DNA of 64,000 bases, taken from contig JAIELV010000001.1 of NCBI GenBank assembly GCA_019752595.1, positions 120,486-184,485 of the forward strand, read 5' to 3'. Below, in pieces: positions 1 through 64,000 of this stretch. How positions within the stretch are numbered: position 1 is the stretch's first letter; each line of letters starts with the position of its first letter. The notes beneath the pieces are model-generated. The model worked only from the letters and a program-made list of their open reading frames with translations, was not told where the DNA came from and did no database searches. The translations under genes were made by a program, and so were the position numbers. This DNA comes from Patescibacteria group bacterium (GTDB lineage: Bacteria; Patescibacteriota; Minisyncoccia; Phycocordibacterales; Phycocordibacteraceae).

Positions 1-1
1 T

Positions 2-328
2 AACAAAGGAAGTCCAACAAAAAGTTTTCGTGCACTCGGATCCTCTGCGCGGACTTCAATCATAGAGCGACTGTCACGAGAAGGAACGCTTACCACTTCG
101 GATCTTTCTAAGACGCTCAGGATATCACTGCCGGCAACGCTCAAACATACAAAAATTTTGGAGCAGGCGGGGCTCATCCAAAGAGAGAAACGTAATCGTG
201 CACAGTATTGCTCTATACATCCCGAAAAGTTAGATCAGGCTCTTGAGTGGCTCTTGATCCAGAAAATATTTTGGGACGTCAGTCTTTCACGTTTGGAGAA
301 ACATATTACTTATAAGAAACATATATGA
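2..328 (+). CDS. ArsR/SmtB-family HTH transcriptional regulator (5'-truncated at window edge)
   Basis: Frame 2 translation ...FRALGSSARTSIIERLSREGTLTTSDLSKTLRISLPATLKHTKILEQAGLIQREKRNRAQY... is a typical ArsR wHTH; stop TGA overlaps the next ATG (ATATGA). Confidence 0.6.
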   Translation, partial: NKGSPTKSFRALGSSARTSIIERLSREGTLTTSDLSKTLRISLPATLKHTKILEQAGLIQREKRNRAQYCSIHPEKLDQALEWLLIQKIFWDVSLSRLEKHITYKKHI

Positions 329-768
329 CCGATACTGCTACGGTTATTATAAAAAAAACGTTTGCATGCTCACCTCAAGTATTGTGGGAGGCATGGACTG
401 ATCGAGCCCAGATGGTCCAGTGGTATGGCCCGGAGAATCACACAACTGAGATACATGAGATGGATTTTCGAGAGGGAGGCAATTATCGTTTGACGATGCA
501 TTCAGATCGGGGACAGCAGTATCGTCTGCGCGGTACGTTCATTACTATTGACCAACCAAAAAAACTGGTAATGACTTGGCAGTGGGAAGAATGGTTAAAT
601 ACCGGCATACCTGGACCCGAGACAGTCGTCACCGTAGATATCAGAAGTGCAAGTGGTGGTTCAGAGATGACTTTAACTCACGTACTGCCCGATGCAGAAT
701 CTCAAACATTGCATGATCAAGGATGGAACTCAAGTTTCAAAAAGCTTGAGAAATTTTTTGGTCAGTGA
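325..768 (+). CDS. SRPBCC / AHSA1-like (Activator of Hsp90 ATPase homolog) domain protein
   Basis: 147 aa; ArsR-SRPBCC pairing is common; sequence pattern VLWEAWTD...WYGPE...GGNYRL fits the AHSA1/SRPBCC fold family. Confidence 0.55.
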   Translation: MTDTATVIIKKTFACSPQVLWEAWTDRAQMVQWYGPENHTTEIHEMDFREGGNYRLTMHSDRGQQYRLRGTFITIDQPKKLVMTWQWEEWLNTGIPGPETVVTVDIRSASGGSEMTLTHVLPDAESQTLHDQGWNSSFKKLEKFFGQ

Positions 769-803
769 ACCATTATTACTATTACTAATTAAAAATAAAA
801 GTT

Positions 804-1142
804 ATGAAAAAATATATTGTTTTGTATCATGCGCCGGTAGGTGCTATGGAAAAAATGGCGAACGCTACCCCAGAAGATGCTCAAAAGGGAATGGAGCCCT
901 GGATGCAGTGGGCCAAGAAGTGTGGAAGTGCCCTTACTGACATGGGTCTGCCTCTTGGTGCGGCAATGTCCGTCACTAAGGGCGCAGTAGCTACGGCAAA
1001 GACCACTGTTGTTGGATACTCAATGTTGCAGGCCGAAGATATGGAAGCAGCAACTGCTCTGCTGAAAGGGCACCCGCATGTTGAGTGGATGGACAGTTGT
1101 AGTGTCGAAGTACACGAAGCAATGCCACTTCCGGGCATGTAA
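804..1142 (+). CDS. YciI-like (Dabb) small protein
   Basis: 112 aa; C-terminal VVGYSMLQAEDMEAATALLKGHPHV resembles the YciI-family motif; RBS-less but followed by a strong terminator. Confidence 0.45.
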   Translation: MKKYIVLYHAPVGAMEKMANATPEDAQKGMEPWMQWAKKCGSALTDMGLPLGAAMSVTKGAVATAKTTVVGYSMLQAEDMEAATALLKGHPHVEWMDSCSVEVHEAMPLPGM

Positions 1143-1162
1143 CAGCCAGTTTCAAGAAACCA

Positions 1163-1188
1163 AAAAGCCCCCATACGGGGGCTTTTTG
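1163..1188. terminator. Bidirectional rho-independent terminator
   Basis: aaaaagcccccatacgggggcttttt hairpin between convergent genes. Confidence 0.7.
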
Positions 1189-1212
1189 GTTTTCAAAAAA
1201 TGGAGAATGTAA

Positions 1213-1383
1213 CTATTTTCTTTTGTGGTAGTGATACTGACCTTGTTTGAGTCCCCACTTCGCACAGTTTGTCCTGCAGGTATGCCCGCCTTTTTTGTCA
1301 GTATTTCCTGGGTGTGCAAATACTGCCTGTGGCGCAAGCGCAAAAAGTGAAACTATAATCGCAAGTGCAAGTATTTTCTTCAT
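1213..1383 (-). CDS. Small secreted YHYH-motif protein
   Basis: Signal peptide MKKILALAIIVSLFALAPQAVFA then HPGNTDKKGGHTCRTNCAKWGLKQGQYHYHKRK; the C-terminal YHYH motif matches the YHYH protein family; start chosen at the internal Met. Confidence 0.5.
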   Translation of the reverse strand: MKKILALAIIVSLFALAPQAVFAHPGNTDKKGGHTCRTNCAKWGLKQGQYHYHKRK

Positions 1384-1468
1384 GTAGTGCCAGTGTACGC
1401 ATGCGATCACCGAAGCGCAATAGAGGGAAGATCCGCTATCTATTTACGCATTTCTGCTTTATTCTGCA

Positions 1469-2950
1469 GTGATTATGCCGAAAGCAGATGTGATTATCCG
1501 ATTCGAGGACGTCTCGTTTGAATTCAGTCATATTCACCCAATAGTGACGGGGGCAAGCTTTCCTATACGACGTGGGGCAAAAATAGCCCTGATGGGTCAG
1601 AACGGCGCAGGTAAAAGTACCTTATTCGGGCTTATAACGGGCACGCACACACCTGATTCGGGTAGGGTGATTATTGAGAAGGGGGCTACGATTGCAACCG
1701 CGCGCCAGGTGATACCACGCTCGGAAATGGATTTGACGGTGCGTGAATTTTTCCAACTCTGCTTTCCGAAAAAAGTCTATGACATCGACCCGCGTATCGA
1801 CAAAGTGTTGGAGGTAGTGAACCTGCACGTACATTCTCATACACCAATTTATGACCGTCACATTAAGACATTCTCAGGCGGGCAGCAGGCTCGCTTGCTC
1901 TTGGCGTCCGCCTTGATTCAGAATCCTGACATCCTGCTTCTGGACGAGCCGACCAACAATTTGGATAAAGCGGGAATTGAACATCTCACTGAATTTTTGA
2001 TCGATTACAAGAAAACAGTCATTGTTATTTCACACGACGCGACATTTTTAAACGCGTTCACGCAGGGGGTTCTGTATCTTGATGTATTTACAAAAACCGT
2101 AGAGCAATACGTCGGTACGTACACGGACGTGCAGGCTGAAATTATTGTCCGCATTGAACGCGAGAACATAAAGAACGCGCGACTAGCAAAAGAGATTCAG
2201 GCGAAAAAAGACCAAGCGAATGTGTTCGCGCAGAAGGGAGGCCAGATGCGTGTAGTGGCAAAACGCATGCGCGAAAAGGCTGAAACTTTGGAAGAAGAAA
2301 AAGTGGACGTACGAAAAGAAGATAAAACTATTCGACCTTTCGTTATTCCTTCGCAGCCCGAGTTGGTGGGGGAGGTGCTGACGATAACCAGCTATTCAAC
2401 GCTAAATCCAAAAACACACAAAGTGGTGAATCATAAGGCTGACATAAAACTTAAAAGGAGGGACCACCTGCTGTTATCGGGGCCGAACGGTATCGGTAAA
2501 AGCACTTTGTTGGAGTCGATTGCAAACGGAACGGCAGAAGGCTCGGTTATTTCAAAAGGTGTTCGAGTAGGGTATTACCGACAGGATTTTTCCACCTTGA
2601 ATTTTAATGACACGGTCTATGACTCGCTTTTGGGTGTCATGGAAAAAAAGATTGAGGAAAATTTGCGCTCAACCGCCAGTGGCTTCCTGATAACAAGAGA
2701 AATGATAGGTTCGAAAATCGGTTCTTTGTCTGAAGGGCAGAAGGGGCTCGTAGCGTTTGCGCGCTTGGTTCTACAGAAACCTGGGCTTCTGATTCTGGAC
2801 GAGCCCACAAACCACATTAACTTCCGTCATTTGCCCGTCATTGCAAAGGCGCTTCACGAGTACGAAGGGGCAATGATTTTGGTGTCGCACGTGCCAGAGT
2901 TCGTCGAGCAAATCCGTATCGACGATACGTTGGCCTTAGATAAAAAATAG
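1469..2950 (+). CDS. ABC-F family ATPase (two tandem ABC domains, no TMD)
   Basis: Two Walker A motifs (GQNGAGKST, GPNGIGKST), two signature/Walker B regions (LLLDEPTN, LILDEPTN), 493 aa. Confidence 0.85.
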   Translation: MIMPKADVIIRFEDVSFEFSHIHPIVTGASFPIRRGAKIALMGQNGAGKSTLFGLITGTHTPDSGRVIIEKGATIATARQVIPRSEMDLTVREFFQLCFPKKVYDIDPRIDKVLEVVNLHVHSHTPIYDRHIKTFSGGQQARLLLASALIQNPDILLLDEPTNNLDKAGIEHLTEFLIDYKKTVIVISHDATFLNAFTQGVLYLDVFTKTVEQYVGTYTDVQAEIIVRIERENIKNARLAKEIQAKKDQANVFAQKGGQMRVVAKRMREKAETLEEEKVDVRKEDKTIRPFVIPSQPELVGEVLTITSYSTLNPKTHKVVNHKADIKLKRRDHLLLSGPNGIGKSTLLESIANGTAEGSVISKGVRVGYYRQDFSTLNFNDTVYDSLLGVMEKKIEENLRSTASGFLITREMIGSKIGSLSEGQKGLVAFARLVLQKPGLLILDEPTNHINFRHLPVIAKALHEYEGAMILVSHVPEFVEQIRIDDTLALDKK

Positions 2951-2973
2951 CCCTCAAAGGGCTATTTCAGTGA

Positions 2974-3099
2974 CTATTTTCTTCTCTTTTTACTCGCTTT
3001 TGCTGCAAGCATTGCCTTCTTTGCGGCAAGGCGTTTTGCGGTTTTGTGCGGTTTTTTGTACCACTTTAATGAGCTGACGCCGTGGCTGTTATTTCCCAT
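2974..3099 (-). CDS. Possible small basic protein (41 aa)
   Basis: MGNNSHGVSSLKWYKKPHKTAKRLAAKKAMLAAKASKKRRK; not in ORF track (<60 aa); highly basic, ribosomal-protein-like composition; could be spurious. Confidence 0.25.
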   Translation of the reverse strand: MGNNSHGVSSLKWYKKPHKTAKRLAAKKAMLAAKASKKRRK

Positions 3100-3133
3100 A
3101 GTTCTTTTTATTAGCGGGTATGCCCCCATGATA

Positions 3134-3240
3134 CTACCCGCGGAGCATTTAAGGAAAATACATCGCCCTCTTTAGGGCGTTTTGTATTTTCTTAAATGCG
3201 AACGCGGGCAAGCCTGTGCAAGTAACAGGCGCTCAAGCGG
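3134..3240. repeat. 107-bp inverted repeat, left copy; begins with a copy of the tRNA 3' end (ctacccgcggagca)
   Basis: Reverse-complement of 5869..5977 with 2 mismatches, determined by direct alignment. Confidence 0.85.
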
Positions 3241-3330
3241 AACATGGACTCGTCGCGACCGCGGGAACCTGGTTCCGTAGGAATCCAGGTTACAAACTGA
3301 ATGCCTCTACGGACATGCCTCGTGTAGGTT

Positions 3331-3849
3331 TTATGTCCTTTGTGACGCTCGGGCAAGATATTCTGAAAGCGCGATACCAATGGCAGCAAGGACAAACAGC
3401 ACATGGATACCGACAACAAACATGATTTCGGTTGTCGGAAGGCTACCTTCCAAGTACGTCTTGAGTGCATGAACTCCTGAGATAGAAATTATTGCAAATC
3501 CAAGCTTGAGTTTCAGGTTGTAGGTATTCACATGGTCCAACCAATCGGGCTTCGAAATAGTCTTTCCTTCAAAGTGGTCATTCGTCACGAACAGTGAAAA
3601 TCCTGCGAGCGCCACGACCCACACGAGCTGAGCAACCATGGTTATGTCTACCAGTTCTAAAACTTTAATGATGAGATCTATCTTCGCAATCTCTTGGCCG
3701 AGCACGGAGGTGATGAGGTAGGGGATCTCCGAAAGGAACCTCCAAAGAATCGCCACCAGAATGACAACCAGTCCCATGTAGAAAAAGGACATCAGAAAGC
3801 GCATCTTAAAAAGCATCCCTCCAATGAATTCAAGTGCAGATTTTTCCAT
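3331..3849 (-). CDS. yqhA: UPF0114 / YqhA-family inner membrane protein
   Basis: Blocks LELVDITMVAQLVWVVALAGFSLFV, LKLKLGFAIISISGVHALKTYLE and MFVVGIHVLFVLAAIGIALSEYLAR align to E. coli YqhA; start set at MEKSALEF. Confidence 0.65.
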   Translation of the reverse strand: MEKSALEFIGGMLFKMRFLMSFFYMGLVVILVAILWRFLSEIPYLITSVLGQEIAKIDLIIKVLELVDITMVAQLVWVVALAGFSLFVTNDHFEGKTISKPDWLDHVNTYNLKLKLGFAIISISGVHALKTYLEGSLPTTEIMFVVGIHVLFVLAAIGIALSEYLARASQRT

Positions 3850-3965
3850 AGTGTTATGCATGCTACAGGTAACCAAAAGAACTGGCAATCTTTAAGTTTC
3901 TAATTCGCCAAAGACGAATACCTAAGGGTTTCCTGCGCCCGCATTTTGCGCTATAGATAGATCAT

Positions 3966-4385
3966 ATGGCGAGTATTGAGGTATTTAAAGCGCTGGTAGG
4001 AGAGGCAGTAGAAGACATGAAGAAGCTGCCCCCGCCGCTTGTGCGTATCGCAGGCCCGCTGAGGACAGGTGGTGATGGGTACGAGACGAATTTGCAGCGT
4101 TTGAAGCAGGGGGAAGCACTTCTCCGAAGTCGCGGGCTTACTGTTTTTGGCTATACAGGAAAATACGCAGATGCTATCAAAGCAGCGTACGACTTACATT
4201 TCGAACATTTTCATATTCCTATTCTTAAGACGGGCCTCATTCAGTCAATCTTTTTTCTTCCCAAGTGGGAGGAGAGTAGGGGTGCTGCTTATGAACGGCA
4301 ACTGTGCACCGAGCTCGGGGTTTCGATAGGCGACATTAGTTATGAAGAACTTTCTGTATTTGAATCGGAATCTCGGGGTTCATAG
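3966..4385 (+). CDS. DUF4406-like (nucleoside 2-deoxyribosyltransferase-like) protein, often phage-associated
   Basis: VRIAGPLRTGGDGYETNLQRLKQGEALLRSRGLTVF matches the N-terminal IYIAGP...motif architecture of DUF4406. Confidence 0.4.
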   Translation: MASIEVFKALVGEAVEDMKKLPPPLVRIAGPLRTGGDGYETNLQRLKQGEALLRSRGLTVFGYTGKYADAIKAAYDLHFEHFHIPILKTGLIQSIFFLPKWEESRGAAYERQLCTELGVSIGDISYEELSVFESESRGS

Positions 4386-4494
4386 GAAATTAAATCTTTC
4401 ATTTCCGTCTGCTGGAGGACTTTGTTTCTTTGAGAGCGAAGCGAACTAGGAAACAAGAACTGCTCGCGTGGTACGAAGTTAGGGCATCTTTTAT

Positions 4495-5265
4495 CTATCC
4501 TTTAGCTAGCATACGTGCTGTTGGGATTGCGTCCAGCACGTTGGGTCGAGTCTGGGCGGCTTTATAAAATGCCTTAGACTCTCTAGAATATCTATACAGC
4601 GCACCACGAGAGACTCGAGGCCAATGTTGGCGGTAGTAATTTATCATTTGCTCATCTGTCATTGAGGTCCAATTTTTTTTGACGCGAATGATTGCAGCGA
4701 GAACTTCTGGGCGCTTGTAGGCGACTTCATAAAATGTACAGGACTCATTTGAAAGAATTTGCAACTTACCGCGTGAGACTCCAGGCCAATGTCTATTGTA
4801 GTGCTCAATCATCTGCTGGTCAGTCATCGAAGTCCAGTCTGTTCGAGCGCGCTCGATAGCGTCGAAAACGCCTGGTCTCCGCGAAGCAGCTTGATAGAAA
4901 GCGTTTGCAGCCCTCGAAACTGAAGGGAGCTTCCCTCGAGATATACCGGACCATTCAGCGCGGTAGTATGCCAACATTTCTTCGTCGGTCATCGACTCCC
5001 AATCATTTAAGGCGCGAGGAATCACCTCAAGGACTCGCGGCCTCCTATATGCAGCTCTGTAGAAAGATTCCGCCTCCCGTGAAAGTTTTTGAAGGCGGCC
5101 TCTCGTGACTCCTGGCCAATGTTTATTGTAGTAAGCAATCATCTTTCTGTCGTTCAACAAATACCATCTTGCGCGTTCATGCGCGATTTGCTCACTAATT
5201 TTAAGTGCAGGATTGGTCGCTTGTTGGTCGCTCTCTACATGTAAAAGCTCTTTACGAGTCATCAT
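4495..5265 (-). CDS. Tandem-repeat protein (about 5 repeats of ~51 aa), unknown function
   Basis: Repeating unit W-SMTDEEMLAYYRAEWSGISRGKLPSVSRAANAFYQAASRRPGVFDAIERA recurs with variation across 256 aa. Confidence 0.5.
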   Translation of the reverse strand: MMTRKELLHVESDQQATNPALKISEQIAHERARWYLLNDRKMIAYYNKHWPGVTRGRLQKLSREAESFYRAAYRRPRVLEVIPRALNDWESMTDEEMLAYYRAEWSGISRGKLPSVSRAANAFYQAASRRPGVFDAIERARTDWTSMTDQQMIEHYNRHWPGVSRGKLQILSNESCTFYEVAYKRPEVLAAIIRVKKNWTSMTDEQMINYYRQHWPRVSRGALYRYSRESKAFYKAAQTRPNVLDAIPTARMLAKG

Positions 5266-5398
5266 CTCAAACTAACAGGAATCGCGTGCATAGTCATCTT
5301 GAATGCCTTTAGAGTGCACGCGTTTGTTCTCTGGGTATTATCGTCCCGCGAGCGCAGGTTATAAAAATAATAGCGTCACAAGGACGCTTTATTTTCTG

Positions 5399-5411
5399 TA
5401 ACTGCTCCGCG
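5399..5411. repeat. Third copy of the tRNA 3'-end core (tgctccgcgggta), direct with respect to the tRNA
   Basis: 13-nt exact match to 5963..5975; lies between two CDSs inside the inverted-repeat-bounded segment. Confidence 0.6.
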
Positions 5412-5452
5412 GGTAACTAGGGTTTTCGGCGCTCGCGGTGAAGAAAATTTAC

Positions 5453-5857
5453 TCAATCACCTCTAGTCTGGAGGTCAGATAGCGAGTATGGAATTGGTTT
5501 ACTTTCACCAGGAATCACAACGTAGCGAATGTTGCTATTGTTTCCTACGGACTCTACGACTCCTTTTTGGTTAAAAAATACACTCGCGCGCTTTTGTATC
5601 AGCACTTCAGTTCCAGGTGAGAATGGGACATCATCCTTCTTTTTGTATTTTCTGTCTCTTGGTTTCCAAATACCGTTTTCGTAGTTATTCAATGTTACTG
5701 CCAGGCTCCTCGTAGATCTATTTAGTTTTTTCGCAATATCCGATATCTGTGCCCCCTGCACTTTTTCTAGTAGGGCGCCCTGTATTTCAGATTCTGTGTA
5801 AAATCGTTTTTCCCGCGGCATCCACAGCACTTTACATTCTTGAATAATATCGTGCAA
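5453..5857 (-). CDS. Hypothetical HTH-containing protein
   Basis: 134 aa; segment AQISDIAKKLNRSTRSLAVTLNNYENG looks like an HTH; flanked by direct 13-nt att-like cores. Confidence 0.4.
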   Translation of the reverse strand: MHDIIQECKVLWMPREKRFYTESEIQGALLEKVQGAQISDIAKKLNRSTRSLAVTLNNYENGIWKPRDRKYKKKDDVPFSPGTEVLIQKRASVFFNQKGVVESVGNNSNIRYVVIPGESKPIPYSLSDLQTRGD

Positions 5858-5868
5858 ATGACTTTACT

Positions 5869-5977
5869 CCGCTTGAGCGCCTGTTGCTTGCACAGGCTTT
5901 CCCGCGTTCGCATTTAAGAAAATACAAAACGCCCTAAAGAGGGCGATGTATTTTCCTTAAATGCTCCGCGGGTAGGA
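5869..5977. repeat. 107-bp inverted repeat, right copy (tRNA 3' end plus its 3' flank including a hairpin)
   Basis: Pairs with 3134..3240; contains the tRNA acceptor 3' strand plus terminator-like gccctaaagagggc. Confidence 0.85.
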
Positions 5978-6227
5978 CTCGAACCTACAACCAACTCCTT
6001 ACACTGATTCCCAGAGTTTCCTAAGGGCGTGGACTATATCACGACCGGTTCTCGGTCTTTCGGTATCTAGTCTCTACGGCGCTCGGAACGTAAAAACGTT
6101 CCGTTCCCTCGGTGTTAGCGTAGCCGAAGCGTTAGCGTTCACCGATATCCCGAAATTTTCGATACGGATTCCTCCGTAAAGCTGCCTATGCTGACAGGGA
6201 GCTGCTCTACCATTGAGCTACCGCGGA
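5964..6227 (-). tRNA. Intron-containing tRNA; mature form most consistent with tRNA-Asn(GUU), with an Asp(GUC) or Thr(UGU) register alternative
   Basis: 5' half UCCGCGGUAGCUCAAUGGUAGAGCAGCUCCCUGU and 3' half (U)AAGGAGUUGGUUGUAGGUUCGAGUCCUACCCGCGGAG form a canonical cloverleaf with a 7/5/5/5 stem pattern, U1-A72 and discriminator G, separated by ~192 nt. Confidence 0.75.
5999..6193 (-). ncRNA. Group I (IC3-like) self-splicing intron in the tRNA anticodon loop
   Basis: Contains GCCGUAGAGACUAGAUACC, matching the conserved GUAGAGACUAGA P7/J8-7 core of Azoarcus/cyanobacterial tRNA introns; also AAAUUUCGGG and CCUUAGGAAAC resemble the P5 and P9.0 regions; exon ends with U, intron ends with G in the Asn register (6002..6193). 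Confidence 0.65.
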
Positions 6228-6469
6228 ATGAAAGAACTTTTTATTCTGCGGTGCTCAAAAATTGAGCTACCACAACGAGCGAGGAGCAACGCGAACGTGT
6301 ACGTTCATGGTGTCCGAGCGACGTTGGGGGAAGGCTGGCGCAAAGCCAGACTTACCGCGGAACAGGGGTAATAGTACTTAAAAACGAGCCTTTTGCCAAC
6401 AGAGGTTCTTAATAAAGAATCAAAAAACCGTCTCTCTGAAAACACCTCGAACGTTGCTATAGTTTCTAC

Positions 6470-6880
6470 ATGGGAGAGAATCTGAAACCAAAAGTAGAAG
6501 CGGTTGTGAAGCCTGAAAAGGGAGGGCTTTTAGAAATTACAGACCAATTAACCGATGCGCGTATCGCGCATGCGGAGTTGATGCGCAGAAGTCAGCACGG
6601 GCAGAATGAGCTCGTTATACATAAATTTGAGGTAGCACCTGAGTATGAAAATATGGGTTTCGGAAAAATGCTGATGGACAGCATTAAGGAAATCCTTCGA
6701 AACGAAAAACGCGTGGGCATGCTGAGTGTGCATGCTTCAAATCGAAACGCGCAGGGCTTCTATGAAAGCCAAGGATGGGAATTTGAGGATGCGGAAGAAA
6801 ATGAAATGCCAAACCGCGGGCAAAGCGCGAACAACCTGCAACGCTGGATGATATACGAAACTCCAGACGAAGAAGACTAG
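6470..6880 (+). CDS. GNAT-family N-acetyltransferase
   Basis: FEVAPEYENMGFGKMLM...AQGFYESQGWEF matches the acetyl-CoA binding motif A/B arrangement. Confidence 0.6.
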   Translation: MGENLKPKVEAVVKPEKGGLLEITDQLTDARIAHAELMRRSQHGQNELVIHKFEVAPEYENMGFGKMLMDSIKEILRNEKRVGMLSVHASNRNAQGFYESQGWEFEDAEENEMPNRGQSANNLQRWMIYETPDEED

Positions 6881-7212
6881 GGTTTTTTGGCAGTAGGTCG
6901 GTGTCCAGATTCTATAGCACGCGCCATGCTGTGCATTCTCCAACTCCACGCACCAGTTCTAAATGCTGCCCACCCGAGCCCTACCGCCTTAATTCCTTCT
7001 ACAACACTGAATCCACCCGACTCTGAAATTAATCCCGCTTCATTTGCTTGTGCGACAAGATTCATAGTTTTGAATGCGGCCTCACCACTCAAATAGGCAA
7101 GTGTCCCGCTGACTGCGCCACCAGTCACTGCAGCAGCGTTTCGTCCAGCAATTTCTATCTGTTCAGTGATTTTTAATTTCGACTTTACCTTTATATTTTC
7201 ATGTCCACCCAT
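6877..7212 (-). CDS. Hypothetical protein
   Basis: 111-aa ORF overlapping the GNAT stop by 4 nt; Gly/Ala-rich; no recognised domain. Confidence 0.35.
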   Translation of the reverse strand: MGGHENIKVKSKLKITEQIEIAGRNAAAVTGGAVSGTLAYLSGEAAFKTMNLVAQANEAGLISESGGFSVVEGIKAVGLGWAAFRTGAWSWRMHSMARAIESGHRPTAKKP

Positions 7213-7282
7213 ACATTCACTGTGCTCCTTCTATTAGTATTGTCAACGCCCGTTCGGCACGCGCGGTGGTAAAATAGAGGAT

Positions 7283-7465
7283 ATGAATGAAAAAATGAAA
7301 AGTAGCCCTTCTTCAGACGCGGTCTATGGCCTCGGACTTATCGGGGCGGCCGTATATTACATTTCAATTGCTCCTGATTTCTGGGCGGGCGCGCTCGGAG
7401 TTTTGAAGGCACTTGTGTGGCCCGCATTTTTAGTATTTGAACTATTGAAACTCGTAGGAGCGTAA
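7283..7465 (+). CDS. Small hydrophobic membrane protein
   Basis: 60 aa, two predicted TM segments. Confidence 0.35.
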   Translation: MNEKMKSSPSSDAVYGLGLIGAAVYYISIAPDFWAGALGVLKALVWPAFLVFELLKLVGA

Positions 7466-7523
7466 ATCATATTTAGGACCCTACTTCTTTTGCTCCGCTA
7501 CACATTAGCGATATAGTAGTCGC

Positions 7524-8408
7524 ATGTATCAAGTGCTGCTTTTTTATAAATATATAGACGTGGATGACCCTCAGGCTTTGGCTGAGCGCGTGCGGGCTCT
7601 TTCCACGGAGCTCTCGCTTACGGGGAGGGTGATTGTCGCGCACGAAGGTATTAATGGCACGCTCGAAGGCACGCTCGAGAATACAGAAGATTTTGTAAAA
7701 CAATTTTTCCTTGACGAGCGCTTTTCTGATGTACAGGTGAAGCGAAGTGCTGGAGAAGGTAAGAGCTTTCCAAGTCTTAAAGTAAAAGTACGCAAAGAAA
7801 TCGTCGGCACAGGCTTTACTGAAGCGGAAGCAAATCCGCGAGTGAAAACAGCACCCAAAATTAGCCCCGAGGAATTGCGTTCGTGGTACAAGCAAGGAAA
7901 AGAGTTTGTGGTTGTGGATATGCGCAACGATTACGAATTTGCTTCTGGACGTTTCAAAAATTCGGTAGAACCAGGTATTGCTGCTTCGCGTTATTTACCG
8001 CTTGCTCTCGAGAAGCTTGCGCCACTCAAAGACAAAAAAATTCTGACGGTGTGCACTGGTGGTATTCGATGCGAAAAGATGGCCCCGTACCTTATGCATA
8101 ACGGGTTTTCTGATGTGCAACAACTTGATGGAGGAATTCATTCGTACATGGAGAAATATCCAGGAGAAGATTTTGAAGGAACCCTCTTCACGTTTGATAG
8201 GCGCAAAACCATGCATTTTGGAGGAAACAGAAAAATTGTAGGCGTGTGCTATTTGTGTAGCGCTCGTTCCGAATCATATGCGGATTGTGCTCAGCCTTCC
8301 TGCCATAAGTTATTTATCGCATGCGATGCATGCAGAAGTGCAGATGGAAGCGTGTATTGCAGTGAATCGTGCAGAGTGACTCATGCAGCAGCTCAGGTGC
8401 AGGTTTAA
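7524..8408 (+). CDS. trhO: Rhodanese-domain tRNA uridine(34) hydroxylase TrhO (UPF0176/YceA)
   Basis: VLLFYKYIDVDDP N-terminal block, rhodanese active-site CTGGIRCEK, C-terminal Cys-rich tail. Confidence 0.8.
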   Translation: MYQVLLFYKYIDVDDPQALAERVRALSTELSLTGRVIVAHEGINGTLEGTLENTEDFVKQFFLDERFSDVQVKRSAGEGKSFPSLKVKVRKEIVGTGFTEAEANPRVKTAPKISPEELRSWYKQGKEFVVVDMRNDYEFASGRFKNSVEPGIAASRYLPLALEKLAPLKDKKILTVCTGGIRCEKMAPYLMHNGFSDVQQLDGGIHSYMEKYPGEDFEGTLFTFDRRKTMHFGGNRKIVGVCYLCSARSESYADCAQPSCHKLFIACDACRSADGSVYCSESCRVTHAAAQVQV

Positions 8409-8462
8409 TTGCTTCTCTTCGTGCTTAAAAATGAGTTTTGAGGAATATATACTGTCTGAAGC

Positions 8463-9254
8463 ATGAAAATACTTCTTTGGGTTGGGGTAGCGCTCTGCCT
8501 CGCGCTTGGCGGAGTAGGTTTGTTTTTTACTTTTTCAGAAGATATCCCAGAGACGTACCAAGAACCAGTCCTCACGAATCAGCAGACACATGTAACCGCA
8601 GAAGAGCCTCAAGCAGTAATTCCAGAATCTAAAAAAAGCACAGTAACGTATACGCGGCTCAGTACCTACGTTGATTCGGTAAAAAGAAACTTGGGAGTGC
8701 TTATACGCTACGAAGCATTTCCCGTGTGCGATTCCGTTTCCACGAAAGAAGTCTTTTCCGTAGAAACAGGGGACGGGCAAACGTACCCTGCTGATTGTAA
8801 TGGGGTTGTCGAACATACCTACAAAACACGAGGAACCTATACTGCTCGTTATCTAAGAAACGGCACGTCGGTAGCCTCTGTTGCTGTGGATGTTACAAAA
8901 GCGTTGGATGCACCTCCGCAGGTTCCTAGTGTAGAACCAAAGGAAAATCCGCCAGGGTCTTTGATATATGCGGACTTTTGGAATGCCGCCTCCAAAGGCA
9001 CGACGCTTGAGAAATACGTGTGGGGAGCTTCAGGAGACGATGATTACTACGACGGCGGAGAGGGAATTGATACGCTTCAGTATTTTGGTACGCGCGCGGA
9101 ACATGAAATAGTGCGTAGCCCACTAAGCCCCGCAGGTGCGAATAGTTTTCTTCTGATTCGTAGGATACGCGACAATTCTATGGATATCGTCCTGAATATT
9201 GAGATATTCGTGTTTGCAGATCAGGTAGTGAAAGCAGAAGACCTGTTCAAATAA
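8463..9254 (+). CDS. Secreted protein with an RTX-like Ca-binding repeat
   Basis: N-terminal TM/signal anchor; GASGDDDYYDGGEGIDTLQYFG resembles hemolysin-type GGXGXD repeats. Confidence 0.45.
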   Translation: MKILLWVGVALCLALGGVGLFFTFSEDIPETYQEPVLTNQQTHVTAEEPQAVIPESKKSTVTYTRLSTYVDSVKRNLGVLIRYEAFPVCDSVSTKEVFSVETGDGQTYPADCNGVVEHTYKTRGTYTARYLRNGTSVASVAVDVTKALDAPPQVPSVEPKENPPGSLIYADFWNAASKGTTLEKYVWGASGDDDYYDGGEGIDTLQYFGTRAEHEIVRSPLSPAGANSFLLIRRIRDNSMDIVLNIEIFVFADQVVKAEDLFK

Positions 9255-9288
9255 AAAACCGCCCTTCGACAAGCTCAGGGCGGTTTTT
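9253..9288 (+). terminator. Rho-independent terminator (copy 1 of an identical 36-nt element)
   Basis: aaaaaaccgcccttcgacaagctcagggcggttttt. Confidence 0.75.
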
Positions 9289-9305
9289 AAGAGTCGAATT
9301 TAAGA

Positions 9306-9560
9306 CTAAGACATGTGTCCTGAGACGAGTTTCGTCATCTCGAACATGGTGACTTCCTTCTTACCAAAGAGCGGCATGAGTTTGTCATCCGCGAGGATGT
9401 TTCTCTTGTTCTTCGGGTTCTGGAGGTCGTGCTTCTTGATGTACTCCCAAATCTTCTTTACCACCTGTCCGCGAGGCAAAGGACCCTTGCCAACTACTGC
9501 TTCAAGTTCAGCAGAGAGGTTGTAGGGTTTTAATAGGGCGGGGTTTGCTTTTCGTACCAT
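9306..9560 (-). CDS. SWIB/MDM2-domain protein
   Basis: LSAELEAVVGKGPLPRGQVVKKIWEYIKKHDLQNPKNKRNILADDKLMPLFGKKEVTMFEMTKLVSGH is a near-textbook SWIB domain. Confidence 0.8.
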   Translation of the reverse strand: MVRKANPALLKPYNLSAELEAVVGKGPLPRGQVVKKIWEYIKKHDLQNPKNKRNILADDKLMPLFGKKEVTMFEMTKLVSGHMS

Positions 9561-9722
9561 ATAAAATCAGTGCCTTTTTATGTTATTAACTTGACCAGCA
9601 CAGTATATAGCACAAAAAGCAAGGTCCCTATGCCCCTGGGGAAGCCCATAAGTTGTCCCAGGGCACCCTAGCCTATTGGCTACAAGGGGGTACACTGTCT
9701 GCATATATACGTCATTAATCCT

Positions 9723-10967
9723 ATGAAACACACATTTGTAGTCTCTCTAGCAATTGTTTTGTCTCTTTTTGTATCTACTAATGCCTTTGCGGACCACGAC
9801 GCAACTGGAGCTTCATCAGAGGCCCATACCACTACGTCTACGACTGGAGGCACGTCTGCATCGGGCGGAACTTCGGGTAGCGCTGCAAGCGGAAGCACGC
9901 AAACGACATCCGCAACGTCTGTGACTGTAACGGCCGTTCCAGTAAAGATGGAAGTTGAAATCGAAACTGAAAACGGCGTACAGACAACGACCGTGAAGCC
10001 TGATAGCTCATCAGCGCCTACGTGCGGGGGCAAGGAAATGCCAAAACTTGAATGTCCGTCAGGATATGCAGTTTCGTGCAATACAGCAATCAGTCAGTGG
10101 GCATGTTTGAAAAGCGCCGCTTCAGCCGATACGCGCACGGGAGTTTCAACAGGCGCAGGTGCCGCGGCAGGTGCTACATCGGTGAAATATCTTGACCAGG
10201 ACGATGATAACGACGGTGTAACCACCGTTCTTGAAGACAGTGCTGTGAAATCATCGATTTTCATCAAATTAGGTGACGTAAAGGGCGAGTCTGAAGACGA
10301 TAAGGCTGCCGCCTCTGATGTATTCATCAAATTTGGCGGCGTTGATGGAGAAAGCACAAAGGGTGCTGTCCCAACAGAAAGTCAATTTGAAATTTTGATT
10401 GACTCAAAAAAAGTGCGCGGATGGGACCCGAAGACAAAAGAAGAGGTTGTAAAGATCGCTCCGAAGTCTGCCGCAGATGTTTCCGATGAGGAAGAACTCG
10501 CACTCTTTGTTGCTGCGATTTCTGCTGACGACCCACGCATGGAACAGATTTCGTTGAACTTCACGAAGATTGAGTTCAAGTATCGTTCTGACGCAAAACT
10601 GTTCGGACTCATCCCGTCCTCTCTTCTACAAGACGTATCTCTTGAGGGTGGTGCAGTAAACTTGAAGAAGCCATGGTACTCGTTCTTGTTTAGTGGTGTC
10701 ACTGACCTCGACGACCTCGCGGCGGCTGCGCAAGCAACTAAGGACAAAGGCCACAAAGATGAGATTGAAATTCTTTCATGGAGTTTCGGTGCAAGTAATG
10801 CGGGGAGTATGTCTGCAGGCAGTGGCGGTGGAGCAGGTAAAGTGAATATCGCTGTTGGCGACGTGAACGGAGACGGCGTAGAAGATATTACACTCGCTGG
10901 ACTCGCTACCAACTTTGCAATTCTTCTTGATACTGTGAAGTCGGCTCACGAAGAAAGCGGAAAGTAG
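9723..10967 (+). CDS. Secreted Hcp-like (T6SS tube protein fold) domain protein with permuted motif order
   Basis: Sec signal peptide, S/T/G-rich linker, then FIKLGDVKGESEDDK (x2), ISLNFTKIEFKY and GHKDEIEILSWSFGASNAGSMSAGSGGGAGKVNIAVGD; compare Hcp1 FIKIGDVKGESKDKTHAEEIDVLAWSWGMSQSGSMHMGGGGGAGKVNVQDLSF and LNFAQVQVDY. Confidence 0.6.
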   Translation: MKHTFVVSLAIVLSLFVSTNAFADHDATGASSEAHTTTSTTGGTSASGGTSGSAASGSTQTTSATSVTVTAVPVKMEVEIETENGVQTTTVKPDSSSAPTCGGKEMPKLECPSGYAVSCNTAISQWACLKSAASADTRTGVSTGAGAAAGATSVKYLDQDDDNDGVTTVLEDSAVKSSIFIKLGDVKGESEDDKAAASDVFIKFGGVDGESTKGAVPTESQFEILIDSKKVRGWDPKTKEEVVKIAPKSAADVSDEEELALFVAAISADDPRMEQISLNFTKIEFKYRSDAKLFGLIPSSLLQDVSLEGGAVNLKKPWYSFLFSGVTDLDDLAAAAQATKDKGHKDEIEILSWSFGASNAGSMSAGSGGGAGKVNIAVGDVNGDGVEDITLAGLATNFAILLDTVKSAHEESGK

Positions 10968-10989
10968 TACTCATTCTCTAGTATTTTCG

Positions 10990-11026
10990 AAAAAACCGCC
11001 CTTCGACAAGCTCAGGGCGGTTTTTT
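10990..11026 (+). terminator. Rho-independent terminator (copy 2, identical to 9253..9288)
   Basis: Same 36-nt sequence. Confidence 0.75.
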
Positions 11027-11034
11027 CGTGCAGT

Positions 11035-11694
11035 ATGGTAAAAATACACTTCATGCAAGGCATACGCGCACTCCTCCTCGACGTCGACGGAACCATTCTC
11101 GATACGAGGGAATATATCTTTCAGGCTACAGAACACGCGTTTGCTGAAAACGGTTTTCCCATTCCGACGCGTGAAATGATGGGGCGGGCAGCAGGAAAAT
11201 CTTTCGACGAGTATGTGTTTTTTCTTGCGGGCAGGCGCGATTTTGATCCGCTTCCGATTCAAACGTCACACCGAGTATTTCAGTTGGAGCGCTTAGACCT
11301 CTCAGTGCCGTTTCCTGGCGCACTTGAAACTCTAACTGAGCTTAAAAAAAGAGGATATAAACTCGCTACGATTACAAACCGCGGGCGTTCAACCGGCGAA
11401 GCAACGTTACACAAAGAAGGAATGGATATACTTCTCGATACTGCTCTTTTTTCCGAAGATGCACCTGAGTTAAAACCAAGCCCAGTGCCACTCCAGATAG
11501 CGCTCGACCGAATGCATTTGGTACCCGAAGAAGCTGTCATGATAGGGGATGCTGATGTCGATATTGAGGCAGGTAAACGCGCGGGTGTCGCTACCATTCG
11601 CGCAACATACGGATTTCATTTTAGTTCTGACGCATCACTTCGTGCCGATACAGAGATTTCTGACATTCGCGAACTTCTGAATATATTCAAATGA
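11035..11694 (+). CDS. HAD-IA family hydrolase (phosphoglycolate-phosphatase-like)
   Basis: LLDVDGTILDT motif I, TNRGRS motif II region, MIGDADVDIEAGKRAG motif III/IV; alternative start at 11053. Confidence 0.75.
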   Translation: MVKIHFMQGIRALLLDVDGTILDTREYIFQATEHAFAENGFPIPTREMMGRAAGKSFDEYVFFLAGRRDFDPLPIQTSHRVFQLERLDLSVPFPGALETLTELKKRGYKLATITNRGRSTGEATLHKEGMDILLDTALFSEDAPELKPSPVPLQIALDRMHLVPEEAVMIGDADVDIEAGKRAGVATIRATYGFHFSSDASLRADTEISDIRELLNIFK

Positions 11695-11730
11695 AAAAGC
11701 CCCGCCTGCTCAGAGCAGGCGGGGCTTTTT
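11695..11730 (+). terminator. Rho-independent terminator
   Basis: aaaaagccccgcctgctcagagcaggcggggcttttt; related element at 58865..58899. Confidence 0.7.
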
Positions 11731-11740
11731 GTCTGCAGGC

Positions 11741-11902
11741 TTACGCTTTGCCCATGATTCGGAACATCCCGGTTCCGCACACAGGGCACGTGCCTTTCAT
11801 GGCGCGACGGGGGCCGCCCTTGCCTGGCATTGAAACCTCGGAAGGTTCATTCATGTCGCGTTTTGCTTTGCACTTAACGCAATATGCATTGACCGTATCC
11901 AT
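11741..11902 (-). CDS. Small zinc-ribbon protein (53 aa, CxxC...CxxC)
   Basis: MDTVNAYCVKCKAKRDMNEPSEVSMPGKGGPRRAMKGTCPVCGTGMFRIMGKA; not in ORF track (<60 aa); preferred over the overlapping +strand ORF 11691..11918, which starts inside the terminator. Confidence 0.5.
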   Translation of the reverse strand: MDTVNAYCVKCKAKRDMNEPSEVSMPGKGGPRRAMKGTCPVCGTGMFRIMGKA

Positions 11903-12032
11903 AAGGTATATAGATTAGGTTGCTATATAAACATAGTACTCCTTTCCACGGCATCTTTAGGCAGAGAGTGGAGAACGGTAAATATACCGCTTGTTACACG
12001 GCTTATTTGGGAAGGAGATATACTGGTAGGTA

Positions 12033-12620
12033 ATGAAGTATCTTGTTTTGGGTGTCCTTGCAGTCATTATCCTCGGAGGCGGTTATTTTTTCTACGGACT
12101 TCTCAAATCATCAGAATCTCCTTCACAAAAATACATGCAACTTACAATCACTAGCTCTGCATTTAAAAACAACGAATCTATACCTGCAAAATATACGTGT
12201 GATGCAGAAAATATTAGTCCGCCAATTACCATTTCGGATATACCAGAAGGTACGGTATCTCTCGCACTTTTGATGCGAGATGCCGATGTACCAAAGGCAT
12301 TGCAGCCTGAGGGCACTTTTGATCACCTGGTGGTGTACAGCATTCCATTTACTCCAGGCGGAACTGAAGCGCAGATACCTGAAGGGGCGCAGGCACTACC
12401 ATTTGGCTTGAACGGAAGCGGGAAGGAGGGCTATATCGGTCCGTGTCCGCCACCCGAGTATGAACCGTCGAAACATAGATACTTTTTCAAAGTGTACGCT
12501 CTTGGAACTGAGCTCTCGTTTCTTGCGCCACCGACTCTTGAAGAGGTGAAGAAAGCAATGGAAGGGTATGTTCTTGCTTCAGGAGAACTTATCGGAACGT
12601 ATGACAGGAAAGAAAACTAG
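12033..12620 (+). CDS. PEBP-family (YbhB/YbcL) protein with N-terminal membrane anchor
   Basis: ISPPITISDIPEGTVSLALLMRDADVP...GYIGPCPPPEYEPSKHRYFFKVYAL matches YbhB/YbcL. Confidence 0.75.
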   Translation: MKYLVLGVLAVIILGGGYFFYGLLKSSESPSQKYMQLTITSSAFKNNESIPAKYTCDAENISPPITISDIPEGTVSLALLMRDADVPKALQPEGTFDHLVVYSIPFTPGGTEAQIPEGAQALPFGLNGSGKEGYIGPCPPPEYEPSKHRYFFKVYALGTELSFLAPPTLEEVKKAMEGYVLASGELIGTYDRKEN

Positions 12621-12855
12621 TTTCGATATTGGTGTCAGAGTCGTCCCCGATGCGAAACGAGAATTCATCGACAGGCTCCCGCAGGGTGCTTACCACATCG
12701 CAGTACGTGAAAGCGCAGAAGATGGGCGAGCAAACGAGCGAATGAAGGAGATACTTGCGGAACACTTCAATGTGTCGTCAAAAGATGTCCACATCATCCG
12801 TGGGGCAAAAACTCATGGGAAAATAGTACGTATATGGCACTACCAATCAAAATAA
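12601..12855 (+). CDS. DUF167 / YggU-family protein
   Basis: GVRVVPDAKREFI...RANERMKEILAEHFNVSSKDVHIIRGAKTHGKIVRI; start at internal Met overlapping the upstream stop. Confidence 0.6.
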   Translation: MTGKKTSFDIGVRVVPDAKREFIDRLPQGAYHIAVRESAEDGRANERMKEILAEHFNVSSKDVHIIRGAKTHGKIVRIWHYQSK

Positions 12856-13190
12856 AAAAGACAGGCACTATTGAAGACGTTCGAGCCACCGAAGCAGTGG
12901 TGAAGGAAAAAATTCAAACCCTTTCCAAACTTATTCCTAAGTTGGACACCACAGCGCTTGCTGAAGTGGAGCTTGAAGCCTTGAAGGAAAAGCGTGGCGG
13001 GTATCGAGTAGAAATTAATTTTTCTTCGCAAGGAAAAATGTTTCGCGTTGAGGCAAAGCGTCCGACCGTGAGGATTGCGCTTGATGCCGCGCTTGAAGAT
13101 TTGCGCAGAGAACTTCGTAGAGTAAAAACAAAGAAAACAGATTTTGCAAGAAATGCTGCTCGTAAAGCAAAGAACAGTTTGAGAGGCTAA
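12834..13190 (+). CDS. hpf: Ribosome hibernation-promoting factor (HPF/RaiA family)
   Basis: 118 aa, beta-alpha-beta-beta-beta-alpha pattern, LEDLRRELRRVKTKK tail typical of YfiA/HPF. Confidence 0.7.
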   Translation: MALPIKIKKTGTIEDVRATEAVVKEKIQTLSKLIPKLDTTALAEVELEALKEKRGGYRVEINFSSQGKMFRVEAKRPTVRIALDAALEDLRRELRRVKTKKTDFARNAARKAKNSLRG

Positions 13191-14071
13191 CGATTTCGAA
13201 TAAAGTCCGCGTAACTCATTTCTTTTTTACCCTCGGGTATCACCCGAGTAATGACAAAGGTGTCATTTTCAAATTCCGCGCCTGTTATTTTGACTCTCAT
13301 TTTTTTCTCGTTTTTCTCTGTAAAGAAAAACGTGCCAGGCCAGCGTTCGTACGCGAGAAATTTTAGGTAGTTCCCGTACGCGTCACCAGAGAGATCCACG
13401 AGCCCGTCTTCTTTTTCGAGTTTTTTGGTGAAGGTGGCTTCTTGGTGATTTTGTTCGCGTGGTGTGAGTTCGCCTGCAATATATCTTGGTATGCATTCTG
13501 CAATCAGTGCTCCGCCGCGCTTCCACAGAGTGTCTTCAAGTTCGCTTCGCGATAACGGCCAGCGAGGTAGTGCTGGTGTTTCTTGGGCAAGCACTGGTCC
13601 ATGGTCCGTCTCCTCGTCGAGAAGAATAATCGAAACGCCAGGATTTTGATCGTTCTGTAAAATTTGTGTTTCGATGGGCGACGGGCCTCGGTATTTTGGC
13701 AGAAGTGACGGGTGTACGTTTAACACTCCATGTTTGGTTCTCGAAAGAAGAGAATGGGGAAGAATTTTTCCGTATCCTGCAACAACAAACAAGTCGAATG
13801 ACTGCTGAAAAAGTATTGCAGCACCTGCATCTGACACTTCGAGCTTTGCTGGTTCAGCGACAGGTATTCCTTGTTTCAATCCCCATTCCTTCACTGGCGA
13901 CGGGCGTGGCAGAAGCCCGCGACCCGCTGGTTTTTCAGGAGCGGTCACAAGCAATGAAGGCGGAATACCTGCTTGCGTCATTTCTTCAAGGACATACACC
14001 GCAAAGTGCGGTGTGCCGAAAAAAACAACGCTGGGTTTTTTACTGAGGTTTTTTAGATTTTTTTCGTCCAT
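13187..14071 (-). CDS. fmt: Methionyl-tRNA formyltransferase
   Basis: VVFFGTPHFAVYVLEEM N-term, HPSLLPKYRGPSPI formyltransferase motif, C-terminal Fmt domain. Confidence 0.85.
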   Translation of the reverse strand: MDEKNLKNLSKKPSVVFFGTPHFAVYVLEEMTQAGIPPSLLVTAPEKPAGRGLLPRPSPVKEWGLKQGIPVAEPAKLEVSDAGAAILFQQSFDLFVVAGYGKILPHSLLSRTKHGVLNVHPSLLPKYRGPSPIETQILQNDQNPGVSIILLDEETDHGPVLAQETPALPRWPLSRSELEDTLWKRGGALIAECIPRYIAGELTPREQNHQEATFTKKLEKEDGLVDLSGDAYGNYLKFLAYERWPGTFFFTEKNEKKMRVKITGAEFENDTFVITRVIPEGKKEMSYADFIRNR

Positions 14072-14594
14072 GTGTTTCTTCAGCTTCCTCTTCTTTTGGA
14101 ACTTCCCGCACCTCCTCGGCTTTTTCTATGTAGAGAATTCCTTCAAGGTGATCACATTCATGCTGAAATATTTGTGCCAAAAGTCCTGATGCACCACGCT
14201 CATATCGAATACCTTCTTCATCATACGCGCGCACCGTTGCTTTAAGGGAGCGTTTAATTATCCCGTGGTATCCAGGCACCGAAAGGCATGCCTCCTCCAT
14301 AAGGTCTTTTTTGCGGGCCACTTTGGTGATTTTTGGGTTAATGAATGCGCGATCTGCGTCTTCGTCTGAACGGTCTTTGCCTTCAAGAACGAACCCGCGG
14401 ACGACAAAAATACTATAGTGGAGCCCAATTTGATTTGCTGCTATTGCAACACCATGCTCCGTTTCGCGCAAAGACGCTGACATGCGCTTGATGATGTCTT
14501 TGAGCTTCGCCGTACCAAACATATCTTTTGGCACCTCATGCGTCTTTTTATGCAAGACAGCTGCACCTTTAACGACTATAGGATCTATCTTCAT
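14040..14594 (-). CDS. def: Peptide deformylase
   Basis: GVAIAANQIG, EACLSVPG, QHECDHLEG motifs. Confidence 0.9.
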   Translation of the reverse strand: MKIDPIVVKGAAVLHKKTHEVPKDMFGTAKLKDIIKRMSASLRETEHGVAIAANQIGLHYSIFVVRGFVLEGKDRSDEDADRAFINPKITKVARKKDLMEEACLSVPGYHGIIKRSLKATVRAYDEEGIRYERGASGLLAQIFQHECDHLEGILYIEKAEEVREVPKEEEAEETHGRKKSKKPQ

Positions 14595-14614
14595 GAATCA
14601 CAGGATACTAGAAA

Positions 14615-16522
14615 TTAAACGATTTCGTCAGGGTCTATACTCACGACGACATTTGGTGGAAGGCTTTTCAGTTTTTCCCACAACTCTGTGTCTGGCCACG
14701 AGCTTTTTGGAAGTCGTATCACAGCCTTTGCGCTCCACTCACCTCGTGGCTCCGCTTCTGCAGGCAGTGGCCCCACGAGGTCGTACCCAGAAAATGTTTC
14801 AGAAATCAATGTACGATTTTTATCAACTGCTGGCCGTGGGCCGTATGCAGTGAGGCCGATGAATAGCGTAAACGGAGGGTAGCCGTACTGTTCGCGCTCA
14901 GCACAGTCTTTGCGGTAAAAGTCCTGCGGGTTTCCTGAGAGAAGTGTTTTCATAACCTCAGTCTCTGGTTGGCGGGTTTCAATAATTAGTTTTTCTTCAG
15001 CGTGCTCGCGTAAATAAAAGAGAATAGAAAGCGCAGTTTCGTGTGCTCTCCACGCGGGTAGGGACAGCAATGTGTCGATTGAAGCGACCACGGCAATATC
15101 CGCAGGCTCTTTGAGATAGGGGAGCATGCGTTCTGTGCCGACAAGAATTGCACCGTCAGTTGCAAAGAAAGCATCGGATATTTTCTTAGCCGTTTTATGT
15201 GTCGGCGCCGTGTCTTTGGTAAATGCACTTATTTTTGTATCGGGAAAATCTTTTTCGAGCTCTTCAACCACACGGTCGATGCCGATACCGAGAGTCACTA
15301 GATTCCATCCTCCGCAGACCGTGCACGACGTCTCTGCGGGAAGGACAGCGCCTGAACGGTGTGAAAGGAAGACGTTTCCATGTGCGGTTTTGTGCAGTGT
15401 CATCGGAAGTCCCGAGTTCGGGTCTGTAATCGGTGTTCCGCAATCGTTACAGATGGTGAGCGGGGCAATTCCACGTCGCGCGGCAAAAACAATAGCTCGA
15501 CCGCCTTTCTTTAAAATCGATCGCATTTCTGCTTTTGTTTCAGGTGTGAGCGCACTAAACATCCGTCGCTCACCACGCTTGGTGTCTTTCTGTCGCGTAT
15601 CTACCACGGAAACCATTTCTGTTCCGCCTGGACGTACTTGCGAGCGCGCCAGTTCTTCTGCTTCGTGGATGTCAACACGGTATCTGGTTTCAACACGAAG
15701 CGGGAAGTCTGCAAGAATAAGCCTGGCTCCAGAGTGTGCCGAAAGCGATTCAGCCACCTGTCGAATATCAAGATGGGGGCGCTCCCTCCCGCGGTACGCG
15801 CGCGCGGATTCACGTTCAATCACGATAGTGTCTAAATCCGCGCGCGGAATTGAAAGAATGACAGGGGTGCCAACGACCAACACGGGCTCGCGGTTGGTGA
15901 CGGCGTGATTCCATGCGCCGATTAATTTTTTCTTTGAAAGTTCTGAAGTGAACAAAATCACGCGGTTTTCAATGCCACGCTCGAGGTGTCCCGCGAGCTG
16001 CTCCGCTTCAACTATCGTTGGTGCAACGATAAAGACAGAGGCGTTTCGTGCAAACGCTTCACGTGCAAGATTTCTGTAGGTACGAATGCGCTCTTCGCGT
16101 TCGGCTTGTAACACCAAAAGGTCAGCTTTCACGCCCGTTGTTTCTTCGTTTGCTTTCGGAACGTATTCTTCTATCGACGGTAACGACGCTAGTATTTGTG
16201 AAGAGGCTAGGGCGGATACCACGATACCTTCATGCGTGCCGTGCCACCGCGCGGCGTCGTTTACCGCACGAATAAAACTCGCGCGAAACATTTTTTTCTT
16301 TGGTGTTTTTTCGGAGTCGAGCTTTTTCAATGCAAAGTCGGCGGTACGCAGGTCGTATTTTTCTTCTCGAACATCAGTGGATGCGAGTACGATGCCAGGT
16401 ATTTTCCTTCCGCGCACTATGACGTGAATCACCGTTCCTGGAGATATATGTTCACGTGAAAAGTAGGTCAGGTGGTCTTTAAAAATCCCTTTGGCAACAG
16501 GCATGACGCGGACTGAAAACAT
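14615..16522 (-). CDS. priA: Primosomal protein N' (PriA helicase)
   Basis: Helicase motifs plus zinc-binding CNDCGTPITDP...CTVCGG insertion; priA-def-fmt order. Confidence 0.85.
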   Translation of the reverse strand: MFSVRVMPVAKGIFKDHLTYFSREHISPGTVIHVIVRGRKIPGIVLASTDVREEKYDLRTADFALKKLDSEKTPKKKMFRASFIRAVNDAARWHGTHEGIVVSALASSQILASLPSIEEYVPKANEETTGVKADLLVLQAEREERIRTYRNLAREAFARNASVFIVAPTIVEAEQLAGHLERGIENRVILFTSELSKKKLIGAWNHAVTNREPVLVVGTPVILSIPRADLDTIVIERESARAYRGRERPHLDIRQVAESLSAHSGARLILADFPLRVETRYRVDIHEAEELARSQVRPGGTEMVSVVDTRQKDTKRGERRMFSALTPETKAEMRSILKKGGRAIVFAARRGIAPLTICNDCGTPITDPNSGLPMTLHKTAHGNVFLSHRSGAVLPAETSCTVCGGWNLVTLGIGIDRVVEELEKDFPDTKISAFTKDTAPTHKTAKKISDAFFATDGAILVGTERMLPYLKEPADIAVVASIDTLLSLPAWRAHETALSILFYLREHAEEKLIIETRQPETEVMKTLLSGNPQDFYRKDCAEREQYGYPPFTLFIGLTAYGPRPAVDKNRTLISETFSGYDLVGPLPAEAEPRGEWSAKAVIRLPKSSWPDTELWEKLKSLPPNVVVSIDPDEIV

Positions 16523-16567
16523 ATTCTTAGTGTATCCCGAAGGGGCACTATCGCGTATACTCTACGC

Positions 16568-17839
16568 ATGCAGAATCCTGTTTTTGTGATCGAAGGTCTC
16601 GATGGAGAGAAAACACTTTCAGGGGCAATCCCCGTCTATGGCGCTAAAAACGCTGTTTTGCCTGCGTTAGCGGCTTCCTTGTTGATACAGGGAGAATCAA
16701 CGTTTGAAAATGTCCCAGGTATTGCGGACATTCCTGCTATGGGCAGGATTCTGGAGGGCCTTGGGGCACACGTACGTCGCGACGGTAGAACACTGACAGT
16801 GAATGCAAAAGAGATTACCAGTTCCGTTTTGGATAGTGTTTCTGCTCGCTCCCTCCGTGCCAGTGTCCTTCTTATCGGTTCCGTATTGGCGCGCACAGGG
16901 CGCGTCACATTTCCGCATCCAGGAGGTGATGTTATTGGCGAGCGCCCCATCGATCTTTTTATTTCAGCATTCCAAAAACTTGGCGCAACATTTTCAGAGA
17001 CGGAAGATACGTACACGCTTTCTGCGCCGAACGGTCTTTCGGGTGGGGAATTTTTCTTTCGCGTGGTTACGGTTACAGGAACGGAAGCGGTCATGATGGC
17101 TGCCACATTGGCAAAAGCTCCAGTGACACTTAAAAATTGTGCACTTGAGCCTGAAGTGGTGGCCACTGCTGAATTTTTGAAATCCTGCGGAGCACGTATA
17201 GAAGGAGCGGGAACTTCAACAATCGTTATCCACCCGTCTCCACTCACACCCCCAGTAAAACCGCATCGCATTATTCCCGACAGAATAGAGGCGGCGAGCT
17301 TTCTTGCGCTCGGCGCACTTGCGGCAAAAGAACTTACGGTCACCGATATCGAACCAGCACACTTAGATGCAGTGATTCAGGGTCTCGAGTATATGGGTGT
17401 ACCACTTGTTGTCGGCAAAGATTTCATAACAGTACGTGCACCCGAGCATCTTTTACCCACACGCCTTCGCACGCACGAATACCCAGGGTTCGCGACAGAT
17501 GCACATCCACCGTTTTTGATTTTACTCACACAAGCGGAAGGGGATTCGGTGATGATTGAAAGTATTTTTGACGGGCGATTAGCGTACACAAAGGAGTTGG
17601 TACAGATGGGTGCGGATATCACCATAGTTTCTCCGCATCGCGCAAACATTCGCGGAAAAACCGCGTTCACAGCTGCAAACATAGAAACGCCCGATATCCG
17701 TGCGGGGCTCGCGTTTATGCTCGCTGCAATAATTGCGAAAGGGAAATCGAAAGTTGCAAACGCGCATCTCATTGACCGTGGCTATGAAGCAATAGAAAAC
17801 CGCCTACAGGCGGTTGGAGTAAAAATTCAAAGAGTGTAA
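16568..17839 (+). CDS. murA: UDP-N-acetylglucosamine 1-carboxyvinyltransferase
   Basis: 423 aa EPT-family; internal two-domain repeat pattern. Confidence 0.85.
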   Translation: MQNPVFVIEGLDGEKTLSGAIPVYGAKNAVLPALAASLLIQGESTFENVPGIADIPAMGRILEGLGAHVRRDGRTLTVNAKEITSSVLDSVSARSLRASVLLIGSVLARTGRVTFPHPGGDVIGERPIDLFISAFQKLGATFSETEDTYTLSAPNGLSGGEFFFRVVTVTGTEAVMMAATLAKAPVTLKNCALEPEVVATAEFLKSCGARIEGAGTSTIVIHPSPLTPPVKPHRIIPDRIEAASFLALGALAAKELTVTDIEPAHLDAVIQGLEYMGVPLVVGKDFITVRAPEHLLPTRLRTHEYPGFATDAHPPFLILLTQAEGDSVMIESIFDGRLAYTKELVQMGADITIVSPHRANIRGKTAFTAANIETPDIRAGLAFMLAAIIAKGKSKVANAHLIDRGYEAIENRLQAVGVKIQRV

Positions 17840-18074
17840 TTACTGACCCAGGCGCTCTCTATCTTTGTCTGATGCTATAAAAAGCAACTGTTTTGCAGTG
17901 AGCCAAATTTTCTCAAGAGGACTCGGTGGACTAAGTCGCGGTATGTTTTCTGAAGTGCTGAATACGTGACCTTCTGTTTGCATATTGTTTTTATACCACC
18001 TTATTTTATTCAGTCAATCTCTTTGTTATACACAGAATTGCGGGTAGGTACGCATCAGAGTACACTCAAGAGTA

Positions 18075-19091
18075 ATGTCATTCTTTGCGCCGAGATTGGG
18101 AATTGATTTGGGAACCACTACAACCCTCGTATTCGTTCCTGGGCGCGGAATTGTGTTGAATGAACCGTCAGTCGTCGCAGTTTCAGTCGGAGATAAAAAA
18201 ATTCTGGCAATCGGTGCAGACGCGAAAGAAATGATTGGGCGCACACCTGAGTCGATTATTGCGTATCGCCCGATGAAAGACGGCGTTATTGCAGACTACC
18301 GCGTGACTGAAGCAATGCTTCGGTACTACATACGGAAAGCATTAGGTTCGTGGAATCTTTTCAAGCCTGACGTCATTGTGTCGGTGCCTGCGGGCGTCTC
18401 ATCGACCGAGCGTCGTGCAGTTGTTGAGGCGGGAATAAAAGCGGGCGCGCGAAATGCATACGTTATTAAAGAACCAATCTTGGCCGCCATTGGCGCAGGT
18501 ATTCCGATTCATGAACCGCGCGGACACATGATTGCAGACGTGGGCGGGGGTACGATAGACGTGGCCGTTATTTCTTTGGGCGGCATCGTGGCCTCGACAA
18601 GCGTGAAATGTGCAGGGAACCGAATTGACCAAGCGATAGCCGATTACATAAAGAAGACGTATAACCTCGCTATCGGAGACAAAACCGCCGAGGATGTAAA
18701 GATTCAGATAGGCTCGGCAGTGCCCGTAGAGGAGGAACTGACTATGGCTATCAAAGGCCGCGACCTCTTGTCAGGTCTTCCGCGAACCGCCAATGTGTCG
18801 ACCAATGAAATCGTTCGTGCGATTGCGCGTGAATTGCGCGAGATGATTAAGGCAATCAGGAATGTGCTTCAGGAAACGCCACCCGAATTGGCAGCAGACA
18901 TTATCGATAAGGGCATCATTATGACTGGAGGCACTTCACAGCTTCGTCATTTTCCTGAGCTCGTGTTCAGACGGACGGGAGTGCACGCGGTTCTTGCCGA
19001 TGAAGCGCAATTTTGTGTCGCTAAAGGTACAGGTATTGCACTTGAACACCTCGAGACGTACAAGAAGACAATGACGACAAAGAGGGGTTAA
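18075..19091 (+). CDS. mreB: Rod shape-determining protein MreB (copy 1)
   Basis: GIDLGTTTTLVFVPGRGIVLNEPSVVA, DVGGGTIDVAVISLGG actin-fold motifs. Confidence 0.85.
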   Translation: MSFFAPRLGIDLGTTTTLVFVPGRGIVLNEPSVVAVSVGDKKILAIGADAKEMIGRTPESIIAYRPMKDGVIADYRVTEAMLRYYIRKALGSWNLFKPDVIVSVPAGVSSTERRAVVEAGIKAGARNAYVIKEPILAAIGAGIPIHEPRGHMIADVGGGTIDVAVISLGGIVASTSVKCAGNRIDQAIADYIKKTYNLAIGDKTAEDVKIQIGSAVPVEEELTMAIKGRDLLSGLPRTANVSTNEIVRAIARELREMIKAIRNVLQETPPELAADIIDKGIIMTGGTSQLRHFPELVFRRTGVHAVLADEAQFCVAKGTGIALEHLETYKKTMTTKRG

Positions 19092-19113
19092 TGGGCCGTG
19101 GTACACTTTTTTC

Positions 19114-19356
19114 ATGAATCAAAAGGGCAACATTGATGACCTTTTTACCGCTCGTACGTTTAAACAAAAAACTGATAGTGCGTTGCGCTACGCGGGTATT
19201 GCTGGGCTTTCCGTGCTCGCTTTGTGGGGCATGCGCTACAGCGCGATTGACGTGAATTCAGGGGTAAGTGAAGGTTTGGTGATACTGGGGGCAGGTTCTT
19301 TGGTTGCAAGTTTTTCCTCGCTCTTTTTTGGACTACGCTTTCCAGGAACCAAGTAG
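19114..19356 (+). CDS. Small membrane protein
   Basis: 80 aa, two TM segments. Confidence 0.35.
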   Translation: MNQKGNIDDLFTARTFKQKTDSALRYAGIAGLSVLALWGMRYSAIDVNSGVSEGLVILGAGSLVASFSSLFFGLRFPGTK

Positions 19357-19365
19357 CACGTATCT

Positions 19366-20037
19366 GTGAATATCAGTTCGCTTCAAAATATTTCTTCGCT
19401 CGCACACGCGTACATCGTCGTCGGCTCGATTGTCGAAACACGAACCGCGGTAATTAATCTCTTGCAAAAGCGGGGAGTCACGACGTTAGTAAATCCAGAT
19501 CTTTACGAATTTACCGCATCTGATTTTGCAGTTGATGATGCGCGTGCAGTTTCAAGCTTCGCGTCTTTAAAATCTCTGACGGGTGCAAAATATATTGTTC
19601 TTTCTATCAGTCGCGCCACGACGGAAGCACAAAATGCGCTTTTGAAAGTAGTCGAAGAAGCGCCTGGCAATTCAGTATTTTTCTTTATTGTTGAAAGTGC
19701 AGGGCATTTGTTGCCCACTATCCGTTCGCGTGCAATACAAATTTCGGGTGTTGTATCCGCGTCTTCAGAAGGCACTGAAGACGCGGAAAAATTCTTAAAG
19801 GACTCGTACGAATCACGTTTGTCACAGGTTGAAAAAATGACGAGCTACATTTCCAAAACCCAAGACCGCAACCCATCGCGCGCGTTTGTACGCTCATTGC
19901 TCTCAGTGACGAAAGACAAAAAATATTCTGCGCAGGCACTTCGCGATATTCTTGACGCAGAAAAATACATGCGTATGCAAGGCTCATCCGCAAAAGCTAT
20001 TCTTTCGCATTTGGCGGTTTCGCTTCCGCGTTCCTAA
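19366..20037 (+). CDS. holB: DNA polymerase III delta'-like subunit (HolB-like, degenerate P-loop)
   Basis: AHAYIVVG...AQNALLKVVEEAPGNSVFFFIVESAGHLLPTIRSRA matches the delta'/clamp-loader ANALLKTLEEPP...LPTIRSRC box. Confidence 0.6.
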   Translation: MNISSLQNISSLAHAYIVVGSIVETRTAVINLLQKRGVTTLVNPDLYEFTASDFAVDDARAVSSFASLKSLTGAKYIVLSISRATTEAQNALLKVVEEAPGNSVFFFIVESAGHLLPTIRSRAIQISGVVSASSEGTEDAEKFLKDSYESRLSQVEKMTSYISKTQDRNPSRAFVRSLLSVTKDKKYSAQALRDILDAEKYMRMQGSSAKAILSHLAVSLPRS

Positions 20038-20057
20038 CAGTTTGCTACAATTCGCGC

Positions 20058-20597
20058 ATGGCATACGATCTACATCAATTCAAGAAAGCAGGCACTGAAA
20101 AGCGCGACTGGCTTCAAACTGAGCTTCAGGGCTTGCGCACGGGACGCGCAACTCCCGCGCTTCTCGATACTATTACTGTTGACGTCTATGGTTCCCGAAT
20201 GAAGCTCTCTCAGGTGGCAGCAATTACCGTTGAGGATGCCCGTACGCTTTACGTGAACCCGTGGGACAAAGGACAGGTAAAAGATATTGAAAAGGCAATT
20301 ACCGTTGCTGATTTGGGTATATCCGCGGGTTCAGATGACAAAGGTGTTCGCGTGTCGTTTCCAGAGCTCACCGCAGAGCGCAGAGGACAGCTTATGAAGC
20401 TCGTGCGCGCAAAACTTGAGGAAGCCAGGGTTCAATTGAAAACCGCGCGCTCCAAGGCAATTTCGGATATTGAAAAGGGTGATGCATCGGAAGACGAACA
20501 AAAACGTCTGAAAAATGAAGTACAGAAAATAGTCGACGAAACCAACAAACTCCTCGAAGAAGTTGCTGATAAGAAAGAAAAAGAACTCGCATCATGA
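20058..20597 (+). CDS. frr: Ribosome recycling factor
   Basis: 179 aa; GLRTGRATPALLDTITVDVYG...LTAERRGQLMK. Confidence 0.9.
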   Translation: MAYDLHQFKKAGTEKRDWLQTELQGLRTGRATPALLDTITVDVYGSRMKLSQVAAITVEDARTLYVNPWDKGQVKDIEKAITVADLGISAGSDDKGVRVSFPELTAERRGQLMKLVRAKLEEARVQLKTARSKAISDIEKGDASEDEQKRLKNEVQKIVDETNKLLEEVADKKEKELAS

Positions 20598-21685
20598 GCA
20601 TACTTATATTCATTGTCATGCTCGTGGTTCTCATTGTCGGCCACGAGTTCGGTCACCTTATCGCAGCAAAACTCTCAGGTATGAAAGTTCCTGAGTTTGG
20701 TATTGGCTTTCCGCCAAAATTGTGGGGTAAAAAAATAGGCGATACGGAGTACACCATAAACGCGCTTCCGTTCGGCGGGTTTGTAAAAATAGTCGGCGAA
20801 GATGCCACCGAAAGCTCGAATGACCCCGCAGCGTTTTCAAATCGTCCGAAAATTGCGCAGGCACTCACGCTTTTCGCAGGTCCGTTTTCAAACGTCATTC
20901 TCGGTTTTGTATTTTTCACTCTCGCATTCATGTCGGGTATTCCCACAGCGCTTGAATCTTCGGAATACGCAGGAAGACTTACCAATGAACGTATTGTGAT
21001 TGCTGAAGTACTCCCTGGAAGCCCCGCAGACGAGGCAGGAATACAAGCAGGGGATCGTGTGGTTTCTATTTTTGCAAACAACGTTGAAACCCCGATAGAA
21101 AAGCCAGAAATGATTGCTGGTCTGATTGCGAGTGCCACAGGTGACGTGCAGATGACTGTGCTCAGAAATGAAGTTGAGGTTCAGATTACCGCTACACCCG
21201 AAAAAGGACTGATAGCTGAAGAGCCCGAACGACAGGCACTTGGTATCGCGTCTGCTTTGGTGGGCACGCTCCAGCTTCCGTTTTTTGAAGCAGTTGCGAA
21301 AGGCTTCTTAGAAACTATAGAAAAAACGCAGGCAATTGTAGTTGGTATGGGGCAGTTAATAGCTTCCGCTGTCACACTCTCAGCAGATGTAAAAAATATT
21401 GCTGGCCCCGTAGGAATCGCGTCTCTTGCAGGAGATGCAGCAAATTTTGGATTTGGCTCAATACTTTCTTTTGCTGCACTTATTTCTTTAAACCTCGCTG
21501 TTTTGAATCTTCTCCCATTCCCCGCTTTGGATGGGGGACGCTTGGCGTTTCTTGCGGTTGAAACCGTTATTCGTCGTCCGATTCCTATTGCGATTGCGAA
21601 TACGTTGAATACTATCGGTTTCGCAATCCTCATTCTTCTGATGCTTGCAGTAACGGCAAACGATATCTTCAAACTCTTCGTCTAA
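20594..21685 (+). CDS. rseP: RIP metalloprotease RseP (site-2 protease) with PDZ
   Basis: HEFGHLIAAK zinc motif, PDZ segment, LNLLPFPALDGG. Confidence 0.85.
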   Translation: MSILIFIVMLVVLIVGHEFGHLIAAKLSGMKVPEFGIGFPPKLWGKKIGDTEYTINALPFGGFVKIVGEDATESSNDPAAFSNRPKIAQALTLFAGPFSNVILGFVFFTLAFMSGIPTALESSEYAGRLTNERIVIAEVLPGSPADEAGIQAGDRVVSIFANNVETPIEKPEMIAGLIASATGDVQMTVLRNEVEVQITATPEKGLIAEEPERQALGIASALVGTLQLPFFEAVAKGFLETIEKTQAIVVGMGQLIASAVTLSADVKNIAGPVGIASLAGDAANFGFGSILSFAALISLNLAVLNLLPFPALDGGRLAFLAVETVIRRPIPIAIANTLNTIGFAILILLMLAVTANDIFKLFV

Positions 21686-21692
21686 CCAGTTT

Positions 21693-21714
21693 GTGCTATA
21701 CTTAGTATAGCACT
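21693..21714. promoter_or_regulatory. Palindromic extended -10-like motif TGTGCTATACTTAGTATAGCAC (copy 1 of 3)
   Basis: Near-identical copies at 47894..47916 and 55467..55489; contains TGnTATACT. Confidence 0.5.
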
Positions 21715-21725
21715 TCGCTTTTGGT

Positions 21726-22130
21726 ATGTCTGAGAATCGAACTCGCGCACTTCTCTCGGCATCGCTTCTTTTTGGTGTTTCGGCCTGCGCAACGTCTCCT
21801 AACCACTCCGAAGCAGTACTCGATGCGTATTACGCTCGGGTAACGGAACGCAGAGCGTTCGTTGCTGGGTACACTCGTACACTCGCGCTGTCTGATTTAC
21901 TTGAAGTTGGTGAGTGCCAGACTATGGATTCCGTTCCTGTTATATCTGCCGAACCTCCACGCGTTGGTCCAACACTCCGACAAAGATTTAGAGCCGTACG
22001 GCTTTCCGCAGTTGAAACGCAGGCAGCATATACGCACTATCGCTATTTGTGTGCTCTAGGTGAGGGGGAACTTTCTCGTACGCGTATACCAATTCCATCA
22101 GAATCAGATCCAGAGCGTGACCCCGAATAG
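21726..22130 (+). CDS. Hypothetical secreted/lipoprotein-like protein
   Basis: 134 aa with signal peptide and Cys near the cleavage site. Confidence 0.4.
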   Translation: MSENRTRALLSASLLFGVSACATSPNHSEAVLDAYYARVTERRAFVAGYTRTLALSDLLEVGECQTMDSVPVISAEPPRVGPTLRQRFRAVRLSAVETQAAYTHYRYLCALGEGELSRTRIPIPSESDPERDPE

Positions 22131-22164
22131 CACGCTGTTCATGAGGCTCTGTAAACGGCCGAGT

Positions 22165-22198
22165 TTCCGTCTGTGATAACTGATATGATATATCATAT
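22165..22198. promoter_or_regulatory. Perfect 34-nt palindrome tgataactgatatgata|tatcatatcagttatca
   Basis: Shares the core CTGATATGATATATCATATCAG with 57403..57440. Confidence 0.5.
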
Positions 22199-22215
22199 CA
22201 GTTATCACTTGTACT

Positions 22216-22257
22216 AATACTTACTAAGAGTATCTGTTTAAGAGTATTTATAAGAGT
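22216..22257 (+). repeat. Three direct repeats of TAAGAGTAT (iteron-like) upstream of the promoter
   Basis: taagagtatctgtt / taagagtattta / taagagtatctgtg. Confidence 0.5.
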
Positions 22258-22276
22258 ATCTGTGCGCATAGAGGGA

Positions 22277-22304
22277 TTGACTTTTTGTTTTTAGGGTCTA
22301 CTAT
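22277..22304 (+). promoter_or_regulatory. Sigma70-like promoter TTGACT-N16-TACTAT
   Basis: Near-consensus -35 and -10 with 16-nt spacer. Confidence 0.5.
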
Positions 22305-22314
22305 GAAAAAAGTT

Positions 22315-22545
22315 GAATAAAAGCGCCAGAGTAAGGTATCCCGCCTTACGAAGCTGCAGGTCGGAAGTCGAAAGACCAAAACCTGACGGAAAGGAACCGT
22401 AAAAACAGCCTAAAGTGTGTCATCCGAAAGGAAGGAGCACTGAGAAGCCTCAGAGACACGCCGGTAAGGCGTTTTCTTTTTAGAAGGCTATAGCAGGGTG
22501 GTACCACGAGAAACCGCTCGTCCCTGTGTTTCGACGTCGAATCGG
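22315..22545 (+). promoter_or_regulatory. Structured leader RNA with a T-box-like antiterminator (AGGGUGGUACC bulge) preceded by a stem-III-like hairpin
   Basis: 22493..22527: CAGGG-UGGUACC-ACGAG(AAACCG)CUCGU-CCCUG reproduces the T-box helix A1 / 7-nt bulge / helix A2 geometry and the AGGGUGGNACCGCG consensus (12/14); hairpin acgccggtaaggcgu plus U-run precedes it. Confidence 0.45.
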
Positions 22546-22565
22546 AAACGGCAAATTTAACTCGT

Positions 22566-22841
22566 ATGTGGGAAAGAAGTATCCTAGAGCGAGGCACAGT
22601 ACAACGAACGCGGGCATATCTAAATTCACGATATGACCTAAATGCTTTGTATCGTTCTCGCCTCTCAAAACTAAGCACCCTTGCATCGTGGGCTCTGAGG
22701 GAGCATGGTGAGTCTTCGAAAATATTTGTAGACACAACAAAAGCTATAGCTTCACTTATCGCCAAGCAAAGAAGAGCAGATAAAGAAATAACAAAAGTAC
22801 AAGGGAAATTACTAGAAAGACAGAGTGGTGAAAAATATTAA
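22566..22841 (+). CDS. Hypothetical protein (atypical codon usage)
   Basis: 91 aa; weak RBS; rich in cta/ata/aga codons; could be non-coding. Confidence 0.25.
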   Translation: MWERSILERGTVQRTRAYLNSRYDLNALYRSRLSKLSTLASWALREHGESSKIFVDTTKAIASLIAKQRRADKEITKVQGKLLERQSGEKY

Positions 22842-22853
22842 TGTCATTACATT

Positions 22854-23105
22854 ATGATTAACGGAAAAAACCTTGAGAAGGTTCGTTGGTCCAGCACAGG
22901 ATTGCGCCTTCGCAAATTCCTTGAAGTTGATACAACTCTCGAGCAAGAAATAAGGGAGGCGGAATTGGGCGGTGCTCGTGCAGTTCTCTTACGTGGTCAC
23001 CATTCAGATGTGGCGGGAGCGAATAGAGCACACGTCACCGAACTGTATGCCAAACGAAATCGGGTAGCCGCCATCGTCGAGCGGTTACGTTCACGTGTAG
23101 GTTAA
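22854..23105 (+). CDS. Hypothetical protein
   Basis: 83-aa ORF with plausible codon usage. Confidence 0.35.
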   Translation: MINGKNLEKVRWSSTGLRLRKFLEVDTTLEQEIREAELGGARAVLLRGHHSDVAGANRAHVTELYAKRNRVAAIVERLRSRVG

Positions 23106-23141
23106 TTCTCGTACGTAAAAATAAATTCTAGATTAATTAGT

Positions 23142-23381
23142 ATGGGAGAAATAAAAAAAGAAAAAACAGACCGTGTCATGGGTCGTGGCGACTTTGATGA
23201 CGATATTGAGGCTGCCGAAATGGCCGCACGCATCGAGGCAATGACCGAAGAAGAAGCAAAACAGTGGCTTTTGACGGAAGGAGGTTATACCGAAACACAG
23301 CTGAATGATGCACTTGCACGAACGGATGGTTTCATTTTCGATCTTATTTACAAAGACGACCCTAATAAAGGAAATGCATAA
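23142..23381 (+). CDS. Hypothetical acidic protein
   Basis: 79 aa; AT-rich leader. Confidence 0.35.
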   Translation: MGEIKKEKTDRVMGRGDFDDDIEAAEMAARIEAMTEEEAKQWLLTEGGYTETQLNDALARTDGFIFDLIYKDDPNKGNA

Positions 23382-23382
23382 C

Positions 23383-23712
23383 ATGACCACATTTCAAGAT
23401 TTTGAAAAAATCGAAATTCGCGTCGGTACAGTCGTCGCTGTAAGCGACTTTCCTGAAGCGAGGAAACCTGCATACAAGCTGGATATAGACCTCGGTCCTC
23501 TCGGGGTAAAAAGGTCGAGCGCTCAAATCACGCACCTGTATTCAAAAGACGAATTGATTGGAAAACGGGTCATCTGCGTTACCAATATAGGCATCCGAAA
23601 AATAGGGTCCTTTGAATCGGAGGTTTTGACGACAGGGTTTTACCGCGAAGACGGTTCTGTTGTTTTGGCCGTACCAGACAAAGATATACCAAACGGCGCT
23701 CGTTTGGGCTGA
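23383..23712 (+). CDS. csaA: CsaA/Trbp111-like tRNA-binding domain protein
   Basis: FEKIEIRVGTVVAVSDFPEARKPAYKLDIDLGP...RVICVTNI matches the OB-fold tRNA-binding (MetRS C-terminal-like) domain. Confidence 0.7.
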   Translation: MTTFQDFEKIEIRVGTVVAVSDFPEARKPAYKLDIDLGPLGVKRSSAQITHLYSKDELIGKRVICVTNIGIRKIGSFESEVLTTGFYREDGSVVLAVPDKDIPNGARLG

Positions 23713-23749
23713 TTGCCCTTACAAGACGAAGCCTTATAATGAGCACACT

Positions 23750-25006
23750 ATGCGCCAGTCTCACTTATTCACAAAAACACGGAAAGAATCTCCAAAAGAT
23801 GAGATTTCGCAGAATGCGCAACTTCTGATTCGTGGCGGATACATCCACAAAGAAATGGCGGGTGCATACGACTTGCTTCCGCTCGGACTTCGCGTATTTG
23901 AAAAGATAAAACAAATTATTCGCGAAGAAATGAACGCGCTCGGTGGTCAGGAAGTTTCTTTTACCGCGCTTCAAGATCCTGAGTTGTGGAAAGAAACGAA
24001 TCGCTGGAAAGGAGAAGCGGTTGATGAAGTCTGGTTTAAAACAGAATTGAACGGAGGTACGCAGGTCGGCTTGGGTTTTACACATGAAGAGCCGATGACG
24101 CGCGTGATGAAAAATCATATCTCGTCATACCGCGATTTACCAAGGTACACGTATCAGTTTCAAACGAAGTTTCGAAATGAGCTTCGTGCGAAATCTGGCA
24201 TCATGCGCGGACGCGAGTTTTTGATGAAAGATTTTTACTCGTTTAATCGCTCGGATGCGGAGCTTGAGGTCTTTTACGAAGAAGCAGGTGCAGCCTATCT
24301 GAATGTGTTTCGAAGGGTCGGTATCGGAGATTTTACCTACTTAACCTTTGCCTCAGGCGGTGTGTTTTCAAAGTTCAGTCACGAGTTTCAGTGCGTCTCG
24401 ACCGCAGGCGAGGACACCATATATATAGATACGGATAAGCGCATTGCCGTGAATTATGAGGTCATGAGTGACGATATTCTCCGTGATTTAGGTATTTCTA
24501 AGGAGGCATTGGTAGAGGCGAAAGCAATTGAGGTTGGAAACATTTTTAAACTCGGCACCAGATTCTCAGAACCGCTCGGCTTAACCTTTAAAGACGAAGA
24601 CGGAGTCGATAAGCCAGTGGTCATGGGTTCGTACGGTATCGGCATTGGACGCCTCATGGGTACGATTGTTGAAGTGTTGTGCGATGAAAAGGGAATTGTG
24701 TGGCCTGAATCGGTTGCACCATTTACGATTCATTTGGTTGAACTATCGCAAGGGGATGAAAAAATTCGCGCGTATGCCGACAAACTGTATGAAGATTTAA
24801 CCGTAGCTGGCATTGAAGTTTTGTACGATGATCGCGATATGCGCGCGGGAGAAAAATTTGCCGACTCTGATTTGCTGGGTATTCCGCACCGTGTGGTTGT
24901 CGGGAAGACAACAACTGATTCTGCAATTGAGGTCGTGCGTAGGAAGAACGGGAATAAAGGGGTTGTGACGAGAGAAAAACTGCTTGCGGGAATCTATCAT
25001 GCTTAG
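23750..25006 (+). CDS. proS: Prolyl-tRNA synthetase
   Basis: Class II motifs (FRNELRAKSGIMRGREFLMKDFYSF; GSYGIGIGRL), anticodon-binding C-terminal domain; start at MRQSH. Confidence 0.85.
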   Translation: MRQSHLFTKTRKESPKDEISQNAQLLIRGGYIHKEMAGAYDLLPLGLRVFEKIKQIIREEMNALGGQEVSFTALQDPELWKETNRWKGEAVDEVWFKTELNGGTQVGLGFTHEEPMTRVMKNHISSYRDLPRYTYQFQTKFRNELRAKSGIMRGREFLMKDFYSFNRSDAELEVFYEEAGAAYLNVFRRVGIGDFTYLTFASGGVFSKFSHEFQCVSTAGEDTIYIDTDKRIAVNYEVMSDDILRDLGISKEALVEAKAIEVGNIFKLGTRFSEPLGLTFKDEDGVDKPVVMGSYGIGIGRLMGTIVEVLCDEKGIVWPESVAPFTIHLVELSQGDEKIRAYADKLYEDLTVAGIEVLYDDRDMRAGEKFADSDLLGIPHRVVVGKTTTDSAIEVVRRKNGNKGVVTREKLLAGIYHA

Positions 25007-26057
25007 AATTCCACGAAACATTGCAGAGCGCTTTTCACGCGATATCGGGATTGATCTAGGCACCGCAAATACACTTGTGTACCTGAAAGGGAAAGGAATT
25101 GTGATTACCGAACCATCGGTTGTTGCGGTGAACACAAAAACAGGTCAGGTGGTTGCCGTTGGAGCGCAGGCGAAAGACATGCTCGGAAGAACCCCTGCAC
25201 ACATCAATGCAGTACGACCGCTTGTCGAAGGTGTTATTTCTGATTTCGAAGTAACTGAAGAAATGCTTCGCTACTTAGTGCAAAAAGCACAAGGCTCACA
25301 GCCCCCGCTCGGTCCTCGTGTGGTGATTGGTGTGCCGTCAGGAATTACGAATGTTGAGATACGAGCAGTACGGGATGCTGCAAAAAATGCAGGCGCACGC
25401 GAAGTGTTGATTGTCGAGGAACCAATGGCTGCTGCAATTGGCGCGAGGCTTCCTGTGCACGAAGCAGTTGGCACCATGCTCATAGATATCGGCGGAGGCA
25501 CGACCGACATTGCGCTCATTGCGCTTGGCGGCATTGTGCGTTCAAAGAATGTGCGTGTTGCTGGCGACACGTTGAATCAGGACATTGCAAGCTATATCAG
25601 AAGTGAATTTAAAATCTTAATTGGCGACCGTACTGCGGAGGATGTGAAGATTGCCGTCGGTACTGTGGTGAAACCCATAGTGCCTCTTCAAACTACAATT
25701 CGCGGACGTGATTTGGTTACAGGACTTCCACGAGAGATCGTGATTACCGATGCTGACGTGCGGGAAGCGATTTCCAGTTCCGTTGCGTCAGTTATTGAGG
25801 CAGTAAAAGAGGTTATTGAAACCGCACCTCCTGAAGTGGTAGCAGACGTCATGCGACAAGGTGTCTACGTGACTGGTGGCGGTGCATTGCTACGCGGGCT
25901 TCCAGAGCTTTTAGCGCAGGAATTGAAGGTACCGATTCATGTGGTCGATGATCCGCTGACAACCGTGGTTCGTGGTACGGGGCTTATTTTGGAGGATGTG
26001 GAGAAATATCGCCAAGTTCTTGTTGATGATGATGATGGGTCGTTCGCAAGCTTCTAA
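24999..26057 (+). CDS. mreB: MreB paralog (copy 2), heads an mreBCD-pbp2 cluster
   Basis: GIDLGTANTLVYLKGKGIVITEPSVVA; start ATG overlaps the proS stop (ATGCTTAG). Confidence 0.8.
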   Translation: MLRIPRNIAERFSRDIGIDLGTANTLVYLKGKGIVITEPSVVAVNTKTGQVVAVGAQAKDMLGRTPAHINAVRPLVEGVISDFEVTEEMLRYLVQKAQGSQPPLGPRVVIGVPSGITNVEIRAVRDAAKNAGAREVLIVEEPMAAAIGARLPVHEAVGTMLIDIGGGTTDIALIALGGIVRSKNVRVAGDTLNQDIASYIRSEFKILIGDRTAEDVKIAVGTVVKPIVPLQTTIRGRDLVTGLPREIVITDADVREAISSSVASVIEAVKEVIETAPPEVVADVMRQGVYVTGGGALLRGLPELLAQELKVPIHVVDDPLTTVVRGTGLILEDVEKYRQVLVDDDDGSFASF

Positions 26058-26787
26058 TATACAGGCGCTTCCTGCGCTTCTCGGTGTCCTATTTTTAGGC
26101 GTCGTAGTGTTTTTTGCGATGAATTTTCAAGCGCCTGTTCGCGCTTTCTTTGCGGAATTTCTCGCAACTCCCACACCCGAATACGCGTCACTGTCACGAA
26201 GTGAGTTAGAAAATCGGCTACAAGAAGCAGAGGAAAAAGTAACACGCACAGAATATCAAAGTGTTCTATATGGATTAGTTGTTGAGGAGAATAAAAAACT
26301 GCGAGAAGTGCGAGGCGTGGAAAGCATTAGCACCGCAATTCCCGCGCGCGTTTTGTCGCGCCCGCCGCGCACCCATTACGATACGCTCATGGTGGCGGCG
26401 GGGAGTGCTGTAGGTGTGTCAGCGCATGATTACGCCGTTTGGAACGGCATTCTTTTGGGTGAAGTAATTTCAACTACAGCCTCATCGGCAACTATTGAAT
26501 TGTACTCAACTCCTGGATCTGAACATGACGTGGTTTTAGGAACACCAAGTGCCGTTGCGATTTCACGCGGATTAGGAGGAGGCTCTTTTGAAATTATGGT
26601 TCCGCAGGAAGTGGTAGTGGTGCCAGGAGATGTAGTGCGCGCAACGACCGATGAAACACTTCTTTTTGGAGTGGTAGTTTCTGTCTCAGGAAGCGCAACC
26701 GACGCAACCAAAACCGTGCACGTTGCGAGCCCCGTTTCTATGAACGAGCTAGATTTTATTTCGCTGTTGCCAGCTGGCGGTATATGA
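26026..26787 (+). CDS. mreC: Rod shape-determining protein MreC
   Basis: N-terminal TM, coiled-coil (ELENRLQEAEEKV), beta-rich C-terminal domain; position after mreB. Confidence 0.6.
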   Translation: MMMMGRSQASNIQALPALLGVLFLGVVVFFAMNFQAPVRAFFAEFLATPTPEYASLSRSELENRLQEAEEKVTRTEYQSVLYGLVVEENKKLREVRGVESISTAIPARVLSRPPRTHYDTLMVAAGSAVGVSAHDYAVWNGILLGEVISTTASSATIELYSTPGSEHDVVLGTPSAVAISRGLGGGSFEIMVPQEVVVVPGDVVRATTDETLLFGVVVSVSGSATDATKTVHVASPVSMNELDFISLLPAGGI

Positions 26788-27047
26788 ATGGTCTAAATAA
26801 ATTTCTTTTCATCATCTCGTTTTTCCTCTCGGTGCTTTTTTTACCATGGTGGGTAAGCGTCTTTTTTGGAGTGGTCTTGCTTGCGGTGTGGAGAGCATAC
26901 GTATCTGTCATTCTGGGAGCGATTATTCTCGATGTAGTTTTTGGAAGTCCCTTGGCAGTATTCGGAGGTTTTGCGTATGTATACACACTCATATTCGTGA
27001 CGCTGTCTGTGCTCGTGCTCTTTTTGCACAAGGCAATGTTAGAGTGA
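26784..27047 (+). CDS. mreD: MreD-like small membrane protein
   Basis: 87 aa, three TM segments, between mreC and pbp2. Confidence 0.5.
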   Translation: MNGLNKFLFIISFFLSVLFLPWWVSVFFGVVLLAVWRAYVSVILGAIILDVVFGSPLAVFGGFAYVYTLIFVTLSVLVLFLHKAMLE

Positions 27048-27053
27048 TAGCCC

Positions 27054-28754
27054 ATGTTTCAGTTTCTAAAAAGAAAAAGAGAGTACCAGGCGATAGAGCC
27101 TGACGAAATATTGATTGACGCTGCAAACTTGCCTGCGTATGACACGACGCGTTTGGAGGGGAAAATAGAGCGACCGATAGCACCAAGCACATTTTCTATT
27201 TTCTCTGTACTCATCCTTCTCTTACTAATTATTTTTTCAGGACAGCTCGTGTACCTACAGGTAGTTGAGCATGATTCGTTTATTGCACGAGCTGAGGAGA
27301 ACCGTTTGTCGCATTCTTCAGTTATTGCCGAACGAGGCCTTATTCTCGACAGAAATGGAGAGGTTTTTGCGGAAAACATTCCAGGAGAAACGCCGACATC
27401 AACACCGAAACGAGCGTATCCACTTGGAGAGTCGGCGTCAGTTATTGTTGGATACGTTTCATATCCAAAACAGGATCACAATGGCTACTGGTATCAGGAT
27501 CAGACAGTTGGCGTTTCAGGCATAGAACTTCTTTTGAATGAGAATTTGCAGGGTAAAAACGGTATTCGCATAGCTGAGACAGATGCAAAAGGAAATACAG
27601 TTTCGGGTTCAATTGTGAGAAATCCGCAAGCTGGTGATGATGTGATTCTGACGCTTGATGCAGGTATACAAGAGGCCTTCTATAACGCCATCAAAACGCG
27701 CGCGCAGAACGCAGGCTGGCAAGGCGGAACAGGAACCATTCTCGACATAGAAACAGGTGAAATACTTGCAGTAGTGAGCTACCCCTCATACGACCCCGAA
27801 GTCATGTCGTACGGGGAGCCAAAAGAAGAAGTTGAACGACTGTTGTCTGACTCGCGCTCACCGTTTTTAGATAGGGCCGTTGCTGGGTTGTACACGCCAG
27901 GATCGGTGGTAAAGCCGTTTGTTGCGATAGCCGCATTGGAAGAAGCAGTTATTTCTCCTCAAAAGAGCATTCTTTCAACAGGTTCGATTTCTATACCAAA
28001 TCCGTACGATCCCGAGAAACCGTCGGTCTTTAAAGACTGGAAAGCGCACGGGTGGGTAGACATGCGCCACGCGCTTGCTGTTTCTTCGGACGTTTATTTT
28101 TACGCAATCGGTGGCGGATACAAAGATCAGCAAGGATTGGGAATTGCAGCCATAGAAAAATATATGCGCCTTTTTGGTTTCGCAACTCCTACAGGTTTTT
28201 CGATTCCTGGTGAAGAGGTGGGGGTCATTCCGAATCCCGAATGGAAAGCAGAAACATTTGACGGCGAACGATGGTTTCTCGGAAACACGTACCATACGGC
28301 AATCGGGCAATACGGCTTCCAGTTGACCTTGATGCAGCTTGTGCGCGCTACTGCAGCGCTCGCAAATGGCGGGACACTCGTTGCGCCCGTTATTACACAA
28401 GCAGAAGCGGAAGAGAAGAAAAAAGAAAAAATTTCACTCCCACTTGATCAATCTGCACTAGAGATTGTTCGCGAAGGAATGCGTCTTGCGGTTACTGAAG
28501 GTACCGCGACCGCGCTTGCGGTGCCTGGTGTGCGAGTTGCTGGAAAAACAGGAACAGCAGAAGTGGGAGTTCGCAAAGAATTTATCAACTCATTAGTCAT
28601 CGGATTTTTTCCTGCGGATGCACCAAAATACGCATTTGCGGTCGCCATGGAGCGCGCAAAGGCAGGAACGGGAGTTGGCGCGCCTGCGGTTATGGGTGAT
28701 GTTTTGCGCTATTTAGTTGAACACAGAAAGGAGATGGTTGACGCTGGGCAGTAA
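27054..28754 (+). CDS. mrdA: Penicillin-binding protein 2 (elongasome D,D-transpeptidase)
   Basis: SVVKP (SxxK), SSD (SxN) and KTGTA motifs; N-terminal TM. Confidence 0.8.
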   Translation: MFQFLKRKREYQAIEPDEILIDAANLPAYDTTRLEGKIERPIAPSTFSIFSVLILLLLIIFSGQLVYLQVVEHDSFIARAEENRLSHSSVIAERGLILDRNGEVFAENIPGETPTSTPKRAYPLGESASVIVGYVSYPKQDHNGYWYQDQTVGVSGIELLLNENLQGKNGIRIAETDAKGNTVSGSIVRNPQAGDDVILTLDAGIQEAFYNAIKTRAQNAGWQGGTGTILDIETGEILAVVSYPSYDPEVMSYGEPKEEVERLLSDSRSPFLDRAVAGLYTPGSVVKPFVAIAALEEAVISPQKSILSTGSISIPNPYDPEKPSVFKDWKAHGWVDMRHALAVSSDVYFYAIGGGYKDQQGLGIAAIEKYMRLFGFATPTGFSIPGEEVGVIPNPEWKAETFDGERWFLGNTYHTAIGQYGFQLTLMQLVRATAALANGGTLVAPVITQAEAEEKKKEKISLPLDQSALEIVREGMRLAVTEGTATALAVPGVRVAGKTGTAEVGVRKEFINSLVIGFFPADAPKYAFAVAMERAKAGTGVGAPAVMGDVLRYLVEHRKEMVDAGQ

Positions 28755-28765
28755 TCATATACACT

Positions 28766-29269
28766 GTGCCAACAGTACCTATGAAAAAAACAAAAGCAGG
28801 CGCACTCGAAGAAGAAAACCTTCTTACTCAGGAAAAATTTGATGAATTAAAGGAAGAATTAGAACGCCTCACCACAACCACGCGAAAAGAAATTGCGGAG
28901 AGTTTGGAATACGCGCGGTCTTTGGGCGATCTTTCAGAGAACGCAGAATACCAGGCAGCACGAGAACTTCAGGCAGCAACAGAGGAGCGCATCCGACGGC
29001 TTGAACATATCATCAAATCAGCCGTTATTATTTCTGAAAAGAAAAAAGGCGTCGCAGGTTTTGGTTCGAAAGTAACTATAAAAAAGAAAGGGGAGAAAGA
29101 AACACATGCGTACACTATTGTTGGTTCAGAAGAAGCAAATATGCGTGATCAAAAAATCTCACATCTCTCACCGTTAGGACAAGCATTGATGGGTAAGAAG
29201 AAAGGTGAAACATTTACGTTTGCAACCCCGAACGGACGTCAGGAATACACGGTCGTTGAAATAGCGTAG
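28766..29269 (+). CDS. greA: Transcription elongation factor GreA
   Basis: Coiled-coil N-terminus with DLSENAEY and FKBP-like C-terminal domain. Confidence 0.85.
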   Translation: MPTVPMKKTKAGALEEENLLTQEKFDELKEELERLTTTTRKEIAESLEYARSLGDLSENAEYQAARELQAATEERIRRLEHIIKSAVIISEKKKGVAGFGSKVTIKKKGEKETHAYTIVGSEEANMRDQKISHLSPLGQALMGKKKGETFTFATPNGRQEYTVVEIA

Positions 29270-29276
29270 TTTTTCG

Positions 29277-29555
29277 ATGTCAGAAACGAGCGTTGAAAGA
29301 GAAGGTTCACTCTTAAAGTCTATTCGCGAATGGGTTCCCTTTATTGGGGCTCGTAACGGCGATGAGCTTGAAGTAGTGTACGGACATCTCAAGAGTCCGA
29401 AGGTCGCCACTGGAGTGTGCGAGATCAGAGTCAGATCTGCAAAAAATGCGGACAGTATTACGGGCCTCATGGTTGGAGAAACTCTTTTCACCCCGCACGT
29501 ACGGATTCAATCTATGCGGATAATTTCTCGAAAAGAAACGGGAACCGATATCTGA
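29277..29555 (+). CDS. Hypothetical protein
   Basis: 92-aa ORF between greA and lysK. Confidence 0.35.
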   Translation: MSETSVEREGSLLKSIREWVPFIGARNGDELEVVYGHLKSPKVATGVCEIRVRSAKNADSITGLMVGETLFTPHVRIQSMRIISRKETGTDI

Positions 29556-29567
29556 TACGATACACAG

Positions 29568-31160
29568 ATGTTTTGGCTTGACCGTATTTATGGGCAAATA
29601 GAGAAAGCGATTCCTGAAAAATTGAAATCAGGAGAAACGCTTTTGGTGCGTGATGAAAAAACGCCTTCGGGGCGTGTACACATTGGCAATATGCGCTCCT
29701 TAGCATTTCACGCCGCAATGTGGGAGCGCTTGCGTGAAGCAGGAATTCCTGCAGATTTCAAATTTGAAATCAACGACTTTGATCCGATGGATGGTTTACC
29801 TGTATATCTTGATGAGGCTGAATATCGCCAGCACATGGGCAAGCCGTTATACAACATTCCTTCTCCAGAACCAGATGTTGCGCCGAATTTTGCCGAATAC
29901 TACGCAAAGGAATATATTGATGCAATTCATGACGCAGGGTTTACTCCAGTCTTTTATCGTTCGAGTGAATTGTACCTTGCGGGGAAGATGAATGATGCCA
30001 TTCGTATTTCTCTTGAGAAAGCAGACGTTATCAGAAAAATTTACAAAGAAATATCGGGCGCAGACCGTCCATCTGACTGGCACGCGCTTTCGGTTGTGTG
30101 TGAGAATTGCGGGAAGATAGGAACGACGAAAGTAAGTGCGTTTGACGGAGAGAAAGTGACGTATGCGTGTTATCCGACAGCAGTGAAGTGGGCAGAAGGC
30201 TGTGGACACAAAGGGCAGGTGTCTCCGTTTAATGGAAATGCAAAATTGCCATGGAAGGTTGAGTGGGCTGCAAAGTGGTTTGTGAACGGCGTTGACGTTG
30301 AAGGCGGAGGCAAGGATCACTATTCAAAAGGTGGTGCTCGTGATGTCGCACGTCATATTTCAGAAGAAGTGTTTGGATACAAAGAGCCCTTTGGTATGCA
30401 AAACGAATATTTCCTCTACGGTGGTGAAAAAATGTCTTCATCAAAAGGAAAGGGTTCATCTTCTCGTGATGTAGTAAATCTTGTACCGCAACACATCTTC
30501 AGACTTGCGCTCTACGGGAAGGATATTAATCAGCAGATTAACTTTGATCCCAACGGAGACATGATTCCTGTTCTTTTTGATCAGTACGACAAAATCGCGG
30601 AGAAATATTGGGCAGGTATTACTGACGACGATACACGTCTGTTTCTGTACACCCATACGCCAGAGAAGCGCGCACATATAGAAAAAAGATTTCTCCCGCG
30701 TTTTTCACAGGTTGCGTTTTTGGTACAGATGCCGCATTTAAATTTCGAAACTGAAATAGAACGCCTAAAGGGGGGGTCGCTTACGGATGCCGATAAAAAG
30801 GAAGCACAAGAACGCGCACACTATGCAAAACACTGGCTCAAGGTCGCAGCGGACGAAGAGTTTGTATTTACGCTTGCTGAGGACGCAGTGCCCGAAGCAG
30901 TGAAAGCTTTGTCAGATGACCAGAAAAATGCCCTAAAAGAGGTCCTGGCGTACGTGGAGGCCAACCCAGTGCTCGAGGGGCAGGCGCTCCATACGGAGCT
31001 TCATGAGATACGCAAACGCCTGAATATCGACGCGAAGGCCTTTTTCGGGGCAATATATCTGTCGTTTTTAGGTAAAGACCACGGACCAAAAGTTGGGTGG
31101 TTTTTGAGCGTCCTGGATCGCAACTTCCTTATCAGTCGTCTTAAAGAAACAACTGTTTGA
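29568..31160 (+). CDS. lysK: Lysyl-tRNA synthetase, class I
   Basis: HIGN (HIGH) motif in SGRVHIGNMRS and KMSSSKGKG (KMSKS); ~530 aa, typical of archaeal-type LysRS-I. Confidence 0.85.
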   Translation: MFWLDRIYGQIEKAIPEKLKSGETLLVRDEKTPSGRVHIGNMRSLAFHAAMWERLREAGIPADFKFEINDFDPMDGLPVYLDEAEYRQHMGKPLYNIPSPEPDVAPNFAEYYAKEYIDAIHDAGFTPVFYRSSELYLAGKMNDAIRISLEKADVIRKIYKEISGADRPSDWHALSVVCENCGKIGTTKVSAFDGEKVTYACYPTAVKWAEGCGHKGQVSPFNGNAKLPWKVEWAAKWFVNGVDVEGGGKDHYSKGGARDVARHISEEVFGYKEPFGMQNEYFLYGGEKMSSSKGKGSSSRDVVNLVPQHIFRLALYGKDINQQINFDPNGDMIPVLFDQYDKIAEKYWAGITDDDTRLFLYTHTPEKRAHIEKRFLPRFSQVAFLVQMPHLNFETEIERLKGGSLTDADKKEAQERAHYAKHWLKVAADEEFVFTLAEDAVPEAVKALSDDQKNALKEVLAYVEANPVLEGQALHTELHEIRKRLNIDAKAFFGAIYLSFLGKDHGPKVGWFLSVLDRNFLISRLKETTV

Positions 31161-31194
31161 CGAGACGGGTTTTCGGGAGTATATCCTTAGCACC

Positions 31195-31380
31195 ATGGGA
31201 GACAGACAGATAGCAGCTCAGGAGGGTCGAAGATGGGTTTTTATGGCCCAGGAAGGCCCGTATCCCGAGCATTGCAACGGAAACGGCTTAGTATATGTGC
31301 ACAATGTCGGGGAGACGCTTTTGCCCCGTGCCTGCAACAATGGTGTTGGTTGTAAAAACTGTACAGAAAGAAAGCAATAA
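31195..31380 (+). CDS. Possible small Cys-rich peptide
   Basis: Internal Met start gives 45 aa with 5 Cys (CNGNG...CNNGVGCKNC); speculative. Confidence 0.2.
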   Translation: MGDRQIAAQEGRRWVFMAQEGPYPEHCNGNGLVYVHNVGETLLPRACNNGVGCKNCTERKQ

Positions 31381-31448
31381 AGCATTTTTAAGAAGTCGGT
31401 ATGCATGACAGGCGGTCCCAAAGACCGCTTTTTCTGTTGTCTTTTGTA

Positions 31449-31520
31449 GTGTGGATAAGAACCGCAAAGTGGGATGAAGTAGCATAGAATTACATCTATG
31501 TGGGATGAAGTGGGATAACC
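31449..31520 (+). promoter_or_regulatory. MraZ-box direct repeats (GTGGG/GTGGA) upstream of mraZ
   Basis: gtgtggataag...aagtgggatgaagt...atgtgggatgaagtgggataac: four or five GTGG[G/A] repeats with ~10-bp phasing. Confidence 0.55.
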
Positions 31521-31541
31521 CATTTTCTCTCTATTTTCATC

Positions 31542-31976
31542 ATGTTGATAGGCGAATACCAGCACACACTCGATCCGAAAAAACGCCTGTCGTTGCCGTC
31601 AAAATTTCGTAAAGAATTAGGCAAAACCGTTATCGTCACACGAGGACTTGATCACTGCTTGTTTGTTTTTTCCGCACCTGCGTGGAAAAAACTCGCTGCA
31701 AAATTTTCTGATCTTTCAATCGGTTCATCTGACACGCGTGGATTTAATCGATTCATGCTTTCGGGTGCTGTTGATACGGAAGTGGATTCCGCGGGTCGCA
31801 TTTTAATTCCTGATTACTTGAAAGACTTTGCAGGTCTCAAAACTGATGTGGTGGTAGCAGGTGTGAATGACCGCGTCGAAGTCTGGGACAAAAAACAGTG
31901 GGAGACATACAAAACACAAATTGAATCGCAGGGCGATGCGATGGCAGCGAAATTGGGAGAAATAGGCGTCATATAA
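31542..31976 (+). CDS. mraZ: Transcriptional regulator MraZ
   Basis: Two DXXXR-containing SpoVT/AbrB-like halves (KKRLSLPSKFRKEL; SAGRILIPDYLKDFAG). Confidence 0.9.
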   Translation: MLIGEYQHTLDPKKRLSLPSKFRKELGKTVIVTRGLDHCLFVFSAPAWKKLAAKFSDLSIGSSDTRGFNRFMLSGAVDTEVDSAGRILIPDYLKDFAGLKTDVVVAGVNDRVEVWDKKQWETYKTQIESQGDAMAAKLGEIGVI

Positions 31977-31979
31977 ATC

Positions 31980-32915
31980 ATGAAAGACAACGCACACATC
32001 ACTGTTCTTTTGTCGGAAACCGTCGAAGCGTTGAATCTTTCAAAAAACGACACGGCGATTGATGCCACAGTAGGCGCAGGCGGACATTCAGCAAAGATTG
32101 CTGAAAAAATAGGGAAGGGAACATTGCTCGTCATTGATGCCGATGAATCTTCACTTGCACTTTCGCGTGAAAGGCTGAGCGATGCTGACGCCAAAGTTAT
32201 TTACGTACAGGGAAATTTCAGAAACATTAAAAAACTTGCACATGAAGCAGGCGTCACAAGCGCTGAAGGAATTGTGTTTGACCTCGGCTGGCGCTCTGAA
32301 CAATTAAACTCGGGTAGGGGATTTTCTTTCAAAGCCGATGAACCGCTTTTGATGACGCTCTCGTCGCGCATTGAGGAAGGGATGTTGACGGCAAAAGATA
32401 TTATTGCCGATTGGGACGAGGAAGAAATTGCAAAAATTATTCGCGAGTACGGTGAAGAACGTTTTTCAGGACGCATTGCGCGGGCAATTGTAGAAGCGCG
32501 AAGAAATAATCCGATACATACCGCAAAGGAATTAGCCGATGTTATTTCCGAAGTCGTCCCTGCATTTTACAGAAATGGTCGCATTCACCCTGCGACACGC
32601 ACGTTCCAAGCGTTGCGTATTGCGGTGAACGATGAATTAGGTGCTCTGAAAGAAGCGCTTTCTGAGGCGATGAACTTACTTTCAGAAAACGGACGCGTAG
32701 CGGTTATTTCATTTCATAGCCTTGAGGACAGAATTGTGAAGCATGCGTTTAAAGAAGCAGAAGATGCGGGTATAGGCGTGCGTATTACTAAAAAACCGAT
32801 TGTTCCAGAGCGTGAGGAGCAATTACGAAACGCGAGAGCTCGGAGCGCAAAGTTACGAATTTTTGAAAAACAACAGATACAAAAAACAAAAAAAGCATAT
32901 GGGAAGAAAAATTAG
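31980..32915 (+). CDS. rsmH: 16S rRNA (cytosine1402-N4)-methyltransferase RsmH
   Basis: AIDATVGAGGHS SAM motif; follows mraZ. Confidence 0.9.
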   Translation: MKDNAHITVLLSETVEALNLSKNDTAIDATVGAGGHSAKIAEKIGKGTLLVIDADESSLALSRERLSDADAKVIYVQGNFRNIKKLAHEAGVTSAEGIVFDLGWRSEQLNSGRGFSFKADEPLLMTLSSRIEEGMLTAKDIIADWDEEEIAKIIREYGEERFSGRIARAIVEARRNNPIHTAKELADVISEVVPAFYRNGRIHPATRTFQALRIAVNDELGALKEALSEAMNLLSENGRVAVISFHSLEDRIVKHAFKEAEDAGIGVRITKKPIVPEREEQLRNARARSAKLRIFEKQQIQKTKKAYGKKN

Positions 32916-33270
32916 ACAAATCATGGACGGAGAAGTGGCACTCCCGTTCCGCACTAAGGATGCGGGGATTTTGTCGTTCATCACACCCATTCAACAGAAA
33001 GCATTCTTCGTTAGTGGCATTCTTTTTGTACTCCTTTCGGTACTCTATGTATATTCAGTTATTGCGTCTGTAATGCACGTTGCCGCACGCGAAGAGCTTA
33101 CCTTTGAAGCCACACGTCTTTCATCAGAAGTTGCACGCCTTGAAGCAGAGTATTTGTCGCGCACAGAGGGAATTACCGAATCATTTGCGCGGGAACGAGG
33201 GTACACATCGATTTCAAGCCGTTCGTTTGTTGAACGCACGTCAAGCGTCACATTCAACAATGCGCGCTAG
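32908..33270 (+). CDS. ftsL: FtsL-like cell division protein
   Basis: Short cytoplasmic tail, single TM, coiled-coil (ATRLSSEVARLEAEYL); dcw position. Confidence 0.45.
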   Translation, partial: KIRQIMDGEVALPFRTKDAGILSFITPIQQKAFFVSGILFVLLSVLYVYSVIASVMHVAAREELTFEATRLSSEVARLEAEYLSRTEGITESFARERGYTSISSRSFVERTSSVTFNNAR

Positions 33271-33281
33271 AATAGCGTGAT

Positions 33282-35009
33282 ATGAGATCTCGGTTTGCGT
33301 TCCGTGTGCGCCTGATTGCAATCGGGTGTGCGATTATAGCGCTCATCCTCCTGGTTCGACTGTACGATCTACAGGTAGTGAAAGGGAAGGAATACCGAGA
33401 ACGTGCTGAGGCGCAGTATGTAAAGCAGAGCCCCAACCAAGTTGATCGTGGTTCTATTTTCTTTACCTCAAAAGACGGCGCATTAATTTCAGCAGCAGCA
33501 GTTGCAAACGGATATACACTCTCCATAAATCCAAAACTTCTCAAAAACCCCGAAGAAGCCTACGCGGCTCTTTCGAAACACGTTCCCACAATAGAACGTG
33601 ACGCGTTCATGATTTCTGCCCAGAAAATTGACGATACCTACGAAGAAGTGGCACGTCGTGTGAAAGACGAAGAGGGGAAAGCGATAACCGCTCTTAAAAT
33701 CCCTGGTGTGTCAGTATTACGCGAGACATGGCGGTATTACCCTGGAGAAGAGCTCGCGTCCCACGTTGTGGGTTTTATGGGGTATGGAGAGGGAGATACG
33801 CTTCGTGGACAGTACGGATTAGAGCGTTTTTATGACGACATCCTTGCAAAAACAGAAGAAGGTCTGTATGTGAACTTCTTTGCGGATTTGTTTACCAATA
33901 TTCGTTCAGAGATATCAGATGGTGAAGCGCCGCCTGGGGCAGATTTAGTTATTTCTATTGAGCCGTCGGTACAGCAACATTTGGAAGGTGTATTAACGCG
34001 CTATCAAAAAGCATGGAATCCGAAAACGGTGGGAGGAATTATTATGGATCCCAAAACTGGTGCAATTTTGGCGATGGCAGCAAAGCCCGACTTTGACCCG
34101 AACGGACTTGGTGATACGAATGTTTCCTCGCTTTCAAACCCACTAGTTGAAAGTGTGTACGAATTTGGTTCAACAATGAAGCCTTTGACCGTCGCAGCAG
34201 GGATTGACGCAGGCGTGGTGACGCCGACATCAACGTACAACGATAAAGGTTCAGCGACATTTGATAAATCAACAATTTACAATTACGACCTCAAAGCGCG
34301 CGGGGTGGTGTCTATGCAGGAAGTGTTGAATCAATCATTAAACACGGGGGTTGCGCATATAGTTTCAAAATTGGGAACCCAGCGCTTCAAAGAATATTTT
34401 ATTAAATACGGCGTCACTGAAGAAACAGGCATTGATCTTCCGAACGAAGAATCTCCGCTCGTTTCAGGTTTTGAAAGTCCGCGTACGATTGAATACGTCA
34501 CTGCTTCATTCGGTCAAGGAATCGCGCTCACACCGATAGCCATGACCCGTGCACTTGCGGTTCTTGCGAATCACGGTGAATTGCCCGATCCGCATGTTGG
34601 CGTTGAATTAGACTATGGGGGAGGTATAAAAAAGAAAATAGGGTGGTCTCCCGAACGGCAGGCTATTTCTCCTGAATCTGCAGAGAAAGTCACTCGAATG
34701 CTTGTTGAGGTGGTAGACACGTCTCTAAAAGGCGGTACGGTGATGATTCCTGAATATGCTGTTGCTGCAAAAACAGGTACCGCGCAGATTGCAAAACAAG
34801 GAGAACGCGGGTATTACGACGACAGGTACCTTCACTCTTTCTTTGGCTATTTTCCTGCGTATGAACCAAAGTTTATTATCTTTCTCTTTGCATCAGAACC
34901 CAAAGGAGCGAAGTTTGCTTCAGAAACATGGACAGATCCGTTTATGGAAGCTGTTAAATTTCTTATAAACTATTACAATATCCCTCCAGACCGTCCTCAA
35001 TACGAATAA
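33282..35009 (+). CDS. ftsI: Penicillin-binding protein 3 / FtsI-type transpeptidase
   Basis: STMKP (SxxK), SLN, KTGTAQ motifs; dcw position. Confidence 0.8.
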   Translation: MRSRFAFRVRLIAIGCAIIALILLVRLYDLQVVKGKEYRERAEAQYVKQSPNQVDRGSIFFTSKDGALISAAAVANGYTLSINPKLLKNPEEAYAALSKHVPTIERDAFMISAQKIDDTYEEVARRVKDEEGKAITALKIPGVSVLRETWRYYPGEELASHVVGFMGYGEGDTLRGQYGLERFYDDILAKTEEGLYVNFFADLFTNIRSEISDGEAPPGADLVISIEPSVQQHLEGVLTRYQKAWNPKTVGGIIMDPKTGAILAMAAKPDFDPNGLGDTNVSSLSNPLVESVYEFGSTMKPLTVAAGIDAGVVTPTSTYNDKGSATFDKSTIYNYDLKARGVVSMQEVLNQSLNTGVAHIVSKLGTQRFKEYFIKYGVTEETGIDLPNEESPLVSGFESPRTIEYVTASFGQGIALTPIAMTRALAVLANHGELPDPHVGVELDYGGGIKKKIGWSPERQAISPESAEKVTRMLVEVVDTSLKGGTVMIPEYAVAAKTGTAQIAKQGERGYYDDRYLHSFFGYFPAYEPKFIIFLFASEPKGAKFASETWTDPFMEAVKFLINYYNIPPDRPQYE

Positions 35010-35013
35010 CAAA

Positions 35014-36315
35014 ATGGACAATATAAAAGAATTCATCCGTTCTCTCGTTGTGTGTATTTTGACTGCCGAAGCTCGTGCAGTTATTTCCAAATACAAACCG
35101 AACGTTATTTTGGTCACTGGCTCTGTGGGTAAAACTTCGTCAAAAGATGCTGTGTACACGGCGCTCGCGTCATCTTTCTTTATTAGAAGAAGTGAAAAGA
35201 GTTTTAATAGCGACATAGGAGTTCCGCTCACCGTTTTGGGAGTGCCGAATGGGTGGGGGAATCCTGTGCAATGGATTAAAAATATTTTGGAAGGCCTTTC
35301 GTTGATTCTGTTGCAAGCTCCCTATCCAAAATGGCTTGTGTTAGAAATTGGTGCCGATAGACCAGGGGACATTACAAAATCACTTTCCTGGATACACCCG
35401 ACCGTAGTTTTAGGTACGCGCTTTCCGAAAGTGCCCGTACATGTTGAATTTTATGATTCCCCTGAGGAGGTTATTAAAGAAGAATCTGCACCACTCACGT
35501 GGCTTACCCCAGGAGGCACGGCTGTTCTCAACGCTGATGACGAACGTGCTCGGTTTGTTTCTCTCGCTGACGGGGTTAAGAAAATTACCTACGGATTTGA
35601 GCATGACGCTGACGTGCGCGGAATGCGGTACTTGGTTACGTCAAGCAAAAAAATGCCGACGGGTATTTCTTTTGATGTGCAATATGGGGGCGAGAAAGCA
35701 CACGTATCGGTGCCAGGCGTTATCGGAAAAACACACGCACAGGCTGTTCTCTCAGGAATTGCATCTGCAGTTGCAGTTGGCATTCCACTCCACACAGCAA
35801 CCACTGCTTTTGAAAATCATGTGCCGCCTCCTGGACGCACGCGCATCGTGCCTGGGCTTCGCGGTACGACGATTATTGACGACACCTATAACTCTTCTCC
35901 AGTTGCAAGCGAAGAAGCATTAAAAATTCTTGCAGAAGTTCCGCGAACTGGAAGAAGGATTGCGGTGTTGGCAGACATGCTTGAGCTCGGTTCATTTTCG
36001 GTTGTTGAACATACGCGTATCGGTGCTTTGGTGCCTGCGTGCGCAGATATTCTAATTACGTCTGGCGTACGCGCACGTGATACTGCAAAAGGCGCACGCG
36101 ATTCGGGGATGCACCCTGAAGTTGTATTGGAGACAGACAGGGCAGCGGACGCCGCCTCGGCGATTGTTTCAATCATGTCTGAAGGTGACGTAATACTTGT
36201 TAAAGGCTCGCAATCAATGCGTATGGAGAGGGTAGTGAAGTCGTTGATGCTTGAACCTGCAAAAGCAAAAGACCTTTTGGTTCGTCACGATGCGGAGTGG
36301 CTGGCACGGCCATAG
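35014..36315 (+). CDS. murF: UDP-MurNAc-tripeptide:D-Ala-D-Ala ligase (MurF-like Mur ligase)
   Basis: VTGSVGKTSSK P-loop, DDTYNSSP, Mur ligase C-terminal domain. Confidence 0.7.
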   Translation: MDNIKEFIRSLVVCILTAEARAVISKYKPNVILVTGSVGKTSSKDAVYTALASSFFIRRSEKSFNSDIGVPLTVLGVPNGWGNPVQWIKNILEGLSLILLQAPYPKWLVLEIGADRPGDITKSLSWIHPTVVLGTRFPKVPVHVEFYDSPEEVIKEESAPLTWLTPGGTAVLNADDERARFVSLADGVKKITYGFEHDADVRGMRYLVTSSKKMPTGISFDVQYGGEKAHVSVPGVIGKTHAQAVLSGIASAVAVGIPLHTATTAFENHVPPPGRTRIVPGLRGTTIIDDTYNSSPVASEEALKILAEVPRTGRRIAVLADMLELGSFSVVEHTRIGALVPACADILITSGVRARDTAKGARDSGMHPEVVLETDRAADAASAIVSIMSEGDVILVKGSQSMRMERVVKSLMLEPAKAKDLLVRHDAEWLARP

Positions 36316-36439
36316 GTGAGGTAGGAAAGTTCGTCGCTTTTGTGGTATAAAAATGTTTCGGCCCTAGACGCTCCTGCGGAGCTTAATAGGGCTGGCACTC
36401 GGACGGCATGAAAATAAATTTTCGCGCCGCTCCTCGTTT

Positions 36440-36511
36440 GGCCCTATCGTCTAACGGTTAGGACATCGCCTTCTCAAGGCGGTAATCGGGGTTCGATTCC
36501 CCGTGGGGTCA
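36440..36511 (+). tRNA. tRNA-Glu(CUC)
   Basis: GGCCCUA/UGGGGUC acceptor (two G-U), D-arm GUCU-AACGGUU-AGGAC, anticodon loop UUCUCAA, T-arm CGGGG-UUCGAUU-CCCCG, discriminator A; followed by a terminator at 36518..36552. Confidence 0.8.
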
Positions 36512-36674
36512 TGCCGTAAAGAAACGCGCCTGTTCATCAGGCGTCTTTCTTTATGGCATTATGATCGCCTGAAGGCGAGAATCGAAAGACGGAGCGAGCG
36601 TGGCGAGTGAGTCGGGGTCGAGGGCACTTAGTATTTTACGAGCGCTAGGAGTAAAATACTTAGTGAACCGTGAC

Positions 36675-36692
36675 CGATTCCCCGTGGGGTCA
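36675..36692 (+). repeat. 18-nt direct repeat of the tRNA-Glu 3' end (att-like)
   Basis: cgattccccgtggggtca identical to 36494..36511; preceded by a 15-bp perfect hairpin (cacttagtattttac...gtaaaatacttagtg). Confidence 0.7.
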
Positions 36693-36719
36693 CCACGTAG
36701 AAATAGCGATTGCGAAAAA

Positions 36720-37496
36720 ATGGAGCGTCATAACTTAATTCTCTCTCCGCACTTTGACGATGCAGTGCTCTCACTTGGTGGCCTTTTGGCTAAGGAAGGT
36801 AGCAAATCCACTGTTCTCACTTTCTTTGCAGGAAAACCGCCAAAGTCACGTGCGCACCTCTGGGATTTATTCTGTGGTTTTTTGAATAGTGATGATGCGA
36901 TAAGGGCAAGAGAGAAGGAGAATATACACGCGCTCGAATCTTTGAACGTATCTCAAAGTAATATCGTGAATTTTTCCTTCTTGGGAAAATCATACCGTCG
37001 ATGGTTCGGTGCTTCAGATGAGAAACTAAAGGCAATTATGCTCGCCGAGTTGCTCAAATTCATACGCACACGAGCTTCTGAGGGTCTTAACATTTTTGCT
37101 CCTGCATTAGAGGTGCATAAAGACCATAAACTATTAAAGGCAGTGTTGCTGAGTGCCGTTCCTATATTGAAAAACGAGAACATAAAATTCTTTCTCTATC
37201 AGGACTTGCCGTACTCTTACGTCCTCCCTGCGGGCAAACTAAAACCTGAGCAAGTGTCGAAAAAAGCTCAACTAGAGATAATAACCGTACCCCTTACTCA
37301 GTCGGAGATTGCGAAGAAAGTGTCTGCTATTGAAGCGTACCAGTCGCAATTGGGAACTCTCGCTATGCTTTCTGGCGGAAATCTTGCTTCAAAAATCGAA
37401 CGATTTGCTTCAAAGCAGGCCTCACAGTTTGACGTTTCTACAGGCTACTGCGAAGTGTTGTACGAAGTGACCCAACAAAAACGATCAAAAAATTAA
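36720..37496 (+). CDS. PIG-L/LmbE-family N-acetylglucosaminyl deacetylase
   Basis: ILSPHFDDAVLSLGGLLAK matches the PIG-L HPDDE-type zinc motif; start placed after the att repeat. Confidence 0.65.
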   Translation: MERHNLILSPHFDDAVLSLGGLLAKEGSKSTVLTFFAGKPPKSRAHLWDLFCGFLNSDDAIRAREKENIHALESLNVSQSNIVNFSFLGKSYRRWFGASDEKLKAIMLAELLKFIRTRASEGLNIFAPALEVHKDHKLLKAVLLSAVPILKNENIKFFLYQDLPYSYVLPAGKLKPEQVSKKAQLEIITVPLTQSEIAKKVSAIEAYQSQLGTLAMLSGGNLASKIERFASKQASQFDVSTGYCEVLYEVTQQKRSKN

Positions 37497-37634
37497 GTTT
37501 TTGTAATTCATAGGTTTTCTCAAAAGCGAGGCATGTAATCGGGTTCCTCGCGAGTCCAACAAACGGTTTTTTATCGCCCGTAACAAGGGTGGTTTGACAA
37601 ACTTAATATATTTATGTAAAACACCTAGAAAATC

Positions 37635-39032
37635 ATGGCTCGGCATTTATACGAAAAACTGAACAGAAAGGCTGCCACACGAAACCCTGACCTTCGTCTC
37701 GATTTTGATCCAATGACTGTTCCGTACGAACAGCTACATGAAGTGCTTCGTGACCCACTAACGTTTGCAAAGCGTATTGAGCGTTTTTCACGAGAAGTAC
37801 AACCTGGCATACAGGTAACTGGCGAGACTATAGAGCTTGGCGATGGGCATTTCACAAATCGTTACGACCTCATAGTAGATACAAACGATCCTCTATTTAG
37901 CACGAGAATTATAAGCATGCCATCAGCAACTCATGCACGTAACCTCTTGCGAAGAGATAAGAAAATAAAAGCCACAGTAAACGGTGGTTTTTATTTTCTT
38001 GCTGACGGTAAGCCATCTAAAGTGCCGAGTGAACCCACCTTTAATCTAAATATTCGAGGTGGAAAAGTGTTAGGACTACCTGCCACTGACACTGTGGGCC
38101 TGCTCAGTGTCGACGGAAAATTGACCGCTGAAGTCATACGAGCACAAGGAAAGATGAGAGTTGGCGAGAAGAAAATCCGCTGGAGAGGTGGGCAACACAT
38201 TGCGCACGGGGATCGTTCAACAGAATCTGAAACGTATCTTCTCGATCAGAATGCAGTGTTGTTCAACTCTTCTTGTTGCACGCTTGAATATGAGGTCCCT
38301 GGTGACAACACAAGTCTGCGCATGGTCCAAGAGCATCTAAACAAAACACCAACTCGTCAAGATGTCACCGATGTTGTTGTTCGTACGTCTCCCGATGGAA
38401 CATTGCGTGTGCACTCTGTGCTCCCAGGAGGAGGTTCGGATTTTTTTGACGGGAATTTTGTATTGCAGATGTCAAACGACGTTGCGCGAGATATTAAGAC
38501 AGGCGACGAAGTAGAACCAACCCTACTCGACAATATTGAGATTTACGGCATTGAATCAGCAATTACCGTTGGTCCTCTCGTGCATCATTTTCTTGAAAAC
38601 GAAGGTCATTCAGTAAATGCCGACAAATCGCTTGGCAATTCACCGTTTGGTCGCGTGCGGTTCGCTCGTTCGGTTGCGTATGAAGACAACGACGGAAAAC
38701 TTCACTTCACTGTTTTCGACGCAGTGCCGCGCTCAACATACATGAAAGGTATTACTCCGCATGAAATTGCTCGGTTAATTCCTACAGATGCTCGGTGGGC
38801 AGTATTTCTTGATGGCGGACAGTCATCAAGAATCACGTATGAGAATGTTCAAAATGATGAAGTAGACATCCGTTCTTTTGGGAATAAAGCATATTTACGA
38901 CTCCACACTGCAGACGAAACTTCACTCGGAATTATGGAGCCAAACCAACGGTACATCGGCCCTGGAATCGGTAGACCAGTTCCTTCGTATATAGCGATCG
39001 AGAAATATATAGATTCATCTAACAGAGACTAA
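37635..39032 (+). CDS. Phosphodiester glycosidase (NAGPA / DUF2233) family protein
   Basis: KATVNGGFYFLADG and WAVFLDGGQSSRI resemble the NAGPA uncovering-enzyme-like domain motifs. Confidence 0.5.
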   Translation: MARHLYEKLNRKAATRNPDLRLDFDPMTVPYEQLHEVLRDPLTFAKRIERFSREVQPGIQVTGETIELGDGHFTNRYDLIVDTNDPLFSTRIISMPSATHARNLLRRDKKIKATVNGGFYFLADGKPSKVPSEPTFNLNIRGGKVLGLPATDTVGLLSVDGKLTAEVIRAQGKMRVGEKKIRWRGGQHIAHGDRSTESETYLLDQNAVLFNSSCCTLEYEVPGDNTSLRMVQEHLNKTPTRQDVTDVVVRTSPDGTLRVHSVLPGGGSDFFDGNFVLQMSNDVARDIKTGDEVEPTLLDNIEIYGIESAITVGPLVHHFLENEGHSVNADKSLGNSPFGRVRFARSVAYEDNDGKLHFTVFDAVPRSTYMKGITPHEIARLIPTDARWAVFLDGGQSSRITYENVQNDEVDIRSFGNKAYLRLHTADETSLGIMEPNQRYIGPGIGRPVPSYIAIEKYIDSSNRD

Positions 39033-39033
39033 A

Positions 39034-40752
39034 ATGAAACAGAATTACGAAAATGTAGGGGATCTTCCGCCAAAAAACGCGAATGCGTTCTTTGAAGCGC
39101 TCAAATCGAGGGAGATTATTCCCGGAAATCAATATATTGCTTTCGTTGGAGCACATTATGACGACGAATCATCATTAATTGGGGCACAGATTCCGCTCAT
39201 GCCACTGAGTTCAATAATTCATACTACCGATAGTGCGCCTCTTGATCCTCGGTTTTGGGCAGAGAAGCATGCGTCTGCAGAGGAATACTCAGCTCACAGA
39301 CGCACTGAAGTGACGAGGGCACTCAATATTGCAGGGCACGTAGGTCCACGGTCTACGCCGCACATTTCTGACCAAACTGCCGCATTCAATTTGGTGGAAC
39401 TCACACGCGGCTTGGTAGAAGAGTTTCGAAGCAAAAAAATACAGATTGCTATTACACACGCATATGAGGGTGGACACCCAGATCACGATGCCACCGCGTT
39501 CGCTGTCCACGCGGCAGCGGCTATTTTGCGAAAGGAAGGAGGAAGTCTTTCAATTGTCGAAGCCCCCTCTTACCGTCTAAAAAATCCTGATGATCACGAC
39601 TTTGGTGTCGGAGAAATTGATGTAAATCAACGGTTTGAGCATTATCCTGGAAGCACGCCGGTGGTATTTTATCTCACCCCTGAACAGATTGCTCTGAAAC
39701 AAGCGTTATTTGCAGCGCATAGTTCCCAAGCGCATGTAATGGCTGAAATGAGTACAGATACTGAGCAATTCCGTGTTGCGCCGAACTATGATTTCACACA
39801 CGCAGCACATGGCGGGAGATTGTCACACATCTACGCGCGCAATGGGATAACTCCCGAACGCTGGTCTGAACTTGCGGGAGAGGCTTTGCGCCAACTTGGA
39901 CTCTCAGCGCAAGAACTTTCTGTAGCGCATGAGAATGTAATCCCATTTAGACCGGATGGAATAGAACTTCAGACTCTACAGTATTTCTACGATGGAGGAA
40001 ATTCTTTTACTCTCAAGAATAGAGAAGGGAATAAAGCGTTCACTGTTCCCATTCCAGAAGGAAGTGCTCCTCCGAGAGGTGGTATGTCGCTCGCAGACAA
40101 CGTCGGAGATGTTAAGGGAAAGCGCCTCCTTGAATTGGGTGCGGCAAGTTACGGCATAAACATGTTCGCCGCACTGCTGCATGAGGCTGAGTCAGTCTAC
40201 GGTATTGAGATTGGCCCCAACGAAGCAGCTTTTCTAGAAAATTCGATTAGGCAATTAGGACTGGAGGGTCGAGCAAAAGTACACGCTGGTGGCAACATTC
40301 CAGAAAACGCTGGGCTCTTTGGTGCGATCATCGCAAACTTGCCGATGATGCCCTCAAATGACCGTGCTCAAACGGAGGGTGATACTTACAACTATGCAGG
40401 CAGTACAGGTTGGGAAGTTATCGACTCATACCTTCCTGATATAGAAAAACACCTCGATACGGATGGATACGTTCGTTTCGGGATTCTCGACTTCTTGGGC
40501 GTAGATGAACGCACCGGACCCGATGTTCCTTCCGCGCGTGAGCGCTTCAAAGCGCTAGGGCTTGAGATTAAGACCATTGCCAAGGGTAAACATGATGTAG
40601 ATGGAGACCACCCATTCCTCACTCGGTCTGGATTATTGGAATACGTGCGCGCACTCTATCCTGACTATCCGTTCGGAGAAGACGGTTCATACACAACATC
40701 AATAATTGAAGCCAGATATCCACGCGCCTCAGAGAGTCAGAGAAAAGACTAA
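39034..40752 (+). CDS. Fusion protein: PIG-L/LmbE deacetylase domain + class I SAM-dependent methyltransferase-like domain
   Basis: N-term AFVGAHYDDESSLIG...HAYEGGHPDHDATA (PIG-L); C-term LLELGAASYGINMF...VYGIEIG (Rossmann MTase motif I region). Confidence 0.55.
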   Translation: MKQNYENVGDLPPKNANAFFEALKSREIIPGNQYIAFVGAHYDDESSLIGAQIPLMPLSSIIHTTDSAPLDPRFWAEKHASAEEYSAHRRTEVTRALNIAGHVGPRSTPHISDQTAAFNLVELTRGLVEEFRSKKIQIAITHAYEGGHPDHDATAFAVHAAAAILRKEGGSLSIVEAPSYRLKNPDDHDFGVGEIDVNQRFEHYPGSTPVVFYLTPEQIALKQALFAAHSSQAHVMAEMSTDTEQFRVAPNYDFTHAAHGGRLSHIYARNGITPERWSELAGEALRQLGLSAQELSVAHENVIPFRPDGIELQTLQYFYDGGNSFTLKNREGNKAFTVPIPEGSAPPRGGMSLADNVGDVKGKRLLELGAASYGINMFAALLHEAESVYGIEIGPNEAAFLENSIRQLGLEGRAKVHAGGNIPENAGLFGAIIANLPMMPSNDRAQTEGDTYNYAGSTGWEVIDSYLPDIEKHLDTDGYVRFGILDFLGVDERTGPDVPSARERFKALGLEIKTIAKGKHDVDGDHPFLTRSGLLEYVRALYPDYPFGEDGSYTTSIIEARYPRASESQRKD

Positions 40753-40885
40753 TACATCAACCGTTCAACAGGGGCAATGATACATAAAAAGTCGGTGTCG
40801 CTAAAAAAAATTACACGGGGTGCGCGCCAGACACCGCATCGGATAAAAGTAATGGGGTTAGATGTATACAGGAAGAAATACTACC

Positions 40886-41467
40886 TTAAGAGGCAACTTC
40901 CCGTGAGATCTCAAACAACGGAAAAGAAATATGTTCGTTTAACGTAAACACACCTGACGGTGTGAGTGGTACAAGATTTTGTAGTTGTGAGGCAAGCGCG
41001 TTACCTACAATGATTCCGTTTGGCTTGGCAAGCTTATTTATTTTGACACACGTACTTACCGTCGAACCAAACAAATCAAGAATCTGCCCCTCTACGCCTT
41101 GCATTATTGAAACAGGCCCAAAGCTCATGGAGACTCGCACTTCTACTGGGGGAAGGTTTTGTTCTTTTAGTTTCTGATTTAACTCAGGCAATGAGGAAAT
41201 AATAGAGCGAGAACAGGCAATTGCCGACATAAAAACTTTTTCTGTCACTTTTCCTTCTTGCTGTATATAAAATAAGAAACCGTCGCCTAAGTTTTTTACC
41301 ACCTCTGCCTGTGCGTTCTCAATGTGTTCGTTATAGTGAGAAAGTAATGTCGTAAAAAATACATCGGTTTCTTCTGCAGAAAAATTCGCAATAAGCTCCG
41401 TAGAGCCAACTATATCAACCATGCCAACGACGTATTCTTCGTGTAACTTGCGGAAATTAATTTTCAT
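40886..41467 (-). CDS. Minimal stand-alone class III nucleotidyl cyclase domain protein
   Basis: GMVDIVGSTEL (metal Asp), VKNLGDGFLFY (second Asp), VRVSMSFGPV, GSTVSTCVKINKLAKPNGIIV; 193 aa, no sensor domain. Confidence 0.6.
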   Translation of the reverse strand: MKINFRKLHEEYVVGMVDIVGSTELIANFSAEETDVFFTTLLSHYNEHIENAQAEVVKNLGDGFLFYIQQEGKVTEKVFMSAIACSRSIISSLPELNQKLKEQNLPPVEVRVSMSFGPVSIMQGVEGQILDLFGSTVSTCVKINKLAKPNGIIVGNALASQLQNLVPLTPSGVFTLNEHISFPLFEISREVAS

Positions 41468-41502
41468 ATTGGCAGTACGTATTTTAAAAAAACCTGAATT
41501 GA

Positions 41503-42978
41503 TTAATGCATCAACCGTTCTACGGGTGCAAAGTCGTCCGTCAATACTATGTTGCTTTCAGGAAGCGTTGCCTGTACGAGCCCGACCTCAGGAAAACGTT
41601 GAGAGACAATAAATTTCGAAAGTTCTCCACTGTACGAGGCTACAAAAATAAGATTTTGATTTACTTCAGATTTCTCTGACATCACGTAGAGCGAGACATG
41701 CGGGAATACAGTTTTCAGGGTTTTAAAAAGAGCAGCCGAGAAATCTGAGTATTCGCCCGCGTATGCGCCGTGTGCATTTATCACCAAGTGTGACCCACTA
41801 TGCATATTCTCTGCGACACTTTCAAACATTTCTTTGGTAGTCAGGTGAACAGGAATACCTTTCGAGGTGCCGAATGTATCCATAAACACGATGTCGTACG
41901 CGTCGTGTTTTCTTTTTAGGAAAATTCGTGCATCTTGATGCGTTATTGAAAGCGTGGGGAACTTTGAAGAATCAAAACTGAAATACTTTTGAGCTATTGC
42001 CGTCATACCTGGGTCAATCTCCGCAACATCTGCCGTTATTTTAGGGAAAAGCCTTAACAGGTATCGAGGGTAAGAATAGTTGCATCCTCCAAGAAAAAGA
42101 ACGCGAGCAGTTTCTGCAGGATTGACAACTTCGCGCACCATTTCAAATGCTTTCAGGTAAGGAAACACGAGAACCTCTTCATTCGCAGTGCCGTCTTCCT
42201 GTATTTCCATCGCGCATTGCGTGCCAAAAGGGTCGGTCGAAAGGGTGCGAACTTCATCAAAACGTTCCAGGCGATCTATTAAAACGCGGCTATACGCTGT
42301 TGAAATATCTGCTTCGGTCATACTTGCTCGCGTGGGAAGCGCGTTGAGGAAAAAGGCCAGCGCCACCACCACACAAAGGATGACCGCATGAACTACCGCA
42401 TTTTTGCGCAAAAAAAGAAATCCAAGAAAGAGAAGTAGAACTGCAACACCGAGAAGAATGTAGCTGACACCAAAATACGAAAGTAAAAATGCACTTGTCA
42501 GAACTGCGCCTACGATTGAGCCAGCTGTGCCTACTGCATACAGCGTGCCCGTGGCACTCCCTGCGTTTTCAACATTCCTTATTAAATTTCGAACCAGTAT
42601 CGGCGAAACAGCAGCGAGTATGAAAACAGTAGGCATAAAGAGGACTGTGCCAACCAAAATCGCTCCCCATGTTTCTGAAAGCTCTGTGACCGCAAAGAAC
42701 GTAGGCACGGCGTCGCGCACACTCCATGCAATCAGTGCCGCAAGCCCAGCGCCAAAAATGAAACGCCCCAGAGTAGTTTCAGAAGCGTTTTTGTCGGCAA
42801 TTCTCCCACCCCAGTGATACCCCAGCGCCATTCCGAGAAGTACCACTGAAATCGTGCCTGCCCATACGCCAACCGCGGTGCCCAAGTACGGAGCCAGAAG
42901 TCTGCCTCCCGCAATTTCAAAAATTAAAATAGCCGCGTTTGTGATAAACGATACCGCGTATACAACGGCGGTGTTCAT
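41503..42978 (-). CDS. Membrane-anchored spermidine-synthase-like (aminopropyltransferase fold) protein
   Basis: ~200-aa polytopic N-terminal domain, then LFLGGCNYSY...IVFMDTF...class I MTase/SpeE-like C-terminal domain. Confidence 0.6.
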   Translation of the reverse strand: MNTAVVYAVSFITNAAILIFEIAGGRLLAPYLGTAVGVWAGTISVVLLGMALGYHWGGRIADKNASETTLGRFIFGAGLAALIAWSVRDAVPTFFAVTELSETWGAILVGTVLFMPTVFILAAVSPILVRNLIRNVENAGSATGTLYAVGTAGSIVGAVLTSAFLLSYFGVSYILLGVAVLLLFLGFLFLRKNAVVHAVILCVVVALAFFLNALPTRASMTEADISTAYSRVLIDRLERFDEVRTLSTDPFGTQCAMEIQEDGTANEEVLVFPYLKAFEMVREVVNPAETARVLFLGGCNYSYPRYLLRLFPKITADVAEIDPGMTAIAQKYFSFDSSKFPTLSITHQDARIFLKRKHDAYDIVFMDTFGTSKGIPVHLTTKEMFESVAENMHSGSHLVINAHGAYAGEYSDFSAALFKTLKTVFPHVSLYVMSEKSEVNQNLIFVASYSGELSKFIVSQRFPEVGLVQATLPESNIVLTDDFAPVERLMH

Positions 42979-43430
42979 TATGAAAAAAGGGAATCCACAA
43001 CCGATTTTACAAGTGTTCCGTCTGCTTTCCCACTGAGGTCTTTCATGACACGACCCATCAAGATGCCCGCATCTTTCTTTTCAGTGATACCAAGGTCAGC
43101 TTTTTTCTTTTCTACCACTGCGCGCACCTCCTCCTCACTCATCAATGGGGGAGTGTATGCAACAAGGATGTCGTATTCTTGTGCCTCTTTGTTCGCAAGC
43201 TCCGATCGCCCTGCCTGTAAATATGCTGCGCCTGCTTCTTCGCGTTTCTTCATCTCACGACGGATGATTGCAACAACTTCTTCATCAGGCAGACCCTCAA
43301 TCAGCATACGTCCGCCTCTTTTCATCTCGTTTGTAATTGCAGTAATGAGCATGCGCAAGGTGTCCACTTTCACGGATTCACGGGCGCGCATGGCATTTTC
43401 CATGTCCATCCTGATTTTTTGCTGTAACAT
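42978..43430 (-). CDS. yqeY: GatB/YqeY-domain protein
   Basis: 150 aa; LKDAMRAR-like N-term, GKADGTLVKSVV C-term typical of YqeY. Confidence 0.75.
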   Translation of the reverse strand: MLQQKIRMDMENAMRARESVKVDTLRMLITAITNEMKRGGRMLIEGLPDEEVVAIIRREMKKREEAGAAYLQAGRSELANKEAQEYDILVAYTPPLMSEEEVRAVVEKKKADLGITEKKDAGILMGRVMKDLSGKADGTLVKSVVDSLFS

Positions 43431-43462
43431 ATGAGGGACAGTATACCAAAGCAGGTACCGCT

Positions 43463-44158
43463 ATGCTGATTCCATACCAGTTCGCATATCTCTTCTGGGC
43501 CCTCTTTTTCGGGGCGTTTTGGCTTCTTTTTTATGCGCTCAAGCCGTCGGTACGACGCGAAATGCTCATACTGTCGGTGATTATGGGTATTTTAGGTCCG
43601 TTTGCTGAATTCTTTGCGACCCATAACTACTATCACCCCTACACGCTCTTTGGAACCCGAATTGGAATTGAAGATTTTCTCATCGGTTTCTTTTATGGCG
43701 GGGTGGGTGCAGCGCTGTATGAAATGTTTTATTTCAGGCAACCCAACTATTCTTCACGACCTGGGTACGCGCCTGGAGCAGTGTTTGCATTGATTCTCGC
43801 GTTTACCGCAATGTACGCTGGTGCGTTTGTGTTTCCTGAAATGACTATCTATGGGCTTCTTGTGGTGATGTTTTTAATAGGCACGTCGATTATCGTGTAT
43901 CGTCCGAATTTGGTGAAACACGCGTTTGTCACAGGGGGGTTAATGGTTGTGCTTACGTTCGTCTTCTTTCAAATTTTTACTACAGTGTTTCCTGGTATCG
44001 TACAGGCGTGGTGGGAGTTAGATAAAATCTCTGGCGTTCTGATTTCAGGAATTCCACTTGAAGAAATTCTCTTCGCCTTTTTGTGGGGGTACGTGTTAGG
44101 CCCTGCATCGGAAACCGTCGCAACGATGCAGTGGAAAGACGTCTTTAAATTTAGTTAA
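43463..44158 (+). CDS. Polytopic membrane protein (lycopene-cyclase-domain-like)
   Basis: 231 aa, ~7 TM, aromatic-rich. Confidence 0.35.
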   Translation: MLIPYQFAYLFWALFFGAFWLLFYALKPSVRREMLILSVIMGILGPFAEFFATHNYYHPYTLFGTRIGIEDFLIGFFYGGVGAALYEMFYFRQPNYSSRPGYAPGAVFALILAFTAMYAGAFVFPEMTIYGLLVVMFLIGTSIIVYRPNLVKHAFVTGGLMVVLTFVFFQIFTTVFPGIVQAWWELDKISGVLISGIPLEEILFAFLWGYVLGPASETVATMQWKDVFKFS

Positions 44159-44377
44159 GCGTCCGTTTCTCAAGCTCTCTGCGTTCATCCTCGGTGAGAG
44201 GAAAAGAACCCGTTAATGCCAGATCCAAAGCATTCTCAGCTTCCTGTCTATCTTCGGCAGAGGTGGTCATTCGTACCCATAAATTTCTGACTGCTCGCTT
44301 GAGTTCAAAAGGGCGACGGTATCTTTCGACTGTCATACTTAAAATAATGTATACCTCGACGCTGGTATAATCAAGTC

Positions 44378-45424
44378 ATGGAAATGCTCCTCATCGGTCT
44401 GGTAATAGTACTTCTTTTGGTAAACGCTGGGGTAGTTTTTCTGCTTATGTCACGCTCGGGCAAAAAGGACGACGGGCAGGGCTTGAGCCTTATTCAACAG
44501 CAGATTGCCGAACTGACACGCACATTGGACGCGCGCGTGGCGGACTCCTCAAAACAGATGAACGATTCTATGCGGTCGCAATTGTCAGAATCTGCAAAGA
44601 TGATTCGTGATGTCACGGAGGGATTGACGAAGCTTGATGAGACAAACCGCCAAGTGGTTTCTTTTGCCGATCAACTACAGAACCTGCAGGACATTCTAAA
44701 AAATCCGAAACAGCGTGGAATTTTAGGCGAGTACTATCTAGAAACCGTTTTGAAGAACGTCATGCCTCCAGGTAGTTTTCAGATGCAATACGCATTCAAA
44801 AACGGAGAAATTGTAGACGCCGTTGTTTTCATGCGCGACCACATTATTCCGATTGACTCCAAGTTCTCGCTCGACAATTACAACAAAGCAATCGGTGCAC
44901 GAGAAGGAAGCGATAGGGAAGCGTTTGAAAAAGCATTTAAGCAAGATTTGAAAATCCGCATCGACGAAACCTCAAAATATGTTCGCCCCGAAGAGAACAC
45001 CATGGAATTTGCGTTCATGTTCATTCCGTCAGAGGGCGTGTACTACGACCTCTTGGTGAATCAGGTGGGAACTATGAAGACAAACACGCGGGATTTGATT
45101 GAATACGCATTCAGTAAGAAAGTAATCATTGTTTCTCCGACGTCGTTCTTGGCGTATCTGCAGACAGTGCTCCAAGGCTTGAAATCGCTTCAGATAGAGG
45201 AACAGGCAAAAGATATTCAGAAGCGGGTGGGGGAATTAGGTAAACACTTGGGAAGTTACGAGGAGTACATGAAGAAGCTTGGGGTCACACTTCAGACGAC
45301 CGTGAACCACTACACCGCGGCGTACAAGGAATTCGGAAAGATAGATAAGGACGTCATGCGCATATCGGGTGAGTCTGCAGGAGTCACACCACTCGCGGTT
45401 GCAGGGCCGAATAACGAGGAGTAA
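44378..45424 (+). CDS. rmuC: DNA recombination protein RmuC
   Basis: N-terminal TM, long coiled-coil, C-terminal RmuC nuclease-like domain (VIIVSPTSFLAYLQTV). Confidence 0.8.
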   Translation: MEMLLIGLVIVLLLVNAGVVFLLMSRSGKKDDGQGLSLIQQQIAELTRTLDARVADSSKQMNDSMRSQLSESAKMIRDVTEGLTKLDETNRQVVSFADQLQNLQDILKNPKQRGILGEYYLETVLKNVMPPGSFQMQYAFKNGEIVDAVVFMRDHIIPIDSKFSLDNYNKAIGAREGSDREAFEKAFKQDLKIRIDETSKYVRPEENTMEFAFMFIPSEGVYYDLLVNQVGTMKTNTRDLIEYAFSKKVIIVSPTSFLAYLQTVLQGLKSLQIEEQAKDIQKRVGELGKHLGSYEEYMKKLGVTLQTTVNHYTAAYKEFGKIDKDVMRISGESAGVTPLAVAGPNNEE

Positions 45425-45433
45425 GGTAGTGGG

Positions 45434-45790
45434 GTGAAAAGGGAATCGGTTATTGTCATAAAACCCGAGCTCTACGCTCAACTCCCCAACCAAGCTTGGC
45501 TGAATCGTGATAAAACAATCGGCGTTGAGTTTGCAGGACAAAAATGGATTGTCGAGGGCGATGCGGGAACGCAAGTGCCAACGCACATTACTGAAAAGGC
45601 GATAGTTGATATTTACGGGGTGCCTATGTCGCTTGTTTCTATACGACGTTTGGCGCGAGTCGTTATCGACAAAAAGGAAGAGATAGTCCCAATCCTCCGT
45701 TACAGTCAGTGTCGCCTGCCAATTAATGTCGTAAGACAAATGGGGGCGTGGAGTAAGCCAGGCCCAGCGCGAGGAAGGTATCGCGCGTAG
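45434..45790 (+). CDS. Hypothetical protein
   Basis: 118-aa ORF; no recognised domain. Confidence 0.35.
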   Translation: MKRESVIVIKPELYAQLPNQAWLNRDKTIGVEFAGQKWIVEGDAGTQVPTHITEKAIVDIYGVPMSLVSIRRLARVVIDKKEEIVPILRYSQCRLPINVVRQMGAWSKPGPARGRYRA

Positions 45791-45834
45791 ATACGTTACC
45801 GAAGTGCACATAATCAGGTACTATTACCGAAGAT

Positions 45835-47655
45835 ATGTGCGGAATATTTGCGTATACGGGAGATAAGAAAGCCCAGCCCATTCTCCTTGAAGGGCTTCAA
45901 TCCTTGGAATACCGCGGGTACGATTCAGCGGGTATTTTTATGCCAGGTTCACCGCTCGTTAAAACACCAGGCGCCGTTACTGAACTCAGAAAACGCGTTC
46001 ATTTCACTTCAGATGCAAAAAGCGGTATCGCGCATCTGCGCTGGGCGACGCATGGGGAACCTACGGAGGTAAATGCGCACCCGCACGCGGATTGCACAGG
46101 AGATGTGTATGTGGCGCACAATGGTATTATCGAAAACTTTAGAGAACTGAAAGCGGAGCTGGAGAAAAGAAATCACACGTTTAAATCACAGACGGACACG
46201 GAAATTTTGGCGCACCTGATTGAAGAAGGGGTGGTTGCTGGCAAATCGTTTGAAGATGCAGTTATCGACACTCTTCAGCAAGTGCGTGGCACGTATGGCC
46301 TACTCATTTCATACGCAAAAGAGCCAGGCACAGTGATTACCGCACGCATGGGTTCTCCTGTTGTTTTGGGCCTGGGAGACGGGGAGAATTTTATTGCTTC
46401 TGATGCCACGCCAATTTTGCGCCACACAAAAGAAGTGGTGTTTTTGAACGATGGCGATATTGCCATCATTACTCCGACGTCGCACCGTGTACGCACGCTC
46501 ACCAATTCTGAAATCGACCGTCCCGCAGAACACGTTGATTGGGACACGGAAGAGGCATCCAAGGGTGGGTATCCGCACTTCATGCTGAAAGAGATTCACG
46601 AGGCACCAGAGGTACTGGAGAACGCAATTCGCGGACGTTTAATCGCTAAGGAGGGCAGAGCAAAACTTGGTGGTATTGAATCGGTTGCGGACACGCTGGC
46701 AGATTTGGACCGATTGATTATCACCGCGTGTGGCACCGCGTATTACGCAGGACTTTTAGGTGAATACCTGATTGAAGATTTGGGCGGGATTCCTGTCGAA
46801 GTTGAATTGGCTTCGGAATTTCGTTATCGGAAACCCATAATTAGAAAAGGTACGGCTGTTTTAGCGGTGACGCAATCAGGCGAGACGTTGGATACGCTCG
46901 AAGCGATTCGGGAAGGGAAGCGCCGTGGTGCTTTGACACTCGGCGTGGTGAACACCGTGGGCTCTACGATTGCGCGTGAGACAGACGCAGGAGTGTATAA
47001 CCACGCAGGTCCTGAAATCGGCGTTGCTTCAACAAAGGCGTTTGTGTCTCAGGTCGCAGTACTTTCTCTTGTTGCATTGTTTCTAGGCAGATCACGCGGA
47101 CTTTCGGAAGACGAAGGTAGAAAAATAGTGCAAGGTTTGCAGGAATTACCTGAGCTTGCAAGAAAAGTGCTGAAGCTTTCCGAAACAATCAGAAAGATTG
47201 CCCTGAAATACAAAGACGCACGCGACTTCCTCTTTATCGGGCGTCGTTACAGCTACCCTGTAGCGCTCGAGGGTGCGTTGAAACTAAAAGAAATAAGTTA
47301 CGTGCACGCGGAAGGATATGGGGCAGGGGAGATGAAGCACGGACCTTTAGCGATGATTGATACTAAATTTCCGACTGTGGCGATTGTGCCTCAGGATTCC
47401 GTGTACGAAAAAACGCTTTCCAACATGATTGAAATACAGGCGCGCAAAGGTCCGCTCATTGCAATTGCCACAGAAGGGGATGAGCGAGTGAAAGAAGTCG
47501 CAAACGACGTAATTTATATTCCAAAGACTATTGAACAGCTTTCGCCAGTCCTTTCAGGTATTGCGGTTCAGCTCTTTGCGTATCACTTTGCCGCCGAAAA
47601 AGGCCTCAACGTCGACCGCCCCCGCAACCTTGCAAAATCAGTGACGGTAGAATAG
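45835..47655 (+). CDS. glmS: Glutamine--fructose-6-phosphate aminotransferase
   Basis: MCGIFAY N-terminal nucleophile, two SIS domains, C-terminal ...KSVTVE. Confidence 0.9.
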   Translation: MCGIFAYTGDKKAQPILLEGLQSLEYRGYDSAGIFMPGSPLVKTPGAVTELRKRVHFTSDAKSGIAHLRWATHGEPTEVNAHPHADCTGDVYVAHNGIIENFRELKAELEKRNHTFKSQTDTEILAHLIEEGVVAGKSFEDAVIDTLQQVRGTYGLLISYAKEPGTVITARMGSPVVLGLGDGENFIASDATPILRHTKEVVFLNDGDIAIITPTSHRVRTLTNSEIDRPAEHVDWDTEEASKGGYPHFMLKEIHEAPEVLENAIRGRLIAKEGRAKLGGIESVADTLADLDRLIITACGTAYYAGLLGEYLIEDLGGIPVEVELASEFRYRKPIIRKGTAVLAVTQSGETLDTLEAIREGKRRGALTLGVVNTVGSTIARETDAGVYNHAGPEIGVASTKAFVSQVAVLSLVALFLGRSRGLSEDEGRKIVQGLQELPELARKVLKLSETIRKIALKYKDARDFLFIGRRYSYPVALEGALKLKEISYVHAEGYGAGEMKHGPLAMIDTKFPTVAIVPQDSVYEKTLSNMIEIQARKGPLIAIATEGDERVKEVANDVIYIPKTIEQLSPVLSGIAVQLFAYHFAAEKGLNVDRPRNLAKSVTVE

Positions 47656-47670
47656 ATTGCTCCTAAAGAA

Positions 47671-47892
47671 ATGGCTTTTGAAGTATTTAACGTTGGAGAT
47701 CGTGTCGCGGTTGATGGGCCCAATGGACCCCGCTTGTTCATTGCAGAAGTCTTGAATGGTCAGTGGTCGGGGTACTTCCATTTACGATATGGGCAAAGTG
47801 GTAGCGTAATAGAGAAAAATGGAGAGAAGAAAAAATTCCATAGAAGCCTTTTAATCAAGGCGCCTGAGGTTCAGGGTCCGCGCGGAGACTAA
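47671..47892 (+). CDS. Small hypothetical protein (paralog of 47916..48110)
   Basis: GDRVAVDGPNGPR vs GEKVTIEGRPGVY in the neighbouring ORF. Confidence 0.35.
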   Translation: MAFEVFNVGDRVAVDGPNGPRLFIAEVLNGQWSGYFHLRYGQSGSVIEKNGEKKKFHRSLLIKAPEVQGPRGD

Positions 47893-47893
47893 A

Positions 47894-47916
47894 TGTGCTA
47901 TACTTAGTATAGAACA
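47894..47916. promoter_or_regulatory. Palindromic extended -10-like motif (copy 2 of 3)
   Basis: tgtgctatacttagtatagaaca. Confidence 0.5.
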
Positions 47917-48110
47917 TGGGGTTGGAAAAGCGATTTAGTCCTGGAGAAAAAGTTACGATAGAAGGTCGCCCTGGTGTCTATGTAGTATCCAAATATGATA
48001 CTGATCCACTCAGGGTACCTCTTGTTCCTTTGAGGGGTGGCCCAGACGAGAGTGTACCCCGAAGTCTTGTGCAAAAGATGCCACAAGTGCCCCCGCAAGC
48101 CCACTCATAG
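47916..48110 (+). CDS. Small hypothetical protein
   Basis: 64 aa. Confidence 0.35.
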   Translation: MGLEKRFSPGEKVTIEGRPGVYVVSKYDTDPLRVPLVPLRGGPDESVPRSLVQKMPQVPPQAHS

Positions 48111-48158
48111 GTCTTTTTGGTTGCACTCTAGAGGCTTTTCGGGTAGGATACACGGACT

Positions 48159-48470
48159 ATGGATATCGCAGTAATCAAGACAGGCGGAAAGCAGTACATC
48201 GTTGAGAAGGGCTCTCTTTTGACCATTGAGGCTATCCCGAACGTTAAGGAGGGTGATTCAGTTAGCTTTGATTCGGTCCTTTTTACCGATGACGGCAAGA
48301 CGGCAACGGTAGGTGCCCCGACAGTTTCAGGTTCAAAGGTAACAGGAACGGCAGTAGAGGTTGGTAAAGGTAAGAAAATCGTCGTTGTGAAATACAAAGC
48401 AAAAAGCCGTTACCACAAGAAGCGTGGTCACCGTCAGCCGTTTCTCAAAATCAAAATCGAGTCCCTCTAG
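48159..48470 (+). CDS. rplU: 50S ribosomal protein L21
   Basis: MDIAVIKTGGKQYIVEKG...KKRGHRQPFLKIKI. Confidence 0.9.
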   Translation: MDIAVIKTGGKQYIVEKGSLLTIEAIPNVKEGDSVSFDSVLFTDDGKTATVGAPTVSGSKVTGTAVEVGKGKKIVVVKYKAKSRYHKKRGHRQPFLKIKIESL

Positions 48471-48485
48471 ACTCGATTTTTCGTT

Positions 48486-48698
48486 ATGTCTCGTGCGGAA
48501 AAATACGCTGACCTCTCGTGGGAATTGCTTATTGAAATGGCAGAGCACCGTAAGGCAGACCTTTTCCCCGATGACCCGCGGATTCATCCGTCTTCAGTGA
48601 AGTATGCGGTAAAGCGTTTGAAACTCCGCAAGGGAACAAAAAAGTACGAAGAAGTGATAGCAGGCGCACGCAGTATCAATCCAAAATTTTTTGAGTAA
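48486..48698 (+). CDS. Hypothetical small protein
   Basis: 70 aa; followed by a bidirectional terminator 48697..48720. Confidence 0.35.
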   Translation: MSRAEKYADLSWELLIEMAEHRKADLFPDDPRIHPSSVKYAVKRLKLRKGTKKYEEVIAGARSINPKFFE

Positions 48699-48704
48699 TC
48701 GCGC

Positions 48705-49304
48705 TTAGGCGCGATTTTTTAATGCGTTTCTGAGGGTTTCGGAATCAGCGTATTCAATTTCTGCACCAACAGAGAGCCCTCGACCAAGGAATGATATTTT
48801 CAAATCAGGTTTAATCGATTTCATAAGGTCCATTAATTCTCGTCCAGTGTAATCGCCTTCAGGTGTTGTGGAGAGCGCCAGAATAATTTCAGAAATGCCG
48901 TTTTTCTTTATTTTTTCTTGAAGCTCTGTTGAGCGCACATAGGATGCGTTCTTTCTCTCAGTCATCGGAATCAGCCCGCCTAAAACAAAATACAAACCGC
49001 GGTATGCGTGGGAAGCTTCAACGTTTTCAATGTCTGCATCTTTCTCAACGACCATCAGTATTTTTGAATCACGCTCTACGTTTGCGCAGATAGAGCAGGT
49101 GCGGCCGTTTCCAGAGTCGTCATAGCGGAAGCATGACATGCACTGTTCAGTTGTTGCACCGATTGCTCGCAAAATCTCTGCAAGTTTCTCGCGGAAGGCG
49201 GGGGTTTTCGTTAAAAGAAATTGCACAATGCGGCGCGCTTGCCGAGGCCCGATTCCAGGGAATTCAGATATAAGAGAAGAGAGCTCCTGTATCGGGCGTG
49301 CCAT
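48705..49304 (-). CDS. recR: Recombination protein RecR
   Basis: HhH N-term (LPGIGPRQARRI), C4 zinc finger, Toprim domain. Confidence 0.9.
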   Translation of the reverse strand: MARPIQELSSLISEFPGIGPRQARRIVQFLLTKTPAFREKLAEILRAIGATTEQCMSCFRYDDSGNGRTCSICANVERDSKILMVVEKDADIENVEASHAYRGLYFVLGGLIPMTERKNASYVRSTELQEKIKKNGISEIILALSTTPEGDYTGRELMDLMKSIKPDLKISFLGRGLSVGAEIEYADSETLRNALKNRA

Positions 49305-49358
49305 AGTTAGTCTTTGTTCGCGAGTCCGCGAGCGTTAGAAAGACTTACACCCCGCCCT

Positions 49359-49601
49359 CTAAGCTCCCAAAATACGTTTCTTAAGTCCTCTCCAAGCGCT
49401 GCCATAATACTTAAGTTTCTGCTCTCTATCTCGCGCTGCGGCCTGACTTTGGTAGCTTTCATAGTATAGAAGGGTATATCCTGGTTTTTTATTTGCATGC
49501 TCTCTGAGGCGCCGCTCAATATCGTTAGTATATCCGATGTAATATTCACTCGCACTGTTTTGCAAGATGTATACATGATGCATAGAGGGCGGGGTTAACA
49601 A
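49359..49601 (-). CDS. GIY-YIG nuclease-domain protein (stand-alone, 80 aa)
   Basis: HHVYILQNSASEYYIGYTNDIERRLREH matches GIY-YIG. Confidence 0.7.
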   Translation of the reverse strand: MLTPPSMHHVYILQNSASEYYIGYTNDIERRLREHANKKPGYTLLYYESYQSQAAARDREQKLKYYGSAWRGLKKRILGA

Positions 49602-49627
49602 AATGTAATCGCTCCGCTCAACATTTT

Positions 49628-50998
49628 CTAAAAATCATTCGGAATACCTGACGGCGCCATGTTTTCGTACCCCTTTGCAGGGTCTTGGAACGTGGCGCGC
49701 TGAGCATGGAAGTAAAGATCTACTTTTCCTGTGGGGCCGTTTCTGTGTTTTTCAATAAGAATCTCTGTCATGTTGCTTTTTTCTTCGCCTGGTTCTTTGT
49801 AACGGTCTTCACTATGAATGAACATAACGACGTCCGCGTCCTGCTCAATAGATCCTGAATCGCGAAGGTCTGAAAGGCGAGGACGGCCACGGCGTTGTTC
49901 GATAGCGCGGGAGAGCTGTGAGAGTGCCAAGACGGGCACATCCAGCTCGCGGGCAAGTGTTTTCAACGAACGCGAAATTTCAGTTACCTGCTGAACCATG
50001 TTGTCGGAAGAGCGGCTGGCGGTTGAAGACATAAGCTGGAGGTAGTCGACGATAATAAGGCCGATGCCGTGCTCACGCTTCAGGCGTCTTGCAACTGAGC
50101 GCATCACGAGCGCGTTGTTGGCAGGCTGGTCGTCGATATAAATAGGCGCTTTTGAAAGCTCGCCCATGGCGTTTCTCAAATCCTCGTATTCTTTGTCGGT
50201 GCTCAGTTTTCCTGTGCGCAATTTCCATGCGTCGACACCAGCTTGTGCAGCAAGCATACGGTCAACCAATTGCTGAGAACTCATCTCCAACGAAAAAATA
50301 CCAACGGGCGTCCCGTGCTTTATTGCCGTGTGTCGCGCAATATCAAGCGCGAGTGCGGTTTTACCCATTGAAGGTCGTGCGGCGAGAATAATGAGGTCTG
50401 AACGCTGGAATCCTGCCAAAAGGTTATCCAAGCCTGTAAAGCCTGTTGGCACTCCGCGCATTTCGTTGTCGCCCTTATTCAAACTATCCAAACGCTCCCA
50501 CGCTTCTTTCAACTCGTCGCCGATTGAGACGAACTTTCGCATGGTGGGGGAGGAGGTCACTTCAGAAAGGCGTTTTTCAGCGTGGTCAATAATTTCTTCA
50601 ACATCGCGCGATTCGTCGTACCCGATTTCACCAATGTCAGATGCCGCATTGATAATGCCGCGCATCATCGCTTTTTTCTGCACAATCTCTGCGTAGTACT
50701 TCAGGTTGGCGGAAGTCGGGACAGCAGAAACTAATTCCGCGAGGTAGGAATTTCCGCCTGCGCGGTCAAGCTCCTTCATATCTTTCAAGCGGCTTGCTGT
50801 CGACAAAAGGTCTATAGGATTTCCCGCGCCCGCGAGTTCAACAAACGCGCGGTAAATAATTCGGTGTCTTTCAACGTAAAAAGAGTCTGTCGACACAATG
50901 TCGCTGATTTCATGAATCGCCTCGGCCTTGAGCATAATTGAGCCCAAAAGCGCGCGTTCAGCGTCTATTGCTTGTGGTGGAATTCGTGACTCTGCCAT
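49628..50998 (-). CDS. dnaB: Replicative DNA helicase DnaB
   Basis: Walker A ARPSMGKTALAL, RecA-like core; start placed at MAESRIPPQ rather than the longer ORF. Confidence 0.85.
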   Translation of the reverse strand: MAESRIPPQAIDAERALLGSIMLKAEAIHEISDIVSTDSFYVERHRIIYRAFVELAGAGNPIDLLSTASRLKDMKELDRAGGNSYLAELVSAVPTSANLKYYAEIVQKKAMMRGIINAASDIGEIGYDESRDVEEIIDHAEKRLSEVTSSPTMRKFVSIGDELKEAWERLDSLNKGDNEMRGVPTGFTGLDNLLAGFQRSDLIILAARPSMGKTALALDIARHTAIKHGTPVGIFSLEMSSQQLVDRMLAAQAGVDAWKLRTGKLSTDKEYEDLRNAMGELSKAPIYIDDQPANNALVMRSVARRLKREHGIGLIIVDYLQLMSSTASRSSDNMVQQVTEISRSLKTLARELDVPVLALSQLSRAIEQRRGRPRLSDLRDSGSIEQDADVVMFIHSEDRYKEPGEEKSNMTEILIEKHRNGPTGKVDLYFHAQRATFQDPAKGYENMAPSGIPNDF

Positions 50999-51036
50999 GA
51001 GGTCATTATAGACCCCAATGGTTTTGACCCTAATTT

Positions 51037-51480
51037 TTGGATTGCCGTATATCCCAAGGCATATCCACTTGTTTTTCCACTTTGCTATACTGTGTGTATA
51101 TGCCCGAAAACCGAGACGGCGATGTTTTTGATCTAGATGCGACACGGCGCGATAAGGTTCGGAAAACACACGCCGAGAATGCAGCAGTTTTTGGTGACAC
51201 AGAATTTTCCGTTCCTCCCGAGGGGCTCAAAATAAGTATTCCTGAAATACTGGCCTATGCCCGTGAAATACTCAGTAGTACTCCCGAAGGCGATCCTGAA
51301 GAATACGCGCCGTCCACTACTAATAATGCAATAGAGCAGTCAACTCCTGACACCCTTAGGATGATGTTGGAAACGCATAAACGTTCTGGAGGAACACACT
51401 ATCCCGCAGGAACAGCACGCAAGGTGGCAAAAACACTTCTAGCGCGCTTTCCGAACACGGAATCTACAGCCACTTCTTGA
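51037..51480 (+). CDS. Hypothetical protein
   Basis: 147 aa (alternative start MPENRD); no domain. Confidence 0.3.
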   Translation: MDCRISQGISTCFSTLLYCVYMPENRDGDVFDLDATRRDKVRKTHAENAAVFGDTEFSVPPEGLKISIPEILAYAREILSSTPEGDPEEYAPSTTNNAIEQSTPDTLRMMLETHKRSGGTHYPAGTARKVAKTLLARFPNTESTATS

Positions 51481-52390
51481 ACTTAAAGTACGCGAAGAAT
51501 GAGGTGGTTAAGAGCCCCATCGCCCCGAGTATTATCCAAAAGTCGTTTTGAGTGCCAAGAATAGGAGTGTGTGCGGTGTTCATGCCGAATAGTGCTGCAA
51601 TAACCGAAAGCGGGAAAGTGATAAACGCCATTATGGTCAGGTTTTTCATGATTTCATTCTGGCGCGTGTACAGAAGTGCGCTGTTTGTTTCGCGAAGTTC
51701 ATCAAGCACATCCGCAAGTGCGAGCGCTTTTGTGTAGACACGCGCATGGAATGATTTCATTCCGCGTAGGAAATTACCGTACTCTTCGCCCAAAGTCATT
51801 ATGGTTATCTGCTCGAGCGCGTCTAGTACATCCTTATGTGCAGAAAGGGTGCGTTTCTGATTCAGTAGTTCGCGAGAAACAACTGAAAGCGCGACCACCA
51901 TTTCTTTCTCGTTTCCTTCAAAAATTTCTCGTTCAATTGCGGTAATCGAATCTTCGAGCGATTCTAATTCGTTTTCAACGGTTTGGTACAGTCGTTCAGA
52001 AAGCTCTAAAAGTACGTGCCCGCTTCGGTATTTTGGATTTGAGGAATGCTTTAGAAGTGTGTCGGCTTCAAACGAACGAGTGAAGTCATAGACCGCAGGA
52101 ACGGTGTCGTAGTGTGAAGTAATGATAAATTTTTCTCCGATAACAAAGTCCACTTCTTGCGTGATGTTTTCTCCGCCCGTATGCCGCATAGCGGGGAAGT
52201 GAAGAACAGCGTATGTAAAGTGCGGGTACACGTCCGCACGGGGTTTGAGTGTTGGGCCGAGCAAATCCTGTGGAAGTATATTACCGAGATTAAATTCTTG
52301 TGCGATTTCTTCCACTTCGTCTGCAGTAGGGCTTTCTAAGTCAACCCAATGAACGCCCTGATGCTGAAATCTGTTTATCATGCTTTGCAT
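51464..52390 (-). CDS. corA: Mg2+/Co2+ transporter CorA
   Basis: C-terminal two TM with GMN motif (LFGMNTAH). Confidence 0.8.
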   Translation of the reverse strand: MQSMINRFQHQGVHWVDLESPTADEVEEIAQEFNLGNILPQDLLGPTLKPRADVYPHFTYAVLHFPAMRHTGGENITQEVDFVIGEKFIITSHYDTVPAVYDFTRSFEADTLLKHSSNPKYRSGHVLLELSERLYQTVENELESLEDSITAIEREIFEGNEKEMVVALSVVSRELLNQKRTLSAHKDVLDALEQITIMTLGEEYGNFLRGMKSFHARVYTKALALADVLDELRETNSALLYTRQNEIMKNLTIMAFITFPLSVIAALFGMNTAHTPILGTQNDFWIILGAMGLLTTSFFAYFKFKKWL

Positions 52391-52432
52391 TATAACGTGT
52401 TCCTCACCTTTAATGTGTCATAATAGAGCGTT

Positions 52433-53656
52433 ATGGATATACGTGGGAAGCTCAGCAAGGTATTTCAGCTTGATTCAGTGACGCTTGCGGTCGGTGCGTT
52501 TTGTTTCCTTGCGGTAGGCTTTTTCATTGGTGCACGTGGTATTGATGTACCCTTTGGCTTTCAGGCGTCGAATGAAGCTCCTCAGCAGGCCGATATGGAG
52601 TCCTTCTATAAGGCATGGGAAATACTCGATGCAAATTTTGCCCCAGCAACGACCACAGTGACGACAAAAGAAGAAAAAGTATGGGGTGCTATTTCGGGCT
52701 TGGCAGCGTCATATGGTGATCCGTATACGGTGTTCCTCCCTCCGCAAGAAAAAGAGATTTTTGAAAGTGAGGTGCAGGGTAATTTCGGCGGTGTGGGTAT
52801 GGAGGTTGATATCAAAAACGGTATTTTGACCGTTGTTGCGCCTCTCAAAGACACGCCTGCATTCCGCGCGGGGATTAAGAGCGGAGATTTAGTTTTGGAA
52901 GTTGATGGCGTGAGCACGAACGGGCTTCGCGTTGAAGAAGCGGTTGGAAAGATTCGCGGCGCCGAAGGCACAGACGTCGTACTCAAAATTTCTCGAGATG
53001 GAGGTGCACCATTTGAAGTCACGCTTACACGAGAGCAGATTAATCTCCCGACGGTGGATACTGAATTACGTCAGGACGGTGTGTTTGTCATCAAGCTCTA
53101 CTCGTTCAACGCAAACGCTCCTGAAAAATTCAGAGATGCGCTTCGTGAGTTTGCAAATTCAGGCACTGATAAAATGATTGTTGATGTTCGTGGAAACCCA
53201 GGTGGATATTTGGAAGTTGCTGTTGATCTTGCAAGCTGGTATTTGCCAGTTGGTAAGCCAATCGTGATACAGGATTTCTCGAGCAGAGCACCACAGGAAA
53301 CATTCAGAAGTCGTGGATACGATGTGTTCAATGATCAGTTGAAACTCGTGGTGTTGATGGATGAAGGTTCAGCCTCCGCTGCAGAGATTTTTGCAGGCGC
53401 ACTTCATGATCATGGTGAAGCAACGCTTATCGGCAAGAAAACCTTCGGCAAAGGCTCTGTGCAGCAGGTGTTTGATGTGACGAGCGATTCATCACTCAAA
53501 ATCACTATCGCTCGCTGGCTTACTCCGAACGGTGTTTCTATTTCACATGAAGGAATTCAGCCAGACATTGAAGTAGAAATAACCAAGGAAGACATTGATG
53601 CAAAGCGTGACCCACAAACGGAACGAGCGGCTGAATTCCTGACAACAGGTAAGTAA
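52433..53656 (+). CDS. Carboxyl-terminal processing protease (S41) with PDZ
   Basis: GNPGGYLEVAVDLAS, catalytic Ser/Lys region, PDZ segment. Confidence 0.8.
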   Translation: MDIRGKLSKVFQLDSVTLAVGAFCFLAVGFFIGARGIDVPFGFQASNEAPQQADMESFYKAWEILDANFAPATTTVTTKEEKVWGAISGLAASYGDPYTVFLPPQEKEIFESEVQGNFGGVGMEVDIKNGILTVVAPLKDTPAFRAGIKSGDLVLEVDGVSTNGLRVEEAVGKIRGAEGTDVVLKISRDGGAPFEVTLTREQINLPTVDTELRQDGVFVIKLYSFNANAPEKFRDALREFANSGTDKMIVDVRGNPGGYLEVAVDLASWYLPVGKPIVIQDFSSRAPQETFRSRGYDVFNDQLKLVVLMDEGSASAAEIFAGALHDHGEATLIGKKTFGKGSVQQVFDVTSDSSLKITIARWLTPNGVSISHEGIQPDIEVEITKEDIDAKRDPQTERAAEFLTTGK

Positions 53657-53657
53657 T

Positions 53658-54527
53658 ATGGTACTTCTTGCGGTCCTCTACGGCGTCATTGCGATGTTTG
53701 CGGGCGGTATTTCAAACGCGCTCCTGAAAGGTGTTTCAGGTGGCCTTGGTGCTGTGCCAACCGTCATTGTGCGTGCAGGGGTTTCCGCGGTCACACTCTT
53801 TGTCGTCCTTCTTATTCTCCAGCCTCCACTTTCGTTTAACCTGGGGAGTTTTGTGGTAGCTATTTTAATTTCTATCCTCGGCTACTTCCCATTTCTCTTT
53901 TTTGTCAAAGCGCTTCGCATGGAGAAAGTAGGTATTGTCGCGCCAATAGCCTCGAGTTGGATTGTCGTTGCGTCCATTGTGGGTTTTGTGTTTTTTAATG
54001 AAACACTCTCTGCAGAAAAGCTATTTGTGCTTGTGGCGGTTATCGCGGGTGTCGTTTTAACCTCGGTTGATTTCAAAGCATGGGGCAGAGGACACGCGGT
54101 GTTCTCAAAAAACGCGATTATCTTTGCGCTCGCCGCTGCATTTTTGTGGGGTTTTGTGTTTCCTCTGTTTCAGCTACCATCGGCTGCTTTCGGGGCTCTG
54201 GTATTTGGGCTCATAATCGAAACAGTAGTTTTTCTGTGTGGAGTTGTACATGTATTGATTACAAAAACGCAGATGCCCCTTTTCTCTGTAGTAAAACCCC
54301 ACCTGAAGGCCCTCATAGGTGCAGGAGTTCTGACTGCGGTCTACACCCCTGTTGTTTCTCTCGGATACCTGACAGGGAACGTGAGTTTGGTTTCTGCGCT
54401 CTCGGGCTCAAGTATTGTGGTCGCGGTTTTTGTCGCATCATTTTTGTATAAAGAACGCCTGACGGTTTTACAGTACGCGGGCGGGGCTCTCATCTTGCTC
54501 GGCACGATATTTGTCTCCGTTTTCTAA
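53658..54527 (+). CDS. Polytopic membrane protein (DMT/EamA-like)
   Basis: 289 aa, ~10 TM in two similar halves. Confidence 0.4.
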   Translation: MVLLAVLYGVIAMFAGGISNALLKGVSGGLGAVPTVIVRAGVSAVTLFVVLLILQPPLSFNLGSFVVAILISILGYFPFLFFVKALRMEKVGIVAPIASSWIVVASIVGFVFFNETLSAEKLFVLVAVIAGVVLTSVDFKAWGRGHAVFSKNAIIFALAAAFLWGFVFPLFQLPSAAFGALVFGLIIETVVFLCGVVHVLITKTQMPLFSVVKPHLKALIGAGVLTAVYTPVVSLGYLTGNVSLVSALSGSSIVVAVFVASFLYKERLTVLQYAGGALILLGTIFVSVF

Positions 54528-54855
54528 ACTACAATGCACGACATTATTAAATGTCGTGCATTTAAACACGTCTGCCGTATTTGCCAATTAACCTGAGTAC
54601 GGCTACAGTGCACGGATGGAAGAAGAAGACCAACTAACGCATGTGATTCTTGATTCTCGAAACGTCACAAATCCCTCCCTGCACGGGGCATATCCTGGTG
54701 GTCCACTAGAGTATGTGTTTGATAGTGCTTGGAAAACACCCTTCTCTCGTCTGAATGTGGAGCAACGAGCTGCGGTTATTCCCGCTGACAGGAGAGCATG
54801 GCGCGCAATAAGTATTCCCGCTGACAAAAAAGCAAGAAGGACAGGTTTATAAAGC

Positions 54856-54925
54856 ATGAAAGTAGTAATGCTTATTGATCTAAAGAAAGTGGGTTCGCGG
54901 GGCACGATATTCGCGTCTATGCTAT
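54856..54925 (+). pseudogene. Truncated duplicate of the rplI 5' end
   Basis: atgaaagtagtaatgcttattgatctaaagaaagtgggttcgcggggcacg is ~85% identical to the true rplI start at 55529; runs into a stop after 23 codons. Confidence 0.6.
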
Positions 54926-54930
54926 AAGTC

Positions 54931-55461
54931 ATGCAACGTAGGGAACGGCAAGGAGTAGCTATTTCCGAAGATGAAATTCAGGCATACGCACCAGAGCCGT
55001 GGCGGGTTTCTCTCTACGAAAAACTAGCCATTGGAAAGCTGTGGAAGCCTGGATTTGGGAACTTTCGGTTAAACCTAAATGCACGCGCTCTTGAACGTAA
55101 TTATGCTGATCAAGCACTCCATCTCAGTGACCAACATTTTCAAACACTCTGGCTTCTTGCCCGAGCGCGCCTTACAGGAGCGCCAATTAATTCCTATGAG
55201 ATAACAAACTTTATATACGAAAGTCGTCCCGATAAAGACATAGATTTAGTTGATCGAATAGAAAACGCTGTTTCGGTAGAAATGTCTGCCCTTAGAGGTC
55301 TCTTAGGTGTGTTTAGCGGAGATACAGTTTTTGTGCAAAACGAAACAGGGATAGGGTATAAGCTCGTTCTTTCAGGAGAAGGACCAATTAAGAAGTATCG
55401 TGGCTCAAGTTCTGCTCGCAGTCATGCGCGGATAGTAAACTTTCCACATCGAAGACAATAG
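54931..55461 (+). CDS. Winged-helix (OmpR/PhoB trans_reg_C-like) DNA-binding protein without receiver domain
   Basis: LSDQHFQTLWLLARA...INSYEITNFIY...VFVQNETGIGYKL resembles the OmpR C-terminal wHTH. Confidence 0.5.
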   Translation: MQRRERQGVAISEDEIQAYAPEPWRVSLYEKLAIGKLWKPGFGNFRLNLNARALERNYADQALHLSDQHFQTLWLLARARLTGAPINSYEITNFIYESRPDKDIDLVDRIENAVSVEMSALRGLLGVFSGDTVFVQNETGIGYKLVLSGEGPIKKYRGSSSARSHARIVNFPHRRQ

Positions 55462-55466
55462 TAGGT

Positions 55467-55489
55467 GTGCTATACTTAGTATAGCACAC
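55467..55489. promoter_or_regulatory. Palindromic extended -10-like motif (copy 3 of 3) upstream of rplI
   Basis: tgtgctatacttagtatagcaca. Confidence 0.5.
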
Positions 55490-55528
55490 TGAGAGAGTGA
55501 AAGGCTGTTTTGGTATACTCTGAAAGAT

Positions 55529-55963
55529 ATGAAAGTAGTAATGCTTGTAGATTTGAAGAAAGTCGGCTCCCGCGGAACGGTGGTGGAGGTTGCGGACGGG
55601 TATGCGATGAATGTTCTTCTGCCACAGAAGAAAGCGGTAGTGGCGACACCAGAAAACCTAAAACGAGTTGAAAAAGATACGCTCGCGGCGAAAGGGAAGA
55701 AGGATATGGATGCAATTCTCGCACAGAAAGCCCTGGCGCAGATTAATGGAAAGACCATTACCGTTACAGCAAAGGCAAATCCTACAGGCGGACTTTTTGA
55801 ATCGATTAAAGAAAAGCAGATTAACGAAGCAATCGAAAAAGAATTTTCTATTTCTTTGCCCGAGTCGGCAATCAAACTAGATGAGCCAATAAAAAAAACT
55901 GGCGTACATCCAGTTACCATCTCACTTCATCAGGCAAAAGCCGTTATCTCGGTCTCGGTTTAG
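55529..55963 (+). CDS. rplI: 50S ribosomal protein L9
   Basis: MKVVMLVDLKKVGSRGTVVEVADGYAMNVLLPQKKA. Confidence 0.9.
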   Translation: MKVVMLVDLKKVGSRGTVVEVADGYAMNVLLPQKKAVVATPENLKRVEKDTLAAKGKKDMDAILAQKALAQINGKTITVTAKANPTGGLFESIKEKQINEAIEKEFSISLPESAIKLDEPIKKTGVHPVTISLHQAKAVISVSV

Positions 55964-55991
55964 CTAGTCTTTCTTCCCAAGGGGGTTTTTC

Positions 55992-56237
55992 TTATTGCCC
56001 TCGTACCATTGGATTCGCTGGTCGGCCTAAGTTAATTAAATTCTCTACTGAAACTCCCTTTTTTCCAAATATTGGGAAATTTACAAGTGTCACAGTCCCG
56101 TCAGGTTTGAAATGTGAAATAGACCACTCCGCCCCTTCATAAAAAACACCGTCAAACTGCCGAAAGGCGCGTATGCCATTCGCACGAACACCGCCGACCG
56201 CAAGAGCGGACTGGGAAAGGAGTTCTTTTTTCAACAT
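55992..56237 (-). CDS. Hypothetical protein downstream of rpmA
   Basis: 81 aa from internal Met; no domain. Confidence 0.3.
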   Translation of the reverse strand: MLKKELLSQSALAVGGVRANGIRAFRQFDGVFYEGAEWSISHFKPDGTVTLVNFPIFGKKGVSVENLINLGRPANPMVRGQ

Positions 56238-56241
56238 AGGC

Positions 56242-56514
56242 CTACTTAACTTCGACCTTTTGGCGTTTAACGGTAGAACCGTCAAACTTTGTCTTTCGTG
56301 AAAGGCGGTATGAAACTACACCATCTGAAGAAGCGTACAGAGTGTGGTCGCGACCTGTGCGGACGCCCTTTCCTGCCATATAGCGCGTACCGCGCTGGCG
56401 GACAATGATATTTCCTTTCTTAGCTTTCTCGCCTGCGTAGAGCTTAATGCCCAAATACTGTGCATTCGAGTCTGTTAGGTTTTTCGCGGAACCCGCGGCC
56501 TTTTTTGTTGCCAT
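56242..56514 (-). CDS. rpmA: 50S ribosomal protein L27
   Basis: MATKKAAGSAKNLTDSNAQYLGIKLYAGE...RQRGTRYMAGKGVRTGRDHTLYA. Confidence 0.9.
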   Translation of the reverse strand: MATKKAAGSAKNLTDSNAQYLGIKLYAGEKAKKGNIIVRQRGTRYMAGKGVRTGRDHTLYASSDGVVSYRLSRKTKFDGSTVKRQKVEVK

Positions 56515-56534
56515 GCGGGGTATACTATCACAGG

Positions 56535-56720
56535 ATGTTGGCTCAAATCAAGAGTTTTCTGGGCGCCCACAAAGACAGGCTGTACGTGATCGCGGTCCTT
56601 ATCCTAGTCGCCCTCATTTCTTTTGGCCTGGGGCGCCTTTCTGTTTTTTACGGCGAAAGAGGTGAATTTAAGGTGGTATATCCCGAAGCGGGGGCAGGAG
56701 AGCAGGGTACTATGCCGTAA
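56535..56720 (+). CDS. Small single-TM protein
   Basis: 61 aa from internal Met. Confidence 0.3.
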   Translation: MLAQIKSFLGAHKDRLYVIAVLILVALISFGLGRLSVFYGERGEFKVVYPEAGAGEQGTMP

Positions 56721-56723
56721 GTT

Positions 56724-57320
56724 ATGATCGCGCTTGATGTAGAAACAACAGGGGTTTCGCCCAGAAAGCACGGCATTCTTTCGATAGGGGCCGTCGACAT
56801 TTCAAATCCTGAACACCGCTTTTATGCAGAATGCAGGGTGTGGGATGGCGCGCATATGTCCGACGAAGCGTTTACGATTAACGGCTTTACCCGAGAACAG
56901 GCTACTGACCTCGCTAAACAGACCGAGAAAGAAGCTATCGAGGCATTCGTGGCATGGGCGGGCAGTATTCGCGATTGGACCATCGTCGGGCAAAATCCTT
57001 CCTTCGATCGCGATTTTCTTATTGAAGCGTGCGACAGAGCCGACATGCAATTTCCGTTCGCGCACCGCACATTAGACACGCACACGTTGGCGTACATGCA
57101 CATGGTGAAGCGAGGAATTACTCCACCGTTTGATGAAAAGAAAAAGCACACCACGCTCTCTTTAGACGGTGTTTTACAGTACTGCGGAGTGCCAGGGGAG
57201 CCGAAACCACACAATGCTCTGACAGGCGCGCTCTGCCACGCGGAAGTGGCGGCGCGCCTGTTATTTGATGCTCCGCTTCTCAAAGAATTTGCACAATACC
57301 CTGTGCCCTGGAAAAGCTAA
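56724..57320 (+). CDS. DEDDh 3'-5' exonuclease (DnaQ/epsilon-like)
   Basis: ALDVETTG (Exo I), QNPSFDRDFL (Exo II), HNALTGALCHAEV (Exo III with His). Confidence 0.75.
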   Translation: MIALDVETTGVSPRKHGILSIGAVDISNPEHRFYAECRVWDGAHMSDEAFTINGFTREQATDLAKQTEKEAIEAFVAWAGSIRDWTIVGQNPSFDRDFLIEACDRADMQFPFAHRTLDTHTLAYMHMVKRGITPPFDEKKKHTTLSLDGVLQYCGVPGEPKPHNALTGALCHAEVAARLLFDAPLLKEFAQYPVPWKS

Positions 57321-57402
57321 GTAATCCAGAAGCCAGGTCGTTACAGGTGATTGCAGGTGATTCAGGTGGTGCAGATAGATACAAAGGTAGATAAAAACCG
57401 CA

Positions 57403-57440
57403 CCCAATAGCTGATATGATATATCATATCAGCTATTGGG
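57403..57440. promoter_or_regulatory. 38-nt perfect palindrome sharing core CTGATATGATATATCATATCAG with 22165..22198
   Basis: cccaatagctgatatgatatatcatatcagctattggg; preceded by tandem caggtgatt repeats at 57343..57372. Confidence 0.5.
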
Positions 57441-57536
57441 TAATGGAAGAAGAGTTGATACGTGGTTAGTAAGGTCAGTAAAAAGTGGCGAGTGAAAAAG
57501 CGGAAAACTACCCAAAAATGGGGCGTGGTATAGTTT

Positions 57537-58268
57537 TTGAAAGACAAAAATATGGATAAAAAATACAGAATCATCAATCCTCCGAATGAGCACCGCATGG
57601 AAGGCGAGCTTCGCGTCTGTGATCCTGAAAAAACAGACCACACCAAAGACATCGAATCGTGGCGGATTTTCAAGATAATGGCGGAATTTGTTGAAGGCTT
57701 TGAAGTCCTCCGCAAGTACAGTTTGGCAGCCACCTTCTTCGGCTCTGCCCGCACGAAGCCCGACGACCAAATCTACAAAGACGCAGTGGAACTCTCAGCA
57801 AAGCTCGCCAAATCAGGCTTTGCTATTGTTTCAGGCGGAGCATCGGGCGTCATGGAGGCGGTTTCAAAAGGCGCGTTTGAGGCAGGTGGGCAATCCGTAG
57901 GCCTCAACATCCAGCTTCCGATGGAACAGCAAATAAACCCGTACCTCACCAAAGGGATGACCTTCAACTACTTCTTCACCCGTAAAGTTATGCTCTCGTT
58001 TGCTTCAGAGGTTTACATCTTCTTCCCAGGCGGGTACGGCACTTTGGACGAGTGTTTGGAGATACTAACCCTGGTTCAGACCAGGAAGATTAAGCGAGTA
58101 CCTATCATTCTCTACAACAAAGACTTCTGGGGCCCATTTATAGACCTTTTTGAGAAGCACCTCTTAGAGAAGTATCAAACAATAGGGAAGGACGACCTCA
58201 AGCTCTTCCAGGTAGTGGACTCCGTAGACGAGGCGTACGACGTAATCCTGGAAAGCGTCAACTGCTAA
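57537..58268 (+). CDS. LOG-family protein (TIGR00730; cytokinin riboside 5'-monophosphate phosphoribohydrolase-like)
   Basis: FGSARTKPDD...SGGASGVMEAVSKGA...FFPGGYGTLDE motifs. Confidence 0.8.
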   Translation: MKDKNMDKKYRIINPPNEHRMEGELRVCDPEKTDHTKDIESWRIFKIMAEFVEGFEVLRKYSLAATFFGSARTKPDDQIYKDAVELSAKLAKSGFAIVSGGASGVMEAVSKGAFEAGGQSVGLNIQLPMEQQINPYLTKGMTFNYFFTRKVMLSFASEVYIFFPGGYGTLDECLEILTLVQTRKIKRVPIILYNKDFWGPFIDLFEKHLLEKYQTIGKDDLKLFQVVDSVDEAYDVILESVNC

Positions 58269-58423
58269 TCCGAGGGCTCAAAAACCAGTTTTTATCGTTT
58301 TTGCCTTTAAGCATTTTATGGCTCTACAGAGCCATACAACTGCAAATTTAGCGGTGTAAAGGATTGACAAAGTGCAATCCAACTGCTATGCTACTTACGT
58401 AGCTGGCTTTTGGGCCGGCTTTT

Positions 58424-58852
58424 TTGTTGCCCGAACAATGTCGGGCAATTGCATTAAAGCTTATGATAATTCCGCTTATCTTTATCCTCGCGAGCGCATT
58501 CAGTGCCCCGCAGGATATATCCGCCTTGCAGACTGAGGACATAAAAAATCCTGAGACCCTCGGGGCGTACGTTCGGGAGTATTACAAAGAAACTCCAGTT
58601 CTCGCAAACATTGCTTGGTGCGAATCCCGCATGAGGCACGTAGGCAAGGACGGGGAAATATTCCGCGGCGTAGTGAATGACAAAGACATTGGCGTGATGC
58701 AGATCAATACCCGCTTCCACGAAGCAACCGCAACGGACATGGGTATCGACCTCTACTCGCTTCAGGGAAACCTTGAGTACGCAAAGTACCTCTATGAAAA
58801 AGAAGGTACCAAGCCCTGGAAGGCATCCAAGTCGTGCTGGGGAAACAAATAA
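58424..58852 (+). CDS. Secreted lysozyme-like / transglycosylase-like domain protein
   Basis: Signal peptide; WCESRMRH...GVMQIN resembles the SLT/lysozyme-like catalytic region. Confidence 0.5.
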   Translation: MLPEQCRAIALKLMIIPLIFILASAFSAPQDISALQTEDIKNPETLGAYVREYYKETPVLANIAWCESRMRHVGKDGEIFRGVVNDKDIGVMQINTRFHEATATDMGIDLYSLQGNLEYAKYLYEKEGTKPWKASKSCWGNK

Positions 58853-58864
58853 TTCTCGCATTTT

Positions 58865-58899
58865 AAAAACCCCGCCTGCTCAACGCAGGCGGGGTTTTT
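58865..58899 (+). terminator. Rho-independent terminator (family with 11695..11730)
   Basis: aaaaaccccgcctgctcaacgcaggcggggttttt. Confidence 0.7.
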
Positions 58900-58944
58900 C
58901 TATGGTGTTTTTGCGACTTAGGCGTATACTTCCTGGGTAAAAAT

Positions 58945-59310
58945 ATGGCACGCAGCATTCCAGGGTTTGGAGAGGAAGTACGATTTTCTAATAAAATTTT
59001 GCCCGCTTTCCTTCAGGGACTACGTGGCAAGCGTGTTGCAAAAACAGCCGAAGTTGTTGTACCAAAAGCAGTGCGCCATGAAGTGCGCGACATGGAAGAA
59101 TTTGAGGCAAAAGAAGAAATGATTTTGGCACGTCTCAAGGCAGAGCTAGGGGGTCAGACTCCCGTTTTGGACTATAGTGCCCCGCATCAGCAACACTACG
59201 TAGTTTTGGTGGAAAACGGTAGAGAAAATCGTTCGCGTGTTTTGTCACAAACGACAATTGCGTATGGGTATGCCAAAGACAGTGGCGCACCAGGAACTCT
59301 AGGAAAATAA
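58945..59310 (+). CDS. Hypothetical protein
   Basis: 121 aa; terminator 59310..59336 follows. Confidence 0.4.
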   Translation: MARSIPGFGEEVRFSNKILPAFLQGLRGKRVAKTAEVVVPKAVRHEVRDMEEFEAKEEMILARLKAELGGQTPVLDYSAPHQQHYVVLVENGRENRSRVLSQTTIAYGYAKDSGAPGTLGK

Positions 59311-59358
59311 AAAAGCCCCGACGTGGGGCTTTTTTGTTAGAAAGTGCAGGATTAAGAG

Positions 59359-59766
59359 TTACGCTTTTTTCTGCATCATTTCGTCTAAGGAATATTTTCC
59401 TGGGCCGTAGGCGGCAAGGAGAAGCATGCCACCCATGATGGACAGGTTCTTGAGGAACATCGTCATCTGCATTGGGTCGAGGAAATTGGTGTGGAAGTAG
59501 TAGGTCACTGGAATTAGGAACACAAAGAGCGCGAGTGCTGCCAGTTTTGTTTTCCAGCCGAGTGCAATCATCAGTCCGCCTCCAAGCTCTAGGACAATAG
59601 CAACAATGATAGCGAGGTCAGGGAAGGGAACACCGTTTGCCTCTGCGAAATCACTCATGACGGCAAAGCTCGAAATCTTTGCAAAACCAAGGATGATAAA
59701 TATAGCCGCAAGGAATATACGTCCCAAAAGTGAGAGCCAGGGGCCTTTCGTTGTCATATCCATCAT
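59359..59766 (-). CDS. DoxX-family membrane protein
   Basis: 135 aa, 4 TM, FLAAIFIILGFAKI...pattern. Confidence 0.65.
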   Translation of the reverse strand: MMDMTTKGPWLSLLGRIFLAAIFIILGFAKISSFAVMSDFAEANGVPFPDLAIIVAIVLELGGGLMIALGWKTKLAALALFVFLIPVTYYFHTNFLDPMQMTMFLKNLSIMGGMLLLAAYGPGKYSLDEMMQKKA

Positions 59767-59895
59767 AAAAATCTTTATGTAATTAACTTACTAGGCTTTG
59801 TAACCTAAGCATTATACCGAACGGATAGGGCTTTTGTGGTCGATAAAATGCTATTTGACAAAAAGAATATAATGTAGTATTATACTAAAAAATAT

Positions 59896-61041
59896 ATGGC
59901 TGAAGGATCTGTAGTAGAACATCCGATGATGGCAGAGGGCGCAACGCCAGAAGCTTTGGCAGAAGCAGAGCGTAGAGAAAAGGCGCGCCGAGAAATGGTG
60001 GCTCGCGTTGACGCGTCTGTAGTTGTAGTGCGTTCATGGAACACAATTGTCGAAAAAGACCCTGAAGATTTGGATGGTCCACCGCAGAAAGTCAAACTGC
60101 CAGAAAGTAGAGGCAGTGCGTTTTTCGTGCGTCCCGACGGTTATCTGATGACCAACAAGCACTGTACGCAAGGCGAAACAATAACTGTTCTTTTTTCTTC
60201 AGGTAAAGAGGTTAATGCGCGCGTTGTCTATAAAGACAGACACCGAGACATCGCGATCCTAAAAGTTGATGGTATTGAAACCACGCCGCTGCCTTTGGCA
60301 GATTCAGACGAGCTACATCGCCTTGATCCTTTGTGGTTGATTGGTGCACCAGCAGGTATGGAGGGTAATACCGTCGCAGGAGTGGTATCTAATCTCCCGT
60401 CTTCGATTGGAGACAGAACTCCTTTACAGATCGAAGACTTTGCACAATTTTTACACGAAGCTCAGCAAAACCCGCACGATACAAGTAAACATTTTGATGG
60501 TTTTATACGCACTGATGCAGACATGCATGGTGGAAATTCAGGTGGCCCCATGCTGAACTACAGAGGAGAAGTCATAGGTATTAACGCAATGATACGTCCT
60601 ACTGAAGGCGGCTCAATTGGTATGGCAATTCCTGTAAACGAAGTAAAGGCGATGATTGAACATCCAGAATTGTTTGCAGAAGTTTCGCAGACAATAGACG
60701 ATGTTGTAGCCGCAAAGGCAGAGTATGATTTGCGCCTCAGTGAAACATTTGACGCAGCACTTACCCTGACACAATTAGTATTTGAACAACTCGCTGATTC
60801 CGAAAAGGGTAAGGCAATCATACAGAAAGTCATGAGTGACCGCGGAATCAGACGTTTGTTCCAAGACATGCTTCGCCATCCTGCTACGAAGCGCGAGGTA
60901 TATGCAAAGAAATTCTTTGATCAGTTTGGGGTTAATCTCTATGAGCCAGGGTTACAAACAGAGACAGAGGTAGACGCTGTTTCAAATATAGATTTTGTTC
61001 CCGATGCTTCTGAAGAAGACAAAGCGCGTGATGCTGCGTAA
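59896..61041 (+). CDS. Trypsin-like (S1) serine peptidase with a C-terminal extension, no PDZ
   Basis: TNKHC (His), DIAILKV (Asp), GNSGGPMLN (Ser) catalytic triad order. Confidence 0.7.
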   Translation: MAEGSVVEHPMMAEGATPEALAEAERREKARREMVARVDASVVVVRSWNTIVEKDPEDLDGPPQKVKLPESRGSAFFVRPDGYLMTNKHCTQGETITVLFSSGKEVNARVVYKDRHRDIAILKVDGIETTPLPLADSDELHRLDPLWLIGAPAGMEGNTVAGVVSNLPSSIGDRTPLQIEDFAQFLHEAQQNPHDTSKHFDGFIRTDADMHGGNSGGPMLNYRGEVIGINAMIRPTEGGSIGMAIPVNEVKAMIEHPELFAEVSQTIDDVVAAKAEYDLRLSETFDAALTLTQLVFEQLADSEKGKAIIQKVMSDRGIRRLFQDMLRHPATKREVYAKKFFDQFGVNLYEPGLQTETEVDAVSNIDFVPDASEEDKARDAA

Positions 61042-61088
61042 ATCTGGTAATTTGACAAATTCATTCTGAAGTAGCATTTTATTCGGAT

Positions 61089-61478
61089 ATGGGAGGATGG
61101 GACAAAACACGAAGACTTGAGAAATTCAGCGGGCTTGCCCGTGCGAAGGGCCCTCTGCCTTTTAGGGCAGTAAAAGCGCCTGAAAGAGTGAGCCAAGCGT
61201 ATGAACGCGGTAGACAAGCACTTGAGAACGCCAATGTTGAAGATGGCTTTGTTGTTGAACTAACGCTCGTATCAAAAGCACCTCAATTCCGAAGAGATGG
61301 AATGAAAATTTCAGGAATCATGCGTATAAAACTTGACCTTGTTTCAGGTGAAATAGCCCAAGCAACGCTCGACGGTCAACAGGTTCATTTTGAAAAAATA
61401 CGAAGTGTACGGGTTTTAGTTGGACGCAAAGAAGCTCCACCGCAAGGCATTGTGGCAACTCAACGGACCGAAAATTAA
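61089..61478 (+). CDS. Hypothetical protein
   Basis: 129-aa ORF; no recognised domain. Confidence 0.4.
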   Translation: MGGWDKTRRLEKFSGLARAKGPLPFRAVKAPERVSQAYERGRQALENANVEDGFVVELTLVSKAPQFRRDGMKISGIMRIKLDLVSGEIAQATLDGQQVHFEKIRSVRVLVGRKEAPPQGIVATQRTEN

Positions 61479-61484
61479 ACTCTT

Positions 61485-61871
61485 TTAAAGAGAAGTCCTG
61501 ACAGGCTCTATAGATTGAACGCGAGAGGCAATGATCTTGCCTTTCGTGATTTTAAATGTTTCAGAAACGCGTGTGTCTTCCTCGTTTGCTACCGTGCGTA
61601 GGTATTCTAAAAACGCAGCGTCGTCGTCTGCGGTAATTGACGTGGGTTCGTAATGCAGAGTAGGAATGGCCAGGGCATCGGTAAACCACGTGCGGAGCTC
61701 GGCTTTGCCTTTGATAAGGCCCTTTGTTTCTGGTCGGCGTGTCAGCAGGCGTGGGCTAAAGTGCTCGGCTTCTTCCCAGTACAGCGCCAACAAACGCTCC
61801 AAAGCCTTTGTGTTAAAAGCCTCTACCCAGTGACGGGCAATGAATCTGTTTCGCCGTGCCGCTTCAAGCAT
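61485..61871 (-). CDS. SnoaL-like / NTF2-fold protein
   Basis: 128 aa; NRFIARHWVEAFNTKALERLLALYWEEAEHF typical of SnoaL_2. Confidence 0.55.
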   Translation of the reverse strand: MLEAARRNRFIARHWVEAFNTKALERLLALYWEEAEHFSPRLLTRRPETKGLIKGKAELRTWFTDALAIPTLHYEPTSITADDDAAFLEYLRTVANEEDTRVSETFKITKGKIIASRVQSIEPVRTSL

Positions 61872-62005
61872 TGGTGAATGCTATATCAACCTGAATCTTC
61901 CGCAAGGAGAATGTGTGTTTCTATAAAGCAGAGCTATCTAAGCTCTCTTTACCTAAAGGGTAGGCTACGGTAGCCCTCACAAGCAGGGTGCGTTATAATG
62001 TGTTC

Positions 62006-62137
62006 ATGAAAAGTATGGTTCGCAAAATCAACAAAACACTGCGTCCGAAGGCAGTGCGAACGCAGACTATCAAAAAAGGAGCGCAAGATTTTGCTGTGCG
62101 TTTTGAGAGCGTGATGAAGGATCTGGCAAATGGCTAG
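62006..62137 (+). CDS. 43-aa ORF overlapping the Doc start (candidate antitoxin)
   Basis: MKSMVRKINKTLRPKAVRTQTIKKGAQDFAVRFESVMKDLANG; stop TAG overlaps the Doc ATG (ATGGCTAG); TATAAT at ~61994. Confidence 0.4.
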   Translation: MKSMVRKINKTLRPKAVRTQTIKKGAQDFAVRFESVMKDLANG

Positions 62138-62552
62138 TTATTATTTTCCTACACAATCCGATTTTAAGCTCTTCTTTGAGGTTCTCCGCGACGGAGAATA
62201 TAAAATTAAAAAATATCTTCCGTCTATAGATGCGGATTGGTTTCGTATAGTGTCTGATTGCCTCGAATACGTTGAAGGGACAGCCAAGTACGAAGAGTGT
62301 TCTTTTCACGAGCTAGTTGCTCGGTTGCTCTACAAGGTTGTGAAGAGGCACGAACTCGGAGATGGTAATAAAAGGACCTCCGTTATCGTCACGTATCTTT
62401 TCTGTCTCGTAAACGGACATGCGGTGACTTCAGCGAAAGATTTAAAGGCACAAGCGAAACGTGCAGCAAGAAGTAAAGGAAGAGTCCAGGAGGATGCCTT
62501 GAAGAAAAAGATTGCTGAAACCTTAAAGGAGTTTGTAATACCCAGAGAGTAG
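62130..62552 (+). CDS. doc: Doc/Fic-family toxin (Doc-type motif)
   Basis: VKRHELGDGNKRTSVIV matches the Doc HxFx(D/N)GNKR motif. Confidence 0.65.
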   Translation: MASYYFPTQSDFKLFFEVLRDGEYKIKKYLPSIDADWFRIVSDCLEYVEGTAKYEECSFHELVARLLYKVVKRHELGDGNKRTSVIVTYLFCLVNGHAVTSAKDLKAQAKRAARSKGRVQEDALKKKIAETLKEFVIPRE

Positions 62553-62654
62553 AACAAGGAAGTCAATTATTTGGCATACAGTAAAACCTTTGCCTAAGGC
62601 TTTGATAAACACGTCTAACTTGCGCAAGACAGGGGAGAGGAGTATGGTATTCCC

Positions 62655-62906
62655 ATGTCAGACGTAAGGCCAGAGGGGGGATTAAAGCGACTTCATACAT
62701 TCGAGTTTGGAGGGGTAACCTTTAAACCTGGAGAGCAGGCACGGTTTGTGCTTGATGAAAGGGTGGGTGAAATAGTTTCTATTTTGGAAGAAACAGACGG
62801 AACAGGTAGAACAGAAATAGTGATTACTCTGCTAAATGAAGGCGAAGTCGACGATCAGCCGATTTCTAGTGTTTTGAGGATAGAAAAAACAGACAGAAAG
62901 GATTAA
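62655..62906 (+). CDS. Hypothetical acidic protein
   Basis: 83-aa ORF; no recognised domain. Confidence 0.35.
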   Translation: MSDVRPEGGLKRLHTFEFGGVTFKPGEQARFVLDERVGEIVSILEETDGTGRTEIVITLLNEGEVDDQPISSVLRIEKTDRKD

Positions 62907-62912
62907 AGGTAC

Positions 62913-63089
62913 ATGTCACAAGAGAAACGTAGACGCACAGTTGAGCGTGCAGAGTCCACTTTGGCTGGAGATTGGGGTGATGATGCAGAAAATGTTTCCG
63001 AGTGGGAAATAGACGAGAGCCTTATCGTGAAGCCAGAACCGTATGCTGACCCAGTTATTCAGGCTGAAAAATTGTGGAGAGATGAATAA
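62913..63089 (+). CDS. Hypothetical small acidic protein
   Basis: 58 aa, not in track. Confidence 0.25.
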   Translation: MSQEKRRRTVERAESTLAGDWGDDAENVSEWEIDESLIVKPEPYADPVIQAEKLWRDE

Positions 63090-63253
63090 GTGGATTTAAT
63101 CCTCGCAGCGCACCCCACAACTTGAGCAAGTAATAGTAATAGAGGAGCGCGTCTATTGATGCCGCGCTGTAGGAGAGCGTAAAAGTTAATTTTGTATCCC
63201 CACGAAAAATTCAATTTTTGGTCACCTAGGGCCTACAATGACCAAAAAGGGGT

Positions 63254-64000
63254 ATGAGAGGAAATGTACAGCAGGCAAAAGTTATTGATTTATTTTGTGG
63301 CATAGGAGGACTCACTCATGGCTTTGTCCGCAAAGGGTTTGATGTCGTCGCAGGAATTGATAATGACGGAGGGTGTGAGTATGGGTATAACGCTAATAAT
63401 CAAGGCGCTAAGTTTATAAAAAAGGACATTGCAGACGTCTCTGGGAAGGACCTAAAAAAACTTTACGGAAAAACGAGGATTCGAATTCTTGTAGGATGCG
63501 CGCCGTGTCAGCCGTTTTCAAAATTGAACCTGAATAGGGTTACAAAAAAACAACTTCAGCCGTTGCAAAAGTTTGCACAGTTGATTGAAGAGGTTCAACC
63601 TCACGTTGCCTCAATGGAGAATGTTCGAGGTTTAGTGAAAACAAAAATATTTAAAGAATTTCTGACCACTTTAGATGAAAATGGATATAAATATTCTTAT
63701 AAGATTGTTAATTTTGCAGATTACGGCGTTCCTCAGAATAGAAAGAGACTTGTGCTCTTAGCCTCAAAACTAGGCGACATCGCGTTAATCCCTCCAACTC
63801 ACAAGAATAAGAAAGTGACTGTGAGAGAAGTAATTGGCCATTTGAATGCAATCCAGGCTGGGCAGGTAGATGTGAATGACCCTCTTCACCGCGCTCGAAA
63901 ATTGAGTGAGTTAAACAAGCTGCGAATTCTTGCCACTCCAAAAAATGGCGGCAACTCTAGAAGCTGGAGTAAGGATCTTATGTTGGAGTGTCATCAGAAG
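63254..64000 (+). CDS. DNA (cytosine-5)-methyltransferase, 3'-truncated at window edge
   Basis: Motif I IDLFCGIGG, motif IV GCAPCQPFS, motif VI ENV, motif VIII QNRKR; RBS aaaaagggg; open to the window end. Confidence 0.8.
   Translation, partial: MRGNVQQAKVIDLFCGIGGLTHGFVRKGFDVVAGIDNDGGCEYGYNANNQGAKFIKKDIADVSGKDLKKLYGKTRIRILVGCAPCQPFSKLNLNRVTKKQLQPLQKFAQLIEEVQPHVASMENVRGLVKTKIFKEFLTTLDENGYKYSYKIVNFADYGVPQNRKRLVLLASKLGDIALIPPTHKNKKVTVREVIGHLNAIQAGQVDVNDPLHRARKLSELNKLRILATPKNGGNSRSWSKDLMLECHQK

Follow-up and report, generated by a model that had tools for sequence, protein, structure and literature searches.

In integron arrays, an imperfect palindromic site with conserved ends and a variable middle lies behind each of a series of single open reading frames, most of which share one orientation, and the array is attached to a fixed platform; clusters of attC sites without an integrase also exist. 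Cis-mobilizable elements (CIMEs), described with tandem accretion at tRNA genes in the literature on ICESt1 and ICESt3, are bounded by att-like direct repeats, contain neither integrase nor excisionase and are thought to rely on a recombinase acting in trans. At the E. coli tyrT locus, tRNA-Tyr is followed by near-identical tandem units that contain the tRNA 3' end and have no genes between them, and a gene for a small, very basic protein is located nearby. In the tycheposon islands of Prochlorococcus, newer insertions adjoin the tRNA, while older ones have been pushed outwards (bioRxiv 10.1101/2020.12.28.424599).

The locus described here is located in a window of 64 kb, the whole stretch of DNA analysed, from the 831-kb genome of a member of the Patescibacteria. 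It is a tRNA-Asn-linked recombination hot spot without a local recombinase, and is probably not a genetic switch. It groups with the tRNA-linked additive islands, from which it differs in its junction modules and in the size of its units. Like the tycheposon islands, it is adjacent to a tRNA gene, contains scattered partial tRNA 3' ends and varies in content between close relatives. It differs from them in showing no integrase or remnant of one, in units that each comprise one gene of about 0.5-1 kb instead of several genes, in junctions formed by structured, inverse-core-containing modules of about 100 nt, in a second family of sites (site2) overlapping stop codons, and in an inverted module copy at a secondary site. 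As in CIMEs and integrase-less additive islands, variable units at a tRNA are bounded by att-like direct repeats and lack integrase and excisionase, but these units are far smaller and more numerous, no related autonomous element was found, and the mobility of the units is putative. The block resembles an integron array in its single frames of mostly one orientation with palindromic sites behind them, in the conserved ends and variable middle of those sites, in its fixed platform, and in that the frames often run into a site that supplies the stop codon (TTCTAAC). It differs in that no IntI was found, the ends of the site do not appear to fit attC pairing when compared by eye, the platform is a tRNA 3' end and the hairpins also act as terminators. 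Shared with tyrT are a small, very basic gene nearby and, in the related locus L082, tandem repetition of the tRNA 3' end with its spacer downstream of the tRNA; it is a locus in which the intervening genes, inverted copy and gene-content variation found here are not seen. The features of the locus are listed in Table 1.

Table 1. Features of the variable block and its flanks, in window coordinates.
Feature	Position	Strand	Structure or context	Basis
Conserved basic gene "b41", 41 aa	2974..3099	-		Junction comparison; codon comparison
Left arm	3134..3241	+	Complete type-C junction module: core CTACCCGCGGAGCA, long hairpin, inverse core TGCGAACGCGGG (3197-3208), second hairpin GCCTGT/ACAGGC, degenerate core CTCAAGCGGA	Repeat search, fold, terminator scan, R1 94 bits
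Extension of left module array	3242..3300	+	Inverse core CGCGACCGCGGG, hairpin AACCTGG/CCAGGTT, decayed core	Inverse-core match at 3254-3265
UPF0114/YqhA-family membrane protein, 172 aa	3331..3849	-		Pfam E 1.7e-24; Logan gene call (L001)
Inverse-core-like, loop and decayed-core piece	3905..3945	-	Between DUF4406-like upstream region and YqhA start	Weak: match at 3932-3943 and by-eye comparison with L082 1814-1848
DUF4406-like gene, 139 aa	3966..4385	+	Conserved anchor, inner edge of the variable region	Present in all relatives found
Two decayed site2 copies (tRNA-sense consensus GGTTCTAACCTCGTCYAGCAGACGGAGCA)	4404..4490	+	Between repeat protein and DUF4406-like gene	nhmmer E 0.12 at 4404-4419; weaker match at 4473-4482
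Repeat protein, 256 aa, four 55-aa repeats	4495..5265	-	Same slot in L082 holds an unrelated 323-aa protein	
Third copy, type-A junction module	5325..5416	-	Inverse core TGCGCTCGCGGG (5345-5356), terminator hairpin (5372-5388), exact core (5403-5415), decayed second core	R1 83.3 bits
Inverse-core-plus-loop piece (CACCGCGAGCGCCGAAAACCCTAGT)	5416..5452	-	Between HTH stop codon and third core	
HTH gene, 122 aa	5453..5821	-	Three-helix HTH, then SH3/KOW-like barrel	NCBI K2P56_00670
Right arm	5868..5975	-	Same type-C module, joined to tRNA-Asn body	R1 93.5 bits
tRNA-Asn(GUU) gene with group I intron	5963..6227	-		ARAGORN with introns; L082 orthologue
Promoter-like site and ~120-nt tRNA leader	6245..6399	-	Promoter-like site at 6399-6371	Promoter scan

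The 2.6-kb segment between inverted repeats starting with the tRNA 3' end, which an earlier note on this DNA had described, is real. Its arms are 108 nt long and 98% complementary, with two mismatches (3209/5900 and 3223/5886), and no chance equivalent of an inverted repeat of such length is expected in 64 kb. Each arm consists, as the note had it, of the tRNA 3' end followed by about 95 nt of flank, 12-13 nt of each belonging to the tRNA gene. Two Logan contigs from run SRR15085116 match the window at 100% identity, over 3179-4952 and 5930-4939. Each of them joins its own arm-specific variants to its own inner flank and ends exactly where the 31-mers become common to both arms; both inner junctions are thus supported, while the outer junction of the left arm is known from the submitted assembly alone, a metagenome-assembled genome. 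The left arm begins 35 nt upstream of the ATG of the 41-aa gene, right after TACTAC (3132-3137), with an overlap at the junction of only four nucleotides (CTAC). The right arm ends at a degenerate core, where the upstream region of the HTH gene starts.

Both arms are copies of a junction module, which runs from the core TACCCGCGGAGCA through a long hairpin, tipped by a bidirectional terminator, to an inverse core TGCGnnCGCGGG, a second hairpin and a core-like end (...GCGGAG). The core, made up of the final 13 nt of the tRNA region, starts each module. It has exactly three exact copies in the window, at 3135-3147 (+), 5403-5415 (-) and 5962-5974 (-), where 0.04 would be expected; none of 100 shuffles reached three. 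The copy at 5403-5415, which the note had located 4 nt away at 5399-5411, is indeed in direct orientation to the tRNA end, and it brackets, together with the core at 5962-5974, the HTH gene, the sole gene between these two direct cores. It extends to 35 nt at 83% identity (5381-5415) and, when gaps are allowed, to a whole module of 92 nt.

The arms are centred on the hairpin of about 55 nt. In the left arm the bidirectional terminator at its tip was found on both strands at 3164-3179, and the predicted fold has an energy of -58 kcal/mol (z -7.6). The same long hairpin is predicted for all three window copies and for the modules of L082 and L130, with z from -4.1 to -7.6, and an alignment of eight modules contains compensatory changes at 7 of the 21 pairs. 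A covariance model, R1, gives strong matches to the three window copies, to two modules in L082 and to L130, L205, L207 and L224, the last of which scores 95.8 bits despite being absent from training. Matches in L204 are weak (E 0.0055 and 0.043), and in 1.1 Mb of ABC-F loci and about 70 further tRNA-Asn loci no match had an E better than 0.037. According to this search the module is confined to relatives that share the DUF4406-like gene, and within the 64-kb window it is restricted to the island. Across module types the identity is 62-86%; the exact 13-nt cores are kept at the junctions while the interiors differ by type.

Smaller fragments accompany the complete modules. Window positions 5448-5403 are 83% identical to L082 1802-1848, and the piece that separates the third core from the HTH stop codon resembles those that precede the second and third cores of L082. 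The piece upstream of the YqhA start is weak and may partly consist of intergenic sequence native to the place. The two site2 copies of the window are weak as well; strong ones are found between unrelated open reading frames in L205 (three), L207 (four), L204, L130 and L224, often overlapping the stop codon of the preceding gene. In the relatives, the genes of the block are separated either by junction modules or by the tRNA-end-like site2. The 5' end of site2, TTCTAAC, fits six of the seven positions of the attC motif RYYYAAC, and the complement GTTAGAA at its 3' end is not conserved when read by eye against GTTRRRY.

The platform of the block is easily overlooked: default ARAGORN and Rfam did not detect the tRNA gene, and Rfam gave no match to the intron either. 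With introns allowed, ARAGORN reports c[5963..6227], labelled as Thr(tgt). This identity was ruled out, as the intron-less orthologue in L082 (1695-1767), with identical exons, is a tRNA-Asn(GUU). The intron of 192 nt (6002-6193) is inserted between anticodon positions 35 and 36, the exons yield an intact tRNA, and related introns are present in L146, L138, L205 and other loci. Group I introns at this position of tRNA-Asn, missed by standard tools, have been described in Patescibacteria (Nakagawa et al. 2026, PMC13011429); the intron of the window tRNA is of the same type and equally invisible to those tools. That report is silent on repeats, integrases and duplications around intron-bearing tRNA genes. 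At the start of the tRNA leader the tRNA 5' end is repeated, and at its finish are D-arm-like and acceptor-like pieces; window positions 6371-6404 match L082 1529-1496, and a direct repeat was also detected.

Searches of Pfam, PHROGs and NCBIfam with the genes of the block returned only UPF0114 and weak DUF4406 and HTH matches. The HTH protein has 122 residues, from the ATG at 5821, rather than the 134 proposed before; its model (pLDDT 79) has a fold matching NusG-CTD, PsaE and NdhS. The tandem repeats of the repeat protein have a period of 55 residues, not 51, and are four in number; TRF found no repeat at the DNA level. The DUF4406-like gene stays below the Pfam cut-off (20 versus 22 bits) and has weak PHROG matches. 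It had been taken as phage-associated content, but as a fixed anchor in all relatives it is not phage cargo. The gene b41 differs from that of L221 by 17 synonymous and no non-synonymous codon changes.

The comparison set comprises about eight related loci, most of them short contigs, and gene content differs in every relative examined. Between the DUF4406-like gene and tRNA-Asn, the gene set is a different one in each of the window, L082, L204, L205 and L224; what follows the anchor in L207 and L221, both of which end before the tRNA, differs too. In L082 the intron-less tRNA-Asn is directly followed by a type-A module and then by a second unit, as tandem units without an intervening gene. 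The third copy of the window aligns with L082 1755-1848 at 85% overall (the arms at 77-81%; BLAST 90% over 72 nt), while the 547 nt between the direct cores (5416-5961, module flank and HTH gene) are missing at that place in L082. Because in L082 the homologue of the third copy comes directly after the tRNA, the right arm and HTH gene look like an insertion between direct cores, and the third copy would behave like an older, displaced tRNA end. On its left side the third core has the context of the second core of L082 and on its right side that of the first, which places the exchange point within about 13 nt of identity. Homology between the window and L082 also stops at a site past the stop codon of the swapped gene (window 4482).

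The right arm is 100% identical over 124 nt to L224 6307-6430, while DNA identity between the two loci is 73% for ABC-F and 72% for the DUF4406-like gene. The tRNA flank of L224 continues like the sequence after the left arm, L224 6284-6415 matching window 3265-3134 at 95.5%. The YqhA gene and the left arm are located in an intergenic region, between the 41-aa and DUF4406-like genes, that measures 82-95 nt and is empty in L205, L207 and L221. In L082 the same interval contains a homologue of the HTH gene (59-60% identical), and both insertions start directly after TACTAC. The HTH insertion of L082 has no core at either end, so a crossover within the core does not fit all events; for the YqhA insertion, the boundary facing the DUF4406-like gene could not be defined by junction comparison. 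L205 has its tRNA turned round with respect to the two flanks and an inverted core module on the opposite side, so that inversions must happen on an evolutionary time scale. The window arrangement could not be derived from any relative by a few standard integration, excision or inversion steps.

Profile searches of the five open reading frames between the arms and their neighbours, and then of 20 further window frames, gave no match to a recombinase family, in agreement with the absence of a recombinase from the segment noted earlier. Altogether, no recombinase, integrase or phage gene was found in the approximately 30 window frames tested or in about 55 kb of related-locus gene tables, no tyrosine recombinase match that could represent an IntI-type integrase with an attI site appeared in these window frames or in the Pfam annotations of related loci, and viral-contig scans revealed nothing relevant. 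A decayed prophage or ICE was rejected, there being no integrase and no genes of replication, packaging, transfer or excision type among the frames tested, and only single-gene units. Of the former proposal of nested or decayed site-specific integrations at a tRNA att site, the hot spot of tRNA 3'-end copies survives, with an apparently older displaced end, direct cores and variable content: tRNA 3'-end repeats (5403-5415 and 5962-5974) surround inserted DNA and the tRNA is restored, as in integrative elements. The decay of larger elements does not survive, as each unit is one small gene, the repeat proves to be a structured module that recurs, and the left copy is at a second hot spot.

We regard it as about an even chance that the arms are two copies, of about 108 bp, of the junction module in a hypervariable block of small genes between tRNA-Asn(GUU) and the 41-aa/DUF4406-like pair, in one Parcubacteria clade, and that the block has been changed by recombination at the cores. 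A collapsed or chimeric repeat in the assembly is hardly credible: the source is metagenome-assembled and the outer left junction comes from that assembly, but the arms carry two specific variants, each tied to its own inner flank by the independent Logan contigs, they are at 108 nt probably shorter than a typical short read, and the same kinds of modules are present in related genomes. Template switching during replication of the long quasi-palindrome, without any dedicated system, would fit arms centred on a hairpin and the four-nucleotide overlap at the left junction; the duplicate, however, is 2.6 kb away at a site also used in L082, and several genomes have modules of this architecture at their gene boundaries, which leaves this origin most improbable. 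Non-autonomous mobile repeats of the REPIN or MITE kind, copying as hairpins next to sequences that end in CGGAGCA with the genes as bystanders, would account for hairpins about 100 nt long whose inverted ends are conserved and whose interiors vary, for the tandem units of L082 and for a type-C module identical in two divergent genomes. We consider them improbable, since within the 64-kb window the modules are restricted to the island, the three copies are of two types instead of one expanding family, no RAYT or other transposase is among the frames tested, and the site-bounded, gene-by-gene differences would be left unexplained.

Inverted arms of 98% identity would in principle allow the intervening 2.6 kb to flip, and the long, nearly identical repeats, together with the flipped tRNA of L205, might suggest a programmed invertible segment in which a recombinase turns 3242-5867 and switches expression. 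This is very unlikely: no invertase was found nearby, the arms are much longer than known invertase sites and carry bidirectional terminators, neither they nor the flanks contain a promoter-like element that a flip would connect or disconnect, and the genes of the segment have no obvious dependence on outside sequence. The tRNA is intact in either orientation, so there is nothing obvious to switch; both Logan contigs fit the assembled orientation, though they are compatible with the other also existing. Inversion of the segment is, in our view, a by-product of recombination rather than a regulatory switch. Homologous exchange by RecA would treat the modules as conserved terminators that provide about 100 nt of homology, genes being replaced or added between them and the inverted repeat arising by ectopic recombination or gene conversion. 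Conserved sequence is indeed present on both sides of the gene swaps, and the window frames tested contain no recombinase; the identity between modules, complete between the window and L224, would suffice for RecA within one type only. Against it stand the exchange point confined to about 13 nt, the two independent insertions starting at the same TACTAC, the exact cores kept at junctions while interiors vary, and a left-arm insertion that needs just the overlap CTAC, and we judge this explanation unlikely.

In the favoured reading, recombination at the cores, new DNA would join at the core beside the tRNA body. The incoming DNA would bring its own core and terminator, so that the tRNA would stay intact and the older end would be pushed outwards. 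The newest unit in the window would then be the right arm with the HTH gene, and the third copy the older end. The left arm and YqhA gene may represent a recent copy of the type-C array, inserted the other way round at a second hot spot, which lies just upstream of the 41-aa gene. The enzyme at work would most likely be a site-specific recombinase, probably a tyrosine recombinase, supplied from elsewhere in the genome or by a helper element.

A further, tentative and rather doubtful proposal is that of an integron-like cassette system in this Parcubacteria clade, with the tRNA-Asn 3' end as platform and the modules of about 100 nt plus the stop-overlapping site2 as sites, at which a recombinase encoded elsewhere would capture and shuffle single genes and at times invert them. 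If so, the type-C module, identical across a gene divergence of 27%, would mark recent horizontal movement. We know of no integrons in this phylum, and a confirmed system would be a counterpart of integron cassette arrays in the Patescibacteria; should plain recombination between repeated terminators be the cause, the locus would be a modest case of a hypervariable intergenic hot spot. Such islands are easily missed, because the intron hides the tRNA from standard tools. Patescibacteria have tiny genomes with few recognised mobile elements, and how they gain and swap genes is therefore poorly known. A compact, tRNA-anchored block in which one gene is exchanged per event would, if true, provide a concrete and testable route of gene flow in these bacteria.

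The segment is bounded by a genuine inverted repeat, as the earlier note had concluded, with arms of 108 nt each and two mismatches between them, at 3209/5900 and 3223/5886. Two contigs of the independent Logan assembly (run SRR15085116) match the window at 100% over 3179–4952 and 5930–4939. In each contig the variants specific to one arm are joined to the inner flank of that arm, and both contigs end where the 31-mers turn common to the two arms, so that the collapsed-repeat artefact which the same note had asked about is unlikely. The 13-nt core from the tRNA 3' end (TACCCGCGGAGCA) has exactly three copies in the 64 kb, with 0.04 expected in shuffled sequence. The internal copy, which the note had counted as the third, does exist and lies at 5403–5415, 4 nt away from where it had been placed.

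Each arm contains, in order, the core, a long hairpin, a second small hairpin and, at its inner end, a degenerate core (CTCAAGCGGA). The long hairpin is formed by pairing of CCCGCG in the core with a downstream CGCGGG, and at its tip an intrinsic terminator is predicted on both strands in all three copies. The folding energies of the arms are far below those of shuffled controls (z about -7). The third copy is likewise a whole module, of a sequence type other than that of the arms. The same architecture is present 3' of the tRNA-Asn in two other contigs, L082 and L130, the former having a tandem pair of units with cores at 1756, 1836 and 1921. When eight modules are aligned, GGAGCA and TGCG..CGCGGG are invariant and 7 of the 21 hairpin pairs show compensatory changes; the modules group into types A, B and C. 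The covariance model built from this alignment, R1, matches the window, L082, L130, L205, L207 and L224 strongly, the last from outside the training set (95.8 bits), and L204 weakly. Elsewhere, in some 70 further tRNA-Asn loci and in 1.1 Mb of sequence surrounding ABC-F genes, its best match has an E value of 0.037.

Features of the segment, its surroundings and the related contigs
Feature	Contig	Position (strand)	Remarks
b41, 41-aa very basic protein MGNNSHGVSSLKWYKKPHKTAKRLAAKKAMLAAKASKKRRK	window	2974–3099 (-)	
TACTAC	window	3132–3137	
Left arm	window	3134–3241 (+)	type C
Core copies	window	3135–3147 (+), 5403–5415 (-), 5962–5974 (-)	
DUF4406-like gene	window	3966–4385 (+)	
Site2, decayed	window	4404–4490	
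Repeat protein, 256 aa	window	4495–5265 (-)	four repeats, 55-aa period
Third module copy	window	5325–5416 (-)	type A
HTH gene	window	5453–5821 (-)	
Right arm	window	5868–5975 (-)	type C
tRNA-Asn(GUU)	window	5963–6227 (-)	ARAGORN with introns; 192-nt group I intron 6002–6193
Promoter-like site and tRNA leader	window	6245–6399 (-)	
Promoter-like site and tRNA leader	L082	1496–1694	
GNAT gene	window	6470–6880 (+)	5' side of tRNA
RmuC-family gene	window	44378–45424 (+)	Pfam E 5e-55
Type-A modules	L082; L205	unit 1; 11560–11655	80–86% identical, with window third copy
Type-B modules	L082; L130; L207	unit 2;; 8932–9030	83–86% identical
ORF ends ...TTC TAA in site GGTTCTAAC	L082; L130; L205	3021–3038; 1577–1607; 11640–11672	

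Syntenic contigs were collected through homologues of the DUF4406-like gene (L082, L204, L205, L207, L221–L223 and L224), and the whole picture is based on about eight related loci. Their common frame consists of b41, the DUF4406-like gene, variable small genes and the tRNA-Asn, beyond which SWIB, p60 and other shared genes are located. The set of genes 3' of the DUF4406-like gene is different in each genome compared: the repeat protein and then the HTH protein in the window, a 323-aa protein in L082, a racemase in L204, genes for 153, 104 and 98 aa with further genes beyond in L207, five genes in L205, GNAT, glyoxalase and a 138-aa gene in L221, and four genes in L224. A homologue (68%) of the window GNAT gene lies directly 3' of the DUF4406-like gene in L221–L223 (L221 1174–1569, minus strand), in the opposite relative orientation, a further sign of rearrangement across the tRNA. 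Relatives of the ABC-F protein all belong to Parcubacteria or Paceibacteria genome bins; the search of genome contigs with this anchor gave 80 loci (best 80–81% amino acid identity), none of which shares the neighbourhood of the window. The tRNA 3'-half pattern gave 80 loci in metagenomes, L130 among them, and these were used as negative controls in the search for the module; apart from one weak TrhO match (26%, L158), they contain none of the window proteins. Exact-protein look-ups gave no match for ABC-F (with two start codons), GNAT or TrhO. In L116 the 3' half of tRNA-Asn is present twice in direct orientation (2568–2592 and 9937–9961), 7.4 kb apart, and possibly bounds an integrated element. 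L130 has an HNH-endonuclease-like ORF (475–873) just 5' of its tRNA-Asn.

The tRNA itself is found neither by default ARAGORN nor by Rfam searches of 2900–6500 (gathering threshold and E ≤ 10), in which no family at all, tRNA and group I included, was matched. With introns allowed, ARAGORN labels c[5963..6227] as Thr(tgt); this label was rejected and the gene is assigned as tRNA-Asn(GUU), because its exons are identical to the intron-less tRNA-Asn(gtt) of L082. By the same comparison, the intron is inserted between anticodon positions 35 and 36, a type known from Patescibacteria and demonstrated to be self-splicing (PMC13011429). Related introns of 190–545 nt occur in L205, L146, L138, L063, L071 and others. 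About 145 nt 5' of the tRNA is a promoter-like site (TTGGCA, 17 nt, TACTAT) that is conserved with L082. At its start, the leader that follows repeats the tRNA 5' end (TCCGCGGTAAG), and it closes with D-arm-like and acceptor-like pieces; its terminal pairing is altered on both sides between window and L082 (CCGCGG/CCGCAG versus CCACGG/CCGTGG), and a fragment of it is also present 3' of the L082 module array (1966–1998).

In line with the earlier note, no recombinase was found in the segment or among 20 further ORFs of the window, and the Pfam annotations for the related loci list none either. The HTH protein (NCBI K2P56_00670) has a three-helix HTH and a KOW/SH3-like barrel and was rejected as a recombinase on this account; the DUF4406-like gene, considered as a hidden one, matches the deoxyribosyltransferase-like family only. 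For b41, a 51-aa ORF starting too early was discarded. The protein has no family match. Against its L221 counterpart it shows 17 synonymous codon changes and no non-synonymous one; judged by these codons, it is under strong purifying selection. It adjoins the DUF4406-like gene in L205, L206, L207 and L221–L223, while the HTH gene intervenes in L082. The repeat protein, with the motif W.SMTD....YY..HWPG.SRG.L, could be assigned to no family; its PHROG matches are weak, and TRF detects no DNA-level tandem repeat in its gene. PHROGs and NCBIfam searches added nothing overall. Elsewhere in the window there is an RmuC-family gene; in E. coli, this family has been connected with keeping down inversions at inverted repeats of short length.

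Comparison with the relatives shows where the order has changed. In L082 a type-A module lies directly 3' of the tRNA, and in the window this module is the third copy, with 547 nt (type-C flank and HTH gene) between the two direct cores. The left context of the third core resembles that of the second L082 core and the right context that of the first, the pattern expected if insertion took place at the core and displaced the older end outwards; the same displacement has been described for tycheposon islands (bioRxiv 10.1101/2020.12.28.424599). The type-C module and tRNA end are 100% identical over 124 nt between L224 (6307–6430) and the window (5867–5990), with 73% and 72% DNA identity for the ABC-F and DUF4406-like genes, which points either to a recent exchange of the module among lineages or to constraint that is very strong. 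Next in the L224 flank is a homologue of the sequence 3' of the left arm, with 95.5% identity over 132 nt, and the left arm with 3242–3300 is therefore taken as the full flank array; the right arm stops short at its degenerate core, where the HTH gene interrupts the array. A further hot spot is the interval of 82–95 nt between b41 and the DUF4406-like gene, which holds no gene in L205, L207 and L221. The window has an insertion here, the left arm with the YqhA gene, which sets in directly after TACTAC, and in L082 the HTH gene starts after the same TACTAC; the HTH gene is thus found at both hot spots, in different genomes. No core is found at the ends of the L082 HTH insertion. A 7-nt direct repeat, GAGTAAA, flanks the HTH segment and may be due to chance. 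Homology between window and L082 has its limits on one side at the site that holds the swapped gene's stop codon (window 4482) and on the other at the type-A module. L205 (14597–15228) has its tRNA, which contains a 194-nt intron, inverted with respect to both flanks (DUF4406 side and p60 side, with window and L082 as reference). Across the flipped piece, at 14597, there is a core module in opposite orientation, so that inverted cores enclose the body of the tRNA together with a small YHYH-type gene.

A second site family, site2 (tRNA-sense consensus GGTTCTAACCTCGTCYAGCAGACGGAGCA), is located between the variable genes. Strong copies are present in L205 (three), L207 (four), L204, L130 and L224, and decayed ones in the window and L082. 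Several unrelated ORFs terminate within site2 on ...TTC TAA, and the site therefore provides their last codon and stop. Integron attC sites often provide the end of an ORF in the same way. In three cases a hairpin follows 3' of site2, of type A (L204, L205) or type B (L207). Two readings of these sites were dropped: they have no resemblance by eye to dif/Xer sites, and the T-arm-like pairing of site2 is poor for a tRNA-like punctuation in RNA processing.

As to how the units move, we favour site-specific recombination, which would be carried out by an enzyme acting in trans, because the cores are conserved at gene boundaries, the exchange point falls inside the 13-nt core and the same nucleotide position is reused. 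The main rival is homologous exchange via the conserved modules. Single inversions, circular permutation of the island and one integration at TACTAC, starting from L082, L205 or L224, did not give both junctions of the window order. Viral contigs scanned for site2, for the inverse core (the partner of the core inside the module) with the core, and for the type-C hairpin gave nothing or high-GC chance matches only. The segment is probably not a switch, because the arms contain terminators but nothing promoter-like, neither arms nor flanks contain a promoter-like feature that a flip would join to or part from a segment gene, and the tRNA is intact in either orientation.

Among known systems, the locus comes closest to additive islands at tRNA genes that contain partial-tRNA repeats, such as tycheposon islands and CIME accretion. 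Unlike these, it shows no integrase remnant and has single-gene units and structured modules. It also differs from integrons in that no IntI was found and its site ends do not seem to be of the attC type, yet its one-gene units with structured junctions are analogous to integron cassette arrays.

Follow-up and report, generated by a model that had tools for sequence, protein, structure and literature searches.

Layout of the locus

On the minus strand of the window, as we call the whole 64,000-nucleotide stretch of DNA analysed here, positions 6227..5964 hold a tRNA gene of 72 nt that is interrupted by a 192-nt insert (6193..6002). Read downwards from 6227, the sequence is UCCGCGG-UA-GCUC-AAUGGUA-GAGC-A-GCUCC-CUGU, comprising the acceptor 5′ strand UCCGCGG, the D arm, the anticodon-stem 5′ strand GCUCC and the loop bases C32, U33, G34 and U35. 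The insert follows, and the second exon then reads UAA-GGAGU-UGGUU-GUAGG-UUCGAGU-CCUAC-CCGCGGA-G, with the anticodon-stem strand GGAGU, the variable loop, the T arm GUAGG-UUCGAGU-CCUAC and the acceptor 3′ strand CCGCGGA; the CCA end is not encoded. The insert contains no ORF that reaches 25 aa. The parts of the gene and its flanks are listed in Table 1.

An initial annotation of this locus had described two mature halves that form a cloverleaf split by 192 nt in the anticodon loop. Its coordinates proved exact, and the intron-aware mode of ARAGORN (-i), the kind of search it had recommended, agrees with them: the program returns a 73-base cloverleaf with a 192-nt intron, although under the label tRNA-Thr(UGU) with the intron at 33/34. 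In default mode, ARAGORN misses the split gene, and its sole call is a tRNA-Glu with the anticodon CUC at 36439-36512 (+), the only tRNA of the window found by default tools.

Table 1. Coordinates of the split tRNA gene, the helices of its intron and the flanking candidate signals, in the tRNA-Asn register argued for in the text
Feature	Position	Strand	Details and evidence
Candidate sigma-70-like promoter, TTGGCA-17-TACTAT	6371..6399	-	~135 nt upstream of tRNA; consensus match only
tRNA-Asn 5′ exon, 34 nt, ends CUGU	6194..6227	-	nt 1-35, position 17 absent
Group I intron, 192 nt, omega-G at 6002	6002..6193	-	Rfam alignment, ARAGORN -i, covariation
P1: exon C32-U35 (6197..6194) and intron C+1 (6193) with GGCAG (6186..6182)	6182..6197	-	
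P2 hairpin, 6 bp, GNRA-type loop GGAA	6163..6178	-	compensatory changes in 6/6 pairs
J2/3 and P3 5′ strand, AAAUUUCGGG	6157..6148	-	
P3 5′ strand UUUCGG, partner 6063..6058	6150..6155	-	100% paired; compensatory changes in 3/6 pairs
P4 (UCGGUG/CACCGA), J4/5 AA, P5/P5a	6109..6145	-	P4 100% paired
P6 (GGG/CC-C, invariant) and P6a hairpin, 8 bp	6078..6108	-	
J6/7 and P7 5′ strand (G129, bulged A130, G131-A135), GUAGAGACUAGA	6066..6077	-	
P3 3′ strand CCGAAA	6058..6063	-	starts 3-4 nt after P7 (AUA or GAUA between)
P8 hairpin GACCG-AGAAC-CGGUC	6043..6057	-	compensatory changes in 3/4 counted pairs
J8/7 (GUGAUA) and P7 3′ strand UAGUCC	6031..6042	-	agrees with Rfam consensus GAUAUAGUC
P9 hairpin, GAAA tetraloop 6020..6017	6010..6027	-	compensatory changes in 3/5 pairs
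tRNA-Asn 3′ exon, 38 nt, starts UAA (U36 A37 A38)	5964..6001	-	discriminator G73 = 5964
Terminator-like hairpin CGCCCU-CUUU-AGGGCG and U-run	5921..5945	-	18 nt past tRNA 3′ end

The insert has the fold and the covariation of a group I intron

Folded by hand, the insert forms P1-P9 with a P3/P7 pseudoknot. A U35·G wobble lies at the 5′ splice site and the L1 loop spans 6 nt; the 4-bp P1 (CUGU/GCAG with a terminal U-G) foreseen in the initial annotation is present and is extended by one further pair, between intron C+1 and G. Among homologues, the closing pair of P4 alternates between U-A and A-U. The internal loop of P5/P5a (CUAA...UAC) appears to resemble the 11-nt GAAA-tetraloop receptor, whose canonical form CUAAG/UAUG is found in the homologue L045. 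In the metagenome contig L138, the P6/P6a region is wholly different in sequence, yet on our reading it could still form a hairpin. P7 pairs G-(A)-GACUA with UAGUC-C and presumably includes the guanosine-binding G-C pair. Just 3-4 nt separate P7 from the 3′ strand of P3, too few to accommodate P7.1/P7.2. A P10 pairing was also sought for the window intron, and no convincing one was found. Both motifs quoted in the initial annotation occur as quoted, but they belong to other elements of the fold: GUAGAGACUAGA, read there as P7/J8-7, is J6/7 plus the 5′ strand of P7, and AAAUUUCGGG, taken as P5-like, is J2/3 plus the 5′ strand of P3.

The Intron_gpI search proposed along with that annotation gave a divided result. 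In a 601-nt scan (5800-6400), the Rfam model RF00028 aligns end to end (model 1-253) onto 6207..6010 (-) with 28 bits and an E-value of 3.7e-5, which is below the gathering threshold of 50 bits; neither the default gathering scan nor a scan of the whole window at E <= 0.01 lists the match. For bacterial tRNA introns, a threshold of 18-20 bits has been used, because no RF00028 seed is bacterial (Williams 2020, bioRxiv 10.1101/2020.01.27.920355).

Comparative data carry the fold further. In a set of 8 sequences, 96.6% of pair cells are paired, with double changes in 21 of 48 pairs; in 18 homologues, the values are 95.7% and compensatory changes in 18 of 44 pairs, while shifted controls of the 18-sequence set reach only 32-45% pairing. 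Shuffles attained the observed values in 0/500 cases on four of five measures and in 1/500 on the fifth. Covariation is present in P2, P3, P4, P5, P6a, P8, P9 and the P1 extension. P7 is invariant and carries no covariation information because it was the search pattern, and the exon side of P1 owes its invariance to that of the anticodon loop; these two pairings are predicted from conservation, not covariation. Close relatives differ from the window by compensatory substitutions, with P8 changing from G-C in the window to C-G in L113 and P6a from G-C to A-U, which indicates selection on the fold. The insert combines core helices P3-P9, including the P3/P7 pseudoknot and covariation, with a 5′ splice site after the U of a P1 U·G wobble set by an internal guide, and with a terminal G (6002). 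The full-length RF00028 alignment, the covariation and the homologues all bear out the earlier proposal of a group I intron in the anticodon loop.

A rearranged neighbourhood and the question of decay

Among the matches listed in our genome scan, the nearest relative is L113, a Saccharibacteria MAG that is 94.5% identical over tRNA and intron. L113 shares five further syntenic blocks with the window at 66-86% identity, a partial synteny that gives indirect evidence of a Patescibacteria host, and L134 repeats the picture. In both, tRNA-Asn is flipped relative to the window and immediately flanked by homologues of window 1218-1320 and 7264-7469; at ~1320-7264, the window therefore has ~5.6 kb of extra genes and an inverted tRNA. 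Among the extra genes are those for a two-domain ABC ATPase, a UPF0114 protein and a GNAT acetyltransferase, together with several orphan ORFs; the segment has the look of an island at the tRNA that varies or has been rearranged. Searches of Pfam, NCBIfam and PHROGs revealed no integrase or phage-like gene adjoining the tRNA or between the repeat copies described next.

That the 3′ end of the tRNA is repeated elsewhere had been noticed before, and the window indeed contains an inverted and a degenerate direct copy. The last 12 nt of the tRNA (CUACCCGCGGAG) and ~95 nt downstream, including the terminator hairpin, recur in inverted orientation 2.6 kb away (3134-3240 (+) versus 5975-5869 (-)), with 75 nt perfect and ~107 nt with 2 mismatches. 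The direct copy of the tRNA 3′ region, 0.5 kb downstream of the tRNA at 5415-5390 (-), spans 26 nt at 88%. Upstream, the ~125 nt between the candidate promoter and the tRNA (6243-6366 (-)) adopt a closed multi-hairpin fold of -48.2 kcal/mol (z = -4.45), and 0/200 shuffles are as stable. This stretch begins with UCCGCGGUA, which equals tRNA nt 1-9, contains GGUAGCUCAAU..GAGCA, like tRNA nt 6-26, and, judged by this likeness, may derive from the 5′ half of the tRNA as a degenerate partial copy. The metagenome contig L138 retains the central part of the stretch, with a compensatory hairpin change, and L113 lacks it; Rfam gave no match for 6243-6366 (-). A 47-aa ORF on the other strand (6228-6371 (+)) was rejected as a coding candidate: it has no family match and, in our own reading of the alignment, its substitutions relative to L138 lack codon periodicity.

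Further away, the window contains several other features. At 22317-22528 (+), a T-box leader (RF00230) is matched over its full length below threshold (42.8 bits versus a gathering value of 93, E 4e-6), and an ORF for a class II aminoacyl-tRNA synthetase (23660-25006) lies ~1.1 kb downstream of this T-box-like match. The lysyl-tRNA synthetase encoded at 29568-31160 (+) is of class I (Pfam tRNA-synt_1f, 1.3e-77), the rarer type of LysRS among bacteria. A 414-aa ORF at 9723-10967 (+) has a short type VI secretion Hcp match (Pfam T6SS_HCP, 2e-8, residues 340-376), which seemed unexpected in a Saccharibacteria-like genome.

Could the intron be real but no longer splice, the gene being a decaying duplicate left by rearrangements while another tRNA-Asn gene serves the cell? 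The setting invites the question, since the tRNA sits in a variable, rearranged segment in an orientation opposite to that of its nearest relative and is surrounded by partial copies of its own ends: the ~107-nt inverted copy of the 3′ end and flank, the degenerate direct copy and the partial 5′-half copy upstream. Against this, L113 and L138 have exons 100% identical to those of the window gene, no core helix is disrupted and the differences from close relatives are compensatory. The gene also has a promoter-like candidate site and a terminator-like hairpin, although terminator-like sites occur no more frequently than in shuffled sequence. Moreover, in the survey of Nakagawa et al. (mSystems 2026, PMC13011429; preprint 10.1101/2025.07.03.662931), intron-bearing tRNA genes are usually the sole copy for their anticodon, and intron-bearing and intron-less copies for one anticodon rarely co-occur in a genome. 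From these 64 kb, we therefore regard a decaying duplicate as highly improbable and an intact, intron-bearing gene as the better reading.

The host is tRNA-Asn(GUU) and the intron lies at 35/36

Because the dinucleotide GU stands at both junctions, two registers are formally possible, both placing U at -1 and G at the intron end. One is Asn(GUU) with an intron at 35/36, as initially proposed; the other, shifted by 2 nt, is Thr(UGU) with the insertion at 33/34, exactly the call of ARAGORN -i. The guide helps to tell them apart. The GCAG guide and its U35·G wobble are kept unchanged in 18/18 homologues. GCAG pairs with C32-U33-G34-U35, which puts U35 in the wobble, while the Thr register would set U33 opposite A, not G. 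Next to the guide, the pair between intron +1 and the base 5′ of GCAG covaries, being C-G in 12, G-C in 4 and U·G in 2 sequences. At the other end, the terminal base is G in 18/18 homologues in the Asn register and, nearly as often, in 17/18 in the Thr register, the exception being L077, which has an A at the position where the Thr reading requires a G.

The body of the tRNA points the same way. It has U1-A72 and G73, which we take to be features of bacterial tRNA-Asn. An intron-less tRNA-Asn was sought among 56 tRNAs in the fetched loci; none was found, which makes this comparison uninformative, and annotated phage tRNAs were used for the isotype instead. In a blastn search with the spliced sequence, the annotated full-length phage matches among the best 30 rows listed carry the label tRNA-Asn or Asx except for a single tRNA-Thr. 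The three intron-less Thr(UGU) genes of the fetched loci, by comparison, are only 67-72% identical to the window tRNA in the Thr register. The exons are identical in 66/72 positions to the published tRNA-Asn of GCA_030583765.1, and intron core blocks are common to both.

The Thr(UGU) call is a documented 2-nt register error. Nakagawa et al. describe the same 33/34 miscall by ARAGORN and tFind, disproved for a homologous case by sequencing of the spliced product, and cite the 'Asn.4Ug' setting of Williams as mis-scored 'Thr.2Ug' (PMC13011429). Hence, we give a tRNA-Thr(UGU) host scarcely any credence. In our judgement, the feature is very probably a tRNA-Asn(GUU) gene cut between anticodon positions 35 and 36 by an ORF-less group I intron of 192 nt.

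Homologous introns in Patescibacteria and beyond

A genome scan with the pattern GTAGAGACTAGA-N15-45-ATAGTCC returned at least 121 matching stretches; of the 121 listed, 94 hold a split tRNA according to ARAGORN (Leu-UAA, CAU, Asp, Phe, Arg, Ser, Tyr and others). At least 25 further contigs carry homologous split tRNAs. At least seven direct homologues came from the genome scan, from MAGs labelled as Saccharibacteria (L113, L077), Parcubacteria (L097), Moranbacteria (L090) and Peregrinibacteria (L056), an unclassified bacterium (L045) and a 'Gammaproteobacteria' MAG (L036). A more specific metagenome scan added 18 further contigs: 15 were called Thr(UGU) 33/34 by ARAGORN, which corresponds to the tRNA-Asn 35/36 arrangement, L124 and L133 are tRNA-Tyr 35/36, and L128 was called Asp by ARAGORN.

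Among the genome-scan matches listed, 23 loci carry the compact core of the window intron, 21 of them from MAGs named as Patescibacteria, and the hosts are only tRNA-Asn, tRNA-Asp and tRNA-Tyr, all with the intron at 35/36 and all with CUGU at positions 32-35. Besides the Asn cases, the compact core was seen at 35/36 in Patescibacteria genes for tRNA-Tyr(GUA) (L124, L133, L026, L070, L107) and for tRNA-Asp(GUC) (L007, L021, L030, L040, L053, L054, L064, L067, L106). Here too ARAGORN mislabels some genes, calling Tyr hosts Ser(GGA) or Ser(UGA) and leaving the Asp loci L030 and L067 undetected. These introns resemble that of the window in their core blocks, in a GCAG guide set against CUGU and in size (185-264 nt), and differ in the host tRNA. 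In a rough neighbour-joining tree without support values, compact introns cluster mostly by host tRNA. Global pairwise intron identity was 0.70-0.79 in all comparisons and did not separate intron subtypes, whereas motif and spacing criteria did.

With dozens of homologues at the same site, an RF00028 model that aligns end to end, strong covariation in nine helices and an insertion that interrupts an otherwise flawless cloverleaf precisely at its anticodon loop, the idea that the insert is no intron, its likeness to group I being due to chance or to another structured insertion, has practically no chance of being right and is refuted by the tests run, the Rfam score under the gathering threshold being the one point in its favour.

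Subgroup assignment

The initial annotation had placed the intron in subgroup IC3 on account of GUAGAGACUAGA. The compactness of that type is there: a P2 and the lack of P2.1, P5abc and P7.1/P7.2, which define IC3 in the Michel-Westhof and GISSD schemes, are found in the window intron. The two strands of P7 are 31 nt apart; IC3-labelled introns have 32-39 nt here and P7.1-bearing ones 60-64 nt. However, the GUAGAGACUAGA block is not specific to IC3, being common to IC3-labelled and P7.1-bearing tRNA introns, and the P6 sequence of classical tRNA introns is absent, so that the IC3 label is doubtful. Among the matches listed, CCAAG...GAAGGU in P6/J6/7 characterizes most introns hosted by Leu, Arg, Phe and Ser tRNAs, and CCAAG occurs in 5/13 CAU-hosted ones; this is an empirical signature seen in the present analysis, not a formal IC3 criterion. 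The window has GGGAAC...GCGCC in P6 instead, and CCAAG is likewise absent from all but one of the other compact-core loci among the matches listed.

The extra P7.1/P7.2 between P7 and P3′ that marks subgroup IA is lacking in the window intron. Typing by the best-scoring model placed most 35/36 introns in IA and no Patescibacteria tRNA intron in IC (PMC13011429), a result that also leaves the initial IC3 assignment unsupported; PMC3984707 gives only general subgroup criteria. The choice of subgroup does not affect what the element is.

Discussion

How would such an intron leave its tRNA? The precursor would be transcribed from the minus strand and end at the hairpin terminator just past the tRNA. 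The intron would then fold into P1-P9, with the guide GGCAG pairing with C32-U35 and the first intron base and thereby bringing the U35·G wobble to the 5′ splice site. P7 would bind an external guanosine, which would attack after U35; the terminal G (6002) would next take the place of this guanosine, and the exons would be joined to restore the loop CUGUUAA. The anatomy of the sequence, the conservation of guide and terminal G and the covariation are direct observations on the window and its homologues. The chemistry we infer by analogy, because two other Patescibacteria 35/36 introns, one in tRNA-Asn (GCA_016700035.1, Saccharimonadia) and one in tRNA-Asp, self-splice in vitro, where the ligated tRNA was sequenced and an omega G-to-C mutant failed to ligate (PMC13011429).

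The type of intron found here at tRNA-Asn 35/36 is already described in Patescibacteria, and the window intron adds one member to a published family. Williams (2020), using tFind, found 17 new settings of tRNA introns in addition to the four classical ones. One of these, 'Asn.4Ug' as cited by Nakagawa et al., matches our case in that the intron of a tRNA-Asn follows base four of the anticodon loop, with U at -1 and G as its last base, and in the acceptance of a sub-gathering Rfam score; it differs in that the work of Williams is a census, which, in its accessible part, holds no structures or experiments. Nakagawa et al. characterized the Patescibacteria tRNA group I introns at 35/36: 15 tRNA-Asn(GUU) and 3 tRNA-Asp(GUC) genes carry them in 95 complete Patescibacteria genomes, and 19/28 introns at 35/36 in 4,934 complete genomes come from this group (PMC13011429). 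[quoted passage not shown]

The window intron shares with these published tRNA-Asn introns the host, the insertion site at 35/36 of a tRNA with a GUN anticodon, the CUGU/GCAG P1 with U35·G and the terminal G before UAA. It is homologous to a listed member: its exact sequence is not among the table entries compared in the accessible part of PMC13011429, but the closest of these, GCA_030583765.1 (Paceibacteria), has the blocks GGGAUAWCGGUGAA, UAAYACCGWGGGAAC, GCGCCGUAGAGACUAGAUACC and GAUAUAGUCCACGCC in common with it. The compact core is found in that tRNA-Asn and also in GCA_023898525.1 (tRNA-Asp) and GCA_016699995.1 (tRNA-Tyr). In contrast, the intron tested from GCA_016700035.1 measures 234 nt and has a P7.1 between P7 and P3′, compared with 192 nt and a J7/3 of 3-4 nt in the window. 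The five Saccharimonadia tRNA-Asn introns listed in Table 3 of PMC13011429, the tested one among them, are 227-256 nt long and feature P6 CCAAGCC...GGAAGG, UUCAGAGACUAG and the extra region drawn by the authors as P7.1, as opposed to GGGAAC...GCGCC in P6 of the window.

The comparison with the classical IC3 introns of Azoarcus tRNA-Ile2, Nostoc/Anabaena tRNA-Leu(UAA) and alphaproteobacterial tRNA-Arg(CCU) is similarly two-sided. Common to both are the location in the anticodon loop, the splicing chemistry that the window intron would use, a compact P1-P9 with P2 and without P7.1/P7.2, GNRA loops in P2 and P9, and P7 AGAGACU...AGUCC. However, the classical introns are inserted at 33/34, 34/35 or 36/37, the window intron lacks their CCAAG...GAAGGU in P6/J6/7, and its GACUAGA is followed by UACC instead of CGG.

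The window intron adds no new mechanism. What is mildly new is the compact variant without P7.1 in a Saccharibacteria-like genome, beside the published P7.1-bearing variant of that class. Whether two structurally different ORF-less introns, a P7.1-bearing one of ~234 nt and a compact one of 192 nt, really occupy tRNA-Asn 35/36 within Saccharimonadia is doubtful, and we put it forward as a tentative suggestion. If true, the two forms would speak for repeated replacement or reinvasion of the site rather than simple vertical descent, plausibly by reverse splicing, as the GCAG guide matches the CUGU common to all GUN-anticodon tRNAs.

The locus can also mislead annotation: run with default settings, tRNA finders overlook the gene, and those that allow introns label it tRNA-Thr(UGU), so that the genome seems to lack tRNA-Asn, which distorts completeness estimates of bacteria with small genomes. 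For the biology of the group, it is one more case of a probable Patescibacteria member with a reduced genome that keeps an intron of the self-splicing type in a tRNA gene.

Follow-up and report, generated by a model that had tools for sequence, protein, structure and literature searches.

Hcp (TssD), the tube protein of the type VI secretion system (T6SS), and VgrG, the protein of its spike, are the described systems closest to the sequence reported here. The hallmark strands of Hcp and of OB-folds are largely buried core strands, and in tail-tube-like proteins the hairpin formed by strands 2 and 3 becomes ordered only upon assembly. 'Evolved' Hcps with C-terminal toxin extensions (Hcp-ET) keep their Hcp domain whole and collinear, and the T6SS fires them. 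Sec-exported subunits that build fibres by donor-strand exchange are known separately, for example Bacillus TasA and the chaperone-usher pilins. The Patescibacteria, or Candidate Phyla Radiation (CPR), are a major part of bacterial diversity and grow attached to other cells, and to our knowledge a role has been established for very few of their surface proteins. Literature searches for Hcp or VgrG in Patescibacteria, Candidate Phyla Radiation or Saccharibacteria, and for circular permutation of Hcp, found nothing relevant.

Here we describe a patescibacterial gene whose product contains segments of Hcp in an arrangement that differs from that of Hcp itself. The window, by which we mean the whole 64-kb stretch of DNA analysed, holds the following features of this gene.

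9723..10967, + strand: complete ORF, 414 codons and a stop, starting at the first ATG of its frame
9723..9791, + strand: Sec-type signal peptide, aa 1-23, cleavage between NAFA and DH (sequence inspection; N-terminal pattern conserved in the family)
9792..9938, + strand: T/S/A/G-rich low-complexity linker, aa 24-72 (composition; pLDDT <50 in the whole-protein model)
10023..10106, + strand: four-cysteine mini-domain, aa 101-128 (C101, C111, C119, C128; from sequence)
10188..10241, + strand: acidic DxDxDG-like loop YLDQDDDNDGVTTVLEDS, aa 156-173 (from sequence; 61% conserved)
10254..10301, + strand: Hcp strand-1 module, copy 1, SIFIKLGDVKGESEDD, aa 178-193 (Hcp1 residues 3-21)
10317..10406, + strand: Hcp strand-1 module, copy 2, with a short strand-2-like piece, DVFIKFGGVDGES...QFEILIDS, aa 199-228 (hhalign)
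10386..10697, + strand: conserved alpha/beta core domain, aa 222-325 (family alignment; blocks of pLDDT mostly 89-96)
10527..10598, + strand: Hcp late-strand-like segment within the core, DDPRMEQISLNFTKIEFKYRSDAK, aa 269-292 (Pfam T6SS_HCP, hhalign)
10647..10697, + strand: degenerate form, GGAVNLKKPWYSFLFSG, of the family motif GRVKVKFPWYxFL, aa 309-325 (family consensus)
10737..10850, + strand: Hcp strand 2 - extended loop - strand 3 module, TKDKGHKDEIEILSWSFGASNAGSMSAGSGGGAGKVNI, aa 339-376 (Pfam profile 12-50; Hcp1 residues 19-56)
10851..10886, + strand: FG-GAP-like acidic loop AVGDVNGDGVED, aa 377-388 (Pfam FG-GAP and FG-GAP_3, sub-threshold, E 0.001-0.04)
10887..10964, + strand: C-terminal helix ITLAGLATNFAILLDTVKSAHEESGK, aa 389-414 (helix aa 391-413, pLDDT 78-93; family alignment)

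The product is acidic (computed mature pI 4.5) and aligns over its full length with the homologues P0001-P0003 (412, 407 and 426 aa). By inspection, its N-terminus, MKHTFVVSLAIVLSLFVSTNAFA followed by DH, is organized like a Sec signal peptide, with n-, h- and c-regions and an AxA site: MKH forms the basic n-region and TFVVSLAIVLSLFV the hydrophobic h-region, with STNAFA preceding DH; these are the features expected of a Sec-exported protein, and a crude test found a signal-like N-terminus in 143 of 163 family members. Of the 77 residues between aa 24 and aa 100, 50 are threonine, serine, alanine or glycine, and the linker at aa 24-72 is the least conserved region of the protein (35% identity, 37% gaps). 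A Sec-type signal peptide and a linker rich in S, T and G, both put forward in a first-pass annotation of this DNA, are thus supported, as is its assignment to a small-genome bacterium, given that the identical GenBank fragment MBY0538940.1 comes from an 831-kb Patescibacteria contig. The four-cysteine mini-domain is predicted to form beta-hairpins (pLDDT ~75) and is 67% conserved in the close subfamily; C101, C111, C119 and C128 probably form two disulfides, which would be consistent with an extracellular location. The DxDxDG-like loop is a possible Ca2+ site, judging by its motif alone. Neither a lipobox nor a sortase motif nor a C-terminal membrane anchor was found in the 414-aa protein, which also has no match in NCBIfam, and a promoter and terminator scan returned nothing beyond chance.

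The Hcp motifs quoted in the earlier annotation are all located in this ORF: FIKLGDVKGES at aa 180-190, LNFTKIEFKY at aa 278-287, HKDEIEILSWSFG at aa 344-356 and GGGAGKVN at aa 368-375, whereby hallmark motifs of Hcp strands 1, 2 and 3 are all present. The reported duplication of FIKLGDVKGES holds insofar as a second copy lies at aa 201-211, but this copy has diverged and reads FIKFGGVDGES. The strand 2-loop-strand 3 module, which sits between core and C-terminal helix in a slot whose content varies, matches Pfam T6SS_HCP (PF05638) at E 2e-8 and 35 bits against a curated cutoff of 23.5 (aa 340-376, profile 12-50), Hcp1 in the PDB (1Y12) at E 1.3e-9, and our own Hcp HMM at 47.3 bits; across the 36 residues of aa 341-376 it is 69% identical to Pseudomonas Hcp1, and it is 61-82% conserved in the subfamily. 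Copy 1 of the strand-1 module (71% conserved) covers positions 4-21 of our Hcp HMM at 12.4 bits, and the Pfam score rises from 29.6 to 40.6 bits once it is spliced onto the strand-2 piece. Copy 2 is variably present among orthologues (31% identity, 39% gaps) and falls within aa 196-228, which hhalign places against Hcp positions 1-29 (P 2e-6, probability 89%). When the core is scanned alone, its late-strand-like segment matches positions 104-129 of the Pfam T6SS_HCP profile (12.4 bits), and hhalign aligns it with Hcp positions 118-141 (P 4e-5 to 1e-4); weaker pieces of the 1Y12 match pair aa 174-192 with Hcp1 3-21 and aa 267-288 with Hcp1 119-140. Profile-profile P-values for the three Hcp segments are 3.6e-8, 2.9e-6 and 1.2e-4, and our HMM detects the three segment types in 68, 61 (late strand) and 42 of 162 family members, where shuffled or reversed copies give 0-1 matches. 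As the shuffles yield next to no Hcp matches, the similarity lies far above chance and is not an artefact of low complexity, and these segments can be taken as genuinely derived from Hcp, as first proposed.

These segments do not, however, compose an Hcp domain. Along the protein they run strand 1, strand 1', late strand, strand 2-loop-strand 3 (HMM positions 4-21, 2-18, 116-139 and 16-53), an order which differs from that of Hcp, as had been noted, and which is not a cyclic rotation of it. Only 39 of the 129 positions of the Pfam T6SS_HCP profile match collinearly (12-50), with pieces 1-11 and 104-129 elsewhere and out of order; the 414-aa protein nowhere matches the greater part of the Hcp profile (about 130-160 residues) collinearly, and has no counterpart of Hcp positions 55-113, which comprise the end of strand 3, the helix and strands 4-5. 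Given this non-rotational order, the duplication of one segment and the absence of positions 55-113, the protein is not the circular permutant that the first-pass annotation took it to be. An AlphaFold model covering aa 165-414 and built with 150 sequences (pLDDT 78.5, pTM 0.74) has six helices and eight strands in an alpha/beta topology; an earlier whole-protein run with 21 sequences (pLDDT 53) was unusable for fold search. Foldseek queried with the former returned no Hcp, PDB or viral structure (best E 0.86 and 0.26), and the beta-barrel of Hcp and tail-tube proteins, likeness to which the earlier annotation had set as its own test, is not seen in the model. We conclude that the protein is neither an Hcp barrel nor a circular permutant of one. 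Separately, a reading of aa 196-325 as a degenerate but complete and collinear Hcp, running from strands 1 and 2 through the helix and late strand to the last strand, was rejected, as support extends only to Hcp positions 1-29 and 118-141, and neither the helices nor the likeness of 'EGGAV' to the last strand of Hcp was significant.

On sequence grounds, the protein belongs to a large, unnamed and uncharacterized family, with at least 150 representatives at >=92 bits and 57 at E<=1e-30 among the matches listed in a family profile search. Like other members, it combines a signal peptide, a core with the pattern ...LALFxAA...D..iE.ISLNFxKIxxKY...KLFGxIP...V.VK.PWYxFL, and a terminal helix. The core was found in all 163 sequences examined, from which the profile itself was built, and its invariant residues in the family alignment are I283, G295, P317, W318, F321 and L322; core residues 222-325 have no Pfam model and no structural match. 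The core and C-terminal helix are the constant parts of the family, and the helix ITLAGLATNFAILLDTVKSAHEESGK is a diverged counterpart of the usual ending LSNVLKTKHDTAKNSIGNIR. The variable parts are modules of 12-40 residues, which reside in flexible pre-core linkers and in the slot before the last helix. Across the family, Hcp strand-1 and strand-2 modules, and modules of the pattern KGNVEYxWKVEEGE, which correspond to the last Hcp strand, differ in how many there are and where they sit. The FG-GAP-like loop recurs among other members as GVNIAVGDVNGDG. Modules and core are 67-82% conserved, vs 35-49% for linkers.

Relatives extend this repertoire to the T6SS spike: where this protein has its Hcp modules, they carry VgrG/gp5 OB-fold motifs, or a tail resembling the T3SS needle protein below the Pfam threshold. 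The VgrG motifs EGDPDRPIITG, DENSSxWxRVSQ, VQYNESDFDF and GRVKVKFPW occur among them in scrambled order: GEEIHPDEFGRVKVKFPWW of P0149 aligns with VgrG GEEIWTDQYGRVKVHFYW at 17.5 bits, and P0116 contains EGDPDRPIITG, identical at 11/11 positions to the VgrG consensus; DENSSIWMRVSQ is another near-identical module of the family. Against Pfam Phage_base_V, whose cutoff is 23.8 bits, P0031 reaches 32 bits and P0116 22.3 bits; the 414-aa protein itself has no match to this profile (PF04717). The GRVKVKFPWYxFL motif of relatives resembles the first OB-fold strand of VgrG, and the copy at aa 309-325 has no VgrG match. T3SS_needle_F likewise recurs in relatives, with a best E of 3.2e-6 in two members, listed by E-value alone, and 14-22 bits in P0093, P0104 and P0030, below the 29.4-bit cutoff; again, the 414-aa protein does not match (PF09392). 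As Hcp pieces vary like independent modules beside VgrG-derived ones, the idea of a permuted domain finds no support across the family either. To judge from their sequences, the variable modules clearly derive from signature strands of the T6SS tube and spike, in organisms that show no sign of such machines.

The genomic surroundings accord with the claim, made at the outset, that T6SS genes are not nearby: none of the ~40 annotated ORFs of the 64-kb window is a T6SS component, and the window holds no paralogue or second Hcp-like ORF. The hallmarks of T6SS export, in which a protein without signal peptide is encoded alongside tssB, tssC and vgrG, are not found within these 64 kb. For contrast, the locus L058 is a true T6SS locus, with TssC followed by Hcp; an apparent 'late strand then strand 2-3' order at this locus was rejected, since it consists of TssC and a normal Hcp gene joined by tblastn. 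The gene stands alone, without operon partners, and its synteny amid housekeeping genes is kept in relatives at ~78% nucleotide identity. The neighbourhoods of distant members share no common partner genes and thus offer no functional pointer, and no relatives of the family were found on viral contigs.

We tentatively favour a role as an extracellular self-associating or binding protein, which uses its modules as beta-strand complementation elements independently of any T6SS, while regarding this as somewhat short of probable. In this scheme, the core would offer an edge strand to each module, which would pair there as it does with the adjacent strand of its parent fold. One strand-1 copy would be docked on the core, as it is in the model, leaving the surplus strand-1 copy and the Hcp hairpin free; these could be donated to an adjacent subunit, giving rise to an extracellular polymer or coat akin to donor-strand-exchange fibres, or might alternatively bind an outside partner. 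The T6SS would play no part in either version. In the model, aa 179-183 of copy 1 form a strand within a 10-residue block averaging pLDDT 90, whereas copy 2 is unplaced (pLDDT <50) and the strand 2-loop-strand 3 hairpin has a pLDDT of 39-55; this difference between one docked strand and free elements below 55 speaks for complementation, as does a strand-1 module immediately behind the signal peptide in 31 members. Conversely, the low pLDDT of the free modules may reflect mere disorder, the VgrG- and needle-like modules belong to relatives and are absent from the 414-aa protein, the needle similarity is below the Pfam curated cutoff in every member whose score was seen, and conserved partner genes are lacking. 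Given the great variation in module repertoire, diverse outside partners fit at least as well as a fixed quaternary structure.

In an unlikely alternative, the modules are decoys which copy the best-conserved assembly strands and helices of other bacteria's Hcp tubes, of T6SS or phage-baseplate spikes (VgrG/gp5) and possibly of T3SS needles. As part of the same reading, the exported protein would latch onto, cap or poison machines of hosts, competitors or phages, or anchor an epibiotic cell. Such mimicry would account for modules near-identical to hallmarks of unrelated machines (the 36-residue Hcp1 match and the EGDPDRPIITG identity above), for the recurrence of needle-like tails, whose profile has a T3SS needle-complex chain as its best PDB match (E 0.05), and for multivalent arrays of modules in flexible linkers of an exported protein. 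It also suits the distribution of the family in a T6SS-free setting, in that all full-architecture members with an organism name are from CPR lineages except L010, which lies on a short, possibly misbinned contig assigned to Gammaproteobacteria. Hcp tubes form, however, in the attacker's cytoplasm, beyond reach of a Sec-exported protein; the copied strands are, from general knowledge, mostly buried in their parent folds rather than exposed as epitopes; and as only fragments that match conserved motifs are recognizable, detection may be biased toward such motifs. The broader proposition, that Patescibacteria widely encode Sec-exported 'motif-mosaic' mimics to neutralize, cap or grip injection machines, of which the 414-aa protein would be an Hcp-rich variant, seems to us more doubtful still.

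Equally unlikely, in our estimation, as mimicry by this protein is that it is an ordinary extracellular adhesin or calcium-binding surface protein, in which the Hcp-like strands are leftovers of an ancient tube-protein ancestor and play no particular part. The signal peptide, Cys-rich mini-domain, DxDxDG and FG-GAP-like loops, and the PKD inserts found in 12 relatives, are what such a protein might carry, its gene would stand alone as this one does, and the core profile weakly recognizes 65 of 65 true Hcps (best five 9-13 bits). Leftover strands would be expected to decay, yet the modules are the best-conserved parts outside the core, and they are duplicated and relocated between members; nor would such an ancestor account for the VgrG motifs that this scaffold also bears in relatives.

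It is very unlikely that the protein is a circularly permuted Hcp beta-barrel which assembles at the cell surface into rings or tubes, with no T6SS involved. The three Hcp segments are truly there, the eight strands of the model approach the number in Hcp, and the monomer model places the strand 2-3 hairpin only poorly, as might be expected of an element that orders on assembly; against these stand the segment order and missing positions described above, the six helices, the want of Foldseek similarity to any Hcp, and the absence of the hairpin, or its replacement by other modules, in most family members. That the gene is a mis-called T6SS Hcp gene or its decaying remnant can practically be dismissed: although MBY0538940.1 is named 'type VI secretion system tube protein Hcp' in GenBank and two relatives carry the name Hcp in JGI, the 142-aa GenBank model comprises only aa 273-414, starting at the internal Met273, and is a truncated version of a gene whose homologues align across all 414 aa, while the partial profile match, the signal peptide, the kept synteny, the conservation pattern and a 64-kb window free of T6SS genes together indicate a functional and different protein.

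The family comprises exported proteins whose conserved core matches no known structure. If, as we favour, the modules drive self-assembly by strand exchange, then it would represent a new type of extracellular polymer made from recycled tail-tube parts; if they are mimics, then it would constitute a protein-level countermeasure or grappling device against injection machines. In practice, automated naming as a T6SS tube protein, here of a truncated model, would falsely imply T6SS capacity in CPR genomes.

Set against known systems, the protein is closest in sequence to Hcp1/TssD (PF05638; 1Y12, P. aeruginosa PA0085), with which it shares strand 1 (FIKxGDxKGES), the strand 2-loop-strand 3 start (HKDEIxxLSWSxG...GGGAGKVN) and a late-strand-like E.xSLNFxKIxxxY. 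It differs in its length (414 aa vs about 160), its Sec signal peptide, its duplicated and out-of-order segments without the helix and strands 4-5, its predicted alpha/beta fold without Foldseek match, and its surroundings. With VgrG and the gp5-gp27 spike (PF04717, PF05954), relatives share GRVKVxFxW, DENSSxWxRVSQ, P.[IV].DEVLVxFExGDP, EGDPDRPIITG and VQYxESDFxF, but as isolated modules of 12-50 aa in proteins of 250-440 aa rather than in a 650-aa trimeric spike, and the 414-aa protein has only the degenerate GGAVNLKKPWYSFL, which does not match VgrG. The likeness to the T3SS needle (MxiH/PrgI/YscF; PF09392) resides in the C-terminal 55-65 residues of some members, which align with most of the profile (8-71 of 71 in P0104, 17-71 of 71 in P0093) as a helix, a variable tip and a helix ending ...SNxLKxKHDTxxNxIxNxR; the scores seen are all below the Pfam cutoff, the PDB E-value is 0.05, the family has a Sec signal peptide and a large N-terminal domain, and the helix of the 414-aa protein has diverged beyond a match. 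Hcp-ET proteins similarly join Hcp sequence to other domains in one polypeptide, but here the Hcp domain is fragmented and preceded by a Sec signal peptide. Donor-strand fibres, finally, have no kinship in sequence or fold with this protein, near whose gene no chaperone or usher genes lie, and self-assembly is putative here; the resemblance is one of mechanism only, in that both would combine a folded core with a spare N-terminal beta-strand, held on a flexible linker and able to complete the sheet of a neighbour.

The product of the open reading frame at 9723..10967 (plus strand; 414 aa from the first ATG in the open frame) is a member of a new protein family and has a Sec-type signal peptide. 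As the first-pass annotation had described, its N-terminus has a Sec signal peptide layout, judged by eye (MKHTFVVSLAIVLSLFVSTNAFA followed by DH), and a linker rich in T, S, A and G comes next, downstream of which lie a four-cysteine mini-domain (C101, C111, C119 and C128) and a DxDxDG-like acidic loop; the mature protein has an acidic pI of 4.5. The Hcp motifs quoted in that annotation are all found, the second FIKLGDVKGES in diverged form:

aa 180-190: FIKLGDVKGES
aa 201-211: FIKFGGVDGES, diverged second copy
aa 278-287: LNFTKIEFKY
aa 344-356: HKDEIEILSWSFG
aa 368-375: GGGAGKVN

The similarity to Hcp is genuine and above chance. Pfam T6SS_HCP (cutoff 23.5 bits) matches aa 340-376 at 35 bits (E 2e-8), covering only profile positions 12-50 of 129, and P. 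aeruginosa Hcp1 (1Y12; residues 19-56, E 1.3e-9) is the top match among PDB sequences, with weaker pieces linking Hcp1 3-21 to aa 174-192 and Hcp1 119-140 to aa 267-288; over aa 341-376, identity to the Hcp1 proteins of many Pseudomonas species is 69%. Scanned alone, aa 336-414 score 29.6 bits and the core (the family's conserved alpha/beta domain, aa 222-325 here) 12.4 bits (profile 104-129), and the score climbs stepwise to 40.6 and then 51.7 bits when the pieces are artificially joined in the order of Hcp. Profile-profile comparison with Hcp supports three regions (P 3.6e-8, 2.9e-6 and 1.2e-4), and the Hcp segments match 68, 61 and 42 proteins of the real family set, against 0-1 in shuffled or reversed sequences. 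An Hcp1 HMM of our own, built from 65 genuine Hcp genes of fetched T6SS loci, places the pieces as follows:

aa 178-195: Hcp positions 4-21 (strand 1)
aa 197-213: Hcp positions 2-18 (strand 1')
aa 267-290: Hcp positions 116-139 (late strand)
aa 339-376: Hcp positions 16-53 (strand 2-loop-strand 3)

This mapping bears out the first-pass observation that the pieces stand out of Hcp1 order, but not its reading of a circular permutation, as the order is no cyclic rotation of that of Hcp, and neither the HMM mapping nor profile-profile comparison finds a counterpart of Hcp positions 55-113. An AlphaFold model of aa 165-414, built with 150 family sequences, reached pLDDT 78.5 and pTM 0.74, with pLDDT of at least 90 at 135 residues, and contains:

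aa 179-183: strand, the first strand-1 copy; the enclosing 10-residue block averages pLDDT 90
aa 222-227: strand, followed by three helices
aa 273-315: four strands, followed by two helices
aa 348-354 and 372-378: hairpin, poorly placed (pLDDT 39-55)
aa 391-413: long C-terminal helix

Structural comparison with Hcp, which the first-pass annotation had proposed, gave no support: Foldseek with this model returned no match in the PDB (best E 0.86; Hcp absent among the matches listed), nor any among viral models (best E 0.26). The protein combines strand modules derived from Hcp with a scaffold that is not that of Hcp. Conservation within the close subfamily (the window protein and family members P0001-P0014) was:

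strand-1 copy 1: 71%
strand-1 copy 2: 31%, with 39% gaps
core: 69%
strand 2: 67%
strand 3/FG-GAP segment: 82%
linkers: 35-49%

The modules are therefore constrained rather than decaying relics, being conserved well above the linkers (67-82% versus 35-49%), while strand-1 copy 2, given its low conservation and frequent gaps, comes and goes.

A family profile search of 1.84 billion representatives recovered 57 proteins at E<=1e-30; at E<=1e-10 the number rises to 684, which may take in some true Hcps. The best 150 (at least 92 bits) span 108-1272 aa, mostly 240-460 aa, and the core was found in 163 of 163 sequences examined, the profile having been derived from the same set. The common layout runs from signal peptide through flexible linkers with short modules to the core (...LALFxAA..D..iE.ISLNFxKIxxKY...KLFGxIP...RVKVKxPWYxFL), a variable slot and a C-terminal helix (...LSNVLKTKHDTAKNSIGNIR). 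The Hcp-like modules are:

strand 1: FLKIDGVKGES, frequently placed right behind the signal peptide (31 members)
strand 2: HKxWIEVxSWSWG
loop and strand 3

Another Hcp-like module, KGNVEYxWKVEEGE, occurs in 41 instances, and 39 of the 40 that scored align with Hcp's final strand. Most often strand 1 comes first, followed by the late strand and then strand 2. Organism-labelled members with the full architecture are nearly always CPR (Saccharibacteria, Peribacterales, Paceibacterota, Buchananbacteria, Giovannonibacteria, Minisyncoccia), and no relatives were found on viral contigs. The non-CPR exceptions are L010, a 5.6-kb contig binned as Gammaproteobacteria that may be misbinned, and L081, a Planctomycetia MAG locus whose multi-repeat relative has a different architecture and is probably of the same kind as P0133. 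The latter, a 1272-aa giant from a Logan assembly with a planctomycete-type N-terminus and a similar match in L081, bears many tandem Hcp strand motifs, including the Hcp middle strands (KATLTVRKQG...YYVVTLSDLLVSS; Hcp positions 66-118 at 44.7 bits), repeated RPMESLSLNFTKVEMKY, and GGGAGKV. Here, outside the CPR, Hcp pieces are put to another use, as repeat arrays. Other recurrent short modules (KGGTEDINIGVGE, NVTFNPLATGG, TPDFSILLGGG / SNFAILL and ENWDFG) could be assigned to no known protein and are carried by P0016, P0019, P0022, L010 2285-3565, P0043, P0047 and P0048.

Unexpectedly, relatives also carry VgrG-derived pieces. In a Pfam scan of the 150 members, T6SS_HCP was found in 56, PKD inserts in 12, Phage_base_V (the VgrG/gp5 OB domain) in four, T3SS_needle_F in two, and Phage_GPD and Gp5_trimer_C in one each; P0031 matches Phage_base_V at 32 bits, above the Pfam cutoff, and P0071 aligns with profile positions 55-85 of Hcp, its middle part, at 29.6 bits. 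Our VgrG HMM, from 38 real VgrG genes, finds EGDPDRPIITG in 14-16 members (P0116 equals the consensus at 11/11), further motifs (DENSSIWMRVSQ; VQYNESDFDFLQR) and the family's own core motif, GEEIHPDEFGRVKVKFPWW; shuffled sequences yielded none of these. LPEVDDEVLVGFExGDP, which resembles VgrG PRIGQEVIVSFLEGDP, can occupy the slot preceding the last helix. Of these modules the window protein has those of Hcp alone; its core motif (GGAVNLKKPWYSFL) is degenerate and its terminal helix has diverged. Recognition is limited to conserved motifs, which biases this inventory of fragments. Some tails cover nearly the whole T3SS needle profile (P0104, 8-71 of 71, 21.7 bits; P0093, 17-71 of 71), both scoring below the 29.4-bit cutoff; the two best needle-matching members reach E 3.2e-6, and a tail profile run against the PDB finds a needle-complex chain as its best match (E 0.05). 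The similarity to the T3SS needle is weaker than that to VgrG, and a needle link is best taken as a lead.

The gene lies among housekeeping genes, in an order repeated in relatives at ~78% nucleotide identity, and, in keeping with the first-pass annotation, no T6SS gene occurs among the annotated neighbours in the 64-kb window, nor does a second Hcp-like ORF. Its neighbours and other features of the window are:

neighbours: SWIB-domain protein, HAD hydrolase, PEBP-family protein, formyltransferase, deformylase, MurA, two MreB copies, penicillin-binding proteins, class I LysRS, DnaB and RecR
~5957-6227, minus: tRNA gene seemingly split in the anticodon loop by a ~200-nt group-I-like intron
8463-9254, plus: 263-aa upstream neighbour, hydrophobic N-terminus, GGxGxD-like stretch (YDGGEGIDTLQYFG), no Pfam match; same position in L001 and L002 (260 aa)
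9306-9560, minus: SWIB/MDM2-domain protein (84 aa, Pfam E 2e-30), divergent from and adjoining the gene, kept there in all close relatives; the domain is unusual in bacteria
10539-10967: region of GenBank MBY0538940.1
14615-16522, minus: 635 aa, no Pfam match; syntenic in L001, L003 and L005 (635-639 aa)
18075-19091 and 24984-26057, both plus: full-length MreB paralogues within 7 kb, near two PBP transpeptidases, MraW and a Mur ligase
29568-31160, plus: class I lysyl-tRNA synthetase (Pfam tRNA-synt_1f, E 1e-77), which bacteria have less commonly than the other form
41503-42978, minus: 491 aa, no Pfam match

The cell-shape and wall set is large for a ~0.83 Mb genome. The tRNA exon halves (TCCGCGGTAGCTCAATGGTAGAGCAGCTCC... 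and ...GGAGTTGGTTGTAGGTTCGAGTCCTACCCGCGGA) fold as a tRNA in ARAGORN when joined, the unspliced DNA giving no match, and would yield Thr-UGU if spliced after U33; Rfam RF00028 scores 28 bits (gathering score 50; E 4e-5, full model covered), and relatives share the 268-bp stretch at 95-99% identity but its flanks at only ~78%. MBY0538940.1, 'type VI secretion system tube protein Hcp [Patescibacteria group bacterium]' on an 831,433-bp contig, is 142 aa long and matches aa 273-414 with 100% identity, which makes the source a CPR bacterium. Since the alignment with homologues of 378-426 aa extends along the entire ORF, this model is truncated at an internal methionine (Met273), and its name is misleading. 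JGI likewise gives the name Hcp to two relatives.

In Hcp and the VgrG OB fold, the module strands probably adjoin the strands retained in the core. In the predicted model one strand-1 copy is docked on the core and the other modules are left free, and the most economical mechanism would be beta-strand complementation, within one chain or between chains, the latter of which could build an extracellular polymer or coat. This mechanistic part is weakly supported. Its main rival, molecular mimicry of injection-machine subunits by the modules, would account for motifs from different machines sharing one scaffold, but the assembly of Hcp tubes in the cytoplasm poses topological problems for it. We judge the family to lie outside known kinds, as neither Pfam nor NCBIfam gave a model for its core, no structural neighbour was found in the PDB or viral models and no published description in literature searches, and databases leave it unnamed or label it Hcp; Hcp and VgrG are nonetheless recognisable as the sources of its parts.
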